Below, piece by piece: positions 1 through 39,591 of a DNA stretch of 39,591 nt. Source of the DNA: Thraustochytrium aureum (Eukaryota); the NCBI GenBank assembly GCA_012862495.1, contig BLSG01000216.1:436814-476404 (forward strand). Direction: 5' to 3'. A program made the translations under genes and the position numbers. Below the pieces are notes generated by a model. It had not been told where the DNA came from and did no database searches. It saw only the letters and a list, made by a program, of their open reading frames with translations. Every line of letters begins with the position of its first letter. Position 1 is the stretch's first letter.

Positions 1-816
1 GCGGCGTGGAGCCCTACGAGGTGATGCGAGACGGGGTGGAGGGCCTCCACAACTTGGTCCACGTGGGCGTGGGCGGGTTTATGAACAGCGGCATTAGCCC
101 GACGGACCCGATCTTCTACAGCCACCACGCCTTTATCGACAAGATCTGGTGGGACTGGCAGCAGCTTGACGGGGCAAACCGATACGCGTACGTGCTCGGC
201 CAACAAAACGAGAGGCTTCCGGGCTACCCGAACATGACGGTTAGCGACCTGTTCGACACACTTGCATATGCCAGCACCGGGCCGGCTGGGGACCGCCCCA
301 GCGCCGAGGGCTTTCAGCTCAACTCGGCCCAGAACGTCGAGCGTACTACACAGGCGCTCGCAAAGCTACCGACCAGCGAACTAGCCAAGCTGCCGCGAAC
401 CTGCCCAGGGCCCAGTTTCGAGAAGGAGGGCGATTCCCATGTTTTGGAGCCCGGCGACTGACCGCGCGATCGCCTTTTCGGCAAGCCGTGTTGACCAGTC
501 GGTCCCTGGTTCCGGCGCAACCTGCATGAATCTGGAGGCCGTTCGGAAGGCTCTCGGCGGCGCTGGCAATGACCTGGAGCCTACCGCGGCGGCTGGCAGT
601 GCCACGTTTTCTGGCTCGCAAACCGCGCTTGTCGTTGTTGGCTCTGTTGTTGGCCTGGTCGTTGCTGGAGCGGTCGTCGCAGTGGTGCAAAGGCGCCGTG
701 CAATTGCAGCACAGATGCAAGTGCCTGCCCAAGGGCAAGGCCAAGCAGCCGGGTACCCTGGCGGCGGCGCTGCTGTAAACATGGCGGTGAGCAACCCGAT
801 GTACGCGCAGGCCTGA
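1..816 (+). CDS. Tyrosinase-family (type-3 copper) protein, 5' truncated, with C-terminal transmembrane helix; one apparent frameshift near 428-430
   Basis: CuB site HNLVH...GGFM...SPTDPIFYSHHAFIDKIWWDWQ in ORF 6..461. Removing one G from GGG at 428-430 joins it (EKEAIPMFW) to ORF 439..816, which has a hydrophobic helix (LVVVGSVVGLVVAGAVVAVV), then RRR and a terminal NPMY. Confidence 0.85.
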
Positions 817-983
817 CACGGCACACGCTGGGAGTGAGTGAGCAAAAATGATTTCTTCTGCCATGATGTTTCGAATGCTTGCTACTTGCGTACACTTCCC
901 AACTCCCCTGCGCATGGACGCGCTTCCGAGTTGCGAATGGTCAGGAATTCGACGCCTCGCTCCAGGTAGGATTTACTCTTGTG

Positions 984-1252
984 GCTTGCACCAACCAACC
1001 CATGGCCTTGCGGGTCTAAAACCGCCATGCTAGCGCAATGACAGGTTGGGGGGGCGATGCTCTTTCTTAGCCCTTGACGCTCGTGCACGATAAGCTCTAC
1101 ATGCTTTGGTCGTGAACGCTTGCACCAACCAACCCATGGCCTTGCGGGTCTAAAACCGCCATGCTAGCGCAATGACAGGTTGGGGGGGGCGATGCTCTTT
1201 CTTAGCCCTTGACGCTCGTGCACGATAAGCTCTGCATGCTTTGGTCGTGAAC
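984..1252. repeat. Tandem duplication of a ~134-bp unit (984-1117, 1118-1252)
   Basis: Two near-identical copies starting gcttgcaccaaccaacccatgg. They differ by G7 vs G8 and tctacatg vs tctgcatg. Confidence 0.95.
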
Positions 1253-2104
1253 GGCAGAGTCGCCAAGCTCGCGAGCCGTCGCTCTCGGTGAACTGACAAG
1301 CGCTTCGGCCATGGCGCGACCTGTAGCCAGAAACACGAGCACTGATTCAAGCGGGAGCCAGGTTTTCCGGTTGCTTTCTTCGAACCCAAAGTCCGTCACG
1401 GGCCCGACAAGCATGTGCATGTGAAGGTACCCGACGCTCGGCTCGACGTGAAAGCCAAATTGGACGTTTTTCTCGGAGAGCCAATAGTCCAGGCTCCGGC
1501 CCTTGAGCTCCTCCGCGGCCATGTTGGCGTACTTGTCCACAAACCATGAGCGGTTCGTCCTGAGAAAATGGAGGCCGGCGCTCTTCATGCGCAGAAGAAG
1601 CGCTAAATCACTCGGGGTCAGATCAAACGCCCAACGAATGGGCCCATCTTGCCTGTCAATAGCAACACTATACGAGGGAATGAGGAGGAGATGGTACAAG
1701 CGGCACATGTCTTTGCCGCCAACGCCCTGGAATCCAAGCACGGCGTCGTCCTTGACGAGCACACGACGCGGCGCAGACTCGTACGAAGGCCCGGGGAGCG
1801 CGGTACCCTGGGCTATGGGCACGAAAACCTTTTCGCCAATCATCAGCGCTCGCTCTGAGAGCTTGGCATCCTTAGGGGACCATACGCCTGCGTACTTGCC
1901 GCTCTTGCACGCTGTGCTCGATTCTTGGTCTGCGCCGCACGCCCGATCGCCCGCTTCGAGTTTAACCACCGTGCTTGGAACCGACTGCGCGCCAAGGGCG
2001 CACAGGCACTGCAATGGCTCGCCTGCAGGCTCGTCCAGTTTCGCGACCGCTAGAGTATCGGCTTTCGAGCCTGCCATACCTGCCTTGGTCTTGCTGAGCG
2101 CCAT
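1202..2104 (-). CDS. HIT-superfamily nucleotide hydrolase (DcpS C-terminal / aprataxin / HINT3-like)
   Basis: 300-aa ATG-initiated ORF with HLLLIP and FGFHVEPSVGYLHMHML, resembling the GFHxxPSxxHLHLH signature. Includes DLALLLRMKSAG, similar to the DcpS_C/HINT3 helix. Confidence 0.7.
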   Translation of the reverse strand: MALSKTKAGMAGSKADTLAVAKLDEPAGEPLQCLCALGAQSVPSTVVKLEAGDRACGADQESSTACKSGKYAGVWSPKDAKLSERALMIGEKVFVPIAQGTALPGPSYESAPRRVLVKDDAVLGFQGVGGKDMCRLYHLLLIPSYSVAIDRQDGPIRWAFDLTPSDLALLLRMKSAGLHFLRTNRSWFVDKYANMAAEELKGRSLDYWLSEKNVQFGFHVEPSVGYLHMHMLVGPVTDFGFEESNRKTWLPLESVLVFLATGRAMAEALVSSPRATARELGDSAVHDQSMQSLSCTSVKG

Positions 2105-3338
2105 CGTCGCAACAGCCTTTCTCAGTTTTGCGAGCGCCCTGAAAAGGGCTTTACGAACGCGAGTTATTTTGCCCTTGTTGCTTCCGCCCTTGCGCAGTTG
2201 CTGCAGATGCTTGTGCTAGTCGTTGTGATTGATGCGCACTCGCGAATGGTGTCTGCTGCAGCGGTCAAACAGGCGCTCGGCAAGGCCGCCTTGGCCAATC
2301 TGGTCTGATCGACCCCTTGCACGTTATTGCTCGTACGCCGGAGCACCGATTCAGTGAGTGGCGCAACGCGGGAGTACATCACATCCTGAGTCACGCCATC
2401 ATCACCATCATCATCATGAGTGACGAGGTGAGCCACGTGACTGTGACCCGGAGCCTCGGAGGTAGATATACTCGAAGCGCGCGTCTGCCGGTGTGATTCA
2501 CGATGAGAGCAACGCGATCGATTGTTGTCTCAGCAAGGCGCAACGCGTTCGGCGAAGAACACGTTCGCCGAAGTCGGACACGTCGGCCAGTGTCACTCCA
2601 GTCACGGTCTCCAGTCACGGCCACCGCTCGCACGAGTCACGGTAGCGTACCCTCGTACGACGCTCTGCCAGGAAAGTCGCTCCTGCACTCCAAAGTAACG
2701 CCGCAATCCAGGATGCGCCGTCCTGCCGATAGGGCGCTACGAGCGTACGGTTGAAAAAGCGGACTTTAAACGGACGCAGCGCGAGGTGCATGTGCCCTGC
2801 GGCGCTTGTGGTGCTCCAAGCAGCCCCACCAACGTGTGCAGGACGCGAGGCTTACGCAGAGCTGCAAGGTCCCCGCGAGCGCAGCTGGACAGGAGCAGCG
2901 CGCAGGAGGCGGAGAAGACAGGAAGCGGCTCAGCAANNNNNNNNNNNNNNNNNNNNNNNNNNNNNNNNNNNNNNNNNNNNNNNNNNNNNNNNNNNNNNNN
3001 NNNNNNNNNNNNNNNNNNNNNNNNNNNNNNNNNNNNNNNNNNNNNNNNNNNNNNNNNNNNNNNNNNNNNNNNNNNNNNNNNNNNNNNNNNNNNNNNNNNN
3101 NNNNNNNNNNNNNNNNNNNNNNNNNNNNNNNNNNNNNNNNNNNNNNNNNNNNNNNNNNNNNNNNNNNNNNNNNNNNNNNNNNNNNNNNNNNNNNNNNNNN
3201 NNNNNNNNNNNNNNNNNNNNNNNNNNNNNNNNNNNNNNNNNNNNNNNNNNNNNNNNNNNNNNNNNNNNNNNNNNNNNNNNNNNNNNNNNNNNNNNNNNNN
3301 NNNNNNNNNNNNNNNNNNNNNNNNNNNNNNNNNNNGGC

Positions 3339-5544
3339 ATGGGCCTGCAAGCGGCTGTGCGGCGCATCGCCGTCGCGCAGCAGCTGCGGCGGCCCGCCGC
3401 TGCTGCTGGCCTCAAGTGGGGCACGAGGTCGCTCGCGAGCAAGGCTGGCGCCGGCCAGGATGCCCGGTTCAAGAGCACCGTCGCGGCGCCTGCGACGGCA
3501 GAGGCGGCCGAGCAGGACGACAGCAGGTTCATTGGGATGACGGGCGCGGAGATCTTCCACGAGATGATGCGCGAGCACAAGGTGGACACGGTGTTCGGCT
3601 ACCCGGGCGGCGCCATTCTGCCCGTGTTCGACGCCATCTACGAGAGCAAGTACTTCAACTTCATCCTGAGCCGCCACGAGCAAGGTGCCGGCCACATGGC
3701 CGAGGGGTACGCCCGGGCCACGGGCAAGCCCGGCATTGTGCTGGTCACCTCCGGCCCTGGCGCCACCAACACGGTGACCCCGCTCATGGACGCGATGATG
3801 GACGGCACGCCCCTGATCGTGTTTACCGGACAGGTCCCCACTGCTGCGATCGGCACGGACGCGTTCCAGGAAGCCGACGTGGTCGGCATCACGCGTGCCT
3901 GCACCAAGTGGAACGTGCTGGTCAAGGACGTCAAGGAGCTCCCGCGGCGCATCAACGAGGCCTTTGAGATCGCCACGAGCGGCCGCCCTGGCCCCGTGCT
4001 CGTCGACCTCCCCAAGGATGTGACCGCCGTCAAACTGACCACAAAGCCCGACTCGTCGCCGCAGATCGCGGTGCGCATGAAGCAAAAGGTCGAAATCTTC
4101 CACCGCGAGCGCGTCGGCAGCCCCGGCGAGGACGACTACAAGCTGATCGGCGAGATGATCAACGCCGCCAAAAAGCCCATCGTCTACTGCGGCCAGGGCC
4201 TCGTCCAGTCTTCCGGGAACGGGCCCGCCCTGCTCAAGGAGCTTGCGGAGCGCGGCAACATCCCCGTCACGACCACGCTGCAGGGCATGGGCGCTTTCGA
4301 CGAGCGCAGCCCGCTTTCTCTCAAGATGCTCGGCATGCACGGAGCGGCCTTCGCCAACTATGCCATCCAGGACGCCGACCTCATCCTTGCGCTCGGCGCC
4401 CGGTTTGACGACCGCGTCACTGGCCGCGTCGACACGTTCGCACCCGAGGCCAAGCGCGCTGAACGCGAGGGGCGCGGCGGCATTGTGCACTTTGAGATCA
4501 GCCCCAAGAACCTGCACAAGGTGATCAACCCGACCGTGGCCGTTCTCGGAGACGTTGCTGAGAACCTGGCCGCGGTTCTGCCGTACGTCGAGTACCGCGA
4601 GCGCGAGCCCTGGTTTGCCAAGATCGCGGACTGGAAGGCCAAGCACCCGTTCCACCACGTCCCGTCGACGGGCGACGAAGTCCTCAAGCCGCAGCAGGTC
4701 ATCGCCGAGCTGAACCGCCAGCTCCTCGAGATCCAGGACACCAAGGGCACCGAAGTGTTTCTCTCGCAGGGCGTCGGTGCGCACCAGATGTGGGCAGCTC
4801 AGTACATCACCTGGACCAAGCCGCGCCAGGTGATCACCTCGGGCGGCGCAGGGACGATGGGCTATGGCCTCCCCGCTGCCATCGGCGCAAAGGTTGCGCG
4901 GCCCGACGCCATCGTGATCGACATCGACGGTGACGCCTCGTACTGCATGACTGGCATGGAGCTTCTGACCGCCGTCCAGTTCAACATTGGCGTCAAGGCG
5001 CTGATCCTGAACAACGACTTCCAGGGCATGGTCAAGCAGTGGCAGACGCTCTTNNNNNNNNNNNNNNNNNNNNNNNNNNNNNNNNNNNNNNNNNNNNNNN
5101 NNNNNNNNNNNNNNNNNNNNNNNNNNNNNNNNNNNNNNNNNNNNNNNNNNNNNNNNNNNNNNNNNNNNNNNNNNNNNNNNNNNNNNNNNNNNNNNNNNNN
5201 NNNNNNNNNNNNNNNNNNNNNNNNNNNNNNNNNNNNNNNNNNNNNNNNNNNNNNNNNNNNNNNNNNNNNNNNNNNNNNNNNNNNNNNTTACGACAAGCGC
5301 TACTCGGGCACCGAGATGGTCAACCCGCGGTTTCGACAAGCTCGCGGAGGCGATGGGGGCCAAGGGCCTTTACGTCAACAAGGAGGCCGACCTTGCGCGT
5401 GTGATCAAGGAGTTCATCGACTACCCCGGGCCGGTCGTGCTCGAGGCCTTTGTGGACAAGCGCGAGCACGTGTTTCCCATGATGCCAGCTGGCGGGAGCC
5501 TTAGCGACATGATCCTCGGCCACGAGGAACCCAAGGAGGCTTAG
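3339..5544 (+). CDS. ALS: Acetolactate synthase (acetohydroxyacid synthase) catalytic subunit, mitochondrial precursor; N gap 5054-5287 and apparent frameshift near 5331-5333
   Basis: VFGYPGGAILP, RHEQGAGHMAEGYAR, TSGPGATN, GQVP...GTDAFQE, RFDDRVTG, ThDP motif DIDGDAS...LNN, GMVKQWQ. The C-terminus (MGAKG...HVFPMMPAGG) is in ORF 5353..5544. The N-terminus is Arg/Ala-rich like a presequence. Confidence 0.97.
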
Positions 5545-5860
5545 ATTGGCAGACAACCTAGCGCGATTCTGCTCTACCGGGACAGAGAGGCGGCCGTCGG
5601 GCAACACCACGCACAATCCAAGTCGGCCGGAAAAAAAAGCACACAGAATTATAAAGTAAAAGACTTGATGCGTCGCCATCTTGTTTGGTGCTGCGGCGCA
5701 ACTCGCCAGCCAACCCATCAAGGCAAATCGTGCGGAGGCGACACCTCGGCTCTCTCCTCGGCTCTCTCTAGAGGAGAGACCGGCTCGAGTGGGCGCCGCT
5801 TCGAGCGGTGCCGAGATTGCACTGCGCCCCGCAGCGCCAGCGATGTGCTTCGAGTTAGGT

Positions 5861-6661
5861 CTAACGCGCGCCAAGGCAGCCGCGACCGCCATCGACCGTC
5901 AAGTGCGTACCCGTGACAAAGTCCGACTTTGAGCTGTCGGCCAAGAACAAGATCGCCTCGGCAACCTCCTCCGGCTCCGCAACGCGGCCCAGTGGGTGCG
6001 TAATCGTCACGCTCCGCTCGAGGAACGCTGCGTATTGCTCCTCGCTGAGGCCACCACGCTTTTGAAGCTCGCTCCGCGTCACGCCAGGGTTGACGCTGTT
6101 GACACGGATGCTCTGCGGCGCAAGGTCGACGGCGGCGCAGTCAGTGAGCATGTCTACAGCGGCCTTTGAAGCGCAGTAGGCTGCGCAACCGCCAAAGCTC
6201 CGGAGCCCGTTGATCGACGACACGTTGACAATTGCGGCGGTCGGTTCGCCTTTGGGCCTGGCCATGAAGGGCGCCGCGGTGGTCATCAGGCAAAACACGC
6301 TTCGTGCGTTCGTGGACATGTTAAAGTCAAAGTTCTCCATGTCCACCGTGCCGATGGCGCCGCCGCGGAGGACCCCGGCGCAGTTTACCAAGATATCAAG
6401 CCGCCCGTCTGCACCGAGCTCGACGCCCTCGCGCACGATTCGCGCGACGTCTTCGTCCTTCGTGACATCTGCAACGATGCACTTCACCTTGGCGGAGTCG
6501 CCATGCGCAGTGCGTATGGCGGCCGCGACGTCTTCGAGCGCTTTTGCGTTTCGCCCCGTTATGGCCACGGCGCACCCTTGCTTCGCCAGGAGCTTTGCTG
6601 TCGCTGCCCCAATCCCTGAGCTAGCCCCGGTCACAACCGCCAGTCTCCCTGCCAAGCCCAT
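5861..6661 (-). CDS. Classical short-chain dehydrogenase/reductase (FabG-like)
   Basis: VTGASSGIG, DILVNCAG, IVNVSS, YCASK catalytic motif, IRVNSVNPG, VTGTHLTVDGG. First ATG at 6661. Confidence 0.93.
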   Translation of the reverse strand: MGLAGRLAVVTGASSGIGAATAKLLAKQGCAVAITGRNAKALEDVAAAIRTAHGDSAKVKCIVADVTKDEDVARIVREGVELGADGRLDILVNCAGVLRGGAIGTVDMENFDFNMSTNARSVFCLMTTAAPFMARPKGEPTAAIVNVSSINGLRSFGGCAAYCASKAAVDMLTDCAAVDLAPQSIRVNSVNPGVTRSELQKRGGLSEEQYAAFLERSVTITHPLGRVAEPEEVAEAILFLADSSKSDFVTGTHLTVDGGRGCLGAR

Positions 6662-6835
6662 CCTGCCTCTCAAGCCTCCCTTCTCCGCAGCAAGCGCCGG
6701 CTGTTTCAGGCCGGTCCTGGAGGCCAACTTTGGCTAGCTACCTTCGCGTCGGCGTGTCCGAGTGCCAAACGCCGCGCAGACTTCACGCACAGTCGGTGGA
6801 TTGGCCTTGGCCCGCGCCAAATGGCCTCTCCAATG

Positions 6836-6836
6836 G

Positions 6837-6868
<32 letters not shown>

Positions 6869-6869
6869 C
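6836..6869. repeat. (GCCT)8 microsatellite upstream of the SDR
   Basis: gcctgcctgcct... read directly. Confidence 0.95.
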
Positions 6870-8398
6870 ACCGCCGCGCACGGCTCGGCAATCGCACTCG
6901 ACTGCGCAGAATCCAACGGGACGCAAGACTCGGCATGACGGATCATCATGGACGAAAATGATCGCCGAGCCTGACTCCGCTCGGTGGACGCTTTGCGCCA
7001 GCTGCGACGAGTGTGCCAGTGTTCGTGCGCGGCCCTGTGACCGACGTCCTCGTGTCCACACGTTGATGCCCGCTCATCTCTCGATGATCATCAGCAACGC
7101 GATTGGTCGATCTGGCATGATCCGATGGCAGACAGACCCGCAACGCGATGCCGCAACAGGTGCCGCACCGGTGAGTCGTGAGCCGCCTAGGCCGCACGGA
7201 CAGGCGCGGTAGCCCGGGCATGATGACCCTCCTGGTGCTCGGCTGACGGCGCTGGAGGCGCTCGACCTGGCTGGCTCCAGCAAGGGTAAGTAAGCGACGC
7301 TGGTCGGTGGAAGCAGGGCGAGGGCGAGGCGGGGCCGGGTAGGGCAGCGCAGCGCCTATGACGAACACATAACTCTCTTGCTGAACTGCATGATGAATAA
7401 CCCAATGGATCCATCGGAGGCCATGGCTGCGGAGGGGTGGATTGGGAAAGGTTGCGCCGTGGCTGGGCGGCTGTGAACCGTGCAACGTTGTGTGGGGCGT
7501 CGTGTGCCGAGATGACCAAATTCAATAGTTTCAGCCTTGTCTGAACGTACGTGATGAGAACTCGTATTTAAGACTACGATGGCCTGAGCACACAGCCCCA
7601 CCCACAACTGCACGTTGATCCGCCCGCGACACTCGCTGCGGCTTCGCTTTGAATCTCGTCGCAAGCGGGCGACGGGGACTTGCGCAGGCGTTAAAGGACG
7701 GAGGGAGCCGCTTCGGATCATCGCTAACGCCAGTTGTGCAAATGTAGTCTGGCGCTTCGTCACGCGTGGCGCTCCAGCGAGCTCGCACCTTGGAAAGGCC
7801 CAGGTCTCCTTCAGTCCATTGAGGAAAAGCAAACACCTCGCCCCGACATCATCTCGAGCATCGGCATGCGGGCGAGGAGCATTTCTCGGCAGGAGCAGCC
7901 TAGCCTGCCCGTCCTGTAGGCATTTGAGCCGGTTCGCGCGGTGTTGGACGCCGCCGCCGCGCTGCATGTAGCATAGTACAAAAGAACAGTTCGTGCATTG
8001 TTCCTTGGGCAACTTCCGTTGGAGCCGTTNNNNNNNNNNNNNNNNNNNNNNNNNNNNNNNNNNNNNNNNNNNNNNNNNNNNNNNNNNNNNNNNNNNNNNN
8101 NNNNNNNNNNNNNNNNNNNNNNNNNNNNNNNNNNNNNNNNNNNNNNNNNNNNNNNNNNNNNNNNNNNNNNNNNNNNNNNNNNNNNNNNNNNNNNNNNNNN
8201 NNNNNNNNNNNNNNNNNNNNNNNNNNNNNNNNNNNNNNNNNNNNNNNNNNNNNNNNNGGGGATCGGACTCATCGCTAGAACAATGAGCGAGCTCGCACTG
8301 TGCGGCACTCTCTAGCCCTGCCTGCCTTCTTCGCTGCGCGCCCGCTTGGCTTTGCGCGAATTGGGCATGAAGAATCAAAGGCTCAACGACTCCGGGGC

Positions 8399-8470
8399 GC
8401 AATTGCCTTCATGGAGATGGAAAATTTTGCAGCCGCAATTGCCTTCATGGAGATGGAAAATTTTGCAGCC
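8399..8470. repeat. Perfect 36-bp tandem duplication
   Basis: gcaattgccttcatggagatggaaaattttgcagcc x2. Confidence 0.95.
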
Positions 8471-8745
8471 GTTCCTTGACGAAAGAAAGCGCCGGGGCAA
8501 TCGGCGTTGCACGCCGACGACCAGCAATGACGCATTGCGTGGCGTCGGAAAGCAGCACGTTTCGCGTCGAAGAACTTTCGCAACCCGTTGGTTTGTTTCC
8601 CTGCAAGCAGCAGTTCCGAGTTGCCCTCGGTTGCTGGAGGCGCAGGACACCGAGACAAGACCCGCAAGGGCCGGAGCCGGCCAGAGCGTGGCAAGCAAGC
8701 AAGTAGACCCGAGCGCGAGGCGAAGCAGCGGGGGAGGCGAGAGAT

Positions 8746-9321
8746 GTGGGACTCAGAGGCCGACAAGTATTGGAAGGAGAAGGAAAAAGGCAAAAGCGCC
8801 GCGCAGACCTGCAAAGAAAGGCAGGTCTGGCAGCCGTCGTGGTGTTCTCAGTGGTTGTCTTGGCGCGTTGGGTGTTTGCAGTTCCTCCCGACGCGGCTCC
8901 AAGCGCTGTCACTGTCAATAATACAGTGCCTGAATTCGTCATCCCCCAGGAATATCTCCAAACGTGCCGCAATGAGTGCCGCCTCAAAGCCATCGACCAT
9001 TGCAACAACGCGTGCAGGTTTTCCCACCAGGAGATGCCGCGCCCGACTGTCTTTCGGGCTTGCCAAGCCCCTTGTGTGCGGGTGGCTCACACAATGTGCG
9101 ACACGGGCACGCACTCGCTGACGTCGGTCCGCAGAATATGTCGGGTCAGTGCAGACAACTTGGTCTTTCACACCTGCAAAGCATACGAGAATGAGCTGCC
9201 TCGGCCTCGAATCCAACAAGTCTGCAATGTTGGTGCGAGGAGCGGCGGGCCGTTTTCTTGCAGCGAAGCGAGCCGATGTCTCAAGTCTGCCATCGATGCG
9301 CACGAAGAAGCAAGGCCGTGA
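8746..9321 (+). CDS. Small Cys-rich secreted or type II membrane protein of unknown function; true start unresolved
   Basis: Hydrophobic segment AGLAAVVVFSVVVLARWVFA, an NNT sequon, 12 Cys, and two C-x5-E-[ML]-PRP-x5-C repeats. There is no in-frame ATG before the hydrophobic segment. An ATG at 8744 is in another frame, implying an intron or a frameshift. Confidence 0.6.
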   Translation: MGLRGRQVLEGEGKRQKRRADLQRKAGLAAVVVFSVVVLARWVFAVPPDAAPSAVTVNNTVPEFVIPQEYLQTCRNECRLKAIDHCNNACRFSHQEMPRPTVFRACQAPCVRVAHTMCDTGTHSLTSVRRICRVSADNLVFHTCKAYENELPRPRIQQVCNVGARSGGPFSCSEASRCLKSAIDAHEEARP

Positions 9322-10389
9322 CCTGGTGGACACGAGCTGATCTTTGCTGAGGAAGATGGCAGGTTGCTCTCGTTTTAGACCGGGGAAGGGGCGGGCGGCA
9401 CCGGAGTTGGTATTTCTTTGTGCTGGATGCTGGCCTTCTGTTTTGTCTAATTGCGAGCCACCGAGTCCGCCGGGCGGACGAATGACAGTGCGGTGGGCCC
9501 GACTATCTCTCCCCACCAGTTCTTTCATCGATCTACGATTCTTCTTATTTATTTCTTTTAAGAATTGTCGTGCTCACGCTTGCTGTGGGCGGCGTGCGTG
9601 CGGAAGAGGTTTGGAAGCGCGAGTTGAAGTTGCACGATGTCTTGCGCGAAGCTGAGCATCAAATCAAGTTTCGTTTTCCTGCCAGCTCCTTTCCAGAAAT
9701 CCGGATGGGCGCGGCTGGGCGCGGCTGGGCACGGCGGGATCGCCTTGGACTGAGCTTCAGTGTCGCTCGCCTGCCTCGAAGGCGGTGCATGTACTAGTCG
9801 TCGGATCCTCCTTGGTAGCAGCGATGCGTTGCCGACAACACAGAGGACTCAGAGGACACAGAGGACGACACAGACGGTACGTGTACTAGTAAGTAAAGGC
9901 GTACGTGTGTGCAGGCAGAGCCGGTGAAGAAAGGCAATGCGAGGCCCCAGAAAAGGGGTCTGAACTAATGGAGCAAGTCGAGAGTCTCGCGAGTCGCTCA
10001 GGCCCAAACCCTCGGCCCCAGGTGTTGATCACGTTTTGCACCTCCTTCTTACCACTCTCGCTTTTGGACCGCGACTGAACAACGAACAAGGCGAGCAAGG
10101 TAGAAAGAAAGAAAATTGACTCAGCGCGATGCTCGCGGACGTAGCGCAGACCCCGAACACTCGACGAGCGAGCACGCCACGCAGGGCAGTTGTTGGTCTG
10201 AGGAGCGTAGCGCAGCAGCTTGCAGAGAGCACAGCAGGCTCGGTTGGCCGCGTGCGCCTGGCGGCTCTCGCGTTCGAGCGCCAGCGCCTTGGGTGTCCTT
10301 GGTGATTCGTGCAACGCACTTTTGGAGCGCCTTCATTCTGCGTCGAGACGTTGTCGTCGGCTCGGGTGCGACTGCGGCAGCGAGCAAGG

Positions 10390-11397
10390 ATGACGGCGAT
10401 TGGACGCGCGCTTGCGTTCTACAACTATGGACGGAAACACTTTAACCGCAAGGGCTGGGTCAAGGCGGAGCGACTGGACACGGACATAGACTTGCAAGGC
10501 CGCGTGTATCTTGTGACTGGGTCGAACAGCGGTATTGGCAAGTGCCTCGCTGAGCACTTGTTCTCGAAGGGCGCCCGCGTGTACATGCTGTGCCGCAGCG
10601 AAGACCGCGCCGTCAAGGCGCGCGAGGAGATCGTGGCTGCGCACGGCGATCGCGAGGGCGACCACCTGCGAATCCTGGTGGGCGACTGCTCGGTGCAGGC
10701 CGACGTGGAGCGCGCGATCGCCGAGCTGGGCGAGAAGGAGACAGTTCTGGACTGCCTGGTCTGCAACGCTGGCGCCTTGCTGGACAAGCGCACGCTCACG
10801 GCGGACGGCGTCGAGACGACCTTTGCCTGCCACTTTCTGTACGGAACGTACTGGCTGTCGCGCACGGCGCTGCCTTTGCTGCAGCGCAGCACCGACCCTC
10901 GCATCGTCGTCGTCACGAGCGGCGGCATGTACAACTCCAAGCTCTGCCCTCTCGAGGAGACCATTCAGGCGACCGGCAAGTTTGACGGACAGATGGCGTA
11001 CGCCAAAGCAAAGCGCGCCCAGGTCGCACTCACCGAGCGGTGGGGCTCGGAGCTCGGCAAGGTCAAGGTAGTGGCCACGCACCCGGGCTGGACCGGGACG
11101 CCCGGCGTGGACAAGGTCTACGGGTCGATCAGCCAGTGGTTTCTTTCGCCCCTTCGCAGCTTGTGGGAAGGCACAGAAGGCATGGCTTGGCTGTGCGCCG
11201 CGCCTGGCGACCAGCTCAAGAGCGGCGAGCTGTACCTCGATGGCCACATTGAGCCCAAGCACCTGCACAAATCAACAAATAGCACGCCGGAGGAGGTCGA
11301 AGCCTTCTTCAAAGACCTCGAGGCGTACACGAAGTCGCACAGCAGTAGCTCCGAGGAGGCCGCTTCAGCAGATCCGGCGCCGTTGGCCACCGAGTAG
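10390..11397 (+). CDS. Short-chain dehydrogenase/reductase, DHRS12-like
   Basis: VTGSNSGIG, LDCLVCNAG, VVVTSGGMY, FDGQMAYAKAKRAQVALTERW, HPGWTGTPGV, LRSLWEG. The SGGMY, FDG..AY..KR and HPGW..TP pattern is typical of DHRS12. Confidence 0.9.
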   Translation: MTAIGRALAFYNYGRKHFNRKGWVKAERLDTDIDLQGRVYLVTGSNSGIGKCLAEHLFSKGARVYMLCRSEDRAVKAREEIVAAHGDREGDHLRILVGDCSVQADVERAIAELGEKETVLDCLVCNAGALLDKRTLTADGVETTFACHFLYGTYWLSRTALPLLQRSTDPRIVVVTSGGMYNSKLCPLEETIQATGKFDGQMAYAKAKRAQVALTERWGSELGKVKVVATHPGWTGTPGVDKVYGSISQWFLSPLRSLWEGTEGMAWLCAAPGDQLKSGELYLDGHIEPKHLHKSTNSTPEEVEAFFKDLEAYTKSHSSSSEEAASADPAPLATE

Positions 11398-12286
11398 AAA
11401 CCACCCGAACTCTTAGCTAGCTCAGAGAGTATACTACAAAAACGCATGCAGTGGGATTTGGTGTCAACTCGCATGTCCCTGGACGTACGGAGCCGAACGC
11501 TCGCCGTTCAATTCGTCGTGGCATGGCCCGGACGACCGACCTGGCGCCAGCGCTCTGGCGAGTCGACCTTGTGGCCGCCCCGTCCGTATCCGGTGGCCGT
11601 TTCCAACAATGCGCGACACGGAGCGGATCTCTGCCCGCAAAGAGCGCCTCGCTACATGCCGCTGCGAATGAACCAAGGCTGATGCGTTGCACCTCCGAGG
11701 GAAACTGCCGCATCGAGCAGGGCCGCGCTTCGCGCTCGGCAGCCGCGACGCCGCCAAGCCAGCACCGCCGAGCGCCGTGGGCCAACCGCGCGAGGCAAGC
11801 CAGCCAAGGTGGCCTTCGACCGACGACTTGGGCAGCGCGGCGCGCCACTCGACGTAGTCGATCTGATCCGCTCTTCGTAGCGCAGCTCGCGTGCGCGGCA
11901 GTTTTTCTCACCTAGATGTACAGTTACCGCGGAAAGTGACGGAGCGGAGATGTATACGGCGGTAAGGTTGCGCCGAAGCGAGTGAGCTGCCGCGCATCAA
12001 CGAACATATGAGTGACAAGGGGCGAGCGGGCAGCTGGAGCGTGAGAGGCAGCAGACCTGGAAGGAAAGCGCGCAGGCACGAGCAGCAGGCAGGGCGGCTG
12101 CGCGTTCGGTCTTGCGAGCGTCCGCTCACGTGGTCGGGCTGGGGCTGAGCGCGGGTCTCGAGAGAAGCTCGCACGCGGAGGCAGGCGCTAGAGGCCAAGG
12201 GGAAGGCGCGAAGGAGGTCCTCGAGCTCGGCCGCGGAGGAGGGTCGGCGGTCGGGCGCGCGCGGTGCGCGCTTGATGAAACGAAAG

Positions 12287-13045
12287 ATGAGCTCGTCGTA
12301 CGAAAATCTATCGCCGCAGGTGCTGCAAAGCATCGCCCGTGAGCTGCGCAAGCTGCATCAGAGCCCGCTCGAGGGCATCCATGTCATCGTCAACGAAGAG
12401 GACCTAACCGACATCCAAGCCGACATCGAGGGGCCAGAGGACACGCCGTACTACGGCGGCGTTTTCCGCTGCAAGCTGGTCCTCAGCAACGACTTCCCCA
12501 ACTCGCCGCCGCGCGGGTTTTTCCTGACCAAAATCTTCCACCCCAACGTCGCGCTGAACGGCGACATTTGCGTCAACACGCTCAAGCGCGACTGGAGCGC
12601 CGACTTGGGCATGTCGCACATCTTTCAAGTCATTCGGTGCCTGCTCATCATTCCATTCCCCGAGTCGGCGCTCAACGAGGATGCGAGCAAGATGTTCCTC
12701 GACAGCTATGACGAGTACTTTNNNNNNNNNNNNNNNNNNNNNNNNNNNNNNNNNNNNNNNNNNNNNNNNNNNNNNNNNNNNNNNNNNNNNNNNNNNNNNN
12801 NNNNNNNNNNNNNNNNNNNNNNNNNNNNNNNNNNNNNNNNNNNNNNNNNNNNNNNNNNNNNNNNNNNNNNNNNNNNNNNNNNNNNNNNNNNNNNNNNNNN
12901 NNNNNNNNNNNNNNNNNNNNNNNNNNNNNNNNNNNNNNNNNNNNNNNNNNNNNNNNNNNNNNNNNNNNNNNNNNNNNNNNNNNNNNNNNNNNNNNNNNNN
13001 NNNNNNNNNNNNNNNNNNNNNNNNNNNNNNNNNNNNCGCCTCTGA
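12287..13045 (+). CDS. UBE2S: Ubiquitin-conjugating enzyme E2 S (UBE2S/UBC22-type); C-terminal part in N gap 12722-13036
   Basis: ENLSPQV..., [41 protein letters not shown] (catalytic Cys), PESALNE. After the gap the frame ends ...RL-stop, like the UBE2S LRRL tail. An alternative ATG lies at 12275. Confidence 0.92.
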
Positions 13046-13709
13046 GCTGCGTCGCAAGCGAAACCTGAAGCGGGTCTGCTGGTGCTTTCCGCGCTCCAAA
13101 CCCCGTGCCTGACGAGCTTCAGATGGCTGCAGCGCAAGCGCGTCCTTCGTTGGCGTCTCTGACGTGCATGCGCGGGATTCCTTCCTTGCACACGATCAGC
13201 TGGACGCCAGGCCACGCGCCTGTACTTATGACCTGAATGCGCTCACCTGAGAGGCCCCCGATTCGTTGATAACCTGAGACGCACATTGACAACGGAGCCG
13301 ACGCACTGCGACGGGCGACCCAACTATACACTGGGGAGAACCAACCCAAGAGCGAAGCGTTAATTAAAACGAAAGAAGTGCAATTCACATTTCAGAACAG
13401 GAAAAACCCGCCTCGAACCATCTTTTTGTTTGCTCCTACTCAGGCCCTCGCTTCCCGACACCTGCACTTTTCGTGCGCAGCCGGGCGGCTCGCCCTCGAG
13501 CGTGGAGCGCATCGTCCTCAAAGGCCTTTTGGGATGGCATGAGTTTGTTCAAAACTGTTCGGCATGGCATGAGTTTGTTCCGTCAGGTTATTCTTTCCCT
13601 AAAGCGGCTCTAAAGGTAGTGTTCATTCGCGAGCGTGCGACGTGCTTGCATCAGTTGAGTGGGACGATGCAAGAGCTGCTCTTCTTCATCCGCATTGTCT
13701 TTGGGCGCT

Positions 13710-14615
13710 CTACGGCTGGCCGTTTTTCGATGGCGGCGATCGCGTGGACGACGCCGAGCCGTTGTGGCTACGGCGGCGCCACCTCGCAGAACCTTGCGAG
13801 AACGTCTCGCAATCTACGAGCGAGCCTGCAGATGGGCTCTCGGGCGCACCGAGCGCACCGTAGCGCAGCGCCTTTCCCGAGGCCAGCTGACCGTCCGAAC
13901 CAAGGTACACGTCGGCGGTGATCAGGTCGATGACGCGCCTCTGCACGGCCATTTCAATCGGGTTCGGCCTCGTTGGCTCAAACGCGGCATTGTCCTTGAG
14001 AGCGTCAGCCACAAACCTCGGGAGCACATCCGTCTCGATAGTGTGCCGTGCCTCGCTCTGCGCGCAGCCGAGCACTGCTCTCAGTTCAGCAGGGCTGGCT
14101 TTGGCAACAATGGAGGCTTGGATCGCCGCCACATGTCGCGGCTCAACGCAAACCCAGTCAGATGCATTGTCCGCAAGAAACTGGTCGTAGATGCAAATGG
14201 CCTCGCTCACGCTGGCGTTTTCGGCGAGCCGAAACGCCTCGACAGCCAGGAAAAAGCGCAGGTTTTCGCAATTGAGCTGCCGCGCGCAGTACGCTGCAAA
14301 GGCCTCGCACAGTACCGGGTCGCTTGTCACAGCTTCTATGCGCAGGGACGCCCGGCAAACGAGCTCTTCGACGATGTTGAGTCTTGGCCCGGCACTCGCT
14401 GAGCGCTGCCGGTTTGGCATGCGCTCTCGCCCGGCCGGTTGTTTCAGCCCCACGCACGAGGGCTCGTTTCGCAGAGGTCTGGCGCTGTCAGACTTGGCAT
14501 CGCTGCGGAAGGAAAACATGCTCGAGAGGCCGCTCCGCAGCATTCTTCGCAAACTGCTGCGCCGCCGCGGCGCAGGGCTCAATTGCGGCGCGTTCTCCGC
14601 CGTCTTGAGTTGCAT
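13710..14615 (-). CDS. RGS (regulator of G-protein signalling) domain protein
   Basis: DPVLCEAFAAYCARQLNCENLRFFLAVEAF...AICIYDQFL...WVCV...AQSEARHTIETDVLPRF matches the RGS fold pattern (F..F...E...ENL.F, IY..F, D..PRF). Confidence 0.88.
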   Translation of the reverse strand: MQLKTAENAPQLSPAPRRRSSLRRMLRSGLSSMFSFRSDAKSDSARPLRNEPSCVGLKQPAGRERMPNRQRSASAGPRLNIVEELVCRASLRIEAVTSDPVLCEAFAAYCARQLNCENLRFFLAVEAFRLAENASVSEAICIYDQFLADNASDWVCVEPRHVAAIQASIVAKASPAELRAVLGCAQSEARHTIETDVLPRFVADALKDNAAFEPTRPNPIEMAVQRRVIDLITADVYLGSDGQLASGKALRYGALGAPESPSAGSLVDCETFSQGSARWRRRSHNGSASSTRSPPSKNGQP

Positions 14616-16234
14616 CTGAAGCGCTTCGTCGTGTCGCGCACGCTCAGGCCAGCCCAGCGCGAATCACCAGCGACTCGGGTCGGCGGCAAGTGCGTACTTT
14701 AACGAACTGGTCGCCGGACTGGCGAAAGCAAAAGGATCTGCTGGACCAATGCTGGGCCTTGCCCGCGTGCACTGTCCCCAAAACGAGAACAGTGCACCGC
14801 CAGTCGACTTTGCTTGCCCCCGAGCGAACGACAATCGTTTGCGGGTTAGAAACCAGCTCTTTGCGTCGCCATGCGTCGGGAACTCTGATCGAAACAATAG
14901 AGTACTTCCGCTAGTTGACAGTAGATCCAGCTGGGCGGCGGCAGCGGTGGGTTCGGCGGTGGAAAGCAACAAACGTTATGCAATAAACGGCTCCTCCCTG
15001 TCCCAATTCTCCACCAACGTGCAGCTGTGGCTGGCCAAGCACAAGCACATGGCGGAACACAGAGGCGATCGAATGGAGGTGTCGCGTTGCCTTGGCGTCG
15101 CGAATCGTGGAGGTCGCGTTGCCTTGGCGTCGCGAATCGCCGAGTCTATGCGGGTGCCGAACGTAGCATTTCGAGGTCAAGCGTTTGGGTCTCCGGAAAG
15201 CGCATTCTCGCACATGGCCCCGCTTTACTCCGAAGCTCTCGCCGTTAGCTGTCCGCTCCCCAATGAGTAGGTAAGGGTGGGGTGAGCACTAGCTCGAGAG
15301 AGGCAGCGGCCTCACTGACCTCCGCTAATCAACTCGGGCTCACCCATTCAAACATTCAGCGATGGCAACCTACCGATCTCACGGGCGCCACAGAATGAAT
15401 GGCCGGCCTGTACGCCAGCGGACTGCAGCGTGCAGCGCCGGGTTCATCAGCCATTTGAAAGAAGGCGGCGCGACACGTCAAGTGCTGCTGAGCCGCTGCT
15501 GGCCTTGGCCAAATCGAAAAACCCGTCAACGCTTATTTTGGTCTGAACTCGGAATTCGTTTGAGGCGGATGGCGCCGATGTCCGCTCCGCGCCGGGCACG
15601 CTTCGCGACGAGCTCTGCGAGCCGTGCGCTGCCACCTGCCGATCGCCTCGGCTCGAGGAATGTTGGCAGCGGGGCCGAGTCGCGTGCGCGCGCGTTGCGT
15701 TTGTTGCGGTTGTCGACGGCTGCGTTTTTCAGCGCAACTCGTCTCGCCAACGCAAACGGGGTTGAACGCGTTGCGTTGCGACTTGGGAGCCCTGAGCAAC
15801 CTGCCTCTAGCCTCTAGGCCGTCGCCTGGCGCTCGCAGCAGGTCAGGGAAGCCAAGGCGGTGGCCCGCCATGCGAGCCAACCAACGCAGCGGTCCTGGTC
15901 CAACCCTCGCGACCCACGAGCCTCGAGCTCGGCCACAACGCCCCGGGCTCGCCCCAATATCCACAGCCAGCCGCATCGCGAGCGCTGCCCGCGGCTGCTT
16001 GCGCGCGTAGTCTCTAGAGAGTGAGTAGCTTGACGCGTGCACGTGGGCGAGTTGAGTTGGCCGACTCAGCAAGGTCAAGAGAAGCGTGGAGTTTCCGCGT
16101 TCCACGAACAGGCAGGAGAAGCTCCACGGCGCAGAGCTCGACAGAGTCTCGGAGCGAGCAGCGTGGCAGGCGAGGCTGGCTTGGCGACACGTTGCGCCCC
16201 AACAGAGCGAGAGAGCGCGCGGCGCGAAGGCGGC

Positions 16235-16819
16235 ATGGCGCGCGTGACCAAGTCGCGGTTCTTTGGCGGAGTTCGCAAGTCGGCTGCGTCCTGCGAGCTT
16301 GGCCAGCGGCGGGCTGCCGCAGCTGCGGCTCGCACAAGCTCAAAGGACCGCGGGCCGGGGAAAGAGGAGGCGGGGGGCAATGGCTGGCCGACGTCGAAGA
16401 AGCGCTCGCGGGAGCCGACGCCCTTTCAAATGAGTGTTTACCAGCTCATCAAAGGCATCCCGCCTGGCAAGGTGAGCACGTACGGACTGGTGGCCAAGGC
16501 GCTTGGGACGAGCCCCAGGGCGGTCGGAAACGCCCTGCGGCACAACCCATTCGCTCCCCAGGTCCCCTGCCACAGGGTCGTCGCGACCTCGCTGTAAGTT
16601 AGAGAGCAGGCCAGCGTTTGCTGCACGGAACCGCACCGCTCACGCACTAGACACCCTGCTGTCGCGCCAACCCGCAGCGAGCTCTACGGGTTTAATGGGC
16701 AGTGCGGCAAAGGCGCCCCGAACCTTGCCAAGAAGCGCTCGTTGCTGCTGGAGGAGGGCGTTCGCTTTGAAGCGGCCGGGTCGAGCACCGTGGACAAAGC
16801 GTGCTTGCACGCCTTTTGA
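16235..16819 (+). CDS. MGMT: O6-alkylguanine-DNA alkyltransferase (MGMT/Ogt family), two exons: 16235-16593 and 16678-16819
   Basis: TPFQMSVY...IPPGKVSTYG..A..LG.SPRAVGNALRHNP...VPCHRVV. Splicing 16594-16677 continues the frame as LELYGFNG...KKRSLLLEEGVRF...HAF-stop, the expected C-terminal KRxLLxxEG motif. Confidence 0.92.
16594..16677 (+). other. 84-nt spliceosomal intron in MGMT
   Basis: GTAAGT donor, candidate branch site GCTCAC near 16638, CCCGCAG acceptor. Removal restores the conserved reading frame and removes an in-frame TAA. Confidence 0.88.
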
Positions 16820-17011
16820 ATCGCGGTTTCTTCATCAAGTTCTTGATCGATCGATCGAATTGAGAAGAAAAGCGATCGATCGAATCGATCAAGAGAAGAC
16901 CCGACCGAGTGCAGTAAACTGGAGCCAGCTGCGACTAAAGATTTTAATTGAGCACCTTAGAAAGAGCGAATACCAGAGCCCCCCCGGCCCTGCCTGCGCG
17001 CCAAAGCGAAA

Positions 17012-17434
17012 CTACGGATTTCCCTCGACCTTGATCCTTTTCTTGCCCGACTCGACCGCGATCGAAAAGTCGTCGCGCATAACAACGTGAGCTTCTCGCG
17101 CCTTGCGCTTGAGGCGGAGCCTCGCAGCGTGCTCCTCCGGAACGTGGCCAGGGTTTCCGCGCAGCTGCGCGTCTGCGTAGAAACTCGCAGGCAAGTTGCC
17201 CTCCGGCTGCGTGCCAAACCCTGTCACATGCACTCCGAGGGTGCTCTCCACATACTGGCGCAGGTCTGCCAACTCGAGGTTTCGCGAGCCGCGGTGCTGC
17301 GCCAGCTTGCAGCCAAACTTGGCCGCGCTCTCCACAAACTTGGCCGACAGCTCGAGGAGCACCTCTTCCACCTCGAAGCTCAGGACCGCCTTCGGATCAA
17401 CGCGCTTCACGAGCTCTGCCAGCTTTGCCCGTGA
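17012..17434 (-). CDS. TAF12: TFIID/SAGA subunit TAF12 (histone fold), 5' end in N gap
   Basis: KLAELVKRVDPKAVLSFEVEEVLLELSAKFVESAAKFGCKLAQHRGSRNLELADLRQYVESTLGVHVTGFG, followed by EEHAARLRLKRK. Matches the TAF12 pattern L..LV..VDP...L...VEE.LL...FI.......LA.HR.S..LE..D...PGF and its H..R C-terminal helix. Confidence 0.9.
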   Translation of the reverse strand, partial: SRAKLAELVKRVDPKAVLSFEVEEVLLELSAKFVESAAKFGCKLAQHRGSRNLELADLRQYVESTLGVHVTGFGTQPEGNLPASFYADAQLRGNPGHVPEEHAARLRLKRKAREAHVVMRDDFSIAVESGKKRIKVEGNP

Positions 17435-20400
17435 NNNNNNNNNNNNNNNNNNNNNNNNNNNNNNNNNNNNNNNNNNNNNNNNNNNNNNNNNNNNNNNNNN
17501 NNNNNNNNNNNNNNNNNNNNNNNNNNNNNNNNNNNNNNNNNNNNNNNNNNNNNNNNNNNNNNNNNNNNNNNNNNNNNNNNNNNNNNNNNNNNNNNNNNNN
17601 NNNNNNNNNNNNNNNNNNNNNNNNNNNNNNNNNNNNNNNNNNNNNNNNNNNNNNNNNNNNNNNNNNNNNNNNNNNNNNNNNNNNNNNNNNNNNNNNNNNN
17701 NNNNNNNNNNNNNNNNNNNNNNNNNNNNNNNNNNNNNNNNNNNNNNNNNNNNNNNNNNNNNNNNNNNNNNNNNNNNNNNNNNNNNNNNNNNNNNNNNNNN
17801 NNNNNNNNNNNNNNNNNNNNNNNNNNNNNNNNNNNNNNNNNNNNNNNNNNNNNNNNNNNNNNNNNNNNNNNNNNNNNNNNNNNNNNNNNNNNNNNNNNNN
17901 NNNNNNNNNNNNNNNNNNNNNNNNNNNNNNNNNNNNNNNNNNNNNNNNNNNNNNNNNNNNNNNNNNNNNNNNNNNNNNNNNNNNNNNNNNNNNNNNNNNN
18001 NNNNNNNNNNNNNNNNNNNNNNNNNNNNNNNNNNNNNNNNNNCACGATGGACTCGCGCCTAGGCGACTCGACCTTGCAGGTGCTGCCCAACGCGGTCGGA
18101 TCCGACGGCCTTTCGGGTGGCTCCTGTTGGAACGACACCTTGTTGCTGCCGTCCGGATTTCGCGGTCGTGTCGAGCTTGCCGGCACATAAAATTGCAGAC
18201 CGACACCTGTGACACTGTTGCCCTTCGTCAACGGGACCGGGAGGAGGTCTGCGCCGACTCCAACCCCACGCGAGTCGACCTTCCTCGGGCTCATCAGCGT
18301 CGACATAGCAGGTGCGTATGAACGCCTCCAGTTCGTTCACGCCCATCTCGTGCATCATGTAGTGAGAGTCAGGCGCAAGCCTCACAAGTGTTTGGGTAAC
18401 GGGATTGGCCTCCGACTCGGAGTCGACCGATCGATTCGTCGTCAGGGTCGACCGGTGATTGGTCGCGCGAACCAAAGAGGAACCAATGAGGATTTCATTG
18501 CAAGGCGGATCCTCCTTGGTCCTTGCGCAAAGCCGGAGATCGTTGGGCAGGGCCGCGGTCCTCGGAGGCTGGTGTGGTGGTTGCCTCTCACGCGACAGGT
18601 CTGTGAATTTTTTTCTGTTCTGTTCTGTTCCGTTCTGCTTTTTTCCTTGCTTGTTTTTGATTATTCAAGAGAGCGGCGCGTTCATTCTCAAGTTGTTCAC
18701 GTTTGTTGTGGAACCCTCTCTCTTGCTTTCGCCGAGTCAGCATCAACTCACAGAAGAGTAGTACCTTTAGGAAGAAATGACCCGGAGGGGAAATAGCTGT
18801 CTTGAGAACACACTTCAGTGCTGCCCAACAAGGGGCAGAGTGCAGCTTCCTCCTCCTCACAACAAAACCCCACAATGCAGTGCTGCGCCGGCACAGTTTT
18901 GATTCGCCTTCCCCAACTCTGAATAACCCTAAAGGCAAAGGAGCCTGAATGCTGTAAGGGCTGTGACAGAGNNNNNNNNNNNNNNNNNNNNNNNNNNNNN
19001 NNNNNNNNNNNNNNNNNNNNNNNNNNNNNNNNNNNNNNNNNNNNNNNNNNNNNNNNNNNNNNNNNNNNNNNNNNNNNNNNNNNNNNNNNNNNNNNNNNNN
19101 NNNNNNNNNNNNNNNNNNNNNNNNNNNNNNNNNNNNNNNNNNNNNNNNNNNNNNNNNNNNNNNNNNNNNNNNNNNNNNNNNNNNNNNNNNNNNNNNNNNN
19201 NNNNNNNNNNNNNNNNNNNNNNNNNNGTGACAGAGCTGGCTGATCAAGGGTCGAAAGCGGGATCCCAACGAGCGCGAGCCTGAATTGTAGATGAATAAGA
19301 CGAGCTCCACAGAGCCTTGCTGGCCCGACCTTCTCCATATGTGCTGCACGCATTGCGCACGAACTGTCACCAGGTTGCCTGCCCTCTAGAGGTTGCTCCA
19401 GTGTCGGCCTGCTGTGCGTGCTCGGCTCGGCATTGCGCCTGGCCGTCGCGCTGGCCACGGCGCGCGCAAGCGACCGCTCGTGGGCGAAGGCACTCGAGGC
19501 CAGACACCTTATGCCAAAACCCATCAATATTTTGGATACTGGACTGCACAAGCCGGCCCGGCAGCGCGCGGCCTCGCTGCTCAGGCTGCACTTCCTTCTT
19601 CTTTCTTAGGTGTGAGCGTGGCGTGGCGGGAAACGTGCGACGCGCAAACGATCTGACACGCCGAAAGACATGCGAGCAACGGGTGCAGTGCAGCTGGGCG
19701 CCACAAACGCTCGGCGCGAAGCTGCCCGCAATGCCGAAATGACTGCGTACCTCGACTCTCGCGAGGCAGGCCAAGCCCTTTTGCCACAGTCCGTCGGCTC
19801 GCTGAAGCCCGCCGAATCGGGCGGCAAAAAAGGCGCGGCACGCCAGACCCAGTCAAGCCGGAGGCACAACCACTTGAGCACTACGGCCAACACCAAGCCA
19901 CGCTGCGAGCGCGCGTCCGCAGTCTTCTCGTCGAGCCTGTTGAGTGCACTGGTTTGAATATGTCGCTCGAGGCTAGTAGTAGCACCCCCCATCCGCGCGA
20001 ATCATGCGGGCTCTCAACAGCGTTGGGTTGGACCACTGCCCACGCGGGCGAGTGGCGAATGAAGCGTGATGCCGACGTCTCAGCAGGCAAGCCAGCAAAC
20101 GCGCGCAACGCGGATCGACACCACCTGGCGCCTGCAAGCTCCGCGCGCAAGTAGTGGCAGCCGCGCTGACGCTTTGAGCACCGACCTTCGAGCCAACCAC
20201 CCCTCACTGGTCCTGCAGACCTCTAGCACCGTCTGTCGCGCGCGGCGGCCCGCTCCATCCGCCATCGGCTCGATCACCTGCCCGGCGGCGCGCCGCCTGC
20301 CGCTCCCATCCGCAGCGCGCGCCCGGCTGCGTTCCCGCGCGTGTCCCCAAGAGGCGCCCCGTCGCGCAGCGCGTCCCCAGGCCCCGCCCATGCGCTCCAG

Positions 20401-21308
20401 AGGCCTCCCAGCCCGTCATTGCCGGNNNNNNNNNNNNNNNNNNNNNNNNNNNNNNNNNNNNNNNNNNNNNNNNNNNNNNNNNNNNNNNNNNNNNNNNNNN
20501 NNNNNNNNNNNNNNNNNNNNNNNNNNNNNNNNNNNNNNNNNNNNNNNNNNNNNNNNNNNNNNNNNNNNNNNNNNNNNNNNNNNNNNNNNNNNNNNNNNNN
20601 NNNNNNNNNNNNNNNNNNNNNNNNNNNNNNNNNNNNNNNNNNNNNNNNNNNNNNNNNNNNNNNNNNNNNNNNNNNNNNNNNNNNNNNNNNNNNNNNNNNN
20701 NNNNNNNNNNNNNNNNNNNNNNNNNNNNNNNNNNNNNNNNNNNNNNNNNNNNNNNNNNNNNNNNNNNNNNNNNNNNNNNNNNNNNNNNNNNNNNNNNNNN
20801 NNNNNNNNNNNNNNNNNNNNNNNNNNNNNNNNNNNNNNNNNNNNNNNNNNNNNNNNNNNNNNNNNNNNNNNNNNNNNNNNNNNNNNNNNNNNNNNNNNNN
20901 NNNNNNNNNNNNNNNNNNNNNNNNNNNNNNNNNNNNNNNNNNNNNNNNNNNNNNNNNNNNNNNNNNNNNNNNNNNNNNNNNNNNNNNNNNNNNNNNNNNN
21001 NNNNNNNNNNNNNNNNNNNNNNNNNNNNNNNNNNNNNNNNNNNNNNNNNNNNNNNNNNNNNNNNNNNNNNNNNNNNNNNNNNNNNNNNNNNNNNNNNNNN
21101 NNNNNNNNNNNNNNNNNNNNNNNNNNNNNNNNNNNNNNNNNNNNNNNNNNNNNNNNNNNNNNNNNNNNNNNNNNNNNNNNNNNNNNNNNNNNNNNNNNNN
21201 NNNNNNNNNNNNCGCTCAGTAAGTGGGGGAAGCGACGTCTGCCCAAGGCACGGGGGCGGGCGCCGCTGTACGGCCCAAGGGTGCCCTCGAAGAGCAAAAG
21301 CCAATTCG

Positions 21309-21995
21309 TTGTGTTGCTCAGAGCACACTGCACCTTCGGGGATCCAGTTCGCGACGACTTTGACCGCCGTCCCTGTGTACGACCCCATCACCGGAACTAC
21401 GATGTTCGTACAAGCCCCAGTCATGGGTTTTCACGGGTCTGGCGCTATGGTGCCGCCCAGCGCGGGCCTCTTTCCGCTCTATCCCCATCAGTCGGCGCTT
21501 TTGCCTCAGCAGCACCTCGCGGCGGTTCCTGTGCGTGCTCCGCTCGCCGGCTACCCTCAATTGGCCTTTCATGAGGACGCGACGTTGCAAAGCAGCCCGT
21601 GGTTCGGGCAACCGACCGGCCTGGGCTTTGACGTGCAGAGTGGGCCGATTGCGAGTCCAATGCACCACGCGTACGGGTTAAGTGACCAAGTCGCAGCCTT
21701 TGGGGTTCCCTTCGCAACCGGGACATCGCTGCAACCCCAGCTGCACCGCCAAGTTATGGACAGTAGTGCTGTAGGGGCCTACATGGTTCCGGGGGGGCAC
21801 AGAATGCACCAGAACACAAGCGCCCTGCAGGACTATAGCATTGTTGCGGGTGCGACTGGCTCTGCGAACCTGCGCCTAAACGACGACCCGATGTCGCTAA
21901 AGCGCTCGGTGCCATTTGCAAGTGACAGCGACGAGGACGATGTGTACCCTCACTTTCCAACTGCAAGGGACAAGCGGCCGCGCACGCAGAGATGA
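21309..21995 (+). CDS. Probable last exon of a hypothetical protein (P/Q/A/S-rich, acidic patch, terminal basic NLS-like motif); upstream part probably in gap 20426-21212
   Basis: 228-codon open frame with protein-like composition, SDSDEDD and KRPRTQR. A GTAAGT donor lies at 21219, with candidate acceptors ending at 21321 or 21347. No recognisable domain. Confidence 0.45.
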   Translation: MCCSEHTAPSGIQFATTLTAVPVYDPITGTTMFVQAPVMGFHGSGAMVPPSAGLFPLYPHQSALLPQQHLAAVPVRAPLAGYPQLAFHEDATLQSSPWFGQPTGLGFDVQSGPIASPMHHAYGLSDQVAAFGVPFATGTSLQPQLHRQVMDSSAVGAYMVPGGHRMHQNTSALQDYSIVAGATGSANLRLNDDPMSLKRSVPFASDSDEDDVYPHFPTARDKRPRTQR

Positions 21996-24387
21996 TGGGT
22001 GCTCTGCTGCTTGTGTCGCGTCCCTCGTGGTCTCCGTTTTAACCTCGCTTGGTGTCTCGCAATGGTGAACAGCGCCGTTCAGTGAATTGCCAACACTGAG
22101 CCCCACACTCTTACAAGTCTCCATGCGCTGCTTGGCGAAGTGAGCAGCCAAGAAAGGGACACACATTCTTTTAGTTAAGGGCCGCGTTTTCTGAAGCGCA
22201 CGCAGGACGGGTTTTCGCCGCTCACTCACCCCCTCGACATCAGCCCCCGGCAATGCGGCCATTCCGCCAGCCCGTCGCGACTTCCTAGGGAGTCCCATCC
22301 CTCCAACTGGCGCTTTCTCAAAGGCGTGATGGCTGAATTGCCTCGCTCCAGCTCGTGCGGCCGGCCCTGAGCCAGCGCCTGTGCAGCGAGGGCCGCCTCG
22401 CCGGGCCTCTGCCGAGAGCGAGACTGCGTTGTTCCGCACTCCGAGCATTTGTCAAATCTCTGCAAGAGCGCTCCAGCAGCCAGCCCCTTCCTGAGAGAGT
22501 GCCAACCCACGCACATAGAAACAAGGGTGGCCAGGGATTGCTCAAACCAAGCCCTGGCTCCGCGTCTGCGCGTGAGACAGCGGGGCGCGGATCGTCCGCC
22601 TTGCACGCGCACTGCGCATCTGCACAGCACGTTCGACTCCCGACGGCCGGTCTTTTCTCATGGCTCTCGCCGCGTCGGGCTCCGCGTGTGGCTTCGAGTC
22701 CTTCGACCTGCACCCAAATCGTTTCGCGCTGGTCGATCACACGACATTGATTTCACGACTCTGGCGATCTCGAGCTCGCGCGCAGTGGACGCGTTGCCAA
22801 CAGGAGGTTTTCTGGGCTGCGCTCCCGCGCGCCCTATCAACGCCCCTCGCCCTTCCGCCCACGCGCGCAAACCATGATGTCATGCGCCTGGATTGCTGCG
22901 CGCCAGCCGTGCGGCGGATTTTCGTCTGAAGGCGGTGTGACGGGTGGGCGGCTTGGCCGATTTCCAGGTTCCAGGTCACAGCTCGCGACGCAGCCGTGGG
23001 CCAGCGATCACAAGCGCCGCCCGGGCGACGCCGTTTGCGTCTCGCCCTCGCCGTTTGTCCCCGCGNNNNNNNNNNNNNNNNNNNNNNNNNNNNNNNNNNN
23101 NNNNNNNNNNNNNNNNNNNNNNNNNNNNNNNNNNNNNNNNNNNNNNNNNNNNNNNNNNNNNNNNNNNNNNNNNNNNNNNNNNNNNNNNNNNNNNNNNNNN
23201 NNNNNNNNNNNNCGCCGTTTGTCCCCGCGCCGTCGCCCCGTCGTCTGCCTTGTCTCCGCCGGCGCGAGACCTTCTCGTTGTCGCCATCCTTCGCCTTGTA
23301 AGTTTGCCTTTCCTTGCGACTCCCGAGCACTGCAACTTGCGCCGTGACGACTCTTGCGCGAACTTCGCCGCCAGAAATGCGCAGGCGCAGCCCTTCGAGT
23401 CCCGCTGCGGCTCCGGGCCACGACGTCGACACCGTTGCTGTCAAGGCAGCAGCAGGGGTCGCAGGTGCAGCTCCTCTGCAGCGTGCGACCGAACTCGCTT
23501 TGCGACACCGCGTTGCGACACCGATCCGGAGTCCGGACCATTGATGCTGATGGTCCGTGTCGGACTGCCGACTCCATTGGTGCTGTGTGGCCCTTGATCC
23601 GCCTCACAAGAGTGGCAACAGACTGTTGAGGGACGCCTGTTGAGGAAGGGTGCCCGAGCAACTTGAAGTCGGTCCGACTCGGGGCGTTGTGGAGTGGTTG
23701 GGTGTTGTTCCTCTGCGCTCAGTAGGCTAGCTAAAGAGCGGTGCGACCTCAAAAGAAACGAGAGAGAGACGGCACTGCCCAAGCTTTGATTTCAAGAGCA
23801 GGACAGGCATCTTTCTGAATTCTGATTCTGAATCTGAACTCTGCGCTGTTCTGCATTCTTTCTGCTCGTGGGGCTTGTGCAGTCGGCCAGCCTGAGTTCT
23901 GAATTCTGAACCTCGCCAACTCCTCTCCGGGGGAACACCTCAACGGACGGGGAGGTTCAAGATTTGTACATCTTGAATTTTACGAGTTCCCGAGCAGGTT
24001 GGAAGGGGTACCGGTATCTTTGGTAGAGCGAACACAGAAAGGTGCGCGTTACTATTCCCGAGAGGGCCAACTTGAAGGAGAAGGGGGAAAAAACCAAACC
24101 GAGGCCGCAGAGAGGCGCAGGACGAAAATCGGTTCATGCAGGCTGAGGCAAGCGCAAGAGGCGGGGAAACCAGACAGTCGTCGGTGAAGTCGAGGTTACC
24201 CCGAGCCAAACCACCAGACCGACTCGCTGAGCAGGCGCTGCGTTGCGAGTCGCGCGAACCAACCAGCAGGGCGCGAGTGCGCGAGAGGAGCTGTTCCGCG
24301 GCGCGCAGAGGCCGAGGAGCAGCAGCGCGCGACTGGCGGGAGGGAGCCCCTTCTCCAACGGCTCCGCCCCCGCGCCCGCCTTGCTCT

Positions 24388-24480
24388 GCGGCTTGGCTGG
24401 CTTGCTTGCGGCGAGGCTTGCTTGCGGCTTGGCTGGCTTGCTTGCGGCGAGGCTTGCTTGCGGCGAGGCTTGCTTGCTTC
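24388..24480. repeat. Imperfect GC-rich minisatellite (GCTT/GCGGCGAG units) upstream of the zinc-finger gene
   Basis: gcggcttggctggcttgcttgcggcgaggcttgctt x2 plus a partial unit. Confidence 0.85.
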
Positions 24481-24523
24481 CGCGGGGCTGAGCGTGGCTG
24501 GGCGGGGCCTGGCGGGCGCCGGG

Positions 24524-25639
24524 ATGGACGAGGCAGACCACGGCGACGCGGGCGACGCCGGCCTGACGTGCCACGTGCCGGGGTGCAGCAATAATGTGAC
24601 GCCCGGGGGAGATACGTGCAGGACGCACGGGGGCCGCAAAAGGTGCTCCGAAGAAGGGTGCAAAAAGTTTGCGCAGGCGCCGACCTTGCAGTGCAAGTCG
24701 CACGGCGGTGGGTATCGGTGTCAGTTTCCAAAGTGCCACAAGTCGGCGGCGAGCAGCGTGTACCGCTGCGCGGCTCACGCTGCGGACATCTCTCACGTCC
24801 AGGCGGTCCAGCCCTCCTGCCTTCGCGCTTGCCAAGTTGACGACTGCCAAGAACGCAGCAAGATCGTCGCCTATCTGTGCAAGACGCACGGCGGGGGCAA
24901 GCGCTGCATCGTCAAGGGTTGCGCCCGTTCCGCATGCGGCCGTACAAACCTGTGCGTCGCCCACGGGGGCGGAAGGAGGTGCATGAACCCGGACTGCTCA
25001 AAGTCCGCTGTCGGGTCCACCGCGTACTGCGTCCAGCACGGTGGAGGACGCAGGTGCGCAGTTGATCAGTGCACGCGCAGCGCGAGGAGCGGCACGCAGT
25101 ATTGCCAGGCGCATCGGCGTCAGGAGGAGCTCGGCCTTCCCAAGAGGTCACACGTCCCATCTCGGCCGCGCCGCGCCGTCGTCGGAGGCGGGGCGCAACC
25201 TCTCATCTACACGCATGCGCTGCCGGTGATGGAGCCAGGCAAGGCTTTATCGCTCCCGCCGGCTCCACCAGGCTATGTCGCGGTCGTCAGCCACGTGCCA
25301 GCCTCCCTTTTCCCGCCGAACGCGGCTCAAGTAGCCCAGGTGCACCTCGACCCGTCGACGGGGACCGTAACATTTCCTTCTGGAGAGACGGTCCCCGCGA
25401 GCGCCCTGGGAGTGCCCATCGCGTACGAGACGGAGCAGCAAGGGCCCGATTCCCCGTCGCAACACGACGACGCAGCCCAGGCGCAGCAGGCCCCAAGCCA
25501 GGAGAACTCGCTCGACAGGCATTCCAGTGCGGCCTCCAGGGCGTCCAATCAGGAGACTCGCGGAGCACCGAGCGAGGCGCCATCCGAGGCGATCGGGCAC
25601 GACATCCACGCTGCCCACCGGCCCGAGGCGCACGCCTGA
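24524..25639 (+). CDS. WRKY19-like zinc-finger repeat protein (C-x4-C-x10-C-x2-H-GGG repeats) with P/A/Q-rich C-terminus
   Basis: Seven C-x4-C...C-x2-H units, e.g. CIVKGCARSACGRTNLCVAHGGGRRCMNPDCSKSAVGSTAYCVQHGGGRRC. ATG at 24524. This repeat is common in stramenopiles and plants. Confidence 0.88.
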   Translation: MDEADHGDAGDAGLTCHVPGCSNNVTPGGDTCRTHGGRKRCSEEGCKKFAQAPTLQCKSHGGGYRCQFPKCHKSAASSVYRCAAHAADISHVQAVQPSCLRACQVDDCQERSKIVAYLCKTHGGGKRCIVKGCARSACGRTNLCVAHGGGRRCMNPDCSKSAVGSTAYCVQHGGGRRCAVDQCTRSARSGTQYCQAHRRQEELGLPKRSHVPSRPRRAVVGGGAQPLIYTHALPVMEPGKALSLPPAPPGYVAVVSHVPASLFPPNAAQVAQVHLDPSTGTVTFPSGETVPASALGVPIAYETEQQGPDSPSQHDDAAQAQQAPSQENSLDRHSSAASRASNQETRGAPSEAPSEAIGHDIHAAHRPEAHA

Positions 25640-26256
25640 CATGCTAGAGGCGTGCACAAGCGCCAGAGCCTGTTTTGCAACAGGCGGCGGGGCGATAGCT
25701 CCCGGACTAACAGTAAACACATCTCTTCGAACCCGCCGCTTGGCGTCAGGGTCGTTCTTCCGAAAATGCTGCCCGGAGCCGGGGGCTCTTATCTTTATAA
25801 ATNNNNNNNNNNNNNNNNNNNNNNNNNNNNNNNNNNNNNNNNNNNNNNNNNNNNNNNNNNNNNNNNNNNNNNNNNNNNNNNNNNNNNNNNNNNNNNNNNN
25901 NNNNNNNNNNNNNNNNNNNNNNNNNNNNNNNNNNNNNNNNNNNNNNNNNNNNNNNNNNNNNNNNNNNNNNNNNNNNNNNNNNNNNNNNNNNNNNNNNNNN
26001 NNNNNNNNNNNNNNNNNNNNNNNNNNNNNNNNNNNNNNNNNNNNNNNNNNNNNNNNNNNNNNNNNNNNNNNNNNNNNNNNNNNNNNNNNNNNNNNNNNNN
26101 NNNNNNNNNNNNNNNNNNNNNNNNNNNNNNNNNNNNNNNNNNNNNNNNNNNNNNNNNNNNNNNNNNNNNNNNNNNNNNNNNNNNNNNNNNNNNNNNNNNN
26201 NNNNNNNNNNNNNNNNNNNNNNNNNNNNNNNNNNNNNNNNNNNNNNNNNNNNNNNN

Positions 26257-27916
26257 CGCGGTTTAGCAGGTTGAAAACTCCAGAGCGCGCTCAGCTAGAC
26301 GGTCCCCCGTCGCCGCTTCAGTGTACAGCTCGCTCATAAGCGCGACGTCCTCTGCGGTGCAGTCCTTCAGCTGGGTGAACGAGCAGGATGGGCCCGTGTG
26401 CGCCGAGGAGGCGGCCGGCCGCGCCGTGCAAAAGCCGCGCGTGGACGCTCTCTTGGCGGCCACGCGGCGGACCGAGACGCGGAACCTGTTCCCGACGTCC
26501 TCAACGTAGCAGCCGCGCAAGTAGCGCGAAACTGTGCGCAGATCAGGGCCGTCGCCCTTGCAGTCGACGGTCAGCGGCCGCTTGCTCGGGTCCGCGTCCT
26601 CCTGCGGCGACGCCTCGGCCACAAACTCGGACCGCCCGTGCAGGAGGCGGGTGTTGGAAAAGACGAGCATGTCACCTGGTGCCAGCTTGAAATTAATCAG
26701 CTTGCTCGGGCTGTACAACTCGGCGATGAACTTGCTCTTCGCCCGGTAGAACCGCTCTGTCTCGTCGATGGAGGCGGCAATTGGCGTGGCGTCGAGGCGC
26801 CCGCTGAAAAACACCCGCTCCACACGCCCAGTGCGTCCAAGATTGATCATGGGCCTGGTCTGTGACGAGCTCGTTCGTTTCATCTGCGTAGCGAAACCTC
26901 ACCGGAGTCTCGCACAGGATATCAAACGCCTCTGGGTCGCTCAGCCGCAGCGCTTGCGCCGCGCCGGCGCCGTCGGAGAGCGTGGACTCGCCGCCCACCG
27001 CGCTCTGCTTGAGACACTGCAGCACCTGGTACAGGAGCGGGTTTTCGTTGTATGGCCCATCCGTGTGCAGCGGAATGCCCAAGCTCGAGTACGCCGCGTC
27101 GACCAGCGATGCCCCTTCCTCTGCAGTAGCCTCGGGCTTGGCGACCACCTCGAACCAGCGCCCCCAGTTTGTCTGGCGCAGCGAGCTCCATTGCTGAAGG
27201 AAGGTCTGGTACTGCGCGAACGGGCCGGGCGAGTCCTTGACAAGGGCCGCACCGTACACGAGCAGGTCATGCTGGAAGGCGTACATGCCTTCCACGCTCG
27301 CAGCAAGGTCGGCGTAGCGGTGGGTCACCGTGTCGAGCGAAAAGGCGCCGCCAGTGTCCTCGCCCCAGTACTTTGGCTCGGGCGAAGCGAGCGAGACGAT
27401 GGGCGGCGCCGGCCCCGATGGGTTCGCCGAGAAGGGCTCGAACGCAAACCCGTCGCGCGCTTCGGCGAGCAGCAGCTGCAAGTCGAGCGTGTCTTCGAAT
27501 CCGTCTGTGTAGTGGACGTGCAGCTGGCCGGACTGGCTCACGACCGCCCTCTCCACGATCCCGCCCGCCTTGCCCAGCAAGTCGCTTGCTTCAAACAACC
27601 GCTGCTTCGACGGCACGTGCAAATGGTCCGGGTTTCTTGTGCGCTCACGAAGCCAGAGCGCGTGCATTTGAACCACCTCCCCGTCGCCGCACTGCAACGC
27701 GACGCCGCGTCCGTCCCCTACAACCTGTACCGCCACGCCGTTCGCCACCGTCCCGCCCTCCACCTGCGCCGTCGCAACGCCGCGTCCTCCCACAGCCCAC
27801 GCCCCTCGCCGGCCCGCCAGGCTTCGCACAGCGTCAGAACCAGCGGCTGCAGCAGCAGTAGCAGCAGTAGCGCCGCGCCACGATGCGCGAAGCATCATCC
27901 CTTTCCCACGGATCAT
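26257..27916 (-). CDS. Gamma-butyrobetaine hydroxylase-like Fe(II)/2OG dioxygenase (GBBH-N/DUF971 + TauD domain) with presequence and C-terminal extension into a probable HD-domain; frameshift near 26862, 3' end in gap
   Basis: HALWLRER...KQRLF N-domain, QTNWG, AYSSLGIPLHTDGPY (HxD), GGESTLSDG, then in the second frame FSGRLD, LAPGDMLVFSNTRLLHGRSEF (distal His) and RYLRGCY (2OG Arg). ATGs at 27916, 27898 and 27895. Confidence 0.9.
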
Positions 27917-28644
27917 CACGCCACGCACGGCAGTCCGAGCTGCCACAACAGCGGCAGCCACGCGAGGCCTGGGGGCCCGGCCGCTACGCCAGGTCGACAA
28001 AAAGTTGGCCAAAGCGACCAAACGGTCCTTCCGTCCCCGCGCCGACCTCCAACGAAAGCACACGGACGCGCCCAGCNNNNNNNNNNNNNNNNNNNNNNNN
28101 NNNNNNNNNNNNNNNNNNNNNNNNNNNNNNNNNNNNNNNNNNNNNNNNNNNNNNNNNNNNNNNNNNNNNNNNNNNNNNNNNNNNNNNNNNNNNNNNNNNN
28201 NNNNNNNNNNNNNNNNNNNNNNNNNNNNNNNNNNNNNNNNNNNNNNNNNNNNNNNNNNNNNNNNNNNNNNNNNNNNNNNNNNNNNNNNNNNNNNNNNNNN
28301 NNNNNNNNNNNNNNNNNNNNNNNNNNNNNNNNNNNNNNNNNNNNNNNNNNNNNNNNNNNNNNNNNNNNNNNNNNNNNNNNNNNNNNNNNNNNNNNNNNNN
28401 NNNNNNNNNNNNNNNNNNNNNNNNNNNNNNNNNNNNNNNNNNNNNNNNNNNNNNNNNNNNNNNNNNNNNNNNNNNNNNNNNNNNNNNNNNNNNNNNNNNN
28501 NNNNNNNNNNNNNNNNNNNNNNNNNNNNNNNNNNNNNNNNNNNNNNNNNNNNNNNNNNNNNNNNNNNNNNNNNNNNNNNNNNNNNNNNNNNNNNNNNNNN
28601 NNNNNNNNNNNNNNNNNNNNNNNNNNNNNNNNNNNNNNNNNNNC

Positions 28645-29652
28645 TACCAGACGCTTGACGGGTCAGACGGCAAGCAAGCGCGCCGCACCAAGTCGGGGAG
28701 CGCGCTCGGCGAGCTCATGGACCACGGCGTCGACGCCGTCGTGACCACGCTCCTGGCCTTGCTCGTGGCGGACGTCTTCCGCTTCGGCATCCTTTCCGTG
28801 TGGCCCTGGACTTTCGTCGCCGTTGCCCTGCTCAGTTTTTTTCTGAGCAACATGACCCTCGTTCACTCTGGGCGTCAGGTTTTCTTCGACCTCGACGTGA
28901 TGGAGATTCAGACGACCATGATCCTCACACTCCTCGGCGCGGCAGTTGGCGGAACGGAGATGTTCGACCAAGTGTCGATTCCGCTCCCCTCTGCGCTGCA
29001 CGGCGTCAAGACGGACCTGTGGGGCATGCTCCAGCCCGGCGAGGAGGTTGACTTTACCGGCGGGACGATGTCGCTCAAGCTCTTTGTGGTGATTGGCGGC
29101 CTGGGCGGCTGCTTGTTCAACTACCCGCAGTACATCTTCCACTCTGCGCGGCCGTACCTGCTCTTGAAGCCCGAGGACCGCCCGGAGCACATCAAGAAGG
29201 GCGTGCCAGGGTCGGGGTTTGCAGCGCTCGTGCTGCATCTCGTTCTGATCCACTCGTTCTTCGCCCTTTGCGCCACCAGCGTGTACTACGGGACCAGGCT
29301 AGCCACGCCGGCGCGCTCGGAGTCTGCCATGCGCGCGTTCGCCGTGCTGGTGGCCTTTTGCTTCGGAGACCTGATGGACCGCGTCCTGCTTATGCGAGTC
29401 GCGCACGAGCCACTGCCAGTCGTCCCCAAGGGTCTGGTGCCTCTCCTCGCGTTTGCGGTTCTCGCCGCCTTCGACGCGAACGTAGAAAAGTTTGAGGGCT
29501 CCAACCAGCTCTTGTCGAGGGTGGCCTGGTGGAACGTGCTCGCGTTCCTGGCGTGGGTGCAACACCACGCGTACTTTGCGCGGTCGGTTATGTCTCTCGC
29601 CTCTGCGCTGGGGATCCACCCGTTCAAGATCCGCGCCACAAAAGACGAGTAG
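28645..29652 (+). CDS. CDP-alcohol phosphatidyltransferase, choline/ethanolamine phosphotransferase (CEPT/EPT) type; 5' part in gap 28077-28643
   Basis: [30 protein letters not shown] is the complete D-x2-DG-x2-AR-x8-G-x3-D-x3-D motif. Multiple TM helices follow, and the C-terminus LGIHPFKI is typical of CEPT1/AAPT. Confidence 0.92.
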
Positions 29653-30097
29653 ACTCCAGCTATTTGGGATGCAGCTATTTGGGATGCAGAGCAGCTCTAG
29701 AGCTAGTAGAGTGCCGGCCAAAGTAGACAGGCACTGCCGCGCATGCGAGCGAAACCACGTTGAGACCATCTGCTTTCTGGCCGCCAGCCCGGCTCGCCTC
29801 GCCTTTCGGCATTTATCCTTCATAAAATGCTGCTACCGGCTCAAACCGCTGAGGGCGCCCGCTCCCTGCTCTTCTCTTGTGCGCTTCGACGCCCATGACG
29901 GCGCTCGGAGGCTGGCTGCCTGGCCGGCTCAACACGCCCACCTCGTCGAGAACAGTCACGCCTCCAACCGGGTGCCCACGTGCACCACCGCCCCAAACCC
30001 GCACTTGTCGTCGCACTCTGCGGCCGCTCGCGCGCAAGGCCCGGCGCCAGCGGGTGCGGCTGAAGGGTCCGCTGGCCCGTCAGGGCCAGTCGGCGTC

Positions 30098-31847
30098 ATG
30101 AGCGAGGCGGGTGACTTGCACGGCGACTCTGCCATGGCGGCACCTGAACGAGAGCCCGCCAGCAGCTCCACGCAAGCGAGAACGGCAGACGAGGGGAGCG
30201 CAGAGNNNNNNNNNNNNNNNNNNNNNNNNNNNNNNNNNNNNNNNNNNNNNNNNNNNNNNNNNNNNNNNNNNNNNNNNNNNNNNNNNNNNNNNNNNNNNNN
30301 NNNNNNNNNNNNNNNNNNNNNNNNNNNNNNNNNNNNNNNNNNNNNNNNNNNNNNNNNNNNNNNNNNNNNNNNNNNNNNNNNNNNNNNNNNNNNNNNNNNN
30401 NNNNNNNNNNNNNNNNNNNNNNNNNNNNNNNNNNNNNNNNNNNNNNNNNNNNNNNNNNNNNNNNNNNNNNNNNNNNNNNNNNNNNNNNNNNNNNNNNNNN
30501 NNNNNNNNNNNNNNNNNNNNNNNNNNNNNNNNNNNNNNNNNNNNNNNNNNNNNNNNNNNNNNNNNNNNNNNNNNNNNNNNNNNNNNNNNNNNNNNNNNNN
30601 NNNNNNNNNNNNNNNNNNNNNNNNNNNNNNNNNNNNNNNNNNNNNNNNNNNNNNNNNNNNNNNNNNNNNNNNNNNNNNNNNNNNNNNNNNGTGATCCGCG
30701 CCGGACCCCGGTTTGTCATGGTGTTGCCGTGTGCGGCCCCTTGATGCTGGTTGTGTCCTCGCGGCGCGACGAGCCGGTTGGGTTTTTGCAGCTGCAGCTC
30801 GAGTTCCTCTACGCACAGATCCTCTTCCACTTCACGCTGAGCGCGTTGGAGGACGCGTTCAAGCGCAAACCGGGCTACGACCTGCGCGGGCTTCTCGGAG
30901 GGGCGCGCACCGAGCTTGAGGGCATTGTCGAGATGGCCAGCAGCTCGCCCGCGCTGATGCTGCAGGCAGTGCCTACTCTGCGGCTCCCCACGGAAGTGCG
31001 CACCGAGGCCACTAACATCCTTTTCTCGGTACGCCAGTCCAACGTCGTGTATGCAATTTTGCTCGCTGGGGACCACCTCGTGACGCACATCGCCCCCAAG
31101 CGGCACCCGCTCTTGGCATCGGATCTGCTGTTGCTGATGAACTTTGTCTCAAAGGCCAAACAGCTACGCTCCCAAGAGACGTGGACGCCGCTTTGCCTTC
31201 CGGGTTTCAACAGCACTGGGTTTCTCCACGCGTACGCGGCGTTTGTTTCGGAAGGAACTTGCCTGCTTCTCCTCAGCTCGGGCGAGTCCCTCGACCAGTT
31301 CCATTATTGCTCCGAGTCCAAGGCCAGTGTGGCCGCGCAGCTCGCGCAGACGGGGGTGGCGGCGAAGATCGAAGCCGCGGTCCGCGAGGGCCCGTTGCCG
31401 CCGCAGAACTGCGAGGGCGCTTCCTCCATCCACATGGTGTTTCGCTCCCTCAAGTACGACCAGTACTTTGAGACGGCGGTGGCTTCTCACGCGCCACTCC
31501 ACAGCGGCCAGGTCGCTCGGGCGGCGGTCTTGGCTCGGTATGCCAACGTTTCTGAGCGTCTGCATGCGTATCGCCGGCGCATCCAGCTCGTGGCTCCAAC
31601 AGACGGTGGGGCCGCAGGGCAGAAAGAGGACACGTCGTACGCGGCTGGCGTGGAGCTCGGGGAGATCTGGGACGTGCGATCCACCGAGGCCGTGCTCGCG
31701 GTGCTGAGTCCGCCCAATTTTGAAGCGTACGCCTCGTTCCACAGCTTTACTTCGGCGACGCAGGCGATGTCGTGTTTGACGCGGTTTGCGGCGTGGGCGA
31801 GGGGCGCCAAACACGACCTGTTTGTCGTTAAGCCCCCGACGTGGTAG
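30098..31847 (+). CDS. MON1: Vacuolar fusion protein Mon1/SAND (Rab7 GEF subunit); N gap 30206-30690
   Basis: QLEFLYAQIL...FKRKPGYDLRGLLGG, HPLLASDLLLLMNFV and ETWTPLCLPGFNSTGFLHAY are Mon1 hallmark segments. Probable ATG at 30098 before the gap. Confidence 0.9.
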
Positions 31848-32247
31848 CGCGCGAAACGCCCGCGGGCAGCCAGAGCTTCATCAGATAGAAAGGAGCGGTG
31901 GCGTTCTGATGATAGAAAGGAGCGTTGGCGTTGTGTTTTTTTGCGCTTGCCGCGCGCTGCGGCGCTCCTGTGAACGTGTCAACTTGGCCAAAGGCCGCAA
32001 CGTAACCCTCGGCCGGGTTTTGCGCAGCGGCAGCACTTGCTTTTTGTCGCTGGTGGTGCTTGCTGCTGGCCGCGCGCTCCGGCGACCGGCGCTTGGACGG
32101 CTAGCACTGATCCGATGATCAAGATTGACATGATCTGGTGGATTCAGACCAATCGCCTGCCTCAACGCCTGACGGAAGAAAGATCTTTTCGCTAGGAAGA
32201 AAGCTTGCTTCTCTAGAGTGTTGCTGCGCACCTGACGTACAGTTTGG

Positions 32248-32592
32248 CTATCCGTGCTTGAACGTCATGATGAGCACCGGCCCCACGCTCAAGTACGCCA
32301 TATTCCGGTCCTCGTGCGTGACAAACGAACCGTAGCTCTTGCCCACGACTGTGTGCCACGCCCCACCCCGCCGCTGAGCCATCGCCTTTGTCACAGACTC
32401 TGCCACCTCATAATACCGCTTGAACTCGCCCTTTGCGAGCGCGTGCACAGCCGAGAGCGACGCTTGTTTGGCGTCTTCCAACACCCCTGGGTCAGTGTTG
32501 TCAAAGTGCACCTTCACCGACCCCAGCACGGACAAGTCGCTCTTCTTCCCGATCCCAGCCGTGGCATTATTCCCTCTATTCTCCTTATTCAT
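32248..32592 (-). CDS. Dynein light chain type 1 (LC8-family) protein, divergent
   Basis: EVAESVTKAMAQRRGGAWHTVVGKSYGSFVTHEDRNMAYLSVGPVLIMTFKHG matches WHC.VG..FGS.VTHE....YF.......LFK.G. Confidence 0.88.
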   Translation of the reverse strand: MNKENRGNNATAGIGKKSDLSVLGSVKVHFDNTDPGVLEDAKQASLSAVHALAKGEFKRYYEVAESVTKAMAQRRGGAWHTVVGKSYGSFVTHEDRNMAYLSVGPVLIMTFKHG

Positions 32593-33390
32593 CCCTTCGC
32601 GCCGTCCGCTCGCGCGACCGGCCCGTCCTCACCGCGTGGCAGCCCAGGACGAGCGGCGCGGGGAGAGAAAAAAACAACGAGCGTGGTCCGTTCCAAAAGG
32701 CCTCTTCCAAGCACGCGAAAGGCCAGCCGCTCGCCCGTCAGAGCGCCACAAACGCCGCCCTCGCGAGCGCACACACGCAAGCAAGCCAGCCAGCAAGCCC
32801 GCACGCAACGCGACGCAACGCAACGCCGGCCGTCGCTTCCGCCCCCTTCGAGGTCTGCTCCTGTCCCATCCAGCCCAACGTACAAACGCCCCCGGCAGTC
32901 TCCCGATCCCCTCGATACATCCTCTGCAAGATTTTTCGCGTCACTTTCTGTACCATCGTGACGTGGCTCTCGGCAGCTTGCGGTCGCGGTAGACGTCGTG
33001 ACAGCGGAACAGGTGTGACGTGCGCCCGGCGCCGGAGCTCCTCCGTCACGCTAGAACCTACGTGACGTGAGTGGTGGCCGCGACTGCGCCGGGAGGACTT
33101 CGGGCACGTCACACAGGGAGCCACTATACCCGATATGTCACGTCTGTTTGGTTTAGGCGAGTCACAGAGGCGTGGGTGTGACGAGCGGAGGGAAGATACG
33201 GGCAGAGGCAGAGCAGAGCACGAGCGAAGGCCAAGGCGGCAAGGCAGACCAGAGACGGAGAGGGAGAGTGCAGGAGCTGCAGCGGGGCTCTCCAGAGGCA
33301 GGCAGAGAGAGCGCGCGTATTGTGCGGAACGCGCGCGGGTGCGCGTTGGGCCGGCTGCTGGGCGGGCAGCAGGCGGCTGCGGGCACGGGA

Positions 33391-34932
33391 ATGGACTCGG
33401 CAAGCTCGAGCTCGAGCGCCGGCGGCGAGGGCTCTGGCGCACCAGAAGGCGTTGATGTGGGCGTGATTCGCCAGAGGTACTCCGGGAATGTTCGCGCGAA
33501 CAGGCTGCTGATGGTGGCGGAGAAGGTGGAAGGGTTGAAGGTGGCTGCCGTGAACGCGGCGCTCGAGACGTACAAGGAGCTCGGCAACTACAGGCTCTTC
33601 TCGCAGACCTTGGATCGGTACCAGGACGTCGCCGACGCTGCGCTGGTCGACCCCGCCTGGGTGGCCAAGGCAGAGACGCAGGCAAAGTCATCTCTCGGGA
33701 ACCTGCAGGCCGAGCTCGAGTTGGCGCGATCAAACATGGTGAAAGAGTCCACGCGCATGGCGCTTAACGACCTCGGCGACTTGCACATGAGGCTGGGCGA
33801 CTACCAAAGCGCGCTCAAGTCGTACATCCGAACGCGCGACTACTGCACTAGCACTGCACACCAGATCGCCATGTGCCTCGGCGTGATTCGCGCGAGCGTC
33901 CTGATGAACAACGCGTCAAGCGTGACCACGCACGTATTGCGCGCCCGCGCCGCACTAGGACCCAAGTCCGAGGATCAGGTGGCGCTCGCAAAGCTCAGTG
34001 CTGTGAGCGGGCTCTCGCATCTACTCGTAGAAGAGTTTGAGTCGGCTGCCCGCGAGTTCCTCTGCGTTGGCCGCGAGCTCGGGAGCAGCTTTAACGACGT
34101 CCTCGCCTCCGAGGACGTTGCGCTGTACGGCGGCCTGTGCGCTCTCGCTACGATGTCGCGGTCTGCGCTTCGTCACGAGGTCCTGGGCCACCCCACGTTT
34201 AGGAGCTTGCTCGAGTCGACGCCGCTCGTGCGGGACGTCATCTCCGAGTTTCTGTCCTCGCAGTACACGGCAATGTTCAAGTCGCTAGGCCGCTTGCAAG
34301 AGCAGGCGAGCGTCGACCCCTTCGTTCACCGAAGCCTGCCAAAGCTAGTCAAAATGATCCACACCCGGGCGCTCAAACAGTACGTGTTTCCTTTCAGCGC
34401 CGTGGACTTGGGCAAAATGGCCGAGGCCTTCGGCCTTGGCCTCTCCGCCCTCGAGGACGAGCTGTGCAGCCTTATTCTGTCGGGCGAACTTGAGGCCAAG
34501 ATCGACAAGCAGAGCAACTACTTGCTTCTCAGCGACCGTGACCCGCGTGACGTGGCGTACGAGCGCGTCGCTCAAGTTGGCTCCAAGTTTGCGCTCGAGG
34601 CTCGGACGGCCATATTGCACTTTAACCTCAACCGGCGGGGGGTCATGTTCGGCGATCGCCACTCCGCTGGGCGAGCTCGCCCGCTTTCATTTCGTCGTGG
34701 CGGGCGCATACGTCGCCCCATCAATGATCCAGGCTCGGCTGTTGGGAGCTCGGGCATGGACCTTGAGGAGGACGGCGAGGATGAGGAGGACGAGGATATC
34801 GAAGATGAGGAGTACGAGGAGGACGAGGAAGGAAGGAATCGCGCTTTCCACAGCCAACAGAGCGGTGGACAGTTTCGAGAACAAGGCGACGCAGAGATGC
34901 GGAGCACAATATCCGGCCCTGGGGCTTTGTAN
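33391..34932 (+). CDS. CSN1: COP9 signalosome subunit 1 (RPN7 + PCI domains); 3' end abuts an N gap
   Basis: YSGNVRANRL, SNMVKESTRMALNDLGD, ALKSYIRTRDYCTS, DVALYGGLCALAT, RALKQYVFPFSAVDL..MA.AF, LEAKID. The codon at 34930 reads TA(N), possibly the stop. Confidence 0.93.
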
Positions 34933-35500
34933 NNNNNNNNNNNNNNNNNNNNNNNNNNNNNNNNNNNNNNNNNNNNNNNNNNNNNNNNNNNNNNNNNNNN
35001 NNNNNNNNNNNNNNNNNNNNNNNNNNNNNNNNNNNNNNNNNNNNNNNNNNNNNNNNNNNNNNNNNNNNNNNNNNNNNNNNNNNNNNNNNNNNNNNNNNNN
35101 NNNNNNNNNNNNNNNNNNNNNNNNNNNNNNNNNNNNNNNNNNNNNNNNNNNNNNNNNNNNNNNNNNNNNNNNNNNNNNNNNNNNNNNNCAAGGCGGCCAA
35201 GGACAGAATGCGTCTGACTCTCTTCTCGGGAGCGCGGTCCTTGGCAAGCTCAGGAGTCTGCTCCTTGGCTCAATAGCTCTACTAGCCTAGCTCTCTAAAG
35301 CGGTTGCTTGCTTGAGGCTGGAGCTCCATTCGACGCGGCTCTGGCCTCGAACAACTATCTCTTGAGGGGTAAATTTGATTCGGTTCCCGCGGGGCCACTC
35401 TTCAACTCCTACTGCCAAGGCGGCGGCTGCGCTCGCGCTGTCTTGTCCCAATCGAGCCCTCTTGCGCCGAGCCTTGAGTTCTTGACGTCCTCGCCTTCGT

Positions 35501-37276
35501 TCATAGCAAACCTTTGCGGCGCAAGGCCTTCTCCTCCTCCTCTGCGATCGTCAGATTAAATGTTGGCTTGACCAAGTCGATGGGGTCAGCGGCATCATAA
35601 TGGCCCGGGCCAGGGACCTCGTCGGCGCGCGCTGGCGCAAACCGTTGCGCCTCGGACAGGAAGACGGGCTTTCGGCCAGCCAGCCGCACGCGAAAGGCGG
35701 ACTGGTTGGTCTCGTATGCGCCGGGCCCGATCCCGCCGCTCCCAGATTCCACGCGACCAGCCGTGCTGCTCCGTGCCACCGTGCTTGCCATCAGCCCCTT
35801 TCCCGGGCGTCGCGCCACCGCGCGAGCCAAGCTGGTGACCTCAGCGGCGTTGTACTGGCCTGGTGGAGGGGCAACCGACCCTCCGCCATCACCAGCGCCC
35901 CAGCGCTTTGTTCGAGACTTGAACGCTGCAGAGCAACCCCCTTGCGCCACAGCGGTGGAAGGTGAGGATTCAACTTCGTTGTTGAACTCGCTTCTGGGTT
36001 GATCCAGCAGCTGTGCAGCCCGGCCAAAGGGCATACTTCGCGCGCGGTCTCGCGGCGACAGCGATCCGCGAAAGCGTCGGCTCGTGCTCCCAAAGGCCGC
36101 GTCGTGGGACTTTGGCACCATCGCCATTTTCAACTTGATTTCGTCCGCCATTCCTGGTATGTTGTACGTCCCCGGGGCTGCGGCAGTCCCCTTTGGTTGC
36201 GCGATGTTTGCGAGGTCCTCGCGCGTCGTTCCAGACGAAAACGGGACCTTCTTGCCTCGTATCCGAGAAGCGGATCGCTGCGAACCGAAAGAGCTTGAAT
36301 AATAGAACTTGGCGGCGCCTTCGCCGTGCGAACCCTTCGAGTCCATGAATCTGGCAGACTTTGTGCCGAAACAGCCCGCTCCACCAGACAGTCGCGAACG
36401 CGACGTGCGGCTTCCGTTCAGGTCGGCGTAGTGGCCTGGGCCGGGCACGTCAGCCGCCTCGCGGCTCGCCCCAATCGACCGTTTGGATCGTGATGCAAAC
36501 GCCGAGTGCAGGTTGGGGCGCAAGTTCCCCTTGAGGCCAGGGTTGGCTACAACTGGAACTCGAGACGGCGCGTCTGCAGCAGTCGCTACCTGCCCCACAG
36601 TGTCGTAATGGCCTGGCCCAGGGGTGTCCAAGATGCGCTGGCGCCTAGGCTCGCGTGGCGCCTGCTTGGCAAAGTCTGGCCCGCGCGGGGCTGCGTGAAC
36701 GCCTGCGCCTGCATCACCCGGATCGGACCTCGGCACGCGCTTTTGCCGCGGGCGAAGGCGCCCTGAAGAGTCTTGCTCATAGCCGAAAGCGTGGTCGCCA
36801 CTGGGAATCGTCGGCACGGTTTGCGCGCGGGGCCATGCGTGTGTCGCTCGCACAGCTCGGCGTGGCTGCGATTTGCGCGAGACGCGGGCGTCTGCTGTCC
36901 CAGGGATGTTGTATGCCCCAGGCCCGGGCAATGCCTCCTTTGCGTTTTCGCTTGGGGCCATGCGCTTGGTCGTCGAGGCGAACGTTGACCTGCATCCTGA
37001 AGGGGCGCTGGACTTTGATGGCTCGACACCCCACGAGTAGGTCCCTGGACCAGGTCGCGCAAGCGCGACTTTGGTGTCTATCGGTGAAGGTCGCGCTGCA
37101 GACGATGAAAACGGTGCTGTACTCTGCGCCTTGCCCCACTGCTCAATGCGCTGGTACGCTGCGTCGACATTGTACGACCCAGGTGCCAGGTTTGGCGTCT
37201 TGTTTGTCTCGCCGCCGCTCGGGTTGAACCCGCCGATGCGGCAGGTCTCCCTGGTCGTCCTGTGCACAAACGCCAT
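35501..37276 (-). CDS. Sperm-tail PG-rich (SHIPPO) repeat protein, STPG/ODF3-like, probably flagellar
   Basis: Recurrent PGPGxY/APGxY motifs (APGSY, PGPGTY, PGPGAY, PGPGHY x3, APGTY, PPPGQY, GPGAY) alternating with F.S...R motifs. Probable ATG at 37276 (MAFVHRTTRE). Confidence 0.88.
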   Translation of the reverse strand: MAFVHRTTRETCRIGGFNPSGGETNKTPNLAPGSYNVDAAYQRIEQWGKAQSTAPFSSSAARPSPIDTKVALARPGPGTYSWGVEPSKSSAPSGCRSTFASTTKRMAPSENAKEALPGPGAYNIPGTADARVSRKSQPRRAVRATHAWPRAQTVPTIPSGDHAFGYEQDSSGRLRPRQKRVPRSDPGDAGAGVHAAPRGPDFAKQAPREPRRQRILDTPGPGHYDTVGQVATAADAPSRVPVVANPGLKGNLRPNLHSAFASRSKRSIGASREAADVPGPGHYADLNGSRTSRSRLSGGAGCFGTKSARFMDSKGSHGEGAAKFYYSSSFGSQRSASRIRGKKVPFSSGTTREDLANIAQPKGTAAAPGTYNIPGMADEIKLKMAMVPKSHDAAFGSTSRRFRGSLSPRDRARSMPFGRAAQLLDQPRSEFNNEVESSPSTAVAQGGCSAAFKSRTKRWGAGDGGGSVAPPPGQYNAAEVTSLARAVARRPGKGLMASTVARSSTAGRVESGSGGIGPGAYETNQSAFRVRLAGRKPVFLSEAQRFAPARADEVPGPGHYDAADPIDLVKPTFNLTIAEEEEKALRRKGLL

Positions 37277-37823
37277 GCTCCTTGACTCGAACCGGCACGG
37301 CCGCGCGCGTGCGTTGCCTGGCTGCCTGGCTTTGCAGCAATCGCCGCCGCCACGACCAGCTTTCGCCCGTCCAGCCTGCCCAACCCTCGGGCTGTGAACA
37401 GGCGAGGCGGCATGTGCGGCGGCTGGTCGAAAGAGCCGCTTTCTCAATAGATCCGTTGGACCGCTGCAAAGGGCGAGTGTTGGGCAGTTAGGAACTTCTC
37501 GTGTCGCGGCCTGCGCAGCGACAGCGCTGGCGGCCGCGCTCTCGATCAGCACCAAGTGGTGCGCGTGATCCAACGCCACGCTTTTAAACGAGACGGAAGG
37601 CGGAAGGGATATGTTGAACGAAGAAGGCACTGCCGAAGCCAGCCAGCACCAACAAGGCCCTCTCGCAGTGGCGCAGTAGACCAGGCCCATGGTGTCTGGA
37701 AGCCTGTGGCGAGTCAGTTCAGAGGTGCCCGCAAAAAATGGCGGATAACAGCCTCTTCAATCTGAGCTCTATCTAGAGCCACGCCGACACAGGAGAGCCA
37801 TCCGGTTTGTGTTACAACGCCAG

Positions 37824-38000
37824 GCCATGCAGAAAGCGGCCGAAGGCGTCCTCCACGAGTCGAACGAAAAGGCGCTGCCGAAGCCAGCCAGCAGCAACAG
37901 AGCGCCATGCCACGCAGGAAGCGGCTGAAGGCGTCCTCCACGAGTCGAACGGAAAGGCGCTGCCGAAGCCGGCCAGCAGCAACAGAGCGCCATGCCACGC
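37824..38000. repeat. 85-bp tandem repeat (2 copies + partial), with a degenerate related copy near 37597-37660
   Basis: gcca[t/c]gcag[a/g]aagcggc[c/t]gaaggcgtcctccacgagtcgaacg..aaggcgctgccgaagcc.gccagcagcaacagagcgccat at 37824 and 37909. Confidence 0.9.
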
Positions 38001-38335
38001 CCCCGCACGCAGCCGCGGGACCCGAGTCTGGTAGCGCAGTGTCCAAGTCAATGAGTCATCTGATGTCGTGCAAAGGCAGACCGTGAACGAGGCCGAGTGC
38101 GCGGCAGGGCGCGACGCACGAGAGGGCGTGCGTGCGGCGTGCGTGCGGCGTGCGAGCGAGCAGGCGAGCGAGCAGGCGGCTGCGCGTGAACTGTCGTCGG
38201 GCCAAGGCTGGCTTGTTTTGTACCCACTGGACGCGCCGGTTGGCGTGGATTTGCTCGGGCTCGCGGCACACTGACCGCGCGTCCATCTACCCACCACACC
38301 GGCGTGTACGTGCGCGTGGGACGACGGCGCTGGGG

Positions 38336-39373
38336 ATGCTCGGTGGGGACGAGGCGGACCGGGCGCCGCATGGACCTGCAGAAGGAACGTGGGCGAGCAG
38401 GAAGCGGCAGACGTGGGCGAGGGCGTACAAGGTGGCCGGGAGCTCCACCTCGAGGAGGGACGTGATCGAAGCCGCCGGGAATGGGTTTCAAGGATGGCTG
38501 TTCGTGCGCGAGCTGGCCTTGGATCGCGGCGTGGGCATAGAGGAAGCCGAACCGGTCGGACAGATCGAGTGGCCGGAGCGGTGGGTAGTTCTGGATGCGT
38601 TGAGTTTGAGCGTCTTTGAGGACGACCACAGCGGTCAGCTCTTGTCCCGCTATGACGTCTTCGGGGCGGGCCGTTCCGTGCAAGGCCTCGGCAAGGGCAT
38701 CTTCAGTTTTGCAATACCTTACTCGCTGCCGAGGCGACGGGCGTGGTTTCGCGCGAGGTCGGAGCGGTGCGCCTCGTTCTGGGTCGAGGCGCTCTACCAG
38801 GCGCGAGCCGTGCGCAGTTCGTGGAGCCTGTCTGGATTTATCTGCTTGGAGCGAACGGCGTGCTGCTGCGCATTCGGGAACGATCTGTACAGTGTAATGG
38901 GGCAGTTTGCGTTTTTTAACGCCGTGGGCCTCTCCGTTGACTTGATCTCAGACATGATGGACCTCGCTGCCGCGCGCAGCGAAGAGGAAGGGCAGCTGCG
39001 CGCCGCGTTTGCTGTGGGCAACGCAATGGTCTGTTTCGGCGCGCTAGCGTGGTACACCTTTGAGCTCTTTTGCCGCCACAGCGAGGCGATGGCGGACACG
39101 CTCAGGCGGCAACGGAGGTTGTGCCTCCTCCTTTCTGTAGCGTATTTGTTTGAGCTTGCCCTCGCCGCTGCTCTGGCCGACGAGTTGACGCCACTTGGCG
39201 CGGTGTTCAGGCACCGACTAGTCGGCATGGTGGACCTGTTCAATATTTGCCTCTGGCTCAACGGGGCCTACCTGTCATCCTGGGGTCTTGGTCTCTTGCA
39301 GCAGGACCTGACCCACCTGCTTCGCTTTGACGAGGAGGAGGAGGATGAAGAGACCGGCCAGGTAGACGAGTGA
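38336..39373 (+). CDS. Hypothetical protein with N-terminal PH-like domain and ~4 predicted transmembrane helices
   Basis: FQGWLFVR...WPERWVVLDALSLSVFED...WFRARSERCASFWVEAL fits the PH pattern (GWL, W..RW.VL, L.YY, W..AL). Hydrophobic segments and an acidic tail follow. ATG at 38336. Confidence 0.7.
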   Translation: MLGGDEADRAPHGPAEGTWASRKRQTWARAYKVAGSSTSRRDVIEAAGNGFQGWLFVRELALDRGVGIEEAEPVGQIEWPERWVVLDALSLSVFEDDHSGQLLSRYDVFGAGRSVQGLGKGIFSFAIPYSLPRRRAWFRARSERCASFWVEALYQARAVRSSWSLSGFICLERTACCCAFGNDLYSVMGQFAFFNAVGLSVDLISDMMDLAAARSEEEGQLRAAFAVGNAMVCFGALAWYTFELFCRHSEAMADTLRRQRRLCLLLSVAYLFELALAAALADELTPLGAVFRHRLVGMVDLFNICLWLNGAYLSSWGLGLLQQDLTHLLRFDEEEEDEETGQVDE

Positions 39374-39591
39374 ATAGCGGTCAAGTCGGCGGGTGCGGCG
39401 CGCGGGGCGGCGCTCGCGCGCGCGCGCGCGCTCAATCGAATGACACTTCAAAAGACCAGTATTGTTTACAAAGCTTCCCGGCGCCACGGCGAATCGCTGA
39501 TGTGAAAGGCCCAATAGCTCTTCGCAGCACGACGCAGCCAAAGCCCGATCCCGGGGCAGCGGCGCCCGCACCTTGCCTTGGCTGCCCGCTC

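Follow-up and report, generated by a model that had tools for sequence, protein, structure and literature searches.

A single-gene Fe/2OG dioxygenase–HD domain fusion in Thraustochytrium aureum and its candidate betaine substrates

The locus

The window, a 39,591-nucleotide stretch of Thraustochytrium aureum contig BLSG01000216.1, carries on its minus strand a gene that starts with the ATG at 27916 and that the assembly splits into two frames: the first, of 352 aa, extends to 26861; the second, of 199 aa, runs from 26862 to a TAA at 26263. The gene joins a GBBH/TmpA-like Fe/2OG dioxygenase to the beginning of an HD domain, and runs on into an assembly gap. Its parts are as follows.

27770..27916, minus strand: N-terminal leader, rich in Arg and Ala with few acidic residues, likely a mitochondrial presequence (boundary approximate)
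27400..27769, minus strand: GBBH/TmpA-like N-terminal domain, with LWLRER at 27641-27658 (boundaries approximate)
26500..27399, minus strand: TauD-type Fe/2OG catalytic domain (Pfam TauD; NCBIfam TmpA is the best model, below its cut-off)
27089-27100, 27050-27067 and 26791-26805, minus strand: catalytic motifs DAAY, HTDGPY and SGRLD
26632-26643 and 26506-26526, minus strand: catalytic motifs LHGR and RYLRGCY
26856..26857: assembly frameshift 1, one base too many inside the dioxygenase, left out in 4/4 runs
26383..26499, minus strand: basic linker with a putative internal mitochondrial processing site (RGFCT, 26425-26439)
26257..26382, minus strand: N-terminal helices of the HD domain (SFTQLKDCTAED, 26347-26382; DRLAERAL, 26281-26304), aligning with the HD N-terminus of homologues P0003 and P0004
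26274..26277: assembly frameshift 2, A4 that should be A5
26263-26265, minus strand: false stop TAA, a product of the A4/A5 error
25803..26256, minus strand: assembly gap that presumably contains the HD core and 3' end; larger in reality than the nominal 454

Both frames pass the Pfam TauD model PF02668 (66.2 and 36.6 bits against 27), and the HxD...H...R signature of Fe/2OG dioxygenases is present in the window as HTD and LHGR. The Cys motif of human BBOX is absent from the N-terminal domain (27400..27769).

Read evidence came from contigs of four public runs in two studies. One run is probably DNA and three are probably RNA; these types are guesses, and none is recorded as RNA. The stop at 26263 is an assembly error, because an A is inserted behind 26273 in all four runs. 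The earlier note had anticipated this, reasoning that the stop would vanish if the A4 run were A5. The frameshift at 26856/26857, absent from that note, is likewise corrected in all four. (The contig of a fifth run, X5, ends at 26274 and is uninformative on A4 or A5.) No intron joint was seen in the run contigs. On the minus strand the frame continues past RYLRGCYVE into SFTQLKDCTAED...DRLAERALEF, as the earlier note had described; the extension is about 75 aa long, not about 65.

Elsewhere in the window, a CDP-alcohol phosphatidyltransferase gene (28645-29652, plus strand) stands head-to-head with the fusion gene across a gap at 28077-28643; this proximity is probably chance, though both touch choline-type chemistry. 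Five WRKY19-type zinc-finger repeats are encoded at 24188-25639 (plus strand), and such paralogous repeats produce loose ends in the run contigs. Long open frames of ordinary eukaryotic genes encode a TPP enzyme (3336-5051), a Mon1-like longin protein (30693-31847), proteasome RPN7 (33157-34929), and a SHIPPO-repeat protein (35501-37756).

The gap and the HD part of the gene

Thirty letters on each side of the gap at 25803..26256 were readable, and the window's HD ligands are inferred from homologues. The 30 letters past the gap edge are near-identical in four runs, with one synonymous difference. Translated by hand, they continue in frame as VQVERPVLGI, which matches MLGI of P0003 and, by that homologue, lies about 14 residues before the first His ligand. 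By the nearest homologues, 156-176 residues are still needed to complete the HD domain. Contigs of the presumed RNA runs extend 591, 511, and 542 letters into the gap; the first of these (X2, 870 letters) spans the last dioxygenase strand, the linker, and the HD start before it enters. The presumed DNA contig enters 334 letters from the opposite side. Nominal gap sizes in this assembly are indeed unreliable, as had been claimed: another gap is bridged by far fewer letters than nominal. A metagenome scan found only two bacterial HD loci and did not recover the window's gap.

That the gap hides a truncated or decayed HD part in this organism is exceedingly unlikely. So short a visible stretch leaves room for that reading, and the HD start of P0029, from the window's own clade, runs into unrelated sequence. 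However, an open homologous frame continues past the gap edge in 4/4 runs, and the presumed RNA contigs have room for the entire domain.

Fusions in protists and other records

The fusion, one gene for a GBBH/TmpA-like dioxygenase and an HD domain, is real. Used as a query, the N-terminal part of the window's protein retrieved two longer proteins from 7987 candidates, both of them full fusions. A search with the HD region gave 12 proteins from 1087 candidates, including Aplanochytrium and Mucochytrium, and all 12 contain TauD; the fusion is conserved in other protists, a point that the earlier note had proposed to check. Full fusions occur in labyrinthulids and in other records, and the closest full homologues share only 45-52% identity with the window's protein. 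P0003 comes from EukProt 'Hpha', which we take to be a diplonemid. Among the 150 best representatives, 30 combine TauD with the same HD family as the window homologues (29/149 plus P0013); another 22 combine it with a different, weakly scoring HD type, and the three of these that were scanned score best with PhnZ/TmpB-type models.

Fusions are common yet not universal. In some close relatives of the dioxygenase, the protein stops shortly after the GCY strand (P0047, P0057, and P0101; also P0026, on a 1.5 kb contig), a pattern that the earlier note had named as contrary to fusion. The 48-aa tail alone returned nothing notable in Pfam and nothing in a protein search.

In Saprolegnia and another record (P0037 and P0038), a BBOX-type dioxygenase is joined to the same HD family; the long linker of P0038 carries an RKFSS motif. 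The Saprolegnia dioxygenase belongs to another branch, which suggests a separate fusion event. The window's HD family is also joined to fatty-acid-hydroxylase-family domains, in 4/4 such proteins that match the family (P0051, P0137, P0142, and P0155). In locus L005 (7992-9638), the same HD family is adjacent to a fatty-acid-hydroxylase/sterol-desaturase-family domain, a second hydroxylase partner. Two three-domain proteins, P0105 and P0149, combine a phosphodiesterase/alkaline-phosphatase-like domain, a PhnZ-type HD domain, and a TmpA-like dioxygenase.

The dioxygenase

TmpA is the closest characterised enzyme by HMM, PDB sequence, and fold. Nonetheless, all scores against its model NF049936 are below the cut-off of 400: 126.8 and 68.1 bits for the window's two pieces; 199 and 217 for full homologues. 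The full homologues are also below the cut-offs for BBOX (TIGR02409, 169-189 bits against 414.75) and trimethyllysine dioxygenase (TMLH; TIGR02410, 119-140 against 268.3).

TmpA holds phosphonate through N187, N287, and R288, according to PMC9296572. At these positions the window has D, G, and R, and the N287 position is G or P across the set; Asp at the N187 position is also found in TMLH-like rows (DTAY). Such an Asp, we assume, may bind an amine or a hydroxyl. Motif and partner go together: DxAY with SxRLD (or SxKSG) accompanies the window-type HD family, and NxAY with NxRS accompanies PhnZ/TmpB.

An IQ-TREE phylogeny (48 rows, 247 columns, LG+G4; rows hand-thinned from 156 to 124, 87, and 48; the window row read through with X) unites the window, eukaryotic fusions, and bacterial pairs in a 30-row clade with support of 95/89, sister to TmpA. 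The window falls in an 8-row clade (100/100), and the link between the eukaryotic and bacterial branches is weak (85/78). A first FastTree, with the window left out, gave the same clade at 0.966; a second, of 87 rows that include the 48 used for IQ-TREE, did not recover the clade and differs in its deep branches.

The HD domain

The HD ligands H, H-D, and H are invariant in 38/38 aligned fusions; the last H is present in 35/38 and the last D in 34/38, the remainder being gaps. The ligand set of HD oxygenases is H...HD...H...H...D (PMC8177086). A predicted model of the HD domain of homologue P0054 (pLDDT 94.7) was compared with known structures. PhnZ (Z 18.5, rmsd 2.9, 154 aligned), TmpB (Z 16.9, rmsd 2.9, 156 aligned), and MIOX (Z 11.7, rmsd 3.2, 139 aligned) matched best, and every other structure scored 7.9 or less; Foldseek on this model also places these three closest. 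The modelled fold thus supports an HD domain of oxygenase type.

Against TmpB-type profiles, the domain gives an alignment of 154 columns (probability 99.1). Scores against the PhnZ/TmpB models (TIGR03276, NF049941, and NF052439) are 15-33 bits for fusions and 25-46 for bacterial members, below cut-offs of 214.6-300. The YxxE loop described for the PhnZ/TmpB family in PMC8177086 is absent, with Tyr in 2/38 and Glu in 0/38 fusions. The Lys of the TmpB motif HVxAKRY is Gln in 35/35, and in 23/35 the Arg three residues ahead of the last Asp is replaced by E or D. In TmpB-type HD domains, this Lys and this Arg presumably bind phosphonate. A search of the ESM Atlas yielded no more than bacterial HD clusters without names, some of them labelled MIOX. 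The model of full-length P0003 (pTM 0.56; linker pLDDT <50) is uninformative on domain contact, and Foldseek matches its dioxygenase alone.

Could the HD domain instead be a metal-dependent hydrolase, or act independently of the dioxygenase? Sources label the family 'predicted HD phosphohydrolase', and many genomes hold HD copies without an adjacent dioxygenase. This reading is nevertheless very unlikely: a gap in fold scores separates the three oxygenases from all hydrolases; the ligand set is that of oxygenases; and the domain is repeatedly paired or fused with different hydroxylases.

Bacterial pairs and their neighbours

A plasmid search returned 15 records, one of which contains a TauD-HD gene pair. 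This pair adjoins genes for a choline-binding protein, choline dehydrogenase, aldehyde dehydrogenase, and an 837-aa CoA transferase, which by its size and two CaiB domains we take to be DddD-like. A genome scan with the plasmid dioxygenase identified 46 loci: 29 of the new subfamily (DxAY/SxRLD) and 17 TmpA-like. An HD gene lies directly behind the dioxygenase in 27 of the 29, in keeping with the earlier note's mention of a bacterial HD family encoded beside GBBH-like dioxygenases. TmpA-type enzymes (NxAY/NNRS) are paired with a PhnZ/TmpB-type HD gene in 13/17 loci, and in 16/17 in a phylum sample.

Across 33 loci, mostly from related Halomonas and Pseudomonas, a betaine-, choline-, carnitine-, or DMSP-type gene stands beside the pair in 27, versus a phosphonate gene (phnWX or tmpAB) in four. 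The neighbours include a choline-sulfate-regulator-like LysR (22 loci), BCCT (six), choline-binding protein (five), carnitine dehydrogenase plus BBOX (three), a DddD-like gene (two), and choline sulfatase (two). A homologue 80% identical to the DddD-like copy at L092 adjoins genes for BCCT, an iron alcohol dehydrogenase, and methylmalonate-semialdehyde dehydrogenase; the dddTBC-dddD layout in PMC8163506 shows this same BCCT/dehydrogenase arrangement.

Among 121 Halomonadaceae genomes, the dioxygenase is present in 5/10 that carry the DddD-like gene versus 21/121 overall (Fisher p 0.014; p 0.041 without the centre genome), in a comparison that is small, ignores kinship, and is one of three tests. 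For choline sulfatase there is no enrichment with the dioxygenase in these genomes (7/21 vs 33/100). The corresponding BBOX search came back empty, had no positive control, and hence is uninformative.

Individual loci hint at pathways. L012, L013, L015, and L088 suggest a route from delta-valerobetaine through butyrobetaine to carnitine. The order at L088 (6838-15571) is BBOX-like, AraC, dioxygenase (DLTM/SNRTE), HD, 2-ketoacid decarboxylase, betaine-binding protein, class II aldolase, and aminotransferase; this is possibly a trimethyllysine-type pathway, and the bacterial partner at L088 passes the TmpA cut-off (443.7 vs 400). At L030, true tmpAB lies beside a window-type pair, which suggests that the two do different jobs. 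Two Flavobacteriaceae-titled bins (L043 and L047) have tmpAB much like Gammaproteobacteria copies, through transfer or mis-binning. PMC12421898 describes a SAR11 island in which choline dehydrogenase and carnitine genes accompany two genes labelled BBOX.

Substrate and mechanism

We predict, at somewhat better than even odds, that the dioxygenase and HD domain act in sequence on a betaine or sulfonium carboxylate, rather than on a phosphonate, and shorten it by one carbon. In the reactions of TmpA and BBOX, hydroxylation falls on the second carbon counted from the charged nitrogen. For beta-alanine betaine and DMSP, this carbon is also alpha to the carboxylate, which favours one-carbon shortening. 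A second enzyme is needed only for a stable hydroxylated product, and so the intermediate should be an alpha-hydroxy phosphonate, an alpha-hydroxy carboxylate, or a diol. Shortening is favoured further because the phosphonate residues are lost on both domains; because the neighbours are quaternary-amine and sulfonium genes; and because SmaX (PMC12186529) is an HD enzyme that cleaves the C-C bond of an alpha-hydroxycarboxylate.

In the first step of this proposed sequence, an aromatic cage would hold the trimethylammonium or dimethylsulfonium group while the dioxygenase hydroxylates the carbon next to the carboxylate. In the second, the diiron HD oxygenase would use O2 to cut that C-C bond, releasing CO2 and a betaine one carbon shorter. 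Two conversions would fit best, one giving glycine betaine from beta-alanine betaine, the other dimethylsulfonioacetate from DMSP. What this scheme chiefly leaves unexplained is the Asp at the N187 position, which is awkward for a plain carboxylate.

The earlier note had proposed a eukaryotic, one-gene version of the two-step oxidative pairs that act on organophosphonates. Fusion and fold sustain the one-gene oxidative pair; organophosphonate gives way as the leading substrate, given the lost ligands and the neighbours (27/33 vs 4/33). A TmpA/TmpB-like route for a different organophosphonate, with hydroxylation next to P followed by C-P cleavage and phosphate release, appears improbable. TmpA is the closest characterised dioxygenase by all three measures, PhnZ and TmpB are the closest HD structures, R288 is kept, and phnWX or tmpAB do adjoin the pair in those four loci. 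But N187 has become D and N287 G or P; on the HD side the YxxE loop is gone, the HVxAKRY Lys is Gln throughout, and the Arg before the last Asp is mostly E or D; and L030 retains true tmpAB next to its pair.

Another possibility, unlikely though deserving attention, is that the two oxygenases act on a substrate in which a hydroxyl, amine, sulfonate, or sulfate is present from the start (carnitine, homocholine, or a trimethyllysine-derived or taurine betaine), the HD domain then performing MIOX-like glycol cleavage or C-S cleavage. This would accommodate the Asp at the N187 position, and MIOX is the third structural match. Several contexts also point this way: the pair closes a carnitine operon after BBOX in three loci; it stands by choline dehydrogenase and aldehyde dehydrogenase in L003, by choline sulfatase or SulP in three loci, and beside the 2-ketoacid decarboxylase and aminotransferase in L088. 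Each such context is a minority of loci, however, and genomes with the pair show no excess of choline sulfatase. Moreover, sulfonates and sulfate esters, once hydroxylated, normally fall apart with no need of a second enzyme (TauD/AtsK chemistry), which counts against the sulfur acids. One-carbon shortening of a betaine or sulfonium carboxylate remains the reading we prefer.

Comparison with known systems

The TmpA/TmpB pair of Leisingera caerulea, which converts TMAEP to glycine betaine and phosphate, shares the dioxygenase-plus-HD logic and provides the closest solved relatives of both domains. The window's protein differs in being one eukaryotic polypeptide from a sister clade, in which N187 and N287 are replaced though R288 is kept; its HD family scores 26-33 bits against cut-offs of 215-300 and lacks the YxxE loop. 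PhoF of Fonsecaea multimorphosa, a PhnY-PhnZ fusion for aminophosphonates (PMC10574752), is likewise a eukaryotic fusion of an Fe/2OG hydroxylase and an HD oxygenase. In the window, by contrast, the first domain is TmpA/BBOX-like and the HD domain lies outside the PhnZ family; no PhnY model appeared among the dioxygenase matches at E 0.1, and PhoF was compared by its description. SmaO/SmaX converts Asp to aminomalonate by the same hydroxylation followed by HD-catalysed C-C cleavage, and fused forms have been noted. SmaX is mono-iron and uses a peptide substrate, whereas the window's HD family keeps the full diiron ligand set. BBOX and trimethyllysine dioxygenase share the fold, Fe triad, and aromatic cage positions; full homologues are below both cut-offs, and the window's protein has other carboxylate-site residues and adds the HD domain.

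Fusion of an Fe/2OG hydroxylase with an HD oxygenase is therefore already known from PhoF and SmaO-SmaX. The literature search, which covered one library, found no description of the window's pair of subfamilies or of their fusion; network figures of the closest primary papers may show the cluster. In the papers found, HD oxygenases number a handful (MIOX, PhnZ, TmpB, PhoF, and SmaX). The HD family of the fusion is a sister to these and is widespread; its substrate pocket differs, and it goes with a dioxygenase subfamily of its own. Databases label the pair BBOX or 'HD phosphohydrolase'; the fusion reveals the partner and brings a short substrate screen within reach. Should DMSP or another abundant marine betaine prove to be the substrate, the pair would provide a missing route of osmolyte cycling in bacteria and protists.

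Location and a putative internal cleavage site

The leader has four R+K and one D+E in its first 30 aa, similar to the leaders of P0003, P0004, P0005, and P0221; by composition, it is likely a mitochondrial presequence. The linker has a net charge of +6 to +8 in the window's clade. An R-x-F/Y/M-S/C-S/T motif is present in 7/8 linkers of this clade (the eighth has RNFGT) and in 1/26 outside it. The resulting 8/34 compares with 0.09 expected from elsewhere in the proteins and 0.22 from shuffles; the pattern was defined with the sequences already in view and the clade members are kin, so that the motif is a lead. R-2 sites occur at the junctions of mitochondrial tandem precursors (PMC8734313). 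The window's protein resembles tandem precursors of the yeast Arg5,6 type in its presequence-like leader and in the Arg-x-aromatic at the domain junction, cleavage here being putative. The precursor would probably enter mitochondria, where a cut at the linker may separate the two enzymes.

A fuller scenario is distinctly speculative. In it, a marine-protist mitochondrial tandem precursor would be cut after import into two oxygenases, which would hydroxylate DMSP (or beta-alanine betaine) at the alpha carbon and then decarboxylate it oxidatively, yielding dimethylsulfonioacetate (or glycine betaine); the second step would fall to an uncharacterised family of diiron HD oxygenases. This would form a DMSP sink without DMS release or demethylation, common to these protists and to Halomonas and Pseudomonas.

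Four fusions outside the window's clade (P0033, P0035, P0044, and P0049) have hydrophobic, signal-peptide-like leaders, which suggests that these proteins may reside in a different compartment.
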